This document shows, piece by piece, positions 1 through 64,000 of a stretch of 64,000 bases of DNA. The DNA is from Chloroflexota bacterium. GTDB lineage: Bacteria > Chloroflexota > UBA11872. The notes beneath the pieces were generated by a model, which was given only the letters and a program-made list of their open reading frames with translations, was not told the DNA's origin and did no database searches. The stretch spans positions 310,501 through 374,500 of the forward strand of contig OY764080.1 in the NCBI GenBank assembly GCA_963667925.1, written 5' to 3'. How positions within the stretch are numbered: the stretch's first letter is position 1; each line of letters opens with the position of its first letter. The position numbers were made by a program, and so were the translations under genes.

Positions 1-330
1 CGCATCGCGAAGTTCGGCGGCGACACCTGGCTGGCGACCAGATCGTGCTTGATAACGGTTCCGACGCCGTCAGGCGATACATCCAGGGTTGGAGCGTTTG
101 CGGGCGTCACCACAAACGGCTTCTCAGCAGTGCGAGTCGCCACGGGGCTTCTCCCAATGTCTTGCGCGAGTTCAGCATACGACGGCGCGGCGGCTGAAAC
201 TTGGCCAGCGGCTCGCGGGTCTGCGCACCGGCGCGCCCGAGAGCCCCGGTCTATCCGGCGCAGCCACGCGCCGGTGGCGGCGGGAAGGCGGTGCGTTCAC
301 AATTGGATAAAGGTGCTATGGGCAGGGCCG

Positions 331-930
331 ATGACCTCAGCGCGACTCAGGCAAGCATTGGACCGCATCGATGCGATCAATCGTGACGACCCGCATCAGA
401 TCGAGATTCGTGGTGAAGCCCGGCCCAAGGAATTGACCCACGCCGCCATGGTGTCGGGCTGGATCAAGCGTTTGCGCCCCGAGGCGGATGACCCGCTTCG
501 CATCGCGTCCCACGGACACCACGTGCGGCGCTGGGCCATCCCACGAGGCGAGTATCCGCCGGGGCGCCGCGGATACCTGCGCTGGCGTCAGGCGCTCCAG
601 GAACTGCACGCCGCAACCCTTGGGGAAGTCATGTCCGAGGTTGGCTACGGCGCACCGGACATTCAGCGCGCCCAGGATCTGGTGCGAAAGAAGAATCTGC
701 GTCGCGATCCCGACGCGCAGGCCCTGGAAGACGCCCTCTGCCTGGTCTTCCTGGAGACGCAATTCGGCGGGTTTCGAACCCGCCAGTCCGACGACCAAAC
801 CGCGAACATCCTGCGTAAGACATGGGACAAGATGTCCGATGAGGCGCGGGCGCTTGCGCTCGACCTGGAGCTGTCGGCAGACGATCGTCGGTTTCTGCTT
901 GAGGCGCTTCGTCCCGCCGACGGTTCCTGA
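331..930 (+). CDS. DUF4202 family protein (HD-like)
   Basis: ORF from ATG 331 with 'IDAINRDDP', 'LRIASHGHHVRRW', 'QALEDALCLVFLE' and 'ILRKTWDKMS' motifs typical of DUF4202; upstream extension to 49 looks non-coding. Confidence 0.75.
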   Translation: MTSARLRQALDRIDAINRDDPHQIEIRGEARPKELTHAAMVSGWIKRLRPEADDPLRIASHGHHVRRWAIPRGEYPPGRRGYLRWRQALQELHAATLGEVMSEVGYGAPDIQRAQDLVRKKNLRRDPDAQALEDALCLVFLETQFGGFRTRQSDDQTANILRKTWDKMSDEARALALDLELSADDRRFLLEALRPADGS

Positions 931-1017
931 AGACCCTTGAAGCCGGGGCCGAAATAGCAGAATGCCCGATCGCTCCGTTATGGTGAATAGGCAGTCAGAC
1001 CGGGAAACGGAGACGCA

Positions 1018-1317
1018 GTGGCGGGCAGTCTCGACGAAGTCCAGCGCCTCATCTTTGCCGTCGTCCATCGCGACGACGCCGAGGGTGTGACTCGGGTATT
1101 GGTCGAATCCGGCTATCGCGCGACCAGGATTGACGCCCAGGGAGGCTTCCTGCGCCGCGGGAATGCCGTATTCATGGTCGGCGTCGGGGCCGAGCAGGTT
1201 GACGATGTCATCGAGAAAATCCGCGGGGCGGCTCGGCACGCGTCCGGGCAGTCCAGGAGCGGGTCGGCGTACGGCATCGTATTCGTGGTCCGCGTGGACG
1301 CCTTCGCCCGCCTGTGA
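1018..1317 (+). CDS. Cyclic-di-AMP receptor, PII-like (DarA/PstA, DUF970)
   Basis: 'GGFLRRGNAVFMVGV' motif, ~100 aa PII-like size. Confidence 0.75.
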   Translation: MAGSLDEVQRLIFAVVHRDDAEGVTRVLVESGYRATRIDAQGGFLRRGNAVFMVGVGAEQVDDVIEKIRGAARHASGQSRSGSAYGIVFVVRVDAFARL

Positions 1318-1341
1318 GCGCCCGGGAGGTGAGAGCCCGCC

Positions 1342-1680
1342 GTGTCTGATCCCGTGGCCTTCGACCGAATGGTCCTCTGCGTCGTGCAGGACGATGACGC
1401 CGGCGAATACTCCAACGCTCTGCGCGAGGCCGGGATTTCGCACACGCGCGTGGCCAGCGCCGGCGGGTTCTTGCAGGCCACCAACGCCGTCTTCATCGTG
1501 GCCCTGGAAGCCGAACGGCTGGACGAACTTAAAGAAGTCACCGCCCGCACCTGCATCACGCGCACGGAACTGGTCACGCTGCCCTGGACCGGCGAGATCG
1601 ACCTCTCGCTCCCGGTTGAAGTCGAAGTGGGCGGCGCCGCCATGTTCGTGCTGAACCTGGAACACGCCGAGCGACTCTAG
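1342..1680 (+). CDS. Cyclic-di-AMP receptor, PII-like (DarA/PstA, DUF970), second copy
   Basis: 'ASAGGFLQATNAVF' and C-terminal 'VEVEVGGAAMFVL' motifs; GGAGG RBS upstream. Confidence 0.75.
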   Translation: MSDPVAFDRMVLCVVQDDDAGEYSNALREAGISHTRVASAGGFLQATNAVFIVALEAERLDELKEVTARTCITRTELVTLPWTGEIDLSLPVEVEVGGAAMFVLNLEHAERL

Positions 1681-1698
1681 CGCCCGGCGTCAGATCGG

Positions 1699-2526
1699 CT
1701 AGTCGCCGGCCGTCGTCCACCACTGTTCGAGATCGGCCGTGCTTGCCGATCCGTCATAGGCGGCGATGCGCGTTCCAAAGGTCCAGGAGGCGCCGTCCGC
1801 GATCGTCAGCGGCTCGTACATCGTGGGGTTGAGCAGGCTGGTTCCGTAGAACCGGGCAAAGGTCGGGACCGGCGCCGAGGCCGGATGCGCCATCAGCGCG
1901 GCCCCACAGGCGTGCTCGCCGATTGCGCCGCTCACGTCAACCCAGCGAACGGGGTGTCCGTTGATCGCGTCAGCCCCCTGCCGACCTTCCGAGTCGCGCA
2001 TCAAGCCGCCGTCGTCCTGATCCAGAGCATCAATCAGGCGGAGACCCGCCCACGAGTGGTTATCCACGCCCAGTTCCAGCGCGCCATGCGATGCATGCAA
2101 CGTCGAGACGATGTCCAGCAAATGCGCTGTACCCGAGCGCCGCACCTCGTGCCGGCGGACCTCGGTTGCAACCACCGTGCCACGCCGGTCGCGCCACTCC
2201 AGGTCAAAGTCAACGCGTGCGCCCCCGGAATCGGCTTCCGAGGAGACTCGCACCGGCACGATCCAGCCGGCATCGACGAGGTCATGAAAGAAGTTGACGC
2301 CGTTGACCTGGGCGTGCCCGAGCCAGACGCCCTTGTGGTGCGGGAAGTTATGTGCCCCCATCTCCGTGACGGGATACCCGGCCGGGGTGTAAAGAGGATG
2401 CACGCACGGCCGCATCAGGAACAGGTCCTTGTCCGCACCACCGAGATTCAGGGCCATCACGGGGCGCCCGCTATCCAGCACCTTCAAACGGTTGAAAAAG
2501 CGCGGTTCCTGGAACTGAATTTGCAT
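1699..2526 (-). CDS. DUF6807 / PmoA-like family protein
   Basis: 'PYHPLYTP'-like 'PCVHPLYTPAG' and 'FPHHKGVWLGHAQVNGVNFF' motifs; start uncertain (2526 or 2532). Confidence 0.65.
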   Translation of the reverse strand: MQIQFQEPRFFNRLKVLDSGRPVMALNLGGADKDLFLMRPCVHPLYTPAGYPVTEMGAHNFPHHKGVWLGHAQVNGVNFFHDLVDAGWIVPVRVSSEADSGGARVDFDLEWRDRRGTVVATEVRRHEVRRSGTAHLLDIVSTLHASHGALELGVDNHSWAGLRLIDALDQDDGGLMRDSEGRQGADAINGHPVRWVDVSGAIGEHACGAALMAHPASAPVPTFARFYGTSLLNPTMYEPLTIADGASWTFGTRIAAYDGSASTADLEQWWTTAGD

Positions 2527-2719
2527 GGACAATCCTGAAAGCGGGTGGGGCCACGATGCGGACCAGGCGGGCCAACCGTCTTGACCTGTTACGGGCTCAA
2601 TCGCTAGTCTGCCCTACTATCTCGCCCTTGAAGTGGCGGGCTCGGTTAACCGTAGCGACGAAGTTGCGGTTACCGCGTTTGCTGGACAGGGGCCAGTTGG
2701 GAGGGAGAGCACACAGGTA

Positions 2720-4396
2720 ATGGTTACCAGAAGACAGATGCTTCGCATGGGCGGCACCGCCGCCCTGGGGATTTCCGGCGCGGTAGCGCTGGCGGCCTGC
2801 GGCGAGACGCAAATCGTCACCAAGGAAGTTCCCGTCGAGACGGTCGTTGTTAAAGAGGTTCCAGTCGAGAAGATCGTGACTCAGCAGGTCGAGCGAATCG
2901 TGACCCAAGAGGTCGTGAGCGTCGTCCGCGAGGAAGTTCCGGTCGAGAAGGTCGTCGAGGTTGAGAAGGTCGTCGAGAAGGTCGTGACTCAGGAAGTTGA
3001 GAAGGTCGTCGAAGTCGAGAAGGTCGTCGAGGTCGAGAAGATCGTCGAAGTCGAAGCCATGGTGCAGCGACCGCGCGCGGTCATCCGCCTGGCCAACGAC
3101 CACTCGTCCGGCGCTCGCGGCGCGGCGATGAACTGGGCGCTGGAAAAGTTTGCCCAGCAGTTCCCGCATATCGCCATCAAGTTTGAGCCGCAGGACCATT
3201 TGTACATTGATTCGTTCTCGATCAACATCGCCGCCGGCGCGCAGCCCGAGCTGGCGCTGCTGGACGGCGGGTTCTTCAACACCTGGGTGCACCGCGGCGG
3301 CTTCGCCCGCATCGACGGCGCGCTGAGCAAGCATCCGGACTGGGACCCCACCAAGTGGTACTCCCCGCCGGACGAAATGACGGTCGGTCAGTTCGACGAC
3401 GACCGCGCCGCGCGCCCGGCACCGCACACCACGGGCTACGGCGGGGTCGCCCAGTTTGGGATGCCCTACCAGGGCAACATCAACGGGAAGATCTACAACT
3501 TCACGCTGCTGGAGGAGTTGGGGATTCCCATGCCGGTTGAGGGCTCCTACCACCTGGAGCGTGAGGCCTGGGACCTGTTCATGCAGGCCAGCGACCCCGA
3601 GGCGGGTACCTACGGCCTGCGAATGTCCGGAAACGCTTGGATCGTCTGGGGCAGTTGGGCAAGGGCCTTGCAGAACAGCGGAAATCACATGTACCGAGCG
3701 CCCGACCAGTTGCACTGGGACATCTTCAACGATGGCGGCGACCGCGGCTTTGCATACGCGGTCAACAGCATATTGGAAGGTGTAGCTCCGCCGTTCGACC
3801 AGGTCCAGGCAGTCGCCGGCGAGTTCGGCGATCCGTTCTCGGCCGGCAAGATGGCCACCTACTGGACCGGCGGCGGCGTCGGCTCGACCATCCCGCGGAT
3901 CAAGGACCGCTTCTCCTGGGGTCTTGGACCCATCGAGGAAGGCGACCGCGGAGGCGCACCGCACCACTTCACGAACCAGGGTCAGTACTGCACCGCCACG
4001 GCCGAACGGAATGGCCTGGTGGAGGAGTGCACCGAGACTCTGCTGTTCTTCGCGGGTCCGCAGGTCCAGGGCCGCATCGCCATCGACCGCGGCTCCCTGC
4101 CAATGCTCAAGACGGTGGTCGAGTCCGACGAGTTCAAGGCCGGGCCGCCCGATAACCACGGGTACTACAAGACCTGGATGGACAAGACGGACCACCACCA
4201 CTGGCAGAACGGCCACCCGAACTGGTGGGAGTGGTACGAGTCCTTCCGTGCGGCCGACCCGCCCTTCATCGGCGATATGTCGATCGAAGAGGGGATGCAG
4301 CACATCATCAACACCTCCGACCGTGTTCTCGAAAACACCAAGGAGGAGTACGACTCCTGGAAGGCCTGGATCGACGCGCTGCCGCCGTCGGCCTAA
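2720..4396 (+). CDS. ABC transporter extracellular solute-binding lipoprotein (sugar-binding family 1-like)
   Basis: Twin-Arg-like 'TRRQML' leader, lipobox 'LAAC', VEKVV linker repeats, SBP-type body ('FSAGKMATYW', 'FFAGPQVQ'). Confidence 0.8.
   Translation: MVTRRQMLRMGGTAALGISGAVALAACGETQIVTKEVPVETVVVKEVPVEKIVTQQVERIVTQEVVSVVREEVPVEKVVEVEKVVEKVVTQEVEKVVEVEKVVEVEKIVEVEAMVQRPRAVIRLANDHSSGARGAAMNWALEKFAQQFPHIAIKFEPQDHLYIDSFSINIAAGAQPELALLDGGFFNTWVHRGGFARIDGALSKHPDWDPTKWYSPPDEMTVGQFDDDRAARPAPHTTGYGGVAQFGMPYQGNINGKIYNFTLLEELGIPMPVEGSYHLEREAWDLFMQASDPEAGTYGLRMSGNAWIVWGSWARALQNSGNHMYRAPDQLHWDIFNDGGDRGFAYAVNSILEGVAPPFDQVQAVAGEFGDPFSAGKMATYWTGGGVGSTIPRIKDRFSWGLGPIEEGDRGGAPHHFTNQGQYCTATAERNGLVEECTETLLFFAGPQVQGRIAIDRGSLPMLKTVVESDEFKAGPPDNHGYYKTWMDKTDHHHWQNGHPNWWEWYESFRAADPPFIGDMSIEEGMQHIINTSDRVLENTKEEYDSWKAWIDALPPSA
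2813..3060 (+). repeat. Low-complexity coding repeat (V-E-K-V-V / V-T-x-E-V-P units)
   Basis: Repeated GTCGAGAAGGTCGTC-like units encoding an E/K/V-rich linker. Confidence 0.85.
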
Positions 4397-4429
4397 GCCT
4401 CAGACACTCGTCCGATTTAGAGGGCGAGA

Positions 4430-4467
4430 ACCCGTCGGCCCGGCATACGCCGGGCCGACGGGTCGTT
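4430..4467 (+). terminator. Intrinsic terminator-like hairpin
   Basis: 15-bp perfect stem ACCCGTCGGCCCGGC-ATAC-GCCGGGCCGACGGGT then CGTTT, 33 nt after the SBP stop. Confidence 0.7.
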
Positions 4468-4605
4468 TAAGACCCTGACCGGCGACCCACAGGACCACGG
4501 TCTGTCATAACGCTGCGATAGGCTCCGCTTGCTGACGCCGCCCGCGGCGCGTTGGGCCGGCTGCTAGCCGCTGCGTCCAGGACGACTATTGGGGAGCGAA
4601 CCGGC

Positions 4606-5703
4606 ATGAGCTTCAAAGTCGGGATCATCGGGCATACCGGGCATGGCAATTACGGCCACTACCTCGACATGGCCTTTGTCGGGGTGGAAGGCGCGGAGAT
4701 CGCGGCGCTGGCCGATCCGGACGACGAGGGCCGGGCCGAAGCGGCCGAAAAAACCGGCGCGCGCACGGCCTACGCGGACTACCGCGAGATGCTGGACGTT
4801 GAGAAGCCGGACATTGCCGTGGTGGCCTCGCGCGAGGTCGGCGATCACCGCGACCTGGTCATCGACGCCGCGCAGGCGGGCGCGAATGTCTACCTGGAAA
4901 AGCCGGTGGCCACCGCGCCCGAGGACGTGGACGCCATGCAGGCGGCCTGCGACGAGTCGTCCGTCATCTGCGTGGTCGCGCATCCGTGGCGCGGCCATCC
5001 GCCGATTCAGCGGGTGGCGATTCCCCTGGTCAACTCAGGACGAATCGGCGAGCCGCGCCTGGTTCGCGTCTTTGGCAAGGACGGCGAACACGGCGGGGAC
5101 GAGATGTTCCTGGACCTGTATCCCCACTTCTTCGATTTCCTGTGGCAACTCTTCGGCGTCCCGCTGTGGTGCAGTGCCCACCTGACCCAGGACGGCCGCA
5201 CCTGCGAGCAATCCGACCTCAGGCCCGGCTGGGAAGGCATGGGCCTCGTGGCCGGCAACGGCCTCAAGGCCTACTACTGCTTTGAGGGCGGCGTGGCGGC
5301 CGATTTCGAGTCGTACCAGGGCGACGGCGCTTCGGACCCCTATCGCGTCGATATCTACGGCACGGAGGGCACGATCTCGTTGCCGGGGCCAATGGGACGC
5401 GGTCCTGACATTTACCTGCATCCGAGGGCCAATCCTGAATTGATCGACGACGATGGCTGGAAGGTCGTCCCTGCTGAGCCGCCGCCGGACCGCCACAAGT
5501 GGCTGCGGGCGCACAGGCGCATGGCCCGCTCGATGATGGACATGCTGGAAGGCAAGCAGCCGGAGTGGGACCTGGTGCAGCTGCCCAACGCCAGGCTCTA
5601 CCTGGAGATGGCCTTGCTGGCGCACGCCTCGCACATGCAGGGCGCGCGAGTGGGACTGCCGCTGCCGGACGGGAAGAATCCGTTCGACCACTGGACGGCG
5701 TAA
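4606..5703 (+). CDS. Gfo/Idh/MocA family oxidoreductase
   Basis: N-terminal Rossmann 'KVGIIG', 'YADYREML', 'VYLEKPVA'. Confidence 0.85.
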   Translation: MSFKVGIIGHTGHGNYGHYLDMAFVGVEGAEIAALADPDDEGRAEAAEKTGARTAYADYREMLDVEKPDIAVVASREVGDHRDLVIDAAQAGANVYLEKPVATAPEDVDAMQAACDESSVICVVAHPWRGHPPIQRVAIPLVNSGRIGEPRLVRVFGKDGEHGGDEMFLDLYPHFFDFLWQLFGVPLWCSAHLTQDGRTCEQSDLRPGWEGMGLVAGNGLKAYYCFEGGVAADFESYQGDGASDPYRVDIYGTEGTISLPGPMGRGPDIYLHPRANPELIDDDGWKVVPAEPPPDRHKWLRAHRRMARSMMDMLEGKQPEWDLVQLPNARLYLEMALLAHASHMQGARVGLPLPDGKNPFDHWTA

Positions 5704-5871
5704 GCGCGGCGTCCCGCTAGCTATCGGAAGCCCGCGAGTTCAGGCACGCTGGTACTGGAGTCTGGTCATCGTCGTAGGACTGCCGAGCGTTCCGCGATGA
5801 TGCCGCTTGATCCGGTCGGCGGCCTGCGCGGCAACCGCTTGGCGCGCTGATCTCTCGCAGGGGGTGGAGAC

Positions 5872-7008
5872 ATGACACCGAGCGAACTCCCGGCCTTTCG
5901 AATTGGGGTGGTTGGATGCGGCGGGATCAGTTCCCGCCATGGTCGCGCCGGCCTGGAATCCGGGAAGATCCAGCTCGTCGCCTGCTGCGACATTCGCGAA
6001 TCCGTGGCCCGCGAATGGGCCGAGACCTACGACTGCGAGGCCTGGTACACCGACTACGAAACGATGATCCGGGACCAGGACCTGGACGGCGTGGTCCTGG
6101 CCACCTGGCCCAACCAGCACCGGGAACAGGTCGAGCGCTGCCTCAACGCGGGCGCCCGCAACATCCTCAGCGAGAAGTCGCTGACCGGAAACGGTCAGGA
6201 GGCGCTTGAGCTCGCGCAACTCGTCGAGTCGGCCGGCGCGTACCTGATGGAAGGCTTCATGTACCGCCACCACCCGTTTGTAGCCGAGTTGGAGCGCCAG
6301 GTGGCAGCGGGAACCATTGGCGAGATCGACTCCGTCAGTTCCAAGTTCAGCACCTTCGATTTCGAAGAGGAGAGCCCCGACGATCCGAATCGCAACTGGC
6401 GCCGCGACCCCCAGCGCCTGGGCGGCTCGCCCTGGGACATCACCTGCTACGCCATCAACGCCGTCAACCACTTCGCCTCGATGGGGGCGGGCGGTCGCGG
6501 CACCGGCAAAGGCTCTAACCCCGATGGAGCGCTCGCTTCCGACGCGAGCAGCCTGGTCGCCGCCCGGCCGACCCGTGTCTGGTCCGTCGGCAGCATCAGC
6601 GAGGTCTACGGCACCCTGAATCGCCAGTTCGGCCTGATCGAGTACGACAGCGGCTGCGTGGGCTTCGTGGAAGGCAGCCGGCAGGCGCATCTGAGCGAAG
6701 AACTTCACATCGCCGGCAGCGAGGGACGTCTCTCCATCCGCCGGGCTTGGCGGCCCCAGGCCGAGCCGGTAATCGAGCACCAATACGGCAACGACGAGTA
6801 CCGGGAGATTCCGATTCCGAGCGTCGAGATGTACCGGCTGCAGATGGAGAACTTCGCGGATGTCGCCCAGGGCGTGGCCGAGCCGGTGATGCCCCTGATC
6901 CAGACCGTGGTGAACATGTACACGATCGAAGCAACGGTCACCAGCCAGCTCGAGGGGCGGCTGGTTGACCTCGAACTCCCGGCCAGCCTCTTCGACCACG
7001 AGGCATAG
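5872..7008 (+). CDS. Gfo/Idh/MocA family oxidoreductase
   Basis: 'IGVVGCGGIS', 'ILSEKSL', 'EGFMYRHHP', 'NWR'. Confidence 0.9.
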   Translation: MTPSELPAFRIGVVGCGGISSRHGRAGLESGKIQLVACCDIRESVAREWAETYDCEAWYTDYETMIRDQDLDGVVLATWPNQHREQVERCLNAGARNILSEKSLTGNGQEALELAQLVESAGAYLMEGFMYRHHPFVAELERQVAAGTIGEIDSVSSKFSTFDFEEESPDDPNRNWRRDPQRLGGSPWDITCYAINAVNHFASMGAGGRGTGKGSNPDGALASDASSLVAARPTRVWSVGSISEVYGTLNRQFGLIEYDSGCVGFVEGSRQAHLSEELHIAGSEGRLSIRRAWRPQAEPVIEHQYGNDEYREIPIPSVEMYRLQMENFADVAQGVAEPVMPLIQTVVNMYTIEATVTSQLEGRLVDLELPASLFDHEA

Positions 7009-7084
7009 CCGATCCACCGAGCGAGGCTCAACCGGTCGCGGCGATTGGCCGCCGCTAGTGCCTGGGTGCCAATATGACGCGCCC

Positions 7085-8251
7085 ATGAGCGCCCACATCA
7101 CAACCGAACGCGAAGCCGCCGACCTATTGAGCCGGCTGGTCGCCACACCCAGCGTTACGCCGGAAGTCGAAGGCGGCACCGGCGAAGCCGCAATGGCCGG
7201 CCTCGTGGAGGAATTCGCCCGCTCCATCGGCGCGCAGGTCACCCGCCAGGAGGTCTTTCCGGACCGCGAGAACGTGATCTGCACCATCGCCGCCGATGCG
7301 CCCGGGCCGCACCTGATGCTGGAAGCGCACATGGACACCGTGGCGCTGGGTCCGATGACCAACGGCCACGAGCCGTTCATGGACGACCAGGGCCGGCTGC
7401 ACGGCCGGGGCTCCTGCGACACCAAGGGCTCGCTGGCGGCCATGCTGCTGGCGCTCAAGTGGTCCGCCGGCGTCGCCGATCCGGCCGGTCCGCTCACCGT
7501 CGCCGCGGCCGTCGACGAGGAAACCGGCAGCGCCGGCGCCAAGGCGCTGCCGCACTCGGGAGTCAAGGTGGACGGCGCGATCGTCGGCGAACCGACGAGC
7601 CTGGAGGTGGTTCGTTCGCACCGCGGCGGCCGCTACTGGCCCCTTATCACCCATGGCACCGCGGCCCACAGTTCCACGCCCGAGCTTGGCGATAACGCCA
7701 TCCTTCGAATGGTCGACGTCCTGCATGTCCTTCGCGAGGAATACGGCCGCCGGCTGGCCGGACGCACGCACCCGCTGGTGGGAAACTCGTCGTTCTCCGT
7801 CGGCATCATCAAGGCTGGGACCTCCTTCAACATGGTTCCCGACCGCTGCGAGGCCATCATCGAGCGGCGGCAGATCCCCGGTGAATCGGTCGACGACGTG
7901 GAAGCGGAACTCGAGGAGGTCCTGGAGGTCGCGCGCCGCCGCCATCCCGACCTGAGCGTAGAGGTGCAGGCGCCGTTTGTGTTCGGGGACGTGCTGGACA
8001 CTCCGGCTGACGCACCGATCGTGCGAGTTCTACAGGATGCCGTCACGGACGTGTGCGGCTCGGCCAACGTGATCGGCGTGTCCTACGGATCGGACGCCGC
8101 CACGCTGGCCGCCGCCGGCATCCCCAGCGTTTTGTGCGGGCCGGGGGACATTGCCTACGCGCACAGCGCCGATGAGTTCGTGCCCATGGCGGAAGTCGTG
8201 CAGGCGGCCGAGATTTACGCACGGGCCTGGGAGCGCTTCGCCGCCGCCTGA
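7085..8251 (+). CDS. M20 family metallopeptidase/deacylase (ArgE/DapE-like)
   Basis: 'EAHMDTV', 'GRGSCDTKG', 'VDEE', 'IVGEPT', 'AHSADE' motifs. Confidence 0.9.
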   Translation: MSAHITTEREAADLLSRLVATPSVTPEVEGGTGEAAMAGLVEEFARSIGAQVTRQEVFPDRENVICTIAADAPGPHLMLEAHMDTVALGPMTNGHEPFMDDQGRLHGRGSCDTKGSLAAMLLALKWSAGVADPAGPLTVAAAVDEETGSAGAKALPHSGVKVDGAIVGEPTSLEVVRSHRGGRYWPLITHGTAAHSSTPELGDNAILRMVDVLHVLREEYGRRLAGRTHPLVGNSSFSVGIIKAGTSFNMVPDRCEAIIERRQIPGESVDDVEAELEEVLEVARRRHPDLSVEVQAPFVFGDVLDTPADAPIVRVLQDAVTDVCGSANVIGVSYGSDAATLAAAGIPSVLCGPGDIAYAHSADEFVPMAEVVQAAEIYARAWERFAAA

Positions 8252-9693
8252 TGCCGTCAGCCGCCCCCGCGCGTCCGAACATCGTGCTGGTCATCACCGA
8301 CCAGCAGCGTTACGACACGATCGCCGCGCTCGGGCACCAGCACGTCGACACACCGAATCTCGACCGCCTGGTCCGCGAGGGCGTCAGCTTCGACGAGTGC
8401 CACGTAACCGCCGCCTCCTGCGTGCCCGCCCGCGCCAGCCTCTTCAACGGGCTCTACCCGCACACCACCGGCGTTCTGCGCAACGGCTGCGAGTGGCGGC
8501 GCTCCTGGGTCGAGCAACTGTCAGGCTGGGGCTACCACTGCGTCAACGTCGGCAAGATGCACACCATCCCCTTCGAGACGCCGCTGGGCTTCCACGAGCG
8601 CTACGTCGTCGAGAACAAGGACCGCTTTCTCGAGGGCCGCTACTACTTCGACGAGTGGGACAAGGCCCTGGCCGCCCGCGGCCTCGTCAAGCAGCAGCGC
8701 GAGCTATACCGCCAGCGGCCCGACTACCGCGAGGCGATGGGCGCCTTCACCTGGGACCTGCCCGCCGACATGCACAGCGACAACTTCGTCGGCGGCCTGG
8801 CGCGCTGGTGGCTGGATACCTATCCCACCACCCAGCCGCTGTTCCTGGAAGTCGGCTTCCCCGGCCCGCACCCGCCCTACGACCCGACCCCCGAGGCGCT
8901 GGCCCCTTACCTGGACCGTGACCTGCCCATCCGGCCGGTCTCACAGGCGGACCTGGACGGCCAGCCGGACGCGCTTCGGGTCATGCGCGAGCACAACAGC
9001 GAGGTCGACCACGACTCGGTGATGCATATCGTCGATCCACCGCTGGAGTCGCGCCGGCGGCAGCGGGCGCACTATCTGGCCAACGTGACGATGATCGACA
9101 CGCAGATGGGCGAGCTCATGGATGCCTTGGAGCGCAACGGCTACACCGACGACTGCGTGGTCATCTTCACCTCGGACCACGGCGACTGCCTGGGTGACCA
9201 CGGCCACATTCAAAAGTGGACCATGTACGACGCGATCACCCGCGTGCCCTGCATCGTCTGGGCGCCAAACCGGTTTACGGGCGGCCGTCGAATCGACGAC
9301 CTGGTCCAGTGGTTCGACCTCGGCCCCACCATCCTGGAACTCGCCGGCTGCCAGCCCGACCCGTCCACGGAAGCCCACTCACTCCTGCCCGCACTCGAAG
9401 GCGGCAGCCCGCCGCACCGCGAGTACGTTTTCACCGAGCAGGGCCGCGACGACGGCAACGGCCTCCACGTGGACCTGGTCACCGCCGTGCGTAGCCGAAC
9501 CTGGAAGCTGGTCCACTTCCTGGGAGAGGACGAGGGTCAACTCTTTGACTTACGAAGCGACCCGCACGAAGAACGCAACCTGTGGAACGACCCCGGCTCG
9601 GCACCGGTTCGCCGTGAACTACTGGAAGTCTTGCGCGATTGGCGGATGAACAGCGGGATCGTCACCGCGAACTGGGCAGCAGGTGCGCGCTAG
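8251..9693 (+). CDS. Cys-type sulfatase (arylsulfatase/choline-sulfatase-like)
   Basis: 'PNIVLVITDQQR', CxPxR 'CVPAR', 'GKMH', 'FTSDHGD'; TGATG overlap with the upstream gene. Confidence 0.92.
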   Translation: MPSAAPARPNIVLVITDQQRYDTIAALGHQHVDTPNLDRLVREGVSFDECHVTAASCVPARASLFNGLYPHTTGVLRNGCEWRRSWVEQLSGWGYHCVNVGKMHTIPFETPLGFHERYVVENKDRFLEGRYYFDEWDKALAARGLVKQQRELYRQRPDYREAMGAFTWDLPADMHSDNFVGGLARWWLDTYPTTQPLFLEVGFPGPHPPYDPTPEALAPYLDRDLPIRPVSQADLDGQPDALRVMREHNSEVDHDSVMHIVDPPLESRRRQRAHYLANVTMIDTQMGELMDALERNGYTDDCVVIFTSDHGDCLGDHGHIQKWTMYDAITRVPCIVWAPNRFTGGRRIDDLVQWFDLGPTILELAGCQPDPSTEAHSLLPALEGGSPPHREYVFTEQGRDDGNGLHVDLVTAVRSRTWKLVHFLGEDEGQLFDLRSDPHEERNLWNDPGSAPVRRELLEVLRDWRMNSGIVTANWAAGAR

Positions 9694-9707
9694 CTGTCAA
9701 ACAAACC

Positions 9708-9743
9708 GAGAGGGGCGCCGGGAGTTATCCCGGCGCCCCTCTC
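9708..9743. terminator. Strong hairpin between convergent genes (probable terminator)
   Basis: 16-bp perfect stem GAGAGGGGCGCCGGGA-GTTA-TCCCGGCGCCCCTCTC. Confidence 0.7.
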
Positions 9744-9860
9744 GAAACCTCAGTCTTACCTAGTCTTTACCTTAGCCAGACAAACCTTTTCTCACCTGAA
9801 GCGAGGGTACGCGGCAGGCATTGCCTGGTCAATCCTCTCGCAGCGACAGCTCATGTCCGC

Positions 9861-10415
9861 TTACTGAAATCGCTCGCGTTGGTCGATGGCCTGTAGCAGG
9901 TCGGTGAACAGCGCGAGCCCCTCACGCGCAAGCTGCACGACTTGGCCAAAGCGCTCGGGAAAGGCCATCTCGGCAAGGCGCGCCTTGATCTGGTCCACGA
10001 GTTCCTGGTCCTCTGGTCCCAGGAACTCGGAAAGATCGTCAATGTCGTCCGCAAGGTGGGTGGCTGTGTTTAGGGTCTGGGCGTGAATCCGCCGCAGCGC
10101 ACGGTGTCTGTAGTGATCGACTCTCAGTTGCACGGCCCCAAGTCGAAACGACCTTCCGCCGTATCCGTCTTCCAGCATGTAAAGCTCGAACTCAGCCAAC
10201 ACTTGCTGGAAATGAATTAGTGTCCGACGGGCCGCGAACCACGCGGCCCGAAAACGGTCACGTTGCGCTCGCTCCTGGAACTGGCGCGCTCGCCGGGTCT
10301 CAAGGAACGCGGCGCCGCCCGCCACCACGCCCATGATTCCAAGTGCGATCGCAAAGGGATCGGGGTCAATTAGCTCACCGTCATCGGCAACGGCGGCTAT
10401 CGGTTCATGACGCAT
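9861..10415 (-). CDS. Hypothetical protein with one N-terminal transmembrane helix
   Basis: ATG 10415; hydrophobic 'FAIALGIMGVVAGGAAFL' followed by a helical charged domain; no family recognised. Confidence 0.55.
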   Translation of the reverse strand: MRHEPIAAVADDGELIDPDPFAIALGIMGVVAGGAAFLETRRARQFQERAQRDRFRAAWFAARRTLIHFQQVLAEFELYMLEDGYGGRSFRLGAVQLRVDHYRHRALRRIHAQTLNTATHLADDIDDLSEFLGPEDQELVDQIKARLAEMAFPERFGQVVQLAREGLALFTDLLQAIDQRERFQ

Positions 10416-10530
10416 AACGTGGGCGGGTCCTCGGAACTCAGGTGCCTCGCACGTTACGTGGCCCGACGCCGTTAGACGGTAGGAATGGCTACGAATAGGC
10501 TCAGGGAACCCTGAGCCAGCAGGTTCACCG

Positions 10531-11028
10531 ATGTCCACGTCCGATCTGCCCATCACCATCCGTGGCTTTGAAGCACGCGACCAGGCCCGCATCCGCGAGT
10601 TGACCCTGGAAGGCTTCGACGGCGTCAGCATCGACCAGAACGCTGACCGCCTGCTGGGCCTGGACTCCGAGCCGCTCTGGAAGACGCGTAAGTGGGCGGG
10701 CGTGAAGGCCGAGTTAGAAGCCTCGCCATCCGACCATTTCGTGGCCGTGCTGGACGGCGAGGTCATCGGTTACATCACCACCAATCCGCAGCCCGCCGCC
10801 GGCATCGGCCAGATTCCCAACATGGCCGTGGACGCCCGCTACCGGCGGCGCGGCGTGGCCTCGCGCCTCATCAAGCACGCCCTCGGCCATCTACGCGCCC
10901 GAGGCATGCGCGTCGCCAAGATCGAAACGCTCGTGCAGAACGCCCAGGGGCAGACGCTCTACCCGAGCTTCGGCTTCCAGGAAGTCGCCCGACAGATCCA
11001 CTACGTGCGCCGCCTGGACGACGCCTGA
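10531..11028 (+). CDS. GNAT family N-acetyltransferase
   Basis: 'MAVDARYRRRGVASRLI' motif A, 'LYPSFGF' motif B. Confidence 0.88.
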   Translation: MSTSDLPITIRGFEARDQARIRELTLEGFDGVSIDQNADRLLGLDSEPLWKTRKWAGVKAELEASPSDHFVAVLDGEVIGYITTNPQPAAGIGQIPNMAVDARYRRRGVASRLIKHALGHLRARGMRVAKIETLVQNAQGQTLYPSFGFQEVARQIHYVRRLDDA

Positions 11029-11043
11029 GCCGGCTCTGGCCCG

Positions 11044-12051
11044 CTAGCGCCAGTCGAAGAGACAGCCCACCAGCGACGGCTCGAAGTCGAACAGCAGGTC
11101 GTAGATCGACTCGAACTCGCTGCCCTTCACCCGGTGCGTGATCAGCGGGTCCAGGGTGATCCGGCCGGCCACGGCCAGCCGTGTCGCCACCGCCACGTCG
11201 CGGCGCGCCGACCACAGAACCGGCAACGCGTTCAGTACCGGGTTGTCCTCGGCGTCGGGCTGACGGATCGAGTCGTGGGCGCCAATGATCGTCAGCCCTT
11301 TCTTGTGCACGTCGCGGTAAAAGTTGACGCTCTCGGTCGACCCGCGCGTGCTTCCCAGCAACACCACGCGCGCGTAGTGACCGGCCATGATGAACGCGTC
11401 GTTGATCGGCGCCGGGAAGCCGGTCGACTCGATCACCACCTGCGGGCCGCCGGTGTGACCCTCGGCCAGCGCGGCGCGTTCCTCCTCCGAGGTCGGGTCC
11501 ATGCTCTCGAGCCACGGCACGGCTTCCGCCATGGCGCGCCGCGAGGGATCCAGGTCGGCCACCAGCACCCGTCCGGCCCCCGCCACGTAGGCGAACTGCG
11601 CGGCCAGTTGCCCGATCAGCCCGCCGCCGATGACCAGCACCGTCTCGCCCATCTCGACCCGCGCCTTGCGCACCGCCTGCATGCTGATCCGCAGCATGGT
11701 GTGAAAGGCCGCTTCCTGGTCGGGCACGTCGTCGTCAACCAGGAATACGTCGCGCATGGGGGCCAGGTCCGCCGTGGCGTGCCGGCCCCGTGTCAGCACC
11801 CGCGTGCCCGGCGCCAGGTCCACACCCGCGCCCGCCGCCACAACCTCGCCCACCGCGCTGTAACCCACGTTGCGCGGCCATACCTGGGAGGGCGTGTTCG
11901 GCAGCGCCAGCAGCGAAGCCCGCTCGGTGCCCGGCGACATGGCCGTGACGTGGTGGCGCACCAGGACTTCCCCGGGGCCCGGATCGCCAAGCTCAATCGT
12001 CTCCATCTGAATCGTCTCGACCGAGTGACTGACCAGGACTTGCGCTTGCAT
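11044..12051 (-). CDS. MDR-family (zinc-binding alcohol dehydrogenase-like) oxidoreductase
   Basis: 'SPGTE', 'GYSAVGEV', 'GETVLVIGGGLIG', 'VIESTG', 'LITHR'; only the C-terminal half of the long listed ORF is plausible. Confidence 0.82.
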   Translation of the reverse strand: MQAQVLVSHSVETIQMETIELGDPGPGEVLVRHHVTAMSPGTERASLLALPNTPSQVWPRNVGYSAVGEVVAAGAGVDLAPGTRVLTRGRHATADLAPMRDVFLVDDDVPDQEAAFHTMLRISMQAVRKARVEMGETVLVIGGGLIGQLAAQFAYVAGAGRVLVADLDPSRRAMAEAVPWLESMDPTSEEERAALAEGHTGGPQVVIESTGFPAPINDAFIMAGHYARVVLLGSTRGSTESVNFYRDVHKKGLTIIGAHDSIRQPDAEDNPVLNALPVLWSARRDVAVATRLAVAGRITLDPLITHRVKGSEFESIYDLLFDFEPSLVGCLFDWR

Positions 12052-12150
12052 GCGACCGGCCGCCTTGGGTTGCCATCCGAGCATTGGCAGCCTGCCACAG
12101 CCGCCCGTTGCGCGTACGATGCAGGCTCCCGGCGCGTACCTGGAGCATTC

Positions 12151-13293
12151 ATGCAAATCACCAAAGTCGAACCGCTGTTCCTGGACCAATACCTGCTGGT
12201 GCAGGTGCACACCGACAACGGGCTGGTGGGCCTGGGCGAGTCCGGCTCCTGGGGTTTCCTGGAAGCCTCCGCCGCCGCCATCGAAAAGATGGGCCGCTAC
12301 CTGGTGGGCGAGGACCCGCTGCGGATCGAGCACCACTGGCAGTACATGTACCGCTGGAGCCACTTCCGCGGCGCCGCCGTCATGGGGGCGCTCAGCGCCA
12401 TCGACATCGCGCTCTGGGACATCGCCGGCAAGTACTTCGAAGTCCCCGTCTACCAGCTTCTCGGCGGGCACGTACGCGACCGTTGCCGCGTCTACTACCA
12501 CGTTCTCGGCGACACCCGCGAAGCCCTGGTGCAGGGCGTGGCCGACGCGCGTAAAGAGGGCTACACCGCCGTCGGCCACCTCTCGCCCTTCCTGGACGAA
12601 GAACGCGACGTGACCTATTTCAAGACTCACGTGGACAAGATCGAAGACGCCACCGAAGCCGTCCGGCTCTACCGCGAAGCCGCCGGCAACGAGGTGGACC
12701 TCTGCGTCGAAATCCACCGCCGCATGACCCCCACCGAGGCCGTCCAGCTGGGTCGCGCCATCGAGAAGTACACCCCCTACTTCTTCGAGGACCCGGTCAC
12801 CCCCGACAACCTGGACGAGATGGCCTACGTGGCCTCCAAGATCAACATCCCCATCGCCACCGGCGAGCGCTTCAGCTCCCTCTGGGAGTTCGACATGTGC
12901 CTGCGCCGCGACGCCGTGCAGTACGTGCGCCCCGACGTGTGCATGGTCGGCGGCATCACGGGCAGCAAGAAGGTCGCCGCCCTGGCCGAGGCGCGCCACG
13001 TGGGCGTGGTCCCGCACAACCCGCTCAGCCCCGTCAGCACCGCCGCCTGCCTGCAGGTGGCCGCCGCGGTTCCCAACTTCGCCCTGCAGGAACTACCCCT
13101 CGGCGAGACCGTGCCCCCCAAGAGCGTCATGGTCGACGGCATCCACCCGCACGACGGCGAGGGCTACATCCGCCTCACCGACCGCCCCGGCATCGGCGTC
13201 ACCCTCAAACCCGACGCCGCCCAAAACGCCCCCTACAAACCCCGCGAAATCCACACCCGGCTAGGGGCCGACGGGGCGGTGGTGGATCAGTAG
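12151..13293 (+). CDS. Enolase superfamily dehydratase, galactonate dehydratase (DgoD)-like
   Basis: 'SAIDIALWDIAGK', 'EIHRR', 'FFEDP', 'IATGER', 'VPHNP'. Confidence 0.88.
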   Translation: MQITKVEPLFLDQYLLVQVHTDNGLVGLGESGSWGFLEASAAAIEKMGRYLVGEDPLRIEHHWQYMYRWSHFRGAAVMGALSAIDIALWDIAGKYFEVPVYQLLGGHVRDRCRVYYHVLGDTREALVQGVADARKEGYTAVGHLSPFLDEERDVTYFKTHVDKIEDATEAVRLYREAAGNEVDLCVEIHRRMTPTEAVQLGRAIEKYTPYFFEDPVTPDNLDEMAYVASKINIPIATGERFSSLWEFDMCLRRDAVQYVRPDVCMVGGITGSKKVAALAEARHVGVVPHNPLSPVSTAACLQVAAAVPNFALQELPLGETVPPKSVMVDGIHPHDGEGYIRLTDRPGIGVTLKPDAAQNAPYKPREIHTRLGADGAVVDQ

Positions 13294-13305
13294 GTTGGCG
13301 GCCGC

Positions 13306-14238
13306 TTAACCCGCCTGCTCCTCCAGCTCCGCCACCCGCTCCAGGGCTTCGGCCCAGATATCGCCTGGGATCGCTGAGGTGGCTTCGCGGACGTTGGTCT
13401 CCATCTCGTAGGCCGAGGCCGCGCCGGTCAGGACCACGTCGATGTCCTCGTTGGCCAGCACGAAGCGCATGTTCAGGTGACGCAGGTCCACCTGGCGCTC
13501 GCGGCACCAGGCGTACCAATCGCGGGCGCGCTGGATGTCCTCGGGCGGGTACAGGTCGGTCAGGTTGGGCCTAACCTTCAGGGCGATCATCGGGTCGCCG
13601 TGCGCCAGCAGGCCTTGCAGCTGCGGCGAGCCCAGGATCACGCCCACGCCGTTGGCCTTGGCGTGGCGGATCAGCGGCGCGGCCGTCTGGCGCACCAGGC
13701 TGTAGTCGGCATAGGTCAGGATCGCGTCCACCCGCCCGGCGTCGATGGCCTGCCGGTGGAAGTCCAGGTCTCGTACGCCCAGCCCGATAGCTTCCAGGCG
13801 GCCCTCGTCCCGCAGGGCCTCCAGCGTGTCGAACCCGTCGCCCGGCGCCATCACCGGCTCCATCGCCGGCGGGTCGTGGATCAGCACCAGGTCCAGCTTC
13901 TCGCGACCCAGCAGCCGTGAACTGTCGTCCAGCGACCAGCGCAGGTCCTCGGCCGTATAGCTGAACTGCCGGCTGGGATGGGAGCCGACCTTGGTGGAGA
14001 TCAGCAGCTCCGGCAGGTCCATGCCCTCCATGGCCTTCCCCAGGTTCTCCTGGCTGTTGCCGTAGAGCGGCGAGGTATCCAGGCAGCGCACCCCCAGGTC
14101 GTACAGGCGCTGCAGCGTGGCGCGCACTTCGGGCACGGTGATGAGGTGCACCATCCCGCCCATGTGCGCCGCGCCCAGGGCCAGGCGGGTCGGGTACAGG
14201 TTGGTTCGGCCCAGGCGGCGTCGTTCCAGCGCGCTCAT
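13306..14238 (-). CDS. Aldo/keto reductase
   Basis: 'RRRLGRT', 'LDTSPLYG', 'ISTKVG', 'LDLVLIHDP'. Confidence 0.88.
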   Translation of the reverse strand: MSALERRRLGRTNLYPTRLALGAAHMGGMVHLITVPEVRATLQRLYDLGVRCLDTSPLYGNSQENLGKAMEGMDLPELLISTKVGSHPSRQFSYTAEDLRWSLDDSSRLLGREKLDLVLIHDPPAMEPVMAPGDGFDTLEALRDEGRLEAIGLGVRDLDFHRQAIDAGRVDAILTYADYSLVRQTAAPLIRHAKANGVGVILGSPQLQGLLAHGDPMIALKVRPNLTDLYPPEDIQRARDWYAWCRERQVDLRHLNMRFVLANEDIDVVLTGAASAYEMETNVREATSAIPGDIWAEALERVAELEEQAG

Positions 14239-14242
14239 CGGC

Positions 14243-15292
14243 TTACACCCAGCCGTGCTGGATCTGCACGGGCTCGCCCGCGGCCTGCGAGGACCACTCC
14301 TCGCCCGACTCCAGCACGACCTCGCTGCGGGTGAGTTCCGAGGTCTCCGCCGCCAGCAGGATCTCCTGGATATGACGACCGTATTCACCGGGAACCGGGC
14401 TCTCGATGTCCTGCTCGATGGCCTCGGCAAACCGTCCCCACTCCAGCCGCATGTTCTGCGGCCAGTAGTCGTAGTCCACTTCGTCCCAGCTGTCGCCCTT
14501 CCCGATCCAGAGGCCGCGGCCGGAGGCGCTGTGCGCAAACTTCAGGCTGCCGTTGGCGCAGATCACGTGCGTCTCGTGGTTCGGTCCACCATCGGCATAG
14601 CCCACGGACACAACCACTCCGGCCAGCCCGTTCTTGTAGCGGATAAAGGCCGTAGCCGAGTCGTCGCCCGCCTGGTAGTGCGCCCGAGTGCCGATCGAGG
14701 CCGACACCGACGCCGCCTGCGAGCCCATGAACCACGTCACCCGGTCCACCACGTGCACCCCGTTGCTCAGCCACATGCCCCCGCCGTGATAGCGGCTGCG
14801 GTACTGCGGCCGCCGGCTGGCGTGGTTCCAATTCTTGGACATGTAGCTCACGATGGTGATCAGGGGGCCCAGCTCGCCCGAGTCCAGGATCTCCTTCGCC
14901 TTGATGTTCACCGGCAGAAAGTGGTTGGTCAGGCCCACCATCAGCTTCACGCCGTTGGCGCGGGCGGCGGCGATCATCTCGTCGCACTGTTCCAGCGTCA
15001 GCGCCATCGGCTTCTCCACCAGCACGTGCTTGCCGGCGTTCAGCGCGTCCACGCTCAGGCGGTGATGCAACTGGTGACCCAGCACCACGCCCACCGCGTC
15101 AATGTCGGGGTCTTCCAGGAGTTCTGTGTGCGACGCATAACCCGTGGCGACGTCGTAGGTGTCCATGTACTCCGCGCGCGTGGCCTCGATCAGGTCGGCG
15201 CAGGCCACGATCTCCACGTCGTCCAACTCCGCGATGCCCTGGGCGTGGGAACGGGCGATACCGCCCAGGCCGATCATTCCAACTCGCAACAT
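14243..15292 (-). CDS. Gfo/Idh/MocA family oxidoreductase
   Basis: 'VGMIGLGGIA', 'GKHVLVEKPMA', 'GGGMWLSNGVH'. Confidence 0.9.
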   Translation of the reverse strand: MLRVGMIGLGGIARSHAQGIAELDDVEIVACADLIEATRAEYMDTYDVATGYASHTELLEDPDIDAVGVVLGHQLHHRLSVDALNAGKHVLVEKPMALTLEQCDEMIAAARANGVKLMVGLTNHFLPVNIKAKEILDSGELGPLITIVSYMSKNWNHASRRPQYRSRYHGGGMWLSNGVHVVDRVTWFMGSQAASVSASIGTRAHYQAGDDSATAFIRYKNGLAGVVVSVGYADGGPNHETHVICANGSLKFAHSASGRGLWIGKGDSWDEVDYDYWPQNMRLEWGRFAEAIEQDIESPVPGEYGRHIQEILLAAETSELTRSEVVLESGEEWSSQAAGEPVQIQHGWV

Positions 15293-15562
15293 CGTGGTGG
15301 ATCCTCGATCGAGCAACTGTGCGGACCGTGCCAGCCACGCGCATGGGCGTCAATTCCGGGCGCCGGAGATCCTGCCGGAGCCTCGGCGAGAGTCCCAAGA
15401 CGAACGGCCCGCCACGACCCAGGCTATCCTTGAACTGCGCGTCAAGCGGCCCAGCCGTGCCAAGGGTGGGACGCGCTTGGTACCGCTGCGGCAGCGATTC
15501 GGACATAGGGTCCAGCCGCCGAGTTGCCGGGGAACCGACCGGCATGCGAAGGAATCAGGGAC

Positions 15563-15802
15563 GTGGTAGCAAACGCGCACCGCGAATCGCGCGACCCTTT
15601 GAGCGACGAGCTGAAGCTGATGACGGATGACGTGCGGGCCGAGATGAACCGGCTGCGCGACACCTTCGAGACCCACGGCGTGACCAAGGCGGATCTCCAC
15701 GCGATGGAAACACGCCTGGTCAAGTGGATGCTTGGGCTCATGCTCAGTTCGCTGAGTGCCGCGGTCATCATTTCCGTCGCCCTCGGCCGGCTGTCGACCT
15801 GA
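15563..15802 (+). CDS. Small coiled-coil protein with C-terminal TM helix (DUF1640/CCDC90-like)
   Basis: 'TKADLHAMETRLVKWMLGL' pattern followed by a hydrophobic tail; GTG start after an AGGGA RBS. Confidence 0.55.
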   Translation: MVANAHRESRDPLSDELKLMTDDVRAEMNRLRDTFETHGVTKADLHAMETRLVKWMLGLMLSSLSAAVIISVALGRLST

Positions 15803-15952
15803 GGCCCGGCTGACCACGGCGGCAGAGCGTGTGGGGCCAACGGGCCATGGTCGTCGCTCACTCGTACATGTCGGCCGACGCCTGCTGCGGTCTCCAGTCA
15901 GGGCTGCCCTTGGCTCGGGGTATTATTGGCGGCTGGCCGCTGGACTTGAGCC

Positions 15953-16177
15953 GTGATTTCCAGGCGTCACGTCATTCGCCTTGCGCCCGCCGCACTCGCG
16001 GCCCTGACTGCCGGAGCGCTTGCCGCGTGCAGCGGCTCCCAGAGCGATGCTCCCGGGCAGTTCAACTTTCCCAGGGTCCGCGACGGGCATCAGTACTACA
16101 TCTCCGAAGAGGAGCGCGCGAAGCTGCAAGAGCAGGCCGCCGGTGGCTACACTCCCACCCCCAAGACCGGTAGCTAA
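15953..16177 (+). CDS. Small putative Tat-exported lipoprotein, unknown function
   Basis: 'SRRHVI' twin-Arg motif, lipobox 'LAAC'; paralog of the next gene. Confidence 0.65.
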   Translation: MISRRHVIRLAPAALAALTAGALAACSGSQSDAPGQFNFPRVRDGHQYYISEEERAKLQEQAAGGYTPTPKTGS

Positions 16178-16195
16178 CGAGCCGAAATCAGACCA

Positions 16196-16432
16196 GTGAA
16201 GTCACGTCGAACCGTCCTGAAACTCGCCCCTGTCGCCCTGCTCGGGCTGACAGCCCTGGGCGCCTGCGGCAGCCGCGTCGACGCCCCGGGCGGCTACGCC
16301 TTCCCCAAGCAGCGCCCCAGCAGCGATGACTACATGAGCCCGGAAGAGCGCGAAAAGCTCCGCCAGCAGGCCCTCGCCGAGAGGGCCGAACGCGAGAACA
16401 CCCAACAGGCAACCCCCGCCAGCGGCGGCTAG
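16196..16432 (+). CDS. Small putative Tat-exported lipoprotein, unknown function
   Basis: 'SRRTVL' twin-Arg motif, lipobox 'LGAC'; shares DAPG-x-(F/Y)-x-FP and (Y)xSxEERxKL motifs with the previous gene. Confidence 0.65.
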   Translation: MKSRRTVLKLAPVALLGLTALGACGSRVDAPGGYAFPKQRPSSDDYMSPEEREKLRQQALAERAERENTQQATPASGG

Positions 16433-16490
16433 CCTCGTAAGCTTGCTCACGCCGAGCAAAGCGACGACTTCTCTGTTCTGAGGTCTGCAC

Positions 16491-17261
16491 ATGGGTGTCC
16501 TTGATCAATTCAGCCTGGCCGGTCGAACCGCCCTGGTTACCGGCGGCGGAACCGGCATCGGCAAGGCGCTGGCAATTGGGTACGCCGAGGCCGGCGCCGA
16601 TGTGGTCGTTTGCGGACGGACCCAGGCGACGCTGGACGACACCGCTGCCGCAATTGAAGCCACCGGCCAACGCGCCCTGGCACTCACCGCCGACGTTACG
16701 AAGGCCGATGAAGTCAACGGCCTGATCGACAAGATCGTGGACACCTGGGGCCGCCTGGATATCGCCTGCAACAACGCCGGCGTCAACAACTGGGTGGACG
16801 CGGCGGAGATGTCGGAAGAGGACTGGGACTGGATTTACGACACCAACGTCAAGGGCGCGTTTCTCTGCTCGCAGGCCGAGGCCCGCGTGATGATCGCCGC
16901 CGGCCAGGGCTCGATCATCAACCTGGCGTCCATTTCCGCCCGGATCACCAACCGCCCACAGCCCCAGTCGCACTACAACTCCTCCAAGGCCGCGCTGGTG
17001 CAGCTCAGCAAGTCCATGGCCGCCGAGTGGGCGGCGCACGGGGTCCGGGTCAATTCGCTGAGCCCCGGCTACACCCGCACCGAGATGGCCGACGCCCCCC
17101 GCACCCGCGAGGCCCAGCCGATCTGGAAGCGCGACACCCCGCTGGGTCGCATGGCCGAGGTCGAGGAACTGCAGGGCGCCGCCGTCTTCCTGGCCTCCGA
17201 CGCCTCCTCCTACGTCACCGGCCACGACCTGATCGTCGACGGCGGCTTCACGGTCTGGTAG
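16491..17261 (+). CDS. Short-chain dehydrogenase/reductase (SDR)
   Basis: 'TGGGTGIG', 'NNAG', catalytic 'YNSSK', 'VDGGF'. Confidence 0.93.
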   Translation: MGVLDQFSLAGRTALVTGGGTGIGKALAIGYAEAGADVVVCGRTQATLDDTAAAIEATGQRALALTADVTKADEVNGLIDKIVDTWGRLDIACNNAGVNNWVDAAEMSEEDWDWIYDTNVKGAFLCSQAEARVMIAAGQGSIINLASISARITNRPQPQSHYNSSKAALVQLSKSMAAEWAAHGVRVNSLSPGYTRTEMADAPRTREAQPIWKRDTPLGRMAEVEELQGAAVFLASDASSYVTGHDLIVDGGFTVW

Positions 17262-17277
17262 ATCCGCCGTTGCGGCG

Positions 17278-18432
17278 TCAGGCTCGGCGCAGGGCCTGGC
17301 CTCGTCGGTAGGTCGCCACACGCCAGAGCCACTCGGCCGGACCGAAGCGGAACCGTTGCATCCAGGCCTTCGACCACCACAGTTGCAGCGTCCACACGGC
17401 CAGGACGAACAGCAGCAGGCCCGCGCGGTTCACGGGGGCGGCGTCCAGGATTAGCGTGAGGACCAGCACGCCCAGCACGGTTTGCGTCAGGTAGTTGGTC
17501 AGGGCCATGCGGCCGACGGCTCGGAAGCGCTGTGTGAGGGCGCTGTCCAGGCCCCGGTTCCAGAGGATGATCAGGCTCATGTAACCCAGTGAAGCCGGAA
17601 TCGTGCCGAGGGTATTGGGGACCTGGCCGATGAACGCCACGTCTCGGGAATAGTCGCCCAGCGCCGTGATCAGGGCGCCGAGCGCGGCGAGGGGCAGGCC
17701 GATGCCTATTCCAATGCCGGCCGTGAGCCGGTACGTCCTGGCCGACCAGGCGCCCTGCATGAAGCCCAGGCGGTAGAGCCCGGCGCCCATCAGGATCAGG
17801 CCCAGGCCGCGCAGGAAATAGCCGAGGACTGTGAGCCCCAGCACGGCGCCGTTGAGTCCGGCGAAGTCGGCCTCGTCTCCCCGGGAAGGAGCCCACAGGC
17901 CGCTGAGCGGCACGTCGGTTGCGTTCGTGACGGCCTGATTCACGAGGAGAACGGGAACGGAAAGCAGGAAGACGCACGCGCCGACCCCGATCAGCCACGG
18001 ACCCGGGAGCTTTCGCAAGGCGATGAGGAACAGGGCCGACACGGCATAGACGATCAGCACGTCGCCGTCCCACAGCAGGCTGTGCAGGATGCCGATGCCC
18101 AGCAGCAACCCATTCCGCCAGAGATTCAGCAGCACGGGACGACCGCCCCTGGCCTCGGCCCGCTCGATGAACAGCAGGATCCCGGCGCCGAAAAGCAGCG
18201 AGAAGATCCCCATGAACTTCTGGTCGACCAGGATCTCGCCGCCAATGCCCACCACCCAGTCCAACCAGGACTCCGAACCGCCCGCCCTGAGGTTGAGGTA
18301 GGGCGTGCGTCCGAACTTGAAGTGCACCACGTTCATCAGCAGGATCCCCAGCACGGCCACCCCGCGCACCAGGTCCAGGCTGGTGATGCGCGCAGATTCG
18401 GCGACAGGCGCGGCAATTGCATCCCGTTTCAC
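17278..18432 (-). CDS. DUF418 (YeiB-like) membrane protein
   Basis: 'RITSLDLVRGVAVLGIL', 'KFMGIFSLLFG', 'GRMALTNYLTQ', 'FGPAEWLWR'. Confidence 0.9.
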   Translation of the reverse strand: MKRDAIAAPVAESARITSLDLVRGVAVLGILLMNVVHFKFGRTPYLNLRAGGSESWLDWVVGIGGEILVDQKFMGIFSLLFGAGILLFIERAEARGGRPVLLNLWRNGLLLGIGILHSLLWDGDVLIVYAVSALFLIALRKLPGPWLIGVGACVFLLSVPVLLVNQAVTNATDVPLSGLWAPSRGDEADFAGLNGAVLGLTVLGYFLRGLGLILMGAGLYRLGFMQGAWSARTYRLTAGIGIGIGLPLAALGALITALGDYSRDVAFIGQVPNTLGTIPASLGYMSLIILWNRGLDSALTQRFRAVGRMALTNYLTQTVLGVLVLTLILDAAPVNRAGLLLFVLAVWTLQLWWSKAWMQRFRFGPAEWLWRVATYRRGQALRRA

Positions 18433-18500
18433 AGTCTGAAAAGCCTCTCCCTCGCTAGAGACCTACGCACAACGGTCCCTCGTCCTCGACGGTGCGCCAT

Positions 18501-18925
18501 TCTTCACCCTCTCCAGGCGACCGTTGCAAAACAGTCCCGCGTCCTTAGAGGTGCGGTCGCTCTTGCTCCCTCGCCCCGTGGGAGAGGGTTGGACCCTGCC
18601 CCGGACGCGATCCGGGGGTGAGAGTCTTCCGCGCAACCGCCCCTGGGTTGCGCAAGGGTCTCTCTCCAAGGAGACCTTTGCGAATTGCCCCTCGCCGTCG
18701 AAGGCGCGGCGGCTCCTGCTCCCTCTCCTGGGGGCTGCCAATTGTGTGGGGCGTCAAGTTTTTCAGGGTCGCGCTGCTCCTTACCCTCTCCTAGGGGAGA
18801 GGCAGATTCGGGCGTCTTCGGCCGAAATCGGTGAGGGGTCCTCCGGTCGAGGTCTCACACCCACCCCGTTCGTGGTGAGCCGGTCTGGAGTCCCCGGAAA
18901 GCCTGCCCTGAGCTTGTCGAAGGGA
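18501..18925. repeat. Degenerate REP-like palindromes upstream of the DUF559 gene
   Basis: TCTTCACCCTCTCC at 18501, CCCTCGCCCCGTGGGAGAGGG at ~18568, CCCTCTCC at ~18721, a near-complete unit at ~18784-18840, CCTGAGCTTGTCGAAGG at ~18907. Confidence 0.7.
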
Positions 18926-19052
18926 CCGTGTCGAACCACACACCTCGGATGAAGCACCCGACCCCAACCCATCCTCACCCTTCTGCCGCCGCCCACGCCT
19001 TGCCTCAGCGTGATCGCTCCGCCGGTCGACCACCCCCAATACACTAGTTCCC

Positions 19053-19547
19053 ATGTCCAAACCTGACCTTCCCTTCGAGGAGACCCCGAAGCGCCTCATC
19101 AACTTGGCGAGGGCTTTTCGAAGGCGCCGAACAAGCGCCGAAGGTGTGCTCTGGGGACTGGTGCGCAGTCGCCGCATGGGCGTTAAATTCCGACGCCAGC
19201 ACCCCATCGAGCCCTTCGTCCTCGACTTCTATTGCCATGAACTGCGCCTGGCCGTTGAGCTAGACGGCAGCCAGCACACCGCTCCGGCTCAACGCATCGG
19301 TGACGACCGCCGCACGGCCGCCCTGGCAGCTCGAGGAATCCAGGTGCTGCGCTTCTCGAACCTCGAAATCCTTCAGGAAACACAAGCCGTCGCCGAGACC
19401 CTCTGGCAAGCCTGCCAGCAGCGCCTCACAACGACTGACCGAAGACCACGGCAAGGCAGCCGCGGCTCTTCGCCCTGTCCAGGTGGAGAGACAGAGCCTG
19501 GCCCCAGCCTGCCGAGGGTTTCCGCCGTCCGCCACGGGAATCCGTGA
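19053..19547 (+). CDS. DUF559 (Vsr-like very-short-patch-repair superfamily) endonuclease
   Basis: 'TSAEGVLW', 'KFRRQHPI', 'VLDFYC', 'AVELDGSQH', 'VLRFSN'; the last ~27 codons are repeat-derived. Confidence 0.9.
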   Translation: MSKPDLPFEETPKRLINLARAFRRRRTSAEGVLWGLVRSRRMGVKFRRQHPIEPFVLDFYCHELRLAVELDGSQHTAPAQRIGDDRRTAALAARGIQVLRFSNLEILQETQAVAETLWQACQQRLTTTDRRPRQGSRGSSPCPGGETEPGPSLPRVSAVRHGNP

Positions 19548-20173
19548 GCGGTCTTCCGGGCAATCGCTACCCGAGGTCTTCCGATCCTCAGAGGCGCGTC
19601 CGTTCTTCACCCTCTCCAAGGGGAGAGGCAGAACCTGCCCTGAGCTTGTCGAAGGATTCCGCCGTCTTCGGCGGAAATCGGTGAGGGGTCTGCCGCGCAC
19701 CCAACCCTCGAGCGATCTGGGTCCGTTGACGAGGCAGGTCGGCTCTTCACCCTCTCCGAGGGGAGAGGCAGGTTCGGCCGGCCCCGGCCGAAACCGGTGA
19801 GGGGTCTGCCGCGCACCCAAGCCTTGAGCGATCAAGGTTCGTTGGCGAGGCAGGTCGGCTCTTCACCCTCTCCGAGGGGAGAGGCAGATTCGGGCGTCTT
19901 CGGCCGAAATCGGTGAGGGGTCTGCCGCGCAACCAACCCTCGAGCGATCTAGGTCCGTTGACGAGACGATTCGGCTCTTCACCCTCTCCAAGGGGAGAGG
20001 CAGAACCTGTCCTGAGCTTGCCGAAGGATTCCGCCGTCTTCGGCCGAAACCGGTGAGCAACTGTGTTCGGCGTCAACCTGCTTGAGGAGTCGCCGATCTT
20101 CACCCTCTCCGAGGGGAGAGGCAGATTCGGGCGTCTTCGGCCGAAATCGGTGAGGGGTCTGCCGCGCACCCAA
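19467..20173 (+). repeat. Tandem array of six REP-like palindromic units (116-140 bp period)
   Basis: Unit starts TCTTCACCCTCTCC at 19467 (degenerate), 19604, 19744, 19860, 19976, 20097; core ...GGGGAGAGGCAGATTCGGGCGTCTTCGGCCGAAATCGGTGAGGGGTCTGCC. Confidence 0.9.
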
Positions 20174-20256
20174 CTTCGGGTTACTCAAGAGTCTCCGCGG
20201 GGATTAACGATGGGAGTCGCGATCCTCGATGACAGGCACGGCTGACGAGCCGGGGC

Positions 20257-20697
20257 TTATTGCCTTCCACCCAGCGGCACATCCCGACCTTCGTCCAGAT
20301 CCAGCCGGTCGAACTGGCGGGAGAGGTCGGTGCGGTGGGACTGGCCGATGTCGGCCAGGAACTGGCGGTAGCGCTCGCGCGCGGTGTCGTCCTGCGGGGT
20401 GATGGTCATCATGCGGCGGTTGAAGGCCATGATCTCGGTGGCGGAGCGCGGACGCATCCGCGCCTTGATCCAGGCCCAGACCGCCTCGTCGCTGTCGCGC
20501 GCGGCCACGGCGTCCACGAAGTCCTGCGGCTCGACCCCCAGGAACTCCAGCAGCATCCCGGAAAAGAAGGTGCGCGAAATGTAGTCCCCCAGCTTCCCGG
20601 CAATCTCCGCCCGAACCTTGTCGATTGCCCGCGGCAAAAACACGATCCCCTGCATCGACTCGTACGGACTGCGCGGTATCCCGTTTACCAGATCCAT
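20257..20697 (-). CDS. DUF5069 domain protein
   Basis: 'PRSPY', 'LPRAIDKVRA', 'GKLGDY', 'LEFLGV', 'FDRLDLDE'; GGAG/GAGG RBS upstream of ATG 20697. Confidence 0.75.
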   Translation of the reverse strand: MDLVNGIPRSPYESMQGIVFLPRAIDKVRAEIAGKLGDYISRTFFSGMLLEFLGVEPQDFVDAVAARDSDEAVWAWIKARMRPRSATEIMAFNRRMMTITPQDDTARERYRQFLADIGQSHRTDLSRQFDRLDLDEGRDVPLGGRQ

Positions 20698-21444
20698 TGT
20701 GTACCTCTCTCCAACGGCGACCTTTGAATAATGCGCCCTGAGCAGCGCCAAGGGGCGGTGGCCGCCCCTCGACAGAGTAGCGAGGGGTGAGGCCGCATGG
20801 GACGGCGTCCCCAAGTCCGGCACCCGACGCACCGTGCTGTCGGTCGCGGAGACGACGAATCACCCGCTCTACGGCGTCATCACCATATGCAAGTTGCGGC
20901 GACTGGATCACGGGCGGCTCCGATTTCAAAACCAGGGCTCCAAGACCTCCAACTCATCGGCACCCTCGACGTTCGCCGCTAATCCACCCTCTCCGGCAAC
21001 ACCGAACAGGTCGATCTCTGATATCCACACCGATCTCGAAGCTGCAATTAGACACTGTCTGTCAACCGTCCAGGATGTCGCCTCCCGCACGCGAACCTCT
21101 CTCCACCTCGAGGTTCGTCACGCATTGCAAATTCATCCACGAAGTGAGACTGACGGTTCCACGCGATTACGACGATGCTAAAGAGTATTAGCGCCCTAGC
21201 CCCGATCCGACATCAACTACATCGTCACAGCGCCCTACAGTGAACGAAGGTGCATGTCGCATGAGCAGAGCTACACTGCCATGCTCCGCGAAGCTACAAT
21301 TGGCCTCAAAGTGCACTCACCACTCCGCCAACTCTTTCGTCAGCTACAGCCAGCGACTCTATCTGTGGGCGCCGATCCCGAGAAACGACGAAGGTCTACT
21401 TTGCCAGTTGTCAGCCAACCTAGGATACGGTAGCCTCTTCCATC

Positions 21445-21580
21445 GGTGCCCACGGCGAGGATTAATTATCTCTGCTGATCCAGCTTTGATCATCGCTCAC
21501 GTGTGCTTTACGCGCTACCATTCATCAGCGCGCCGTTTTTCGCGCCTGTTCGCGGAAAGCTAAATCCCGTCGTGGGCACC
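21445..21580 (+). ncRNA. Candidate retron msr-msd ncRNA
   Basis: Terminal inverted repeats GGTGCCCACG (21445-54) / CGTGGGCACC (21571-80), extendable to ~18 bp, enclose a small hairpin (TGATC/GATCA, 21476-92) and a long imperfect hairpin (21505-21560); ends 47 nt before the retron RT start. Confidence 0.7.
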
Positions 21581-21627
21581 AGATAACATCACCGTCCAAC
21601 AAGATAGATTCATGAATTTCGATCTAA

Positions 21628-23181
21628 ATGTCCATTAGCGTCAGTTATACCTTTCAGCAGTCAAGAGAACAGTTCTCAAATCTCAAACACCCTAAGGACG
21701 TCGCAGCAATGCTCGATGTGTCCTACGATGACTTAGTGTATTGGCTATACAGAACTCCTGAGCGGCGACGCTATCGAACCCTCACTATCCCGAAGAAGCT
21801 CGGCGGACTCCGTGAAATCGAAGCGCCAAATGATAGTATCAAGATTCTGCAACAAAAGCTCAACTATATACTTAAGTCGATTTACGTACCTAAGCCAAGC
21901 GTGCACGGCTTTGCAGTACGCAAGAGCGTAAAGACCAATGCGAGAGTCCATGCTAATAAGCAGTGGGTCTTCAACGTTGACTTGAAAGACTTCTTTCATG
22001 AAATCAACTTCGGTCGTGTGCGAGGGATGTTCATGGCGAAGCCGTATGATCTTCCGCCTAAAGTCGCAACAGTTCTGGCCCACATGTGCTGTCACCAGGG
22101 CCGCCTTCCTCAGGGTGCACCGACGTCACCTATTGTGAGCAATATGCTGTGTGGACGTATGGATAGCCAACTTCAGACTCTAGCCAAGAACAATCATTCC
22201 ACATACACCCGATATGCGGACGATATTACATTCTCAACGACGAGGAAGAGATTTCCAGCAGACATCGCTTATCTTGATAGTCTGGGACGTATACGACCAG
22301 GTGTTGTACTCCGTGAAGTCATTAACGACAACGGATTCCGCATCAATAGAAGGAAGGTCTGGCTAGCGGGCAAACACAATAGGCAGATCGTGACGGGTGT
22401 TGTAGTCAACGTGTTTCCCAATGTCCCACGGCGTTTCACTAATCAGATTCGCGCCATGCTGCATGCTTGGAAGCAGCACGGCTTGGCCGCTGCACAGACG
22501 GAATGGGAGAAGAAGTATCACATTCATCATGGTGCGCCCTGGCGTCGACCTCCGCAGTTTCCTGAGGTTTTGCTGGGTAAGATAGAATATTTGGGAATGA
22601 TAAGGGGCCTAGACTGTTCTGTGTATTTGAGATTTCTCGATCAATTGAATGCACTCGATGCGACGCTTGCAACGAAGCGTGGAACACCTATGCGCCTGCT
22701 TAGATCGTACTATTATAAGCTTGCTAAGTCGAGGTCTATAGATCCGCAGGAGCGAGGGCGACGTTATGAGAAAGTAGTTGCTCAACTGTTCGGAATCTCA
22801 GGAATTGAAGTTTCGGAAGCATTTCGCCGAAACAAAGGAGGTGAGCAGATTGATGGAGCTTTTAGTCTGGACAATCGACACTATTTGGTTGAGTGTAAAT
22901 GGCAAGAGAGGCTGACAATGCAGTCCGATATTGATTCGCTAAGTGGGAAAATCGGACGCTCCGGTGATCAGACAATGGGAGTGCTGATTTCGGTGAACGG
23001 ATGGTCTGGACATGTCGAGGGTCTAATGAAGCAGAGTTCGGCGAAACGAATCTTCCTAGCGAATGGACGAGACATTGAGGCAATACTGTCTGGCGAGATA
23101 GATCTTAAGGAGTTGTTTCGCACCAAGGAGCGAGCGCTCAGCATCCAAGGAGAGCCATTCTTAAGTGTCGAAGACATCTGA
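21628..23181 (+). CDS. Retron-type reverse transcriptase fused to a C-terminal Mrr-like PD-(D/E)xK endonuclease
   Basis: Retron region X 'NARVH' (NAxxH), 'DLKDFF', 'LPQGAPTSP', 'YADD', region Y 'VTG'; residues ~372-517 carry 'ERGRRYE...EQIDG...LVECKW'; GC about 47% in a sampled line. Confidence 0.9.
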   Translation: MSISVSYTFQQSREQFSNLKHPKDVAAMLDVSYDDLVYWLYRTPERRRYRTLTIPKKLGGLREIEAPNDSIKILQQKLNYILKSIYVPKPSVHGFAVRKSVKTNARVHANKQWVFNVDLKDFFHEINFGRVRGMFMAKPYDLPPKVATVLAHMCCHQGRLPQGAPTSPIVSNMLCGRMDSQLQTLAKNNHSTYTRYADDITFSTTRKRFPADIAYLDSLGRIRPGVVLREVINDNGFRINRRKVWLAGKHNRQIVTGVVVNVFPNVPRRFTNQIRAMLHAWKQHGLAAAQTEWEKKYHIHHGAPWRRPPQFPEVLLGKIEYLGMIRGLDCSVYLRFLDQLNALDATLATKRGTPMRLLRSYYYKLAKSRSIDPQERGRRYEKVVAQLFGISGIEVSEAFRRNKGGEQIDGAFSLDNRHYLVECKWQERLTMQSDIDSLSGKIGRSGDQTMGVLISVNGWSGHVEGLMKQSSAKRIFLANGRDIEAILSGEIDLKELFRTKERALSIQGEPFLSVEDI

Positions 23182-23478
23182 TAGCGCTAATAGAAAGCGC
23201 TTGACGGCTACGTGAAAGCTCCCGCGAGCAAGTCGGCCGCGCTGCAGTTCCAATATTCTTGAAGAGGAGTTGCTGAGTTCGCGACATACCCGACAGCCGC
23301 TGATCTCAGTAGATGAAATGATCGTCTAAGGCCAGCGGACCCTGGTTGCACATACGTGGCGGTCACCGAATTCGAGGGCATTTAGGACGCCGATGCGAGG
23401 CAACTTCATTCACTTGGTGAAGCAGCGAGCTGAGCAGTGGCGCGGATTGTTAGGCAGATGTAGGTTGTTCCATTTCTC

Positions 23479-23712
23479 TCACTTGATCTCGACCGTCGCA
23501 GTCCTGTACTCGAGAATCTGAGTCCAATTGTAATCTCTACGGAACGGCGACTTCAGCGTACGCCGAACCGGTGCCCTCCGTGCAATCGGCCGCCCCCGTC
23601 TCGTAGTCGCAATCTGCCTTCTCGTCGCCGCCGCCTCGACGATCATCCCGAGGCACTTCGCCCTGGACTCCGTCGCACTCGTCACCCGAGCCCCACTGGA
23701 CCGCGTATTCAT
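23479..23712 (-). pseudogene. Phd/YefM-type antitoxin, probably degenerate
   Basis: 'SATESRAKCLGMIVEAAATRRQIATTRRGRPIAR' resembles the Phd consensus ATEFKAKCL...DEV...ITKRGKPVA with several substitutions; no cognate toxin seen. Confidence 0.5.
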
Positions 23713-23771
23713 GCTTCTCGGTCAAGGTTCTCCATCACTCCAGTACGGCCATGACTACGCTGAGGACGAGC

Positions 23772-24104
23772 TCATATTTGGGCATGTGCTCCGCCCGTCC
23801 GCTGCCCATCCTTGCGCGTCTCAAGCCAGCGCTTCAGTGACCTTTGGCTCTCACCCGAAGGCCGACCGGCCAGCAATCCTTCCACGCTGATGTCCTCGTC
23901 CAGGTCGGGCCAGTGGACGCCTTCGCCTCCGCCGATCAGCCGCCAATTGCGCCGTTCGTGCGGTGCCGCGTGCGCCAGCCGCGGATACCAGGCCAGCGGA
24001 ACCGAGATCGACCGCCCGTCCGAGAGCTCCGCCGTCAGCGTGTTGTCCGTAACCTCCACGCCCTCGGCCTCCGGAACGCTGACGTCAATCGTCAAGAAGG
24101 TCAT
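23772..24104 (-). CDS. DUF2442 domain protein (antitoxin-like partner of DUF4160)
   Basis: 'LSDGRSISVPLAWYPRL', 'GEGVHWPDLDEDISVEGLL'. Confidence 0.9.
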   Translation of the reverse strand: MTFLTIDVSVPEAEGVEVTDNTLTAELSDGRSISVPLAWYPRLAHAAPHERRNWRLIGGGEGVHWPDLDEDISVEGLLAGRPSGESQRSLKRWLETRKDGQRTGGAHAQI

Positions 24105-24321
24105 GCCACGCCGTCGGGAACTCAGCCTGATGCTCCTCGAGCATTCTCGCTATCCGTCGTATCTCCCAGCGACGTATGCCGCCGCTTCGTTGCAGCCGCA
24201 CCGGAGCCAACCAGAACTTGGCCACGCGGTCATCTCGTTCAACGTGGACGTGCTCCGGCTCCATACGGTCGCTGGCCTAGAAGAAGAACCGATACGGCAC
24301 GTCGCGCCGGATCGTCCGCAT
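24085..24321 (-). pseudogene. DUF4160 domain protein interrupted by an in-frame TAG
   Basis: Manual translation MRTIRRDVPYRFFF*ASDRMEPEHVHVERDDRVAKFWLAPVRL...; TAG at 24277-24279 in place of the usual Tyr; overlaps the DUF2442 start. Confidence 0.85.
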
Positions 24322-24678
24322 TGCGAACCAAGCACTCCCCAGACCATACGTCAGCTTGACACGCAGTTTGTCACTCGCCGTGTCGCTCACGCGTCCGGCA
24401 GCAGGCGCCCCTCGCATATCACGCACCCATCTTCACCCGGTGCCACGCAAGCGCACTCGTGCCCAAGTGCACCGTCACTTGGCGCTCAGCAGCCCTTGCG
24501 CGGAGTCCCGCCGAGTGCCCAGTGGTTCTTTGAGGTCGCCCAAGACCTCAGTCTTTCGGCACCCGATGCCGAAGAGCGATGTCGGCCGCTTTCGGTACGG
24601 TGCCAACCGCGCCACCCCTTCGTAAGCACATCTCCTGCCATTTCGCCGGCAGCGTCCGGGGCGACCCGTGTAAACACC

Positions 24679-24707
24679 TTGACACCCCTGGTCAATGATG
24701 CTTTGAT
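24679..24707 (+). promoter_or_regulatory. Sigma70-type promoter of the vapBC operon (possibly leaderless)
   Basis: TTGACA (24679-84), 17-nt spacer, TTTGAT (24702-07), ATG 6 nt later; TGATGC direct repeat overlaps it. Confidence 0.5.
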
Positions 24708-24713
24708 GCCACC

Positions 24714-24992
24714 ATGCGAACCACCCTCACCCTCGACGACGATCTCGCCGACGCCCTCAAGCAGCAGGCGAAGCTGCTGGAGGTGCCGTTCAAGCAGGTC
24801 GTCAACGACACCCTGCGCCGTGGCCTCGCGCCGGAAGCCCCCGAGGATCGGCCGGTCTTTCGTGTCCGACCCCTTCGCGGCGGCTTCCGCCCCGGCATTG
24901 ACCCACTCAAGCTCAACCAGCTCAACGACCAGCTTGAGGTCGAGGACTTCCTCGAAGAGCAGCGGGAGTTTCTCAAAGAGCACCGGGAGTGA
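24714..24992 (+). CDS. vapB: VapB-type antitoxin (RHH/CopG-like)
   Basis: 'MRTTLTLDDDL', 'KQVVNDTLRRGL'; GTGA overlap with the downstream PIN gene. Confidence 0.85.
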   Translation: MRTTLTLDDDLADALKQQAKLLEVPFKQVVNDTLRRGLAPEAPEDRPVFRVRPLRGGFRPGIDPLKLNQLNDQLEVEDFLEEQREFLKEHRE

Positions 24993-25414
24993 TAGTTCCC
25001 GACGTCAACCTGCTGCTCTACGCCTACAACGACGGAGCGCCCCTCCACCGTCCGGCCCGCCACTGGTGGGAAGGGCTGCTCAACGGGACAGAACGCGTTG
25101 GGATTCCGTGGGTAGTCACGGTTGGATTTGTACGCCTGTTGACGCATCCAAGTATGCGTGAGCATCCAGCAACAACTGTGCAGGCGCTGGACTTCGTCGA
25201 CCATTGGTTCCGCGCACCCCATGTCACGCCCTTGAACCCCAGTCGGCAGCACCTTGTCCTGGTGCGTGGCGCCCTCGCCGCCGCCGGCGTCGGCGGCAAT
25301 CTCGTCACCGACGCCCATATCGCGGCGCTGGCCATCGAATACCAGGCCGAAGTCCACTCCAACGACACCGACTTCAGCCGGTTCCCCGGCCTGCGCTGGC
25401 GTAATCCACTCTAG
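24989..25414 (+). CDS. vapC: VapC PIN-domain toxin
   Basis: 'PDVNLLLYA', 'GNLVTDAHIAALAIE', 'SNDTDFSRF'. Confidence 0.92.
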   Translation: MIVPDVNLLLYAYNDGAPLHRPARHWWEGLLNGTERVGIPWVVTVGFVRLLTHPSMREHPATTVQALDFVDHWFRAPHVTPLNPSRQHLVLVRGALAAAGVGGNLVTDAHIAALAIEYQAEVHSNDTDFSRFPGLRWRNPL

Positions 25415-25479
25415 CCTCACTCACTCCCGGTCCGGATCCGCCTGCTCGTTTGACCGACGCGGGCCCGTAGGATTCGGGG

Positions 25480-25938
25480 ATGAGCTATTTCGAGTTGCCG
25501 GAGCCGCGTCGGGAGCGGTGTCCCTTCTGCGACAACGTGGCTGGGCGGGTCACCGAACGGGGCACGCGCTGCGCTGTGGTCGCGGAGACTGATCTCACGC
25601 TGACCTTTGTTGCTCCGATGCGTCAGCACCTGGGGCGGCTGCTGGTTATCAGCAAGCGGCACGCGCCGACGCTGTTTGACCTTACGGACGAGGAAGCCGC
25701 GGCGATCATGCGGGACACGCGTCGCGCGGCGCTGGCCGTGACCAGGACCTTCGAGCCGGACGGTCTGACCATCTATCAGAACAACGGCGTCGCGTCGGGT
25801 CAGGAGATTCCGCACGTCCACATGCATGTGGTTCCTCGATATCACGACGACGACGGCGCGATTCCGCGGAGAGGTCCCGTGATCCCCTACGAGGAGCGCG
25901 CCCAAGTAGCGGCTCGGATCAAACGCTTCATCGCGTAG
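25480..25938 (+). CDS. HIT family protein
   Basis: 'CPFC' and histidine triad 'HVHMHVVPR'. Confidence 0.9.
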   Translation: MSYFELPEPRRERCPFCDNVAGRVTERGTRCAVVAETDLTLTFVAPMRQHLGRLLVISKRHAPTLFDLTDEEAAAIMRDTRRAALAVTRTFEPDGLTIYQNNGVASGQEIPHVHMHVVPRYHDDDGAIPRRGPVIPYEERAQVAARIKRFIA

Positions 25939-26036
25939 GCCAAAGCCCACGCGGCGCCCAGGCAATCTCAGACGTCCGGCCCTCGCCTGCCCGACCTGAA
26001 TTGCCTCTAGTGCTCATCCAGTGTACAATTGCGGCC

Positions 26037-26426
26037 ATGAACGTGCAACTGGTTTTTCCAATGGCCCTGGCCCCACCCGCTTCCCGCCTGCCAACCGGCG
26101 CTTCCGCTTCCTCGCCCGGAAAGCGCCCGTTCGCACCTCAGGAGTTTTTTGGAAAAAACTCCTACGTGCGCGAAGCCCCCCGATTCCGCCCTCCCCACCG
26201 GTCCCTGCCCGGTCCAGCCAGTCGCAAGCCGTCCGCGTCTCGCCGCCCCGCCGATCCGCGCCGCCGTCCACTCGCCCAACCGCGCCCCGATGCAGGTCAG
26301 GAGTTTCTTAGAAGAAACTCCTCGTTTGCACGAATGCACCGCCGCCCCTTCGCCGGCGCGGTGCACCGCAAGGTCGGCTGGCACCATGAGATCCGTCGTC
26401 ATCCCCCGTGCCAGGCGCTGCCATGA
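26037..26426 (+). CDS. Possible Pro/Arg-rich hypothetical ORF containing two palindromes
   Basis: TACAAT 7 nt upstream of ATG; ATGA overlap with the downstream enolase; no family recognised. Confidence 0.3.
   Translation: MNVQLVFPMALAPPASRLPTGASASSPGKRPFAPQEFFGKNSYVREAPRFRPPHRSLPGPASRKPSASRRPADPRRRPLAQPRPDAGQEFLRRNSSFARMHRRPFAGAVHRKVGWHHEIRRHPPCQALP
26140..26322. repeat. Pair of related 24-bp perfect palindromes
   Basis: AGGAGTTTTTT-GG-AAAAAACTCCT (26140-63) and AGGAGTTTCTT-AG-AAGAAACTCCT (26299-322). Confidence 0.8.
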
Positions 26427-27574
26427 AGATTGCCGACATCCAGTTCTATTCGTTCAATCCGGGCCGGCGGAACCTGCAGGTGGTACGGGTGGAGTCGGAC
26501 AACGGGTACTACGGCTGGGGCGAGTCCGGGCTGAGTTCGCGGGACCTGGCGGTGGGCGGGGCGGTGTCGCACTTCCGGGACTTCCTGATCGGCCAGGACC
26601 CGCGGCGCATCGGCCGCATCTGGCAGGAGACGTACCGCAGCCAGTACTTCGAGGGCGGGCGCGTGCTGACCACGGCCATGGCGGCTATCGACATCGCCCT
26701 GCACGACCTGGTGGCCAAGAGCCTCGGGGTGCCCGTGTACCAGTTGCTGGGCGGCAAGCAGCGCGACTTTGTGCCCTGCTTCGTCACCACCAACTCGCAG
26801 AACCTGGACGACCTGATCGCGGAGGTGAAGGGCTACGTAGCCGACGGCTGGGAGTGCATCCGCACCCTGGTGTGGGGCCTCTGGGAGACCGAGGGTCACG
26901 TCTTCGAGCCGCGCGAGTCGGTGGCCATCACCGCCGGGTGGCACACGGCGCTGCGCGAGGCCGTGGGGCCGGGACCGGTGATCGGGCCGGACTACCACCA
27001 CCGCCTGAGCGTGGCCGAGGCGGCCTCGTATTGCCAGCGCATGCCGCCCGGCACCATCGACTTCCTGGAAGAACCGATCCGCGACGAGACGCCGGCGGCC
27101 TACGCGGTGCTGCGGTCGATGACCGACGTGCCCTTCGCGATCGGCGAGGAGTTCTCCAGCAAGTGGCAGTTCGCGCCCTACATCGAGCAGGGGCTGACCA
27201 ACTTCGCCCGGCTGGACATCTGCAACGTGGGCGGCTTTACCGAGGCCATGAAGGTGGCCGGCTGGTGCGAGACCCACTACATCGACCTGATGCCGCACAA
27301 CCCGCTGGGCCCGGTCTGCACGGCGGCCAGCGTGCAACTGGGCGCGGCCGTGCCCAACTGGGCCTGGCTGGAGGACCGGACCGTTGACCTGGGCCGGCTC
27401 TACTCCGACGAGATCTTCCCCGTCCAACCCAAGCTCGACGGCACCTGGTACCCGGTGCCCGACACGCCGGGCCTGGGCGTGGATATCAACCTGGACGCCG
27501 CCAGGGATCTACCCGTCGGCCAGACGGAAAGCCACCACACCGTCCGTCCGGACGGCTCGGTGACGAACTTTTGA
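26423..27574 (+). CDS. Mandelate racemase/muconate lactonizing (enolase superfamily) acid-sugar dehydratase-like enzyme
   Basis: 'AAIDIALHDL', 'DYHHRL', 'FLEEPI', 'AIGEEF', 'MPHNPLGP'. Confidence 0.9.
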   Translation: MKIADIQFYSFNPGRRNLQVVRVESDNGYYGWGESGLSSRDLAVGGAVSHFRDFLIGQDPRRIGRIWQETYRSQYFEGGRVLTTAMAAIDIALHDLVAKSLGVPVYQLLGGKQRDFVPCFVTTNSQNLDDLIAEVKGYVADGWECIRTLVWGLWETEGHVFEPRESVAITAGWHTALREAVGPGPVIGPDYHHRLSVAEAASYCQRMPPGTIDFLEEPIRDETPAAYAVLRSMTDVPFAIGEEFSSKWQFAPYIEQGLTNFARLDICNVGGFTEAMKVAGWCETHYIDLMPHNPLGPVCTAASVQLGAAVPNWAWLEDRTVDLGRLYSDEIFPVQPKLDGTWYPVPDTPGLGVDINLDAARDLPVGQTESHHTVRPDGSVTNF

Positions 27575-27657
27575 GTGCCGTGGGCACGATGAGCAAGTCT
27601 TTCCACGGCCATATGAACTTCTGGAGAGACCTATGCAGAATCGGGAGTTGGTTGCCC

Positions 27658-27724
27658 GGCAGACCCCTCACCGATTTCGGCCGAAGACGCCCGAATCTGC
27701 CTCTCCCCTCGGAGAGGGTGAAGA
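27658..27724 (-). repeat. Dispersed inverted copy of the 19.6-20.2 kb REP-like unit
   Basis: Reverse complement of 20097-20163. Confidence 0.9.
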
Positions 27725-27785
27725 GCCGCCACACCTTCGAGGACGAGGGACGTTCTGCAAAGGTCTCCCTCCGGAGTGAACGGTC

Positions 27786-28061
27786 GTGAGAGTGACCTAT
27801 GACCCCGAGGCGGACACAGTAGTGATCAGCTTGCGCGAGTCGGATATCGAGGAGAGCGACGAGGTGCGGCCGGGCGTGATTGCGGACTTTGATTCGGCCG
27901 GTGAAGTCGTGCGGTTTGAGGTCCTTGACGCATCGCGTGTCGTTCAGAATCCGCGCGAGATGCGGTTCGCAGTCGCCGAGCAGACGCTTAGCGCGCCGAG
28001 TCACTCCGCCGGCTGGCACGATGAGGTCGGTTGTCCGTACCCGCGTAAGGCGTCGTCATGA
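27786..28061 (+). CDS. DUF2283 domain protein
   Basis: 'MRVTYDPEAD', 'ESDEVRPGVIADFDSAGEVVRFEVLDAS'. Confidence 0.85.
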   Translation: MRVTYDPEADTVVISLRESDIEESDEVRPGVIADFDSAGEVVRFEVLDASRVVQNPREMRFAVAEQTLSAPSHSAGWHDEVGCPYPRKASS

Positions 28062-29212
28062 AAATCGCCGACATCCAGTTTCATGCCTTCAACCCGGGCT
28101 TTCGCAACGTGCAGACCGTGCGGATCGAGTCCGATAACGGCTACTACGGCTGGGGCGAGGCGGGTCTGAGCACCCGCGACCTGGCGGTGGGCGGCGCGGT
28201 GTCGCACTTTCGGGATTTCCTGATCGGCCAGGATCCGCGCCAGATCGGGCGCATCTGGCAGGAGGTCTATCGCAGCCAGTACTTCGAGGGCGGGCGCGTG
28301 CTGACGTCCGCGATGTCGGCCATCGACATCGCCCTGCACGACCTGGTGGCCAAGAGCCTCGGGGTGCCCGTCTACCAGCTGCTGGGCGGCAAGCAGCGCG
28401 ACTTCGTGCCCTGCTTTGTGACCACGCGCTCCAGCAACCTGGACGACCTGATCGCGGAAGTGAAGGGACTGGTGGCGGATGGCTGGGAGTGCATCCGCAC
28501 CTCCATGTACGGCCCCGGGATCAGCGACGGCAGCAACCTTTTCGAGCCGCGGGCGTCGGTTGCGGTGACCGCCGAGTGGCACACGGCCCTGCGCGAGGCG
28601 GTGGGGCCGGGCCCGGTGCTGGGTCCCGACTACCACCACCGGCTGAGCGTGGCCGAGGCGGCCTCCTACTGCCAGCGCATGCCGCCGGGGACGATCGATT
28701 TCCTGGAGGAGCCGATCCGCGACGAGAGCCCCAACGCCTACGCGACGCTGCGCTCCATGACCGACGTGCCCTTTGCCATCGGCGAGGAGTTCTCCAGCAA
28801 GTGGCAGTTCGCGCCCTACATCGAGCAGGGCCTGACCAATTTTGCGCGCGTGGACATCTGCAACGTCGGCGGGTTCACGGAGGCCATGAAGGTGGCGGGC
28901 TGGTGCGAGGTCCACTACATCGATCTGATGCCGCACAACCCGCTGGGCCCGGTCTGCACCGCGGCCAGCGTGCACATGGGCGCGGCCGTGCCCAACTGGG
29001 CCTGGCTGGAAGACCGCGGCCCGGACCTGGGACGCCTCTACTCCAACGAACTCTTCCCGGTGCAGCACAAGCTGGACGGCGTCTGGTATCCCGTGCCCGA
29101 CAGCCCCGGCCTGGGCGTGGAGATCGACCTGGACGTCGTCAAGGAACTCCCCGTCAGCCACTGGGAGTCCCCGCACCTCACGCGGCCCGACGGGTCGGTG
29201 ACGAACTGGTAG
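28058..29212 (+). CDS. Mandelate racemase/muconate lactonizing (enolase superfamily) enzyme, close paralog of 26423-27574
   Basis: Same motifs, with long identical peptide stretches shared with the upstream paralog. Confidence 0.9.
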   Translation: MKIADIQFHAFNPGFRNVQTVRIESDNGYYGWGEAGLSTRDLAVGGAVSHFRDFLIGQDPRQIGRIWQEVYRSQYFEGGRVLTSAMSAIDIALHDLVAKSLGVPVYQLLGGKQRDFVPCFVTTRSSNLDDLIAEVKGLVADGWECIRTSMYGPGISDGSNLFEPRASVAVTAEWHTALREAVGPGPVLGPDYHHRLSVAEAASYCQRMPPGTIDFLEEPIRDESPNAYATLRSMTDVPFAIGEEFSSKWQFAPYIEQGLTNFARVDICNVGGFTEAMKVAGWCEVHYIDLMPHNPLGPVCTAASVHMGAAVPNWAWLEDRGPDLGRLYSNELFPVQHKLDGVWYPVPDSPGLGVEIDLDVVKELPVSHWESPHLTRPDGSVTNW

Positions 29213-29257
29213 TGGGGGACTGACGATGGTGTCCTGGGCGTCAGCGGCGCTCGCGCG

Positions 29258-31003
29258 ATGACGCGCAGGATCCCGGCCGGGGCTCGCCTGCTGGCGGGCT
29301 ACATGGTGAAGCGCTGGCGGATGTACGCGCTGCTGTGGGCGGTGTCCGCGGCCGGCGTCGCGGTGCAGACGACGCTGCCGTTTCTGGTCCGTGCGTTGCT
29401 GGACGATGCGCTGCCGGCCAGGGAAATCGGGCTGGTCGTGGTTCTGGTACTGGCCATTGGCGGGGCCCACGGTTTCCATCGTCTGACCGTCATCGCCAAC
29501 CGCATTGGCCGCGAGCGCGGACTGGTGCGTACGAATCAGGACCTGCGCACGGACATCTTCGCCCGAATGCTTCGCCGCGACGGGCGCTTCTTCGACCGGC
29601 AGACCAGCGGAGAACTGACCGACCGGCTCATCCGGGATACGCAGCAGGCGAGTCATTGGGCTCAGCACCTGGTCATGAAGGGGTTCCTCGGGACGATCGA
29701 GCTCGCCGGTCCCCTGATCGCCGCATTCATTCTGAACTGGCGGATGGCAGCGGCGATGCTGGCACTGGCGCCGGTCCTGCTGCTGATCCGGCGCTTCATC
29801 ACGCCCCGCGAGCAGGCCGCGCTGCAGCAAGAGCGGCAGCTCTCGGGGGACGTTCGCTCGTTCGCGCAGGAAGCCATCGCCGGGCGGCGCTTCATCCGGG
29901 CTTCCCACACCCATGCCAATGCCCAGGCTCGCCTGCGCGAACTCAATCAGCGGCTCCTGAGCGAGGGCTCGTACCGCGTCACCACGCTGGCCAGCTACCA
30001 GCACAACATGTGGATGACGGCTCGCGGCCTGGGCCTGCTGCTCGTGTTTGCCGTGGGCATCGCCGAAACCGCCAGCGGCCGCACCACGCCGGGCACGCTG
30101 GCTGCCTTTGTGCTAACGGCCATGCTGTTTTACTCCGCGCTGGGCTTCATGCTGGACTTCTACACGATGCTGCACCGGCTGCTGGCGCCCTGGCGACGGA
30201 TCGCGCCGCTGCTGGACAACCCGCCGGATGCGCCGGCGGGTCGCCAGCCGGTCCGCTCAGGCGCTCCGAGCGTGACCTTCAGCAACGTCTCCTTCGCCTA
30301 CACCGACGACCGCGAGGCGCCGCTGCGTGAGGTGAGCTTCGAGGTCGCGCCCGGTGAGTTCCTGGCCGTGGTCGGACCCACGGGATCCGGCAAGACCACG
30401 GTGGCCGATCTGCTGATGCGCTACTACGCGCCGCGGTCAGGTGTTGTGGCCGTGAACGGCGTGGACGTGTCGGACTTGCCCGCGCACGAACTTCGACGCG
30501 TGGTCGGTATCGTCCCGCAGGACACCGCGCTGCTGAACGAGAGCATCCGCGAGAACCTGCAGATCGCAGCGCCGGAAGCGGACGAGGTTGAGCTGATTGA
30601 GGCGATGCGCGCCGCCGAGCTTCACGACTTCGCGGCCTCGATGCCGGACGGCTACGACACGGTGATCGGCGACCGCGGGGTCCGGCTCAGCGGCGGGCAG
30701 CGCCAGCGCCTGGCCATCGCGCGGGTGCTGCTGCAAGACCCGCCGCTGCTGATTCTGGATGAGGCGACGTCCTCGCTGGACAGCCTGACCGAACGGCGCA
30801 TTCAGACGGCGCTGGACCGCGCCCGCGAAGGGCGCACGGTGATCGCCATCGCGCATCGGCTGGCGACGGTCATCAACGCCGACCGGGTGCTGGTGTTGGA
30901 CGGCGGCCGCATCGTGGATCAAGGGACCGTGGCCGAACTCCGACGGCGGGACGGGCTCTTTCGCGCGATGTACGACACGCAGTTCGCGCCGGCGGAGGCC
31001 TAG
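29258..31003 (+). CDS. ABC exporter, fused TMD + ATP-binding domain
   Basis: Walker A 'GPTGSGKT', signature 'LSGGQRQR', 'LILDEATSSLD'. Confidence 0.92.
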   Translation: MTRRIPAGARLLAGYMVKRWRMYALLWAVSAAGVAVQTTLPFLVRALLDDALPAREIGLVVVLVLAIGGAHGFHRLTVIANRIGRERGLVRTNQDLRTDIFARMLRRDGRFFDRQTSGELTDRLIRDTQQASHWAQHLVMKGFLGTIELAGPLIAAFILNWRMAAAMLALAPVLLLIRRFITPREQAALQQERQLSGDVRSFAQEAIAGRRFIRASHTHANAQARLRELNQRLLSEGSYRVTTLASYQHNMWMTARGLGLLLVFAVGIAETASGRTTPGTLAAFVLTAMLFYSALGFMLDFYTMLHRLLAPWRRIAPLLDNPPDAPAGRQPVRSGAPSVTFSNVSFAYTDDREAPLREVSFEVAPGEFLAVVGPTGSGKTTVADLLMRYYAPRSGVVAVNGVDVSDLPAHELRRVVGIVPQDTALLNESIRENLQIAAPEADEVELIEAMRAAELHDFAASMPDGYDTVIGDRGVRLSGGQRQRLAIARVLLQDPPLLILDEATSSLDSLTERRIQTALDRAREGRTVIAIAHRLATVINADRVLVLDGGRIVDQGTVAELRRRDGLFRAMYDTQFAPAEA

Positions 31004-31004
31004 C

Positions 31005-32779
31005 GTGCCTGGCAGGCAACCCAACGATTCCGCCACCGACGGCGGTTGGCGCGAACTACGGCAGGCAATGTCCGCCGCACCACCCGCGCGCACGACGGTT
31101 GCAGTCACCGCGCTCCTTGCCGCGCTTTCCATCGCGTTTGCCGTAGCCGGCGCGTTGGCATTGCGCGAGTTGGTGAATGAGGGCGTGTACGCGGGTTTTC
31201 CGGACGCGCTCGGGGCGCTCGTCCTGACCGCGGCCGGTCCCACGCTGGCCGTAGGCACCGGCTGGCTGCTGACGGCACGTGCGGAACGCCTGGGCTTTCG
31301 AGCCAGCGCGCGGCTGACGGAGCGTGTCTTCGCCCATGTCCAGCGCGTACGTATGGACGTGCTGGACGGGATGCGCTCTGGAGAACTGACCCGCGGGTGA
31401 TCGACGATCCAACGGAGCTTGCCTGGCAGGCTCGCTGGGGCGCTGGGGCCGGCATATTCTCCCTGGCCTTTGGGCTGGCCACGGTCATTACCGCGGCCAT
31501 CATCAACTGGCGCCTGCTGGGACTCGTCGTGATCGTCACGCCGCTCTTTTTCGTGCTAACCCGGCGGTTCGGTTACGGCCTGCGTCGTCTGGCTGCCTAC
31601 GACCGGCTGGTATCGCAATCCGATCTGGCAGCCTTCGCCCAGGAGCGGCTGGGTGCGGCCCGCCTGGTGCAGGCGAGCCGGGCCGAGGACCGAGAGACCG
31701 AGCGCTTTGGGGCCTTGGCCGAACGCCTGAGCCGCGATCACATTCGCGAGTTCCTGGCCGGCCGCACATCCGGCGATGTCGGTATCGCCCTTAGCTGGCT
31801 GACCGCGCCGATCCTGGTGTTCGGCTTCGGCAGCATCGAGTACCTCAACGGACGGCTTACGACCGGCGACATCGCGGCGCTCACCAGCCTGCTGCTGGCC
31901 CTCGTCAAGGTCACGATGACGGCCAGTGTCTACTGGTTCGAGTTGGCACCTATCTTCGCGGCGGCGCGCCGGTTGAACGAGACTTTGAGCTTGCCAACCG
32001 AGGACGACTCGGAGTGGGCACCTCATGACCTGGCGCGCCCGCCCACGCTGGAGTTCGACGGCGTCGCGTTCCGCCACCGCTCAACTGATGTGCAGCCGCT
32101 TACTGACTTCAGCTTGCGAGCGGAGGCCGGCCAGATCACCGCGCTGGTTGGCGAAAGCGGCTCGGGCAAGTCGACCGCGGCGGAGCTGGTCGCGCGGTTC
32201 TTTGATGTCGACACAGGCCGGATCAGCCTCGACGGCCATTCGATTCAGTCGCTGCGCCGCTGTCAGGTCCGGCGGTCAATGGCGCTGGTTGCGCAGGATC
32301 CGTTCTTCTTCAGCGCGACCATTCGGGAAAACCTGACGTTCGGGCTTACGGATGTGGACGACGGTGACCTCGAGCGCGTGTGCCGGATCGCGCGGATTCA
32401 CGACTTCATCCTGACGCTGCCCGAGGGCTACGACACAGAGATTGGCGAGCGGGCCTCGCACCTCTCCGGCGGCGAACGCCAGCGCCTGGCGATCGCTCGC
32501 GCCCTGCTCGGCAACCCGGATGTTCTGGTCCTGGACGAGGCAACCTCGGCCCTGGACTCGGTGACCGAGCGCGAGGTCTACGACGGCGTGCTAGCGGATT
32601 CGGACCGTCGAACGCTGCTGGTCATCGCCCACCGCCTCTCCACGGTCCGCAACGCGGACCGAATCTTCGTGCTCGACGACGGTCGCGTCGCCGAAACCGG
32701 AACGCATGACCAACTCATGGCGGCCGATGGCTCCTATCAGCGCCTCTATGCCGCCCAGGCATCGTCAGGGCAGGCCTAG
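31005..32779 (+). pseudogene. Second ABC exporter half, split by a single-base frameshift near 31390
   Basis: ORF 31005-31400 ends 'SGELTRG*' and ORF 31397-32779 begins 'VIDD'; adding one base restores SGELT-x-RVIDD, matching SGELTDRLIRD in the paralog; Walker A 'GESGSGKS'. Confidence 0.75.
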
Positions 32780-32802
32780 CGCCGTCTCAACTGCTCGTGC
32801 TT

Positions 32803-33840
32803 TTAGGCGGGGCGCGGCGCTGGCGTGGCCATGAGGTGGGGGCCGTTGGTGGCGGAGGACTGGCGGGCGAGGTCGTAGACGCCGTCCTGGAGTTCCAGGA
32901 TGCGCACGGCCTGGCGGAGCGGGATGGGCGGCGGGTCGCCGTTTTCCAGGGCCTGGATGGAGCGGCCCATGATGCTGGCCATCATGTCGGCCCGCGGCGT
33001 TTCGTCGTAGACCCGCACGCCCCGGCTGGTGTGGACCTGCACCTGGCCCACCAGGTCGGCGGTGTACTGACCGAGGATGATCGCGTTGGCGCCGACGGCG
33101 CGGATGACGTACTCGCCGGAGTGGTCGCCCAGCGGATAGGCGTAGCTGCATTCCACCAGTCCGGTGCCGCCGTCGGCGGCGCGAAACAGGCCGGCGGCGT
33201 AGTCCTCAAACGGACGCTGGAACATGGCGTTGGAGATGACCCCGGCCACGGCCCGCACCGGCTGACCGCCCATGGCGTCCAGCATGATGTCAATGCCGTG
33301 CTGGCACTCCACGGCCCAGCAGCCGCCGCCCGAGATTGACGGATCGTTGTGCCAGGCGGAGGGCATGTTGTCGTAGCGAGCGGGCGTTGAGGTGCTGAGG
33401 CGGCTGTGGAAGTGCGCCAAGTCGCCGAGCGTGCCGTCGGCGATCGACTGGCCGATCACGTCGAACACCTTGAGCTCTCGCGTTGGCAGCGTGAGCGCTC
33501 CCCACACACCCGCGGCTTCGGCGGCCTCAACGGCCGGGCGCAGGCGGTCGGCGCAATCGGCCCAGGGCTTGTCGAAAAGACAGGGCACGCCGGCGTCCAC
33601 GCAGGCTTGCAAGTAGCTGGGAGCCAGGGTGTGGCGGCCGGAGACCAGGGCGATGTCGGGTTTCGCGGTTTCGAGGCACTCGGCGGCGGTGTCGAAGACG
33701 GGGCAGCCGAAGGTCTCCGCCATGGTCGAGCGCTCGGACTCCAGCGGGTCGAACGCGCCGACCAGCTCGTGCCCAAGCTGGATCGCCGTGCGGCCCATCC
33801 CAAACCCGTGATGACTGTAGGAGAGGACTACGGCGCGCAT
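32803..33840 (-). CDS. Gfo/Idh/MocA family oxidoreductase
   Basis: 'CLFDKP', 'WHNDPSISGGGCW', family size and layout. Confidence 0.8.
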   Translation of the reverse strand: MRAVVLSYSHHGFGMGRTAIQLGHELVGAFDPLESERSTMAETFGCPVFDTAAECLETAKPDIALVSGRHTLAPSYLQACVDAGVPCLFDKPWADCADRLRPAVEAAEAAGVWGALTLPTRELKVFDVIGQSIADGTLGDLAHFHSRLSTSTPARYDNMPSAWHNDPSISGGGCWAVECQHGIDIMLDAMGGQPVRAVAGVISNAMFQRPFEDYAAGLFRAADGGTGLVECSYAYPLGDHSGEYVIRAVGANAIILGQYTADLVGQVQVHTSRGVRVYDETPRADMMASIMGRSIQALENGDPPPIPLRQAVRILELQDGVYDLARQSSATNGPHLMATPAPRPA

Positions 33841-33979
33841 GCGGGGGCTCCGGTTCTTGGGTTGGCGTGTGAGTGTACGGGGCGGCGCGAGGGCATTCAG
33901 GGATCCGGCTGGAGTGGTTGGCGGGGGGCAAGATTTTCTACGGGCAGCCCCTCCGAGACTTCAGGAGCGTTTACCGCCG

Positions 33980-34963
33980 TTATTCCGGCTGCGGGAAGTG
34001 CTTTGTCAGAAAGCGCTCGATCTGATCGAGTCGGCAGTCGAGCGCATCACCGGCCAGGTACGCGCCGTCTTCGTACTTACCAAGCGCGTTGACAGCATCG
34101 TTTTCGTCTATGCGTTGAAACCACTCGGCGAACCGCCCCGGACCGACCCAAATGCCCAACTCTCCGCCGCTTGCACCATCCCGTGGCGCCGCGTACATCA
34201 GGAACCGGGTGCGGTTTGCCGGCGGCGCGATCCTCACAGACGCCCTTTGCGGCTGCACCGGCAGGCCCGCCTTTTCCGACATGTTGACAAAGCGATCGAA
34301 CTGCTCGCGCACGCCGGCTTCGGTAGCCATGTCACGGATTGCATCAACGGTCAACCTGCGTCTTGGAGCAGCTGGCTTGGTCGGTTCGTCAACCACCTCA
34401 CGAACCAGCAATCTCGGGCCGGCCTCCAACTCGAACACTTCAAAGCTGACGACGCCGATCGGGACACCGAAACGCGCGAGGAACTCGTTCATGCGTTCCA
34501 GTCCGGGGTGGATTCCAGCGCCGACGAGCAGTACGGCGATCTCCCGCTCCTCCGCCTCACCGGCGAGTTGCTGCTTCACTCTCCCCGACAACGATTCCGC
34601 ATCACCGAAGTCGCCGAGTCGAGCTTTGAGCTTCTCGTAGAGTTCATCCGCTCCGAGTCGTGCAAGCGACGCGGCGTAGTAGAGCGCCTGTCCCAGCGCG
34701 CCTGAGTCGAGCCTGCCGGGCTTGATCTCGATCACGACCCAGCGATCCTGCGAGTCGATAGCCAACAGATCGAGCCGTCCTTCATCAATCGTCACCTGGC
34801 GGCCGACCAGGGTGTACCCCTCCCCGATCAGCTTCACATCGTTCGCGATCCAATCCTCGAGATGTTTCTCGAGTTCGATGTGGGAAGGCTCAAGTCTCTG
34901 CGGCGGCGGTGCGCCTTCCTCGCCGAATTGCGCGTCGAAGCTCCAGGCCGCCAGTTTCGCCAT
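33980..34963 (-). CDS. NucS/DUF91-like PD-(D/E)xK endonuclease domain protein
   Basis: 'EKHLEDWI', 'LVGRQ', 'GRLDLLAID', 'VVIEIK', 'ALGQALYYA'. Confidence 0.8.
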   Translation of the reverse strand: MAKLAAWSFDAQFGEEGAPPPQRLEPSHIELEKHLEDWIANDVKLIGEGYTLVGRQVTIDEGRLDLLAIDSQDRWVVIEIKPGRLDSGALGQALYYAASLARLGADELYEKLKARLGDFGDAESLSGRVKQQLAGEAEEREIAVLLVGAGIHPGLERMNEFLARFGVPIGVVSFEVFELEAGPRLLVREVVDEPTKPAAPRRRLTVDAIRDMATEAGVREQFDRFVNMSEKAGLPVQPQRASVRIAPPANRTRFLMYAAPRDGASGGELGIWVGPGRFAEWFQRIDENDAVNALGKYEDGAYLAGDALDCRLDQIERFLTKHFPQPE

Positions 34964-35065
34964 TGTTCGCTCCCGGGCTGTCAGTTTCCTACGGGTCTGA
35001 TCGACGTTGTGAATCAGTACCACAGACCGCCGGAGTGGGACTGGACCTAAGGCCGTACTCCGGGG

Positions 35066-36343
35066 TCAGGCCGACTCTTCGGCTTGTTGGGTTTGGGTTT
35101 CAGCGTGGCCGGGCTGGGTGACCAGGATGGGGGCGCTGTTGGAGTCGACAGTTTCGCGCGTGACGACCACCTTCTTGACGCCCTTCTTGGATGGCAGCGT
35201 GTACATGGTGTCCATCAGGAGGTCTTCCAGCGTGGTTCGCAGGCCGCGGGCGCCGGTGTTGGTTTCCTGGGAGCGGCGGGCGATGGCCTCCAGGCCGTCG
35301 TCGGTGATCTCAAGTTCCACGCCGTCCATTTCGAACAGTTTCTGGAACTGACGCAGCAGCGCGTTTTTGGGTTCGCAGATGATGCGGACGAGCGCCTCGA
35401 CGTCCAGTTCATCCAGGGCGGCGACCACCGGCAGGCGGCCGACGAACTCGGGAATCAGGCCGTATTTGAGCAGGTCATCGGCGGCGACCTCGTGCATGAC
35501 GCTTTCGGCCTTCTCGCCTTGGGCGCGCTTGCCGAACCCGACGCCGGCCGCGTGGCCGATACGCCGGGAGATGATGCGGTCCAGGCCCTCGAACGCGCCC
35601 CCGCACACAAACAGGATGTCGCGCGTGTCCATCTGGATGTATTCCTGGTGCGGGTGTTTACGCCCGCCCTGCGGCGGCACGTTGACCTGGGCGCCCTCGA
35701 TGATTTTGAGCAGGGCCTGTTGCACGCCTTCGCCTGAGACGTCGCGCGTGATCGAGGGGTTGTCGGCTTTGCGGGAGACCTTGTCGATCTCGTCGATGAA
35801 GATGATGCCGGTCTGGGCTCGCGGGACGTTGAAGTCGGCGGCCTGCAAAAGGCGCAGGAGTATGTTCTCCACGTCCTCGCCCACGTAGCCGGCTTCCGTA
35901 AGGGCGGTGGCGTCGGCGATGCAGAACGGCACGTTGAGGATGCGGGCCAGGGTGCGGGCGATTTCGCTTTTGCCAACGCCGGTGGGGCCCAGCAGCAGGA
36001 TGTTGCTCTTGTGCAACTCAAACTCGTCGTCCGAGGCGCCGGCCGCCACGCGCTTGTAGTGGTTGTAGACGGCGACGGAAACGACCTTCTTCGCCAGATC
36101 CTGCCCGATGACGTAGTCGCTCAGCAGCTCGAACAGGCGTTCCGGCGTGGGGATTCGTCCGGCCATTGCTTGCGGACTCGGGGCCCGTGTCTGCTCTTCG
36201 TCAATGATGTCCCGGCACAGGTTGACGCACTCGTTGCAGATGTAGACGCCGGCCGAGCCTGAGATCAGGCGGCGGACCTGGTCTTGCGTCTTGCCGCAGA
36301 AGGAGCAGCGGTAGCTCGCGCGGTTCGAGCGACTACGCGCCAT
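35066..36343 (-). CDS. clpX: ATP-dependent Clp protease ATP-binding subunit ClpX
   Basis: Zn finger 'CSFCGK...CNEC', Walker A 'GPTGVGKS', 'GYVGEDVE', 'GARGLR'. Confidence 0.98.
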
Positions 36344-36397
36344 GCCGGCTCCAGGTGACGAGGGTGCGGGCAGGGTACCGAGGTCGGCGCATCTCGC

Positions 36398-37024
36398 CTA
36401 ATCCGTGTCGCTGTCTTCCTGGCCCACGTTTGCCGAACGCGGTGTGACGATCTGGTCGATCAGCCCATAGTCCTTGGCCTCTTCGGCCGTGAGATAGAAG
36501 TCGCGATCGGAGTCGGCATTGATGCGTTCTTTCGGCTGACCGGTGGCGGCCACGAAAATCTGCTCGATCCGATCACGAACCTTGCCGATCTCACGGGCCC
36601 GAATCTGCAAGTCGGCGGCCTGCACGAAACCCTCGAAGCCCTGCGACGGCTGGTGCAGCAGCACGGTGCTGTGCGGCAGCGCCGCCCGCTTGCCGGCCGC
36701 GCCGCCGGCCAGGATCACGCTGCCCATGCTGGCGGCCAGACCTACGCAGGTCGTGGCCACGGCGTTCGGGACGTACTGCATCGTGTCGAAGATGGCGAGG
36801 CCGGCGCTGACGCTGCCGCCCGGCGAGTTGATGTACATGTAAATGTCGGCTTCCGCGTCCTCGCTCGTCAGCAGCAACAACTGTGCGATAACCGTATTGG
36901 CCACGGCGTCATCGATGGGCGTACCCAGGAAGATGATCCGGTCGCGCAGCAGGCGCGAGTAGATGTCCATCCCGCGTTCGCCGCGGTCGGTTTGCTCGAT
37001 TACGTAAGGAACAAGAATGCCCAT
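36398..37024 (-). CDS. clpP: ATP-dependent Clp protease proteolytic subunit ClpP
   Basis: 'DIYSRLLRDRIIFLG', 'YINSPGG', 'AASMGS', 'HQP', 'DRD'. Confidence 0.98.
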   Translation of the reverse strand: MGILVPYVIEQTDRGERGMDIYSRLLRDRIIFLGTPIDDAVANTVIAQLLLLTSEDAEADIYMYINSPGGSVSAGLAIFDTMQYVPNAVATTCVGLAASMGSVILAGGAAGKRAALPHSTVLLHQPSQGFEGFVQAADLQIRAREIGKVRDRIEQIFVAATGQPKERINADSDRDFYLTAEEAKDYGLIDQIVTPRSANVGQEDSDTD

Positions 37025-37051
37025 GCAGAAGTCCTTTCCCTGCCGTCGGCG

Positions 37052-38437
37052 CTAGGCCTGCTCGGCGTCGGGGTCATCCTCCGGCTCGGCGGCGGCTGCC
37101 AACTCGGGCGGGGGCTCGGGGTGGTGATGGTCGTGGTCGTGCAGCGGGGCCGCGCCGTCGGTGACCGCGTCCACGAGCGCCTGTAGGGCCTTCCGAGAGC
37201 GAACGGTACTGGCCACCCGCTGGAGCGCTTCGTCGCGCATCAGGTTGGTACGGATGATGTTCCGGCGTTCCTGCGGGTAGTGCTCGGCCACCCGGTCAAC
37301 CTCGGCCTGCATTTCCTCAACCTCAGCCGTGATGTCCTGCGCATCCGCATAGGCGTCCAGGGCCAGGCCTCGGTGAATCCGGTTAATTGCCTCGCTCCGC
37401 GCTTCCTGATCCCAGTCTTCCCGCGATTGCTCGCGCATGGCGAGATAGGTGTCGACAGGAATGCCCTGACCGACCAGCGCATCCGTGCGCTCGCGCAGAA
37501 CCTGCGCGCTTTCGCGTTCAATCAGCACGTCGGCGATCTCAAACGTGGCGCGATCCACCAGGTTTTGCACTGCCTGCTCTTCCAGCTCGTGCTGGGCTTC
37601 GTGCGCCTTGCGTTCCCGCAACGCGCTGGAAATGCGCTCGCGCATACCCTCAAGGTTCTCGAAGGGTCCCACGCTGCGGGCGAATTCGTCGTCCAGATCC
37701 GGTAACTGGCGTTCGCTCACGCCGTCCACCTGAATCTGGAACGTCACGTCCTTCCCGCGCAGCGCCTCGTTGGGATCGTTTGGCGGAATCTGGGCGTCGT
37801 AGGACACGTGGTCGCCGGCGGAGGCGCCGGTTACGGTGCCGTCAAAGCCCGCGGGAAAGCCGTTGTTGCCAACCAGCACGTTGTAGGGCTGCGGGTCCTC
37901 GGGCTCAATCCCCTCGCCCTGGATCTGGATGCGGACCTGCACCATGTCCTCGGCCACGGCGGGACGCTCCACCGGCTCCCAGGCGGCCTGGGTCGTGCGC
38001 AGTTGCTCGATCTCGGCCTCGATCTCGTCCTCGGTCACCTCGTCGACCGACATTTCCAACGACACGTCGTCCAGGTCGCCCAACTCAACGGTCGGTGCAA
38101 CGGCGACCTCGGCCGAAAACAGGAAGGGCGCGTCCAGCGTGGGAAGGTCGGGCACGTCCAGTTCGGGCTGGTCGATCGGGTTCACGCCCGTCTCGTCCAG
38201 CGCGGACGTGTAGGCCTGAGGTACCACCGCTTCCAACAGGTCCTGCATCACCGTGCCAACGCCGGCGGCGTTCTCGACGAGGCGGCGCGGCGCCTTGCCG
38301 GGGCGGAAGCCGGGAATCTTGACCCGGCGTCCTACGCGTTGAATCGCCCGTCCGTATTCCTTCTGCAGATCCTCGGGCGGCACTTCGACCGCGAGCCGAA
38401 CGCGGCTGCCTTCAAGCTTCTCAGCGGTCGCGGGCAT
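37052..38437 (-). CDS. tig: Trigger factor
   Basis: 'IPGFRPGKAP' ribosome-binding motif; canonical tig-clpP-clpX order. Confidence 0.95.
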   Translation of the reverse strand: MPATAEKLEGSRVRLAVEVPPEDLQKEYGRAIQRVGRRVKIPGFRPGKAPRRLVENAAGVGTVMQDLLEAVVPQAYTSALDETGVNPIDQPELDVPDLPTLDAPFLFSAEVAVAPTVELGDLDDVSLEMSVDEVTEDEIEAEIEQLRTTQAAWEPVERPAVAEDMVQVRIQIQGEGIEPEDPQPYNVLVGNNGFPAGFDGTVTGASAGDHVSYDAQIPPNDPNEALRGKDVTFQIQVDGVSERQLPDLDDEFARSVGPFENLEGMRERISSALRERKAHEAQHELEEQAVQNLVDRATFEIADVLIERESAQVLRERTDALVGQGIPVDTYLAMREQSREDWDQEARSEAINRIHRGLALDAYADAQDITAEVEEMQAEVDRVAEHYPQERRNIIRTNLMRDEALQRVASTVRSRKALQALVDAVTDGAAPLHDHDHHHPEPPPELAAAAEPEDDPDAEQA

Positions 38438-38480
38438 ACCAATCCCCTGGGCGGAATCCACCGGCCGATCGCGAGGCGGG

Positions 38481-60109: not shown

Positions 60110-60182
60110 TCAGACAGGCAGGAGCTTGATGCAGACGGGGTTGGGGATTTGGGCTACGTGGCCGGTGGGGTGGAGGTGGCCG
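60110..60182 (-). pseudogene. Second, shorter displaced 3'-end copy of pgl
   Basis: 60117-60182 matches 62348-62413 with 4 mismatches; terminus ...IKLLPV*. Confidence 0.88.
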
Positions 60183-60189
60183 CAGCCTG

Positions 60190-61224
60190 CTAGTGGCCGC
60201 TGTTCTTCCAGGCTTTGTACACCGCCGTGGTCAGCGCAGACAGGCGCTCCTTGTGCTGCTCCCACTCGGCGGCGGTGAACAGGAAATGGACCTCGGTGTC
60301 GGCGTCATCCAACGGCTCTCGATTCCTCGGCCATGTCTCGTATCGGAATTCCATTACGGGCTGCCTGAATTCGTCCAGGCACAGTTCTTTGGCGCGCGGG
60401 AAGAACTGTATATTGACGCTTCCGTCCCCTAAATGTATGCGCGCATAAGTTCGCTGCTGGGATTTGATACTTAGTCCCCAGACTCCTGGGTATGTGCTGA
60501 ATCGGGGCCAGTTCTCTTCGAACATGCCCTCCGCGGCGCTGAAGGTCTCGGACATGCCGGAGTCCTCTATGTTTTTCTTCAGTAGATCTCTTTTCTCCTC
60601 CACGCTCAGGTATCGCCTTGTCCGGCGCGGGCCGGGCTCGGCGGATCCTTCCACTTCCACTTGCCTGGCAAGCAACGTTTTGCCGTCGTAGGCAAAGCCG
60701 TGGAACGTCAGCAACGAGATATCCATGCCGGTGTTCTCGGCGAGGAACTTCACCATCCGCTCCGTCCTCTCGTCGGCCCCCAAGCCGATCAGGAACAGGC
60801 GCAGCGGTCTCAGGGCGTCGAGGCTCGGGCTTTCGGTGTTCTCGCCGTACCACTCCTCGAAGTCCTCGATGTGCTCAATGCCACCAACGCCGGAGTTGGC
60901 GGCGATGTGCTCGGCCAAGGCAACGTCGGTCTTGGCGTCCAAATCTGAGGCGTAGTCGATAATCTGCGCAACGGCGTCCCGCGACAGCGTCCCGCGCTTC
61001 AACTCGAACACCACCAGCCGACCGTCCTCGTCCACCCCGAGCAAATCGAGCGGCCCGCCGTCGGTTGGCGTCTGTCGGCCGACGAGCCTCAGCCCCGGAA
61101 TCAGCAGGTCGGGGTTCCTGACGAGCGTCTCCTCCAGCAAGGATTCGGTGTCCGTCTGGTCCTTCGACGCCAAGGGCGTGACGTTCGAGTCACTATCGAG
61201 CGCCCAGATCTTGACTTCGTCCAT
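60190..61224 (-). CDS. NucS/DUF91-like PD-(D/E)xK endonuclease domain protein
   Basis: 'ESLLEETL', 'LVGRQ', 'GPLDLLGVD', 'VVFELKRG', 'AVAQIIDYA'. Confidence 0.8.
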   Translation of the reverse strand: MDEVKIWALDSDSNVTPLASKDQTDTESLLEETLVRNPDLLIPGLRLVGRQTPTDGGPLDLLGVDEDGRLVVFELKRGTLSRDAVAQIIDYASDLDAKTDVALAEHIAANSGVGGIEHIEDFEEWYGENTESPSLDALRPLRLFLIGLGADERTERMVKFLAENTGMDISLLTFHGFAYDGKTLLARQVEVEGSAEPGPRRTRRYLSVEEKRDLLKKNIEDSGMSETFSAAEGMFEENWPRFSTYPGVWGLSIKSQQRTYARIHLGDGSVNIQFFPRAKELCLDEFRQPVMEFRYETWPRNREPLDDADTEVHFLFTAAEWEQHKERLSALTTAVYKAWKNSGH

Positions 61225-61300
61225 TGGAGACCTTTGCGTAATTCGTTTCGGATCAGGAGGCCCGGCGCCTATCCGGGCGCGTGCAACGTTGGGCGGCGCC

Positions 61301-61325
61301 TGGATTCCCGCCTTCGAGGGAATGG
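61301..61325. repeat. REP-like palindrome ATTCCC-N8-GGGAAT
   Basis: TGGATTCCCGCCTTCGAGGGAATG; single copy in this window. Confidence 0.6.
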
Positions 61326-61553
61326 GGGAGGGTAACGCAACAGTCTCGCGAGGGAGCACCGGCCCCGTCGCCCGATCGATTCGGGACGACTTCGGGACGA
61401 AACCGCAGCGACCGTCGAGTCGATCCCCGGCGCGTAGCCGCGTAAACGCGGGCCGCGCGCCGTGAATGAGCGCTGCTCACGGCGGGATTGCCGCGCACGC
61501 CCTTGCGTGACAGGCTGACAGCCAAAGGCGGCACGGAAGCGAGGCCGGCAGCC

Positions 61554-62222
61554 ATGGGTAACGGATTCATCAGCCGGTTGCTCCGTGCCCTGCGGTTGGA
61601 CGCGAGCCTCTACCGCGAGGTATCGGCCCCTGACGGCAATACGCGGCAGGCGGCGCTGGTGGTTTTACTCACGGCCGCGGCCGCCGGCACCGAGGGCTTG
61701 TGGGTGAGTGCCAGCGGTGCTGGACTCATCGCTGTTACGCACATGCTCGCTTGGCCGGTCTGGGCTGCGGGGCTCTGGCTGGTTGGCGTGCGACTTAGAA
61801 CACCATCTGGCGAGACGCCGGGACTCCAGCAAGTCGCGCGCGCAATTGCGTTCGCACAGGCGCCGGGCGTGTTCTTCGCGCTCGGCCCCATCCTCCTATG
61901 GAGTTCCGGGCCTCTCGCGGGCACGGTTCGGTCTTTGGTCTTCGTCTGGGTGCTGGTCGGGACTCTTCTCGCCGTTCGCGAGTCGTTGGGGCTGAGCAAC
62001 GGTCGAACTCTCGGCGCGTTGGTCGCTGTAAGTGCAGTCATCGCGGCGCTGTTGGGGCCCGTGATTACCTTCCTAACCTTATGGGTTCTTTTGCCTCACG
62101 TGACGCTGGGATCCATAGTCGCGCTGATCTGGTATGGGGTGTTTGATTTCAACCTCGGTCTGGGTCTCATGAACGCGGTGATGCGCCTCGTCCTGCCAGT
62201 CGCGTTCGAGGTCATCGCGTAG
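61554..62222 (+). CDS. Yip1-like multi-pass membrane protein (array copy f)
   Basis: 'RALRLDASLYREV', 'VARAIAFAQAP', '[12 protein letters not shown]', 'FDFNLGL'; leader homologous to that of copy d. Confidence 0.78.
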   Translation: MGNGFISRLLRALRLDASLYREVSAPDGNTRQAALVVLLTAAAAGTEGLWVSASGAGLIAVTHMLAWPVWAAGLWLVGVRLRTPSGETPGLQQVARAIAFAQAPGVFFALGPILLWSSGPLAGTVRSLVFVWVLVGTLLAVRESLGLSNGRTLGALVAVSAVIAALLGPVITFLTLWVLLPHVTLGSIVALIWYGVFDFNLGLGLMNAVMRLVLPVAFEVIA

Positions 62223-62334
62223 CGCGAGACGACCCGGTTCGGCTTTCGCCCATGCGGCTGAAGACTCCGCCGTTGGGCAGGCTTGGGGCGAACGGAAACA
62301 GTCCGTTCACATTGTGAAAAACGCGCTTTGAGAA

Positions 62335-63402
62335 CTATCGCGCCAACGGCAGCAGCTTGATGCAGACGGGGTTGGGGATTTGGGTTTGGTGGCCGGTGGG
62401 GTGGAGGTGGCCGGTTTGGTGGTTGATGCGGAAGGGGACGATGGTGCTGGTGTCCTGGTTGGCGGCAAGGAGCCAGGTCCCCGAGGGGTCGATGGCGAAG
62501 TTGCGGGGGGTTTGGCCCTGGGTGGATTCGTGGCCCAGGCTGGTGAGGCGGCCGGTGGCCTGGTCGATGGCGAACATGGCGATGCTGTCGTGGCCGCGGT
62601 TGGAGCCGTAGACGAACTTCCCTGACGGCGCGACGTGGATGTCGGCGCAAGTGCTTTCGCCCTCGAAGTCGGCAGGCAGGGTGCTGACGGTCTCGATTTC
62701 GCCGAAGACTCCCTGGTCGGCGACGTAGCGCAGGACGGAGATCGACGACCCCAGTTCGTTGATGAGGTAGGCGAACTGGCCGTTGGGGTGGAAGTCGAAG
62801 TGCCGAGGCCCTGCGCCGGCCGGTGTGCGCACCCAGGGGACGTGGTGGGGCGCCAGCGTGCCGTTGCCCAGGTCAATGTCGTAGACCAGCAGCTTGTCGA
62901 TGCCCAGGTCCGGGGCGAAGGCCAGGCGGTTGGTGGCATCCAGGATGATCGAGTGGGCGTGCGGTCCCAGCTGCCGCACGGGATGGATGCTGGATCCCTC
63001 GTGCTGAACGAAGCCGGTTAGCGGGGCCAGGCTTCCGTCCGCCTGGATTGGCAACATGGCCACGCTGCCGCTGCCGTAGTTGGCCAGCAGCACGTAAGAC
63101 TCAGTGGCGTCCACGCTGATGTGGCAGGGGACCTGGCCGCCCGTGAGCTGCTCGTTCAGGTAGGTCAATTCGCCGGTGGCGGGATCGATGGCGTAGGCCT
63201 TGATGACGCCATGCGATTCCTCGCCGACGGCGTAGAGGTTTCGTCCTGACGGCGAAATCTCCACCCACGACGGATTGGAAATGCCGCCGATAACGCTTAG
63301 ACGCTCCAGTTCGCCCGAGCCCGCATCGAACCGGTACGTGTAGATGCCCTCGCTGGCGCCTGTGGTGTAGGTGCCGATGAAGGCGAGGAATTGGTTAGTC
63401 AT
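62335..63402 (-). CDS. pgl: 6-phosphogluconolactonase / lactonase (7-bladed beta-propeller)
   Basis: 'FIGTYT', 'PCHISVD', 'ANYGSG', 'PHAH', 'GAGPRH', 'SNRGHDSI', 'PRNF', 'ANQD'. Confidence 0.9.
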   Translation of the reverse strand: MTNQFLAFIGTYTTGASEGIYTYRFDAGSGELERLSVIGGISNPSWVEISPSGRNLYAVGEESHGVIKAYAIDPATGELTYLNEQLTGGQVPCHISVDATESYVLLANYGSGSVAMLPIQADGSLAPLTGFVQHEGSSIHPVRQLGPHAHSIILDATNRLAFAPDLGIDKLLVYDIDLGNGTLAPHHVPWVRTPAGAGPRHFDFHPNGQFAYLINELGSSISVLRYVADQGVFGEIETVSTLPADFEGESTCADIHVAPSGKFVYGSNRGHDSIAMFAIDQATGRLTSLGHESTQGQTPRNFAIDPSGTWLLAANQDTSTIVPFRINHQTGHLHPTGHQTQIPNPVCIKLLPLAR

Positions 63403-63538
63403 GCGGTATATCGCCTCGAAGGCTTCGGCCTACGTATTGGAAGGAACCCGCGAGGGCTTGTCAAACGCGGAGTTCGGGACACTTCACGCCGGCAGCTCTT
63501 CGCGACAAGTGGATGGGAACACGTTGAATGAGCCTGCT

Positions 63539-64000
63539 TCAGGCGGCGGCACGAATGGCTGAGGTGATCCGGTCCCAGAAGTATGCGAACGACTCAGAGT
63601 GACGCCTTGCTCTGTCAGGGTCGAATGCACGCGCCACGGATCGAGCAAGTTCAATCTTGCCGCCGCCCGGATACCCGACACGGCCCGACTCTTTCCACAG
63701 GCGGTGGAGCGTGGATTCGGCGCTGCGCACACCTGTTTCTGGCGGCGCGGAATACTGCACGTCCGGCATGACGTGCCGGATGGCTTCTTCGTCGGCGAGA
63801 TACCACGACTCAAGTTCGGCAACTGCCACGCAAATCAGAACGTTGCGCTGAGCGATGGGAGCACGCGCCGCAGTGACGGTTTCCTTGTCGAAGGCCTCAA
63901 CTGTTACAGTCACACAGGGGTCTGAATCGCGGTCAACCAAGATGATCGACAATGGGTAGTGGAGGCTTCGAAAGTCATCAATCAGGCTGGCCGCTTGGCG
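63539..64000 (-). CDS. DUF4276/RloB-like (TOPRIM-like) protein, 5' end beyond the window
   Basis: 'ILVDRD' and 'VAVAELESWYLAD', ending 'SESFAYF'; frame stays open to position 64000. Confidence 0.65.
   Translation of the reverse strand, partial: RQAASLIDDFRSLHYPLSIILVDRDSDPCVTVTVEAFDKETVTAARAPIAQRNVLICVAVAELESWYLADEEAIRHVMPDVQYSAPPETGVRSAESTLHRLWKESGRVGYPGGGKIELARSVARAFDPDRARRHSESFAYFWDRITSAIRAAA

Follow-up and report, generated by a model that had tools for sequence, protein, structure and literature searches.

The closest described relatives of the repeats analyzed here belong to the BoxC/PIT/TM_ECO class, which was noticed as BoxC in 1992 (Bergler 1992), rediscovered as PIT in 2000 (Hoyne & Maher 2000, 2002) and again as TM_ECO in 2015 (Holder et al., PMC4666352). 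The latter study, which covered Proteobacteria, counted 3610 copies in 262 genomes. TM_ECO formed a triplex in vitro and its sites were unusually unstable, and the authors report no mobility function or associated protein (PMC4666352). A second comparable system is that of REP/REPIN and RAYT, in which copies of a hairpin repeat border a nuclease gene of low copy number and many others are scattered without the gene (Nunvar 2010; Bertels & Rainey 2011; Ton-Hoang 2012, PMC3333891). A third one consists of I-Bth0305I (PMC3239194) and the Vsr-like enzymes of "fractured genes" (PMC2677866), which are bona fide or proposed homing endonucleases.

The window, that is, the whole analyzed stretch of 64,000 nt of Chloroflexota DNA, carries at 19053..19547 (+) a gene for a 164-aa DUF559 protein, assigned through Pfam and its predicted fold as a Vsr-like PD-(D/E)XK nuclease. 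DUF559 is a very large family and most of its members have no assigned role. The Pfam match (PF04480; E 5.6e-31, 107.1 bits against a gathering score of 20.6) places the domain at aa 15–121 and covers profile positions 3–108 of 109. The Vsr-like fold, proposed in the preliminary description, was recovered by the AF2 model built with a 63-sequence MSA (pLDDT 84; a single-sequence AlphaFold model with pLDDT 47 was not used), which matched 3hrl (1.8e-6), I-Bth0305I (3r3p, 9.5e-5) and Vsr (1vsr, 1.7e-2) in Foldseek. Residues invariant among the homologues are kept in the window protein (E30, W34, R48, Q49, D58, E69, D71, G72, H75, R87, and R100). Residues D58, E69, D71, H75, D84, and R87, all present here and invariant or nearly so in sets of 81 and 63 homologues, are by analogy the putative active site. 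The protein is 33% identical to NGO0050 of Neisseria (PDB 3hrl; E 3e-16). It is not a YcjD orthologue, because its score against PRK09767 (E. coli YcjD, NCBIfam; E 7e-22, 78 bits) is far under the equivalog cut-off of 218. An exact look-up of the DUF559 and DUF5069 proteins of the window returned no recorded entry, and DUF559 was not among the known defence components in PADLOC.

The gene lies in a field of repeats which had been noticed before and proved real, as the unit starts of the nhmmer profile coincided with the coordinates first given for them. In detail, the profile found eight units and one fragment in the window, with seven of the eight units around the DUF559 gene. The core TCACCCTCTCCNNGGGGAGAGGCAG is present seven times (+ strand at 18781, 19607, 19747, 19863, 19979, and 20100; − strand at 27697), as opposed to zero copies in shuffled window sequence. 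Upstream of the gene, a 5′ fragment of the unit, TTCTTCACCCTCTCCAGG, is located at 18501..18517 (+; partial nhmmer match with E 2.5, and sequence inspection). It is followed at 18560..18640 (+) by a degenerate unit missed by nhmmer and read by eye, consisting of CCCTCGCCCC-gt-GGGAGAGGG, an CCCCGGAcgcgaTCCGGGG hairpin, GTGAGAG and the tail GTCTTCCGCGCAACC, with a module order that matches the units of the related loci L198/L199. The upstream palindromes had been described as degenerate, which is right for these but not for all, since an intact unit in the orientation of the gene is found at 18778..18844 (+; E 2.7e-22). Its order is outer arm TTACC, hairpin 1 (CCTCTCC/GGAGAGG), hairpin 2, and outer arm GGTGAGGGG. 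Sequence inspection also revealed an unrelated nested small repeat at 18866..18940 (+), gttcgtggtgagcc...ctgccctgagcttgtcgaaggg...gtgtcgaaccac, whose ctgccctgagcttgtcgaagg block is the same as a 24-nt insert in the units starting at 19604 and 19976, a correction to the earlier unit description.

Six units follow on the same strand. Unit 1 (19467..19557, +; nhmmer E 2.1e-6) is degenerate and overlaps the 3′ end of the ORF; unit 2 (19604..19695, +; E 1.1e-20) is a long form, in which the insert separates hairpins 1 and 2; unit 3 (19744..19810, +; E 2.3e-20) has the hairpin 2 variant GGTTCGGCCGG/CCGGCCGAAACC, with compensatory changes according to pair counts; and unit 5 (19976..20058, +; E 1e-17) is again of the long form and its 3′ arm is degenerate. 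Unit 4 (19860..19926, +) is by exact match identical to unit 6 (20097..20163, +; E 6.9e-24) and to a solo, gene-less unit at 27658..27724 (−), which is situated in a different intergenic spacer, bounded by two + strand genes. The exact inverted 67-nt copy reported 7.5 kb away is therefore genuine, the reverse complement of 27658–27724 being equal to both 19860–19926 and 20097–20163. Tandem repeat analysis with TRF gave a 116-nt period across 19655–20004. In Logan contigs, depth over the repeats was inflated 5- to 25-fold, a figure not taken as copy number, and the apparent joints are repeat copies elsewhere, uninformative on excision.

As claimed previously, unit 1 supplies the stop codon of the gene: the TGA at 19545–19547 is inside its degenerate GGTGAG arm. 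Since close homologues have only 133 aa instead of 164, about 30 C-terminal residues of the window protein are encoded by the repeat.

The spacer between the DUF5069 and DUF418 genes, where field and gene reside, has 1824 nt in the window and 57 nt in a close relative (locus L324). The field with its gene is an insertion into the spacer that is 57 nt long in that relative. No DUF559 gene was found near the DUF418 orthologue in any of 80 relatives, and with L324 empty the site shows the presence/absence polymorphism at an otherwise conserved position that is asked of homing endonucleases. Relatives of the window protein with 70–84% identity occupy different gene contexts, each again embedded in the same units. 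Among relatives, the DUF5069–DUF418 spacer is hypervariable and holds other repeats. A low-GC defence island is located 1.5 kb from the DUF559 locus.

In genomes related to that of the window, the full unit measures approximately 115 nt when its conserved tail, GGTCTTCCGGGCA.CCA, is counted, which accounts for the 116-nt period above. Comparison of 111 units showed that hairpin 1 and the outer arms are invariant in sequence and that hairpin 2 is maintained by compensatory changes, while the outer stem has a nearly fixed T.G apposition (columns 3–62, 104 of 110 units). In related sponge Chloroflexota MAGs, at least 212 units are distributed in 116 loci beside ordinary genes, none of which has a DUF559 gene. 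The view that the repeat field is the gene's own does not hold against these numbers.

The window unit is a Chloroflexota lineage variant of the known BoxC/PIT/TM_ECO class (PMC4666352). Both have three arms, one C-rich and two G-rich, of which the first G-rich arm is complementary to the C-rich one and the second mirrors the first with T allowed opposite A, and both are multi-copy and intergenic, in both orientations and also in inverted pairs. The published pattern, CCCTCNCCC N3-6 GGGNGAGGG N3 GGGNGAGGG, fits the flanks of DUF559 homologues from other phyla and locus L402 but not the window units, whose arms are ACCCTCTCC / GGGGAGAGG / GGTGAGGGG, with a second loop of 27–54 nt where the pattern has 3 nt, the loop being hairpin 2 alone or together with the insert. 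In the window lineage, this loop is a structured hairpin of 25–29 nt; further differences from the class are an upstream arm, TTCACC, able to pair with the last G-arm, a conserved tail of about 40 nt, and the 116-nt tandem arrays. Mirror symmetry is present in the window as well (GGGGAGAGG against reversed GGGGAGTGG, with T allowed opposite A). Judging from the sequence, the arms have the symmetry of an intrastrand purine-motif triplex, which the long second loop may or may not allow.

The enrichment of similar hairpins beside DUF559 genes across genomes, set beforehand as a test of the proposed association, was strong, extended over many phyla and appeared in two independent samples. The homologues were collected by scans seeded on the conserved peptide VELDG(S/G)QH, so that the sample represents one part of the DUF559 family. 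Exact CCTCTCC-N-GGAGAGG hairpins were within 300 bp of a DUF559 gene in 78 out of 101 cases (590 kb searched). Any pure Y/R 7-bp hairpin within 260 nt was found at 74 of the 80 genome DUF559 loci as opposed to 44 of 813 background windows, and the replication on metagenome contigs gave 58/69 loci versus 9/317 windows (OR 180, p 1e-47). The background is thus 3–5% and the enrichment 17- to 30-fold. The 160 DUF559 loci correspond to 107 distinct flank contexts, 92 of which are hairpin-positive. The DUF559 family and the repeat class are physically linked in about 85–90% of the sampled loci, in many phyla.

These numbers bear directly on the explanation that the repeats and a horizontally acquired orphan gene gathered by coincidence in one permissive, hypervariable spacer. 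The variable DUF5069–DUF418 spacer with its other repeats, the nearby low-GC island and the richness of related genomes in the repeat would agree with it, but the enrichment of 17- to 30-fold, seen independently in two samples, the positive result in 92 of 107 independent contexts, and the fixed distances and symmetric arrangement of the hairpins bring the coincidence reading close to refuted.

Around the homologues, hairpins are positioned 10–90 nt before the gene start and 13–60 nt past the gene end. If the arms are designated as A (C-rich), A′ (G-rich, which would pair with A) and B′ (a second G-rich arm mirroring A′), with B as an upstream arm, the usual module reads A-loop-A′-B′ / gene / B-A-loop-A′, with inverted ends and a median of 456 bp. 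The pair of left and right loops is reverse-complementary in 13 loci, in 3 it is direct and in 40 ambiguous; between the inner arm and the hairpin arm, the mirror relation is better in 71 cases and the direct one in 11. The window and Anaerolineales have flanking units in direct rather than inverted arrangement, so that the sampled loci do not share a single architecture. Gene-less forms of the motif comprise solo units, inward doublets with a core of 27–140 nt, and arrays. They are far commoner than those with a gene, as only 6 of 153 motif copies adjoin DUF559, which is still the sole recurrent ORF family next to these 153 motifs. Mean protein identity was 0.497 for pairs sharing a hairpin arm versus 0.496 for pairs not sharing one. 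In a tree-ordered listing, the correspondence of proteins and arms was suggestive but mixed, and one protein cluster holds mixed arms.

The arrangement resembles REP/REPIN-RAYT in its low-copy nuclease gene and dispersed gene-less repeats, in the inverted doublets among the latter, and in the lack of target-site duplication, abutting duplications being at chance level among 88 two-sided elements. On the contrary, the enzyme is a Vsr-like PD-(D/E)XK nuclease instead of a HUH Y1 transposase, and the repeats are homopurine/homopyrimidine mirror motifs without the GTAG/CGTC head, which is absent from the unit consensus. A tblastn search with one query, E. coli RayT, found no match in the window and matches only in the related loci L027 and L125. 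The RAYTs of these loci each carry GTAG-REPs unlike the window units, and the related genomes' GTAG-REP is absent from the window. A RAYT flanked by the window's repeats, which would have spoken against a separate system, was not encountered in this one-query search: a RAYT-like gene in one related Chloroflexota genome has a different REP, of the classical GTAG-headed type, both on its flanks and within it, and a bona fide RAYT with REPs of its own coexists in genomes related to that of the window. For the same reason, and within the reach of that search of the window and related loci, RAYT was rejected as mobilizer of the window units. The possible non-RAYT, REP-like system that had been suggested is partly upheld, in its link to DUF559 and its distinction from RAYT REPs but not in its private repeat field.

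The units are also similar to the Rfam family whalefall-1 (RF01762), which was described as a non-coding RNA from whale-fall metagenomes only (Weinberg 2010, PMC2864571). Unit 18778..18844 matches the model over positions 1–56 of 56 with 27.8 bits (E 1e-4), and scores of 18–28 bits stay below the gathering score of 37. Element order is the same and sequence nearly identical (CUCUCC-UUGG-GGAGAG, ACAGA, a second variable hairpin, and GGGUGAGG), but the window repeat is a DNA repeat in both orientations and tied to a nuclease gene. At the gathering threshold, Rfam gave no relevant match in 18 homologue loci.

This full-length, sub-threshold match to a family that its authors rated as RNA (PMC2864571) raises the question of whether the units act as RNA or cis-regulatory elements (whalefall-1-like ncRNA, UTR element, terminator, or insulator) on DUF559 and other transcripts. 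The compensatory changes of hairpin 2, the G.U-compatible positions of the outer stem and the shared orientation of all 19 out of 19 units with the DUF559 gene in four Chloroflexota loci agree with such a role. Nevertheless, we rate it as highly unlikely, given that the flanks are inverted copies in most phyla, so that one flank would be antisense in any transcript, that no T-run is present 3′ of the hairpins, and that the solo inverted copy is placed between two + strand genes. Besides, PIT/TM elements are without promoter or terminator activity and purine-motif triplexes are not formed by RNA (PMC4666352). A terminator or promoter role in particular was rejected on the published PIT negatives and the inverted flanks.

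DUF559 modules are additionally found inside genes. One is inserted within metG and read through in frame, and others are inserted in methylase genes. Insertion inside host genes, presence/absence polymorphism and the catalytic fold (Foldseek 3r3p, E 9.5e-5) are shared with the Vsr-family homing endonucleases. DUF559 differs from them in having no intron, intein or split-intein context and no extra N-terminal DNA-binding domain, in the dispersed repeats at its flanks, and in the in-frame read-through in metG.

Such insertions look selfish and hence speak against a domesticated caretaker, i.e., a nuclease in charge of structure-specific or Vsr-like mismatch repair of the hairpins, triplexes or T:G mismatches of the repeats, whose flanking units autoregulate the gene or reflect its origin. 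The near-fixed T.G apposition of the outer stem, the usually low copy number of the gene per genome, and a Caulobacter DUF559 protein whose Vsr-like behaviour is linked to cytosine methylation (PMC12907096) would suit this function. However, the gene shifts context and differs in presence among close relatives, and no cytosine methyltransferase adjoins it in the window. Altogether, a caretaker seems distinctly improbable.

In E. coli, YcjD (b1289) belongs to the same family as the window protein and, as in the window, its ORF ends in a repeat arm, namely within TCACCCTCTCCC-TGA, with a full TM_ECO downstream. In contrast to the window gene, ycjD has lost the upstream motif and has a fixed site. 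BoxC was first described in the paper on envM (=fabI), which covered the ycjD-side spacer (Bergler 1992). TM_ECO copies amount to 13–30 in the ycjD-positive phylogroups A/B1/C, 1–2 in B2 and 6–15 in D/E/F, a contrast of essentially one clade and thus confounded. The 6–15 copies retained by lineages without ycjD are mostly at conserved loci.

The persistence of motifs in these lineages would be expected if DUF559 were a homing-type parasite, which would exploit pre-existing TM/BoxC motifs, especially the inward doublets, for landing and as homology arms and for nothing else. The repeats themselves would then arise and spread by some other route, for example replication slippage, a different enzyme, or because a host function is selected. 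The vast excess of gene-less over gene-bearing motifs, the short-core inward doublets that resemble possible empty targets and the fold in common with I-Bth0305I point in the same direction. Against this stand the absence of any other recurrent enzyme beside the motifs, the lack of any other mobility function in the survey by Holder et al. (PMC4666352), and a cross-phylum conservation of the motif sequence far beyond structural need, which suggests a conserved protein reader. We consider a mere parasite unlikely, albeit worth keeping in mind.

Our preferred reading, for and against which the chances appear evenly balanced, is that a DUF559/YcjD-type endonuclease gene and its cognate repeat make up a compact module at this locus, either selfish or semi-domesticated, which spreads by nuclease action and homing-like repair. 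B′ would pair with the upstream arm B or sit in the groove as a purine-motif triplex, and in the Chloroflexota variant a structural hairpin is inserted between A′ and B′. The nuclease would recognize the sequence-invariant arms, whether as duplex, hairpin/three-way junction or triplex, and nick or cut there; that the DUF559 protein nicks, cuts or mobilizes the units is pure conjecture. Repair by recombination with another copy would then amount to a homing-like gene conversion, for which the repeats provide the homology arms and by which the gene and gene-less units could be copied to other repeat-bearing or nearby sites. As a nuclease of about 130 aa cannot perform strand transfer alone, the spread is assumed to rely on host repair. 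The same repair may homogenize the copies, from which the three identical 67-nt units of the window would follow, and break-and-repair activity might be the reason why the surroundings of TM_ECO sites are reported to be unstable. Gene-less copies would be non-autonomous derivatives of the module. By analogy, the scheme resembles RAYT/REPIN, though with another enzyme fold and another DNA structure.

In this respect, the DUF559 nuclease is the first protein to become a candidate partner of the BoxC/PIT/TM_ECO repeats. A link of these motifs to DUF559, YcjD or Vsr-like proteins was not found in the literature covered, which leaves out most subscription journals, so an earlier description is possible. 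We tentatively propose, in the belief that it is slightly more probably wrong than right, that the trans-acting partner missing for this class is, in at least 12 phyla, a DUF559/YcjD-type nuclease, and that the two form a second, RAYT-independent repeat–nuclease symbiosis. What the enzyme recognizes would be a homopurine/homopyrimidine hairpin whose third arm is a mirror copy, perhaps folded as an intramolecular triplex or as a three-way junction. It would drive the spread, homogenization and local instability of the repeats, and whalefall-1, classed as RNA in Rfam, would belong to the system as a DNA repeat.

If the link is functional, a second enzyme class would join the REP/RAYT paradigm of nuclease–repeat symbioses, a protein that possibly reads non-B DNA in nature would be at hand, there would be an explanation for the recurrent in-frame insertions into housekeeping genes like metG, and the reading of whalefall-1 would be corrected. 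The BoxC/PIT/TM_ECO class has been described since 1992 without an assigned function, origin or mobility factor, and its link with DUF559 gives both a testable hypothesis, for instance in E. coli K-12, which has one such gene (ycjD) and 23 TM_ECO motifs.

The DUF559 ORF (19053-19547, plus strand; Pfam PF04480, 107 bits, E 5.6e-31, amino acids 15-121) is housed in a 1824-nt spacer of the window, bounded by a DUF418 gene (17278-18432, minus strand) and a DUF5069 gene (20257-20832, minus strand). The repeat core TCACCCTCTCCNNGGGGAGAGGCAG appears seven times in the 64 kb and not once in 100 shuffles, and a profile of the hairpin unit retrieved eight copies and one fragment from the window. In detail, an intact unit lies upstream of the gene (18778), six are found downstream (19467, which is degenerate, 19604, 19744, 19860, 19976 and 20097), and a solo inverted unit (27658-27724) is base-for-base identical to those at 19860 and 20097. 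All coordinates of this field in the preliminary description proved correct, and so did its claim that the first downstream unit supplies the stop codon of the gene: the TGA is inside the degenerate GGTGAG arm of that unit, and the protein has 164 aa against 133 aa in close homologues.

A short element, ctgccctgagcttgtcgaagg, is located at 18866-18940, nested in another small repeat (gttcgtggtgagcc...gtgtcgaaccac), and recurs as a 24-nt insert within two units (19630-19653 and 20003-20026). It belongs to the 'LSLSKG/FDKLR' type, which appears as spurious ORFs in many genomes. Since the insert of some units is also free-standing upstream of the gene, the field is a mosaic, like BIMEs.

The alignment of 111 distinct units, taken from both the window and related genomes, showed practically no sequence variation in hairpin 1 (CCTCTCC/GGAGAGG) and the outer arms (TTCACC/GGTGAGGGG), whereas hairpin 2 is kept by compensatory changes (pair 29-55, AU 72 and GC 30; pair 33-47, GC 65 and CG 36; pair 35-45, CG 51 and GC 25). 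Constraint thus acts on the sequence in one part of the unit and on the structure only in another. The proposed structure has 95.4% of the cells paired; with slid partners the figure is 46-62%. In related genomes the full unit is ~12 nt longer on the left and ~40 nt longer on the right (tail GGTCTTCCGGGCA.CCA), which accounts for the period of 116 nt given by TRF for the window array. In the outer stem, a T opposite a G is nearly fixed at alignment columns 3-62 (104 of 110 units) and is found at columns 5-60 in 20 units; this apposition is a G.U pair in RNA and a T:G mismatch if the DNA strand folds. The T:G mismatch is the substrate of Vsr.

One gene family and one structured repeat class are physically associated, tightly and across many phyla. 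The survey took in 80 loci whose encoded homologues share 40-57% identity with the window protein, drawn from Gamma-, Beta- and Alphaproteobacteria, Verrucomicrobiota, Anaerolineales, Dehalococcoidales, Ignavibacteria, Bacteroidota, Firmicutes, Actinobacteriota and others. These loci amount to 590 kb and contain 101 exact CCTCTCC-N2-8-GGAGAGG hairpins, 78 of which lie within 300 bp of a DUF559 match. The enrichment of hairpins beside DUF559 genes, suggested earlier as a check, is clearly present: a pure pyrimidine/purine 7-bp stem lies within 260 nt of the gene in 74 of the 80 loci, against 44 of 813 background windows from the same loci, and an independent, alignment-seeded sample of metagenome contigs gave 58 of 69 loci (43 two-sided) against 9 of 317 windows (odds ratio 180, p 1e-47). 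Altogether, 160 loci represent 107 distinct flanking-gene contexts, with the hairpin present in 92. When the ORFs within 400 nt of the 153 motif copies from the pattern search described below were clustered de novo, the single recurrent family was that of DUF559-containing ORFs.

The usual module reads A-loop-A'-spacer-B', 40-90 nt, ORF, B-spacer-A-loop-A', where A is a C-rich arm, A' its G-rich partner, B' a second G-rich arm mirroring A', and B an arm able to pair with B'. Its two loops, left and right, are in many cases exact reverse complements; from hairpin to hairpin the module has a median length of 456 bp, and no target-site duplication was found at the modules examined. In Anaerolineales and the lineage of the window, the gene is flanked by complete, directly oriented units instead. 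The three closest placeable relatives of the gene (84, 78 and 70% identity) are located in different gene neighbourhoods, each within arrays of window-type units, and one genome carries two paralogues with motif remnants at each.

Judged by its sequence, the repeat flanking DUF559 is the TM_ECO motif, CCCTCNCCC N3-6 GGGNGAGGG N3 GGGNGAGGG (Holder et al. 2015, PMC4666352), known by the older names BoxC (Bergler 1992) and PIT (Hoyne & Maher 2000). In the DUF559 flanks, the hairpin G-arm matched the inner G-arm better as a mirror in 71 cases and as a direct copy in 11, with 34 ties; the window unit shows the mirror relation too (GGGGAGAGG against reversed GGGGAGTGG), but its second loop is a 27-nt hairpin instead of the 3 nt of TM_ECO. 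The motif was reported in 3610 copies from 262 proteobacterial genomes, with five inverted pairs among the 23 copies of MG1655; it forms a purine-motif triplex in vitro, undetected in vivo, is devoid of promoter or terminator activity, and local instability is raised around its sites (PMC4666352). The words endonuclease, Vsr and DUF559 are absent from the text of that paper. The unit also aligns over the full length of the Rfam model whalefall-1 (18-28 bits, under the gathering score of 37), reported as an ncRNA from whale-fall metagenomes only (PMC2864571). The repeat class and the protein fold are already known, and their pairing appears to be undescribed, judged by the searchable literature.

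The order DUF5069-DUF418-adh_short is kept in the closest relatives. The DUF5069-DUF418 spacer is 57 nt in one of them (L324) and 650-900 nt with unrelated repeats in two others (L323 and L326), and in 80 relatives the DUF418 orthologue has no DUF559 closer than 5 kb. As read from these comparisons, the whole repeat field together with the gene is an insertion, and this spacer is a hot spot where different sequences insert. The homologous spacer of L323 (~4150-4400) and L326 (~4430-4560) houses an array of ~10 iteron-like direct repeats of the TGGACACAT(T/C) type. In several Betaproteobacteria the metG linker contains the whole module in frame, both hairpin ends included, as a single read-through ORF (L118, 2132-4759; L122; L216, 1777-4515) of about 875-913 aa with the MetRS core, a motif-coded linker, DUF559, a second motif-coded linker and the tRNA-binding domain. 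No intein or intron signature was found in these three. Further copies are located in metH, inside its domains or between them, and within DNA-methylase genes.

In E. coli, the DUF559 gene is ycjD (b1289), between sapF and fabI. Its ORF ends (...CGG TCA CCC TCT CCC TGA) inside a degenerate B-A arm, followed, upstream of fabI, by a partial duplicate of its own 3' end (gagacggtgctggagaatattc...) and a complete TM_ECO (K-12, L321, 4300-4420), which suggests a past rearrangement at the module. BoxC made its first appearance in the paper on envM, which we take to be fabI. Phylogroups A, B1 and C have ycjD, as do ST69 and ST182, and eefRABCD takes its place in the other groups (Pugh et al. 2026). 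TM_ECO motifs persist in the lineages without ycjD. The tables of Holder et al. (PMC4666352) give 13-30 copies in the strains that we assign to phylogroups A, B1 and C, 1-2 in B2, 10-11 in O157/O55, 12-15 in 042 and UMN026, and 6-7 in IAI39 and SMS-3-5. The direction agrees with a functional link, in what is essentially one phylogenetic contrast.

The repeat is also widespread apart from the gene. Scanning one genome per species, the core was found at >116 loci, all in Chloroflexota MAGs, many from sponges; DUF418 orthologues place the window organism among sponge-associated Dehalococcoidia/SAR202-like Chloroflexota. In 796 kb of core-bearing Chloroflexota loci there are 212 units and no DUF559 homologue, and the ORFs bracketed by units are ordinary metabolic genes. 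The idea of a field that is the gene's own has therefore to be given up, as the repeat is not private to it. The left-end pattern CCTCTCCC N3-5 GGGAGAGG N3-8 GGGTGAGGG matched at least 120 loci, and the matches listed come from Chloroflexota, Planctomycetota, Acidobacteriota, Cyanobacteria, Verrucomicrobiota, Myxococcota, Actinobacteriota, many Proteobacteria and others. Among them, DUF559 adjoins only 6 of 153 motif copies. The gene-less forms are solo palindromic units (B-A-loop-A'-B'), outward pairs, tandem arrays, and inward doublets with a core of 27-140 nt (L220, L270, L202), which resemble the module minus its gene. A narrower reading, that the DUF559 gene merely parasitises pre-existing repeats, is rather unlikely in our estimate, and a caretaker role, an RNA or coincidence are rated lower still.

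A search with E. coli RayT (tblastn) in the 1.48 Mb of collected sequence gave no match in the window and two elsewhere. In the first, a Chloroflexota MAG (L027, 4283-5500), six copies of GTAGGGGCGGGTCCCCGACCCGCCC, a GTAG-headed REP of the classical kind, surround and split a RAYT-like gene that has HVH and Tyr motifs; this REP is absent from the 64-kb window. This MAG carries DUF559-type units as well, and a single genome thus houses two separate repeat systems. The second match (L125) has a GTAG palindrome of its own. Hence, a RAYT flanked by the repeats of DUF559, the result that was to refute the first proposal, did not turn up in these 1.48 Mb. The DUF559-repeat pairing would work like RAYT/REPIN, yet outside that family.

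The AlphaFold model of the window protein (63-sequence alignment, pLDDT 84) matched in Foldseek the Neisseria DUF559 protein 3hrl, Vsr, the nuclease domains of PvuRts1I and AbaSI, and the catalytic domain of I-Bth0305I, a homing endonuclease (PMC3239194). All family-invariant residues are kept (E30, W34, R48, Q49, D58, E69, D71, G72, H75, R87 and R100; D84 is nearly invariant), and PADLOC recognised no defence protein in it. The same search returned several Tetrahymena and Toxoplasma mitoribosomal proteins (TM about 0.6 on the query); DUF559-like folds are reported in apicomplexan proteins, in agreement with these matches.

The association, the compact module without target duplication, the many gene-less forms, the presence/absence pattern and the invariant arms are expected if the protein reads the arms. 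The nuclease would cleave at the motif, and recombinational repair would then copy modules and units, leading to homing-like spread and homogenisation of the repeats; we give this course of events about an even chance.

Two other features of the window were recorded. The gene at 21628-23181 (plus strand) encodes a protein of 517 aa in which a retron-type reverse transcriptase is joined to a restriction-endonuclease domain (Mrr_cat) at the C-terminus. Its RT part matches the single-gene retron types XI, XII and I-C (E 1e-115 to 1e-133), and the gene lies within a low-GC island (~21000-23300; GC 49-50% against 65% nearby). At 48235-48544, a 99-nt unit is repeated three times in tandem (76-87% matches); on the minus strand it probably encodes a protein repeat of 33 residues, which looks ankyrin-like by eye.

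What the first reader, a model, noticed from the sequence alone, without database searches (positions are those of the whole stretch)
21445..21580. Unannotated retron-like ncRNA (a1/a2 arms, msr hairpin, msd hairpin) immediately upstream of the RT
Seen: GGTGCCCACG (21445-54) pairs perfectly with CGTGGGCACC (21571-80) and extends to ~18 bp with one G-U and one bulge. Inside are a 5-bp hairpin TGATC/GATCA (21476-92) and a long imperfect hairpin, with GCTTTACGCG (21505-14) pairing CGCGGAAAGC (21551-60) around an inner GCGCG/CGCGC stem. This is the nested order expected for msr-msd. The element ends 47 nt before the RT start. Inference: a short msDNA of about 55-65 nt. The branching G is not certain; G21455 is the first G after the perfect helix.
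Basis: partly seen in the sequence, partly recalled or inferred. Interest (0 to 1): 0.8.

Follow-up and report, generated by a model that had tools for sequence, protein, structure and literature searches.

The report
Retron msr-msd RNA before RT-Mrr gene
The 136-base structured element just upstream of the reverse-transcriptase gene is a genuine retron non-coding RNA (the template for a small single-stranded DNA of about 60 nt), belonging to an RNA family shared by single-gene retrons, here attached to a reverse transcriptase fused to an Mrr-type nuclease that current retron classifications do not list.

Summary
Window 21445-21580 (+) has an 18-bp closing stem, and it is the only inverted repeat of at least 14 nt in 20600-24000. 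Its fold is far more stable than shuffles (z = -6.3).

It lies 47 nt upstream of a 517-aa retron-type RT (NAxxH, YADD, VTG) fused to an Mrr/PD-(D/E)xK nuclease domain.

The same architecture sits upstream of 21 of 22 RT-Mrr homolog loci. It also precedes related RT-Toprim, RT-protease (type XI) and RT-TIR (type XII) genes: 74 covariance-model hits, all on the RT strand just 5' of the gene. Covariation is strong: 36 of 38 pairs change on both sides in 35 sequences not used to build the model.

A published type XI retron (Nitrospira, Khan et al. 2024) with sequenced RT-DNA belongs to this RNA family. Mapping its RT-DNA ends onto the window predicts a template at 21501-21561, so an msDNA of about 61 nt.

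- The conserved msr hairpin is GCUG/AUC/CAGC (21474-21484), not TGATC/GATCA.
- G21455 is a paired, covarying position, not the branch G.

The position where relatives have the presumed branching G is A21464 here. This is unexplained.

Verdict: a real retron ncRNA, and a new effector variant of a known kind.

The parts
21445..21457 (+). a1, outer part of the closing stem. Pairs with 21568-21580. May extend to 21442-44 / 21582-84.
   Evidence: Sequence and MFE. All 15 outer-helix pairs covary on a sequence-only alignment. Cognate a1/a2 duplexes average -27.3 kcal/mol against -12.2 for non-cognate ones.
21459..21463 (+). a1, inner helix GGAUU. Pairs with AAUCC 21563-67. A21458 is bulged.
   Evidence: Helix 1 (90% of cells paired; GC/CG and AU/GC/UA switches). 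Helix 2.
21464..21464 (+). Junction nucleotide X, the first nucleotide after a1. It is G in 39 of 54 non-Mrr family members and in both validated type XI retrons, where it is the presumed branching G. It is A in the window.
   Evidence: PMC10849725 supplement 3.
21474..21484 (+). msr hairpin: GCUG / AUC / CAGC, carrying the near-invariant motif CUGAUCCAG (21475-83). The lower stem is weak in the window (AUC 21468-70 / GAU 21488-90 across a 3x3 internal loop).
   Evidence: RNAalifold. Helix 2 (97% paired, 4 pairs with changes on both sides). Helix 3 (93% paired, 8 of 9 pairs covary).
21499..21501 (+). ACG, the window's version of the conserved AAGG motif. G21501 is aligned with the last template base copied in the validated retrons K1143 and K1163.
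21501..21561 (+). Predicted msd template (61 nt, +/- 2). The predicted msDNA is its reverse complement, 5'-AGCTTTCCGCG...AAAGCACAC-3'.
   Evidence: Homology mapping of sequenced RT-DNA ends from Khan et al. 2024; sequence computed. This is inferred, not measured.
21505..21514 (+). msd stem base, 5' strand (GCUUU-A-CGCG). Pairs with 21551-21560.
   Evidence: Helices 3 and 4 (80% and 79% paired; 6 pairs with changes on both sides). Helices 4 and 5.
21526..21548 (+). Apical msd hairpin (CAG-C-GCGC / loop CGUUUUUC / GCGC-CUG). This is the variable part of the family.
   Evidence: Constrained fold. G-C to G.U changes in L161 keep the pairing. It is not conserved beyond close relatives.
21551..21560 (+). 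msd stem base, 3' strand (CGCG-G-AAAGC).
21562..21562 (+). Junction nucleotide Y, facing X. In validated relatives the RT-DNA starts at the base immediately 5' of Y. Y covaries with X (G,G 39; A,A 15; C,A 7; U,G 6).
21563..21580 (+). a2: inner AAUCC 21563-67 plus outer CGUCGUGGGCACC 21568-80.
21628..23181 (+). The retron RT-Mrr gene (517 aa). RT domain roughly 14-346 with N104-A-x-x-H108, Y196ADD and V255TG. Mrr_cat / PD-(D/E)xK domain 377-484 with D409 and E422-C-K424.

Best explanation
Window 21445-21580 is the msr-msd non-coding RNA of a single-gene retron. The retron's reverse transcriptase is fused to an Mrr-type (PD-(D/E)xK) nuclease and is encoded at 21628-23181.

Shown here:
- The RNA has a conserved, covarying architecture: a long closing a1/a2 stem in two parts, an msr hairpin with a near-invariant loop (CUGAUCCAG), and a long msd hairpin with a conserved base and a variable tip.
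- This architecture travels with this RT lineage whatever the fused effector is.
- A member of the same RNA family has been shown experimentally by others to be reverse-transcribed.

Inferred:
1. The RNA is co-transcribed with the RT.
2. The RT binds the msr hairpin and the a1/a2 junction.
3. It primes from a 2'-OH at the junction and copies U21561 back to about G21501, giving an msDNA of about 61 nt.
4. By analogy with retron Eco2 (RT-Toprim), the msDNA-RT-nuclease complex keeps the Mrr nuclease inactive until a phage factor damages or displaces the msDNA. The nuclease then cuts nucleic acid and aborts the infection.

The priming nucleotide is not settled.
For: Structure:
- z = -6.34, and this is the only long inverted repeat in the region.

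Protein:
- RVT_1 2.3e-17 and Mrr_cat 24.8 bits, above the cutoff of 21.
- The best PADLOC models are RT-Protease_XI, RT-TIR_XII and RT-Toprim_I-C, at 1e-133 to 1e-115, over the RT part only.
- The retron motifs NAxxH, YADD and VTG, and D409/E422, are invariant in 37 homologs.
- The closest solved structure is retron Ec67/Eco2: 4.7e-56 by sequence and Foldseek 3.9e-29.
- The model (pLDDT 87.6) has an alpha-beta-beta-beta-alpha-beta C-terminal core.

Comparative RNA evidence:
- 21 of 22 distinct RT-Mrr loci carry the element.
- On a MAFFT sequence-only alignment of 24, 88% of cells are paired against 30-49% when partners are slid, and 0 of 500 shuffles reach the observed value.
- All 15 outer-stem pairs covary.
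- Cognate a1/a2 duplexes average -27.3 kcal/mol against -12.2 for non-cognate ones.
- Model R1 finds 74 full-length hits, all on the + strand just 5' of the RT.
- In 35 sequences not used for the model, 87% of cells are paired against 37-46%, and 36 of 38 pairs change on both sides.

Experimental anchor:
- Khan et al. 2024 (PMC10849725, supplement 3) give the ncRNA and RT-DNA of the type XI retron 'terminal 1143' (RT-DNA at 0.79x Eco1).
- That ncRNA scores 40.9 bits against the family HMM. Shuffles, Ec67 and three other clade-8 ncRNAs score nothing.
- Its RT-DNA ends map to window 21501 and 21561. A related type XI retron, 1163, shows the same boundaries.

Context:
- The cassette is a 2.4-kb low-GC island, 47-54% against 63-70% in the flanks.
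- Homologs sit next to R-M, GmrSD, integrase and transposase genes.
- Eco2 mechanism: PMC12916289.
Against: - There is no expression or msDNA data for this locus or for any RT-Mrr retron.
- The position where most relatives, and both validated ones, have a G right after a1 is A21464 here. It is non-G in 17 of 20 Mrr-type loci. The canonical priming site is therefore missing or moved.
- The lower stem of the window's msr hairpin carries three mismatches relative to the family.
- ViennaRNA's unconstrained MFE prefers another msd fold (-60.9 kcal/mol) over the covariation-supported one (-56.8).
- No sigma-70-like promoter match lies upstream. The host is probably not a proteobacterium, so this is weak.
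- The CM does not detect the Ec67 ncRNA.
- The Mrr_cat match is modest (E = 2.4e-5), and the catalytic Lys is Arg in 14 of 37 homologs.
Confidence: 0.9

Rival explanations
1. The element is a decayed or non-productive retron. The RNA is a recognisable msr-msd homolog, but this copy (or the whole RT-Mrr clade) no longer makes branched msDNA, because the priming G is lost and the msr stem is eroded.
For: X is A21464 rather than G. The hairpin-base G conserved in about 92% of the family is U in the window and in L161, and the lower msr stem has three mismatches. One homolog (L246) has lost the RNA altogether, next to a transposase.
Against: - The RT-Mrr ORF is intact with all catalytic motifs.
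- The element still scores 102 bits.
- The non-G state at X is shared by 17 of 20 Mrr-type loci that are only 38-78% identical in protein. It co-varies with Y (A.A or C.A in place of G.G) in several effector classes. That looks like a maintained alternative, not decay.
- Substitutions between the window and L161 preserve pairing in a1/a2 and in the msd tip.
Confidence: 0.07
2. The element is a structured 5' leader, such as an attenuator, thermosensor or protein-binding site, that only regulates RT-Mrr expression and is not reverse-transcribed.
For: It lies 47 nt upstream of the start codon on the same strand. No msDNA data exist for this locus.
Against: A member of the same RNA family (K1143) yields sequenced RT-DNA from exactly the homologous segment. 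The architecture is the retron one: a1/a2 enclosing an msr hairpin and an msd hairpin. The downstream gene is a retron-type RT, which needs such a template. No terminator-like U-tract follows any helix.
Confidence: 0.02
3. The inverted repeats are the ends of a small mobile element (MITE or IS remnant), or part of a protein-coding ORF (21240-21563, 107 aa).
For: The 20-nt inverted repeat is 96 nt apart. An ORF formally overlaps it. The cassette is a low-GC island.
Against: - There is only one copy in the window, and no flanking direct repeats.
- The arm sequences differ between loci while pairing is kept. That is RNA-level selection, not transposase-site conservation.
- The ORF has no Pfam match and is not conserved in homologous loci.
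Confidence: 0.01

Closest known systems
Type XI retron ncRNA, as validated for 'retron terminal 1143' (Nitrospira sp. ST-bin5) in Khan et al. 2024, PMC10849725
   Same: The RNA family is the same. It shares the two-part a1/a2 stem ending in ..AUU / AAU.., the msr hairpin with a UGAUCC loop at a fixed 12-nt distance from AUU, the AAGG motif, the GCUUUACG.../...AAGGC msd base, and RT-DNA boundaries at conserved positions. The RT lineage is the same (clade 8; PADLOC RT-Protease_XI is the window RT's best hit).
   Different: The effector is a trypsin-like protease there and an Mrr nuclease here. The junction is G.G there and A.A here. The msd tip sequence is unrelated.
Retron Eco2 / Ec67 (type I-C1, RT-Toprim single-gene retron; PMC12916289)
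   Same: It is the closest solved structure and the best-understood mechanism for a one-polypeptide RT-nuclease retron. Its msDNA cages the nuclease, and phage DenB degrades the msDNA to release it. The ncRNA layout is similar (a1, G15-AUUU, hairpin with a UGAAUC loop, msd, a2), and the RT is similar (4.7e-56; Foldseek 3.9e-29).
   Different: The nuclease fold is Toprim against PD-(D/E)xK. The Ec67 ncRNA is not detected by the family CM, even with filters off, or by the HMM. Ec67 has no inner AUU/AAU helix. None of 80 IMG/VR loci with more distant RTs match the CM either.
Type XII (RT-TIR) and I-C-like (RT-Toprim, PADLOC PDLC02965/68) single-gene retrons
   Same: The CM hits lie just upstream of the RT in the same orientation: L010, L021 and L096 (Toprim, 56-87 bits), and L049 and L072 (TIR, 24-25 bits). 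In Mestre et al. 2020 the ncRNA was listed as 'nd' for I-C3, XI and XII.
   Different: The fused effector domain differs. TIR loci match only weakly.
TXI_C2like / TXI_noncan_h candidate ncRNAs (Toro 2026, bioRxiv 10.64898/2026.05.14.725207)
   Same: [quoted passage not shown]
   Different: Those lineages are from Bacteroidota and Bacillota and carry separate WYL or DnaB_C accessory genes. No Mrr fusion is mentioned.

Membership tests
Retron (RT + msr-msd ncRNA + effector) | Retron-type RT with region X (NAxxH), YADD and region Y (VTG) | tested here: met
   N104-A-R-V-H108, Y196ADD and V255TG are present, and invariant or nearly so in 37 homologs. Retron RT HMMs score 1e-133 to 1e-47.
Retron (RT + msr-msd ncRNA + effector) | Adjacent same-strand ncRNA closed by a1/a2 inverted repeats that pair as RNA | tested here: met
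   An 18-bp stem 47 nt upstream of the RT. Its sequence varies while pairing is kept.
Retron (RT + msr-msd ncRNA + effector) | msr stem-loop(s) followed by a long msd stem-loop, conserved across homologs | tested here: met
   36 of 38 pairs change on both sides in 35 independent sequences.
Retron (RT + msr-msd ncRNA + effector) | Conserved branching G immediately 3' of a1 | tested here: inconclusive
   The homologous position is A21464. It is G in 39 of 54 non-Mrr members but in only 3 of 20 Mrr-type members. No other G column 5' of the hairpin is universal. The candidates G21459/60 and G21474 are untested.
Retron (RT + msr-msd ncRNA + effector) | RT-dependent production of msDNA / RT-DNA from the msd | not testable with these tools
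   Only by homology: the family member K1143 gives RT-DNA at 0.79x Eco1 (PMC10849725 supplement 3).
Retron (RT + msr-msd ncRNA + effector) | Associated effector gene or fused effector domain | tested here: met
   C-terminal Mrr_cat at 377-484, with invariant D409 and E422-x-K/R424. The model shows an alpha-beta-beta-beta-alpha-beta core.
Types I-C, XI and XII of Mestre et al. 2020 (clade-8 RT fused to Toprim, protease or TIR) | RT of clade 8 | tested here: met
   The best PADLOC and NCBIfam hits are the XI, XII and I-C models, over the RT part only.
Types I-C, XI and XII of Mestre et al. 2020 (clade-8 RT fused to Toprim, protease or TIR) | C-terminal Toprim, trypsin-like protease or TIR domain | tested here: not met
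   All three model sets stop at about residue 346 of 517. NCBIfam scores are below the cut-offs: 352 against 600, and 336 against 450. The C-terminus is Mrr_cat. Mestre's Table 1 lists no Mrr or restriction-endonuclease fusion.
Ec67-type (I-C1) ncRNA | Sequence and structure similarity to the Ec67 msr-msd | tested here: not met
   CM R1 with filters off gives no hit on L251:2501-2632. nhmmer gives no hit.
Rfam RNA families | Match to any curated covariance model | tested here: not met

The most novel reading that the evidence does not exclude
RT-Mrr retrons, and a scattered minority of related Toprim and protease retrons, may have replaced the canonical G.G junction with A.A or C.A. The canonical junction is the branching G after a1, facing a G before a2. 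If so, they would start msDNA synthesis from a non-guanosine 2'-OH or from a relocated primer nucleotide. Either would depart from the rule that all characterised retrons branch from a conserved G next to a1. In addition, the Mrr fusion would be a new retron type in which msDNA gates a PD-(D/E)xK DNA nuclease.
Probability: 0.15. Interest if true: 0.8.

Novelty: new variant of a known kind. Interest (0 to 1): 0.5.

Why it matters
1. It completes a retron. With RT, effector domain and template RNA all identified, the RT-Mrr cassette (about 1.9 kb, 21445-23181) can be cloned and tested directly as a one-gene defence system.

2. The RT-Mrr fusion is widespread: more than 100 homologs of about 520 aa at 47-78% identity in metagenomes. 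Yet it is absent from the 13-type retron classification, from PADLOC v2 and from NCBIfam full-length models, and from every paper found in the held library.

3. The covariance model built here recognises the ncRNA of canonical type XI and of many I-C-like and XII loci. For these lineages the ncRNA was 'not determined' in 2020, and a 2026 preprint still describes it as lacking a computational model.

4. Conserved landmarks now predict the msd boundaries. Retron engineers need these boundaries and say they currently can get them only empirically.

5. The coupled G.G to A.A switch at the priming junction is a concrete, testable oddity about how these RTs choose their primer.

Tried and rejected
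Rejected: it is not conserved in L161 and is replaced family-wide by the CUGAUCCAG hairpin.
- **G21455 as the branch G.** Rejected: it is a covarying pair, G.U, A-U or G-C.
- **Mapping Ec67's G15 with the CM.** Failed: I fetched the Ec67 locus, but the CM and the HMM do not align it. Only a by-eye resemblance remains (G-AUUU plus a UGAAUC loop).
- **A universally conserved G 5' of the msr loop.** None found.
- **Rfam.** No match.
- **Sigma-70 promoter and intrinsic terminator scan.** Nothing upstream, and fewer sites than in shuffles.
- **IMG/VR.** No full-length RT-Mrr, and no CM hit in 80 viral loci.
- **Flanking direct repeats of the low-GC island.** None of at least 14 nt.
- **ORF 21240-21563.** No family match.
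- **PDB sequence search with the Mrr domain alone.** Nothing. The whole-protein Foldseek search is dominated by the RT, so the nuclease fold was judged only from Pfam, the conserved motif and the secondary-structure order.
- **Literature searches for a retron with Mrr, PDDEXK or 'type XIV'.** Nothing relevant.
- **K1163, K1195, K1235 and K1156 ncRNAs.** Not detected by the sequence HMM. K1163 is linked to the family only through its relatives L144 and L145 (CM 25-29 bits) and by eye.

Full report
**1. The observation**

The sequence is as described.
- GGTGCCCACG (21445-54) and CGTGGGCACC (21571-80) are perfect complements.
- The helix continues through G21455.U21570, C21456-G21569 and G21457-C21568, then a bulged A21458, then GGAUU (21459-63) / AAUCC (21563-67). 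That is 18 bp.
- TGATC/GATCA (21476-80 / 21488-92) and GCTTTACGCG/CGCGGAAAGC (21505-14 / 21551-60) are present.
- The element ends 47 nt before ATG 21628.

It is not a chance feature.
- Folded as RNA, 21435-21590 gives -63.3 kcal/mol. Dinucleotide shuffles give -39.7 +/- 3.7 (z = -6.34; none of 200 as stable).
- It is the only inverted repeat of at least 14 nt in 20600-24000.
- Rfam 15 has no match.

**2. The gene downstream**

ORF 21628-23181 encodes 517 aa.
- Pfam finds RVT_1 (54-247, 2.3e-17) and Mrr_cat (377-484, 24.8 bits against a cutoff of 21).
- The best PADLOC models are RT-Protease_XI (1.6e-133), RT-TIR_XII (4.2e-124) and RT-Toprim_I-C (5.4e-115). All stop near residue 346, so only the RT part matches.
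- NCBIfam retron models also match only the RT part and fall below their cut-offs.
- The retron signatures NAxxH (N104, H108), YADD (196-199) and VTG (255-257) are invariant or nearly so in 37 aligned homologs. So are D409 and E422 of a D...ExK motif. K424 is Lys in 23 and Arg in 14.
- The closest solved protein is retron Ec67/Eco2 (4.7e-56, RT part).
- An AlphaFold2 model (mean pLDDT 87.6) has Eco2 as its best Foldseek hit (3.9e-29). Its C-terminal domain has helix-strand-strand-strand-helix-strand order, with D409 at the start of strand 2 and E422-x-K424 on strand 3. This is the classic PD-(D/E)xK layout.
- The protein database holds more than 100 proteins of about 520 aa, 47-78% identical over their full length.
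- The source's own gene call starts at M28 (490 aa), but homologs align from residue 1.

**3. Is the RNA conserved?**

I collected RT-Mrr loci from genomes (L001-L008), from metagenomes (L081-L085) and by exact-protein look-up (L161-L164, L245-L250). In 21 of 22 distinct loci the 150-230 nt upstream of the RT fold into the same plan:
- a long closing stem whose sequence differs from locus to locus;
- a hairpin with the near-invariant motif CUGAUCCAG;
- a conserved AAGG(U/G)U-GCUUUACGC block;
- a variable hairpin;
- GCGAGGAAGGC-N-RAAUUC and the 3' arm.

The exception, L246, has a DDE transposase 75 nt upstream and no match.

*Covariation on a sequence-only alignment.* On a MAFFT alignment of 24 elements (A3) I scored four helices: the inner a1/a2 helix, the msr hairpin and two msd-base helices.
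- 88.2% of cells pair, against 29.5-49.3% when the 3' partners are slid by 1-3 columns.
- 12 of 24 pairs change on both sides.
- None of 500 column shuffles reaches the observed pairing or covariation score.
- All 15 outer a1/a2 pairs change on both sides (76.8% paired against 41-51%).
- Cognate a1/a2 duplexes average -27.3 kcal/mol, and non-cognate combinations -12.2 +/- 6.1. The only strong non-cognates are close relatives.

*Comparison with the closest relatives.* L161 has an RT 78% identical to the window's.
- It differs from the window at 12 positions. G21455 becomes A and still pairs with U21570, and two G-C pairs in the msd tip become G.U.
- In L162-164 the 21455-21570 pair is G-C. Position 21455 is therefore a stem position, not the branch point.
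The conserved hairpin in the window is therefore GCUG 21474-77 / AUC / CAGC 21481-84. Its lower stem is degenerate here.
ViennaRNA's unconstrained MFE prefers a competing fold (-60.9 against -56.8 kcal/mol for the covariation-consistent fold).

**4. How far does the RNA family reach?**

A covariance model (R1: 144 positions, 38 pairs) gave these results.
- It hits the window once (21443-21582, 102 bits). The next hits are GC palindromes at no more than 18.5 bits.
- Among loci fetched only for RT similarity, it finds full-length matches in 74 loci. All are on the RT strand, ending a few tens of nt before the gene.
- By PADLOC or BLAST, those genes are full-length RT-Toprim (e.g. L010, L021, L096), RT-protease, i.e. 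canonical type XI (L017, L018, L098, L106 and others), RT-TIR type XII (L049 and L072, weakly), RTs with other domains or none, and the RT-Mrr set.
- In 35 hits that were not in the seed, 87.2% of cells pair against 36.6-46.4% when slid. 36 of 38 pairs change on both sides, and 0 of 500 shuffles reach the observed value. This alignment is fitted to the model, so it leans towards the structure.
- Eighty IMG/VR loci with more distant RTs give no hit.
- The experimentally characterised Ec67 ncRNA gives no hit even with filters off.

The RNA family therefore belongs to a sub-lineage of 'clade 8' retron RTs, and it has stayed with the RT while the fused effector was swapped.

**5. What the literature says**

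- Mestre et al. 2020 (PMC7736814) define 13 retron types. The clade-8 types are I-C (RT-Toprim), XI (RT-protease) and XII (RT-TIR). The ncRNA class is 'nd' for I-C3, XI and XII, and type XI is said to lack a recognisable ncRNA. No Mrr or restriction-endonuclease fusion appears.
- Toro 2026 (bioRxiv 10.64898/2026.05.14.725207) reports what it calls the first computational ncRNA candidates for two protease-less type XI-like lineages. It does not mention nucleases or Mrr.
- Khan et al. 2024 (PMC10849725) state that they validated ncRNAs from subtypes with no previous prediction, 'e.g. clade 8, type XI'.

Khan et al.'s supplement 3 gives the ncRNA and sequenced RT-DNA for retron 'terminal 1143' (Nitrospira sp. 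ST-bin5, type XI, RT-DNA at 0.79x Eco1).
- That ncRNA has all the landmarks of the present family.
- It scores 40.9 bits against an HMM of the 74 aligned elements. Shuffled controls, Ec67 and three other clade-8 ncRNAs score nothing.
- Its RT-DNA template runs from the second G of the AAGG motif to the base just 5' of G-AAUAC, the 3' strand of the inner helix.
- A second type XI retron (terminal 1163, Ruminococcus; RT-DNA at 0.26x Eco1) shows the same two boundaries. Its relatives L144 and L145 match R1 at 25-29 bits.

Transferred to the window, the template is G21501-U21561, and the msDNA is about 61 nt: 5'-AGCTTTCCGCGAACAGGCGCGAAAAACGGCGCGCTGATGAATGGTAGCGCGTAAAGCACAC-3'. This is a homology prediction with an uncertainty of a couple of nucleotides.

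**6. The unresolved point: the primer**

In Ec86 (from my own knowledge) and in Ec67 (G15; PMC12916289), the branching G directly follows a1 and faces the base next to the template start.

In this family I call the nucleotide after the inner helix X, and the one before its 3' strand Y.
- In both validated type XI retrons X = G and Y = G, and the RT-DNA starts at the base 5' of Y.
- Over the 74 aligned elements the (X,Y) counts are G,G 39; A,A 15; C,A 7; U,G 6; others 7.
- Fisher's exact test for G against non-G gives p = 2e-10, not corrected for phylogeny.
- Mrr-type loci have X = A 11, C 5, U 1, G 3. Other loci have G in 39 of 54.
- The A,A or C,A state also occurs in a few Toprim loci (L088, L093, L015) and protease loci (L120, L121, L115). 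The switch therefore happened more than once.
- The window has A21464 and A21562. No other G column 5' of the msr loop is universal. The window even lacks the hairpin-base G present in about 92% of the family.

There are three possibilities: another G primes (G21459/60 in the inner helix, or G21474); a non-G 2'-OH primes; or these retrons differ in how they start. I cannot decide among them from sequence.

**7. Context**

- The ncRNA plus RT-Mrr form a 2.4-kb island of 47-54% GC in a 63-70% GC background, with no flanking direct repeats.
- In other genomes the gene stands alone. Its neighbours include BglII-type R-M genes, an Eco57I-like gene, GmrSD, integrases and transposases. This fits a mobile defence gene.
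- No second effector gene is conserved next to it.

**8. Mechanism proposed**

Shown: the RNA architecture and its co-inheritance with the RT; the intact RT and nuclease motifs; reverse transcription of a homologous RNA by a related RT.

Inferred, by analogy with Eco2, where the branched msDNA cages the Toprim nuclease and phage DenB degrades the msDNA to release it (PMC12916289):
1. The RT domain copies 21561 to 21501 into msDNA.
2. The msDNA-RNA hybrid stays bound and holds the Mrr domain inactive.
3. A phage nuclease, or another msDNA-directed activity, releases the Mrr domain.
4. The PD-(D/E)xK domain cleaves nucleic acid, most likely DNA, and aborts the infection.

**9. Verdict**

This is a real retron msr-msd RNA. 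The RNA is a member of a family already validated experimentally for type XI, although no consensus model of that family has been published to my knowledge. The retron it belongs to carries an effector fusion (Mrr) that I could not find described. I rate it a new variant of a known kind, of moderate interest. One genuinely odd feature, the missing junction G, could raise the interest if it proves functional.

Noticed in passing
window 21464 and 21562; alignment A5 (74 loci): The two nucleotides flanking the inner end of the a1/a2 stem co-vary as G.G (39), A.A (15), C.A (7) and U.G (6). RT-Mrr loci are mostly A.A or C.A, while other effector classes are mostly G.G. This is a non-Watson-Crick coupling at the presumed priming site.
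   Followed up: partly
window 19454-20174: A tandem array of 5-6 copies of a 116-121-nt unit. Each copy contains GC-rich hairpins (CCTCTCCGAGGGGAGAGG...). Rfam whalefall-1 matches are weak, 18-23 bits against a gathering score of 37. Nature unknown.
   Followed up: partly
window 19053-19547 (+): An ORF of 164 aa with a DUF559 / REase_MTES_1575 (Vsr-like endonuclease fold) match at 5.6e-31, 1.9 kb upstream of the retron.
   Followed up: no
window 21000-23500: A low-GC island (47-54% against 63-70% in the flanks) that holds only the ncRNA and the RT-Mrr gene. No flanking direct repeats of at least 14 nt.
   Followed up: partly
window 9710-9741: A 32-nt GC-rich near-perfect palindrome (GAGGGGCGCCGGGAG...CTCCCGGCGCCCCTC), picked up as a bare hairpin by the covariance model (18 bits on both strands).
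   Followed up: no
L246:1-1200: An RT-Mrr homolog (53% identical; protein cluster of 53 sequences) has no ncRNA match. A DDE transposase gene ends 75 nt upstream, so this is probably a retron disrupted by an IS.
   Followed up: partly
window 22897-22899 (K424) and alignment A1: The lysine of the nuclease D...ExK motif is arginine in 14 of 37 homologs, while D409 and E422 are invariant.
   Followed up: no
window 21628-21708: The source's gene call appears to start at M28 (490-aa product, P0001). Homologs align from residue 1 of the 517-aa ORF, so the longer start is more likely.
   Followed up: partly
L009, L011-L014, L025, L034, L046 (Nostoc and other cyanobacterial loci): The same ncRNA family precedes RTs of only 330-380 aa with no fused C-terminal domain. 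Their effector, if any, must be encoded separately or be absent.
   Followed up: no
window 38479-38565 (-): A single tRNA-Leu gene, the only tRNA in the window.
   Followed up: no
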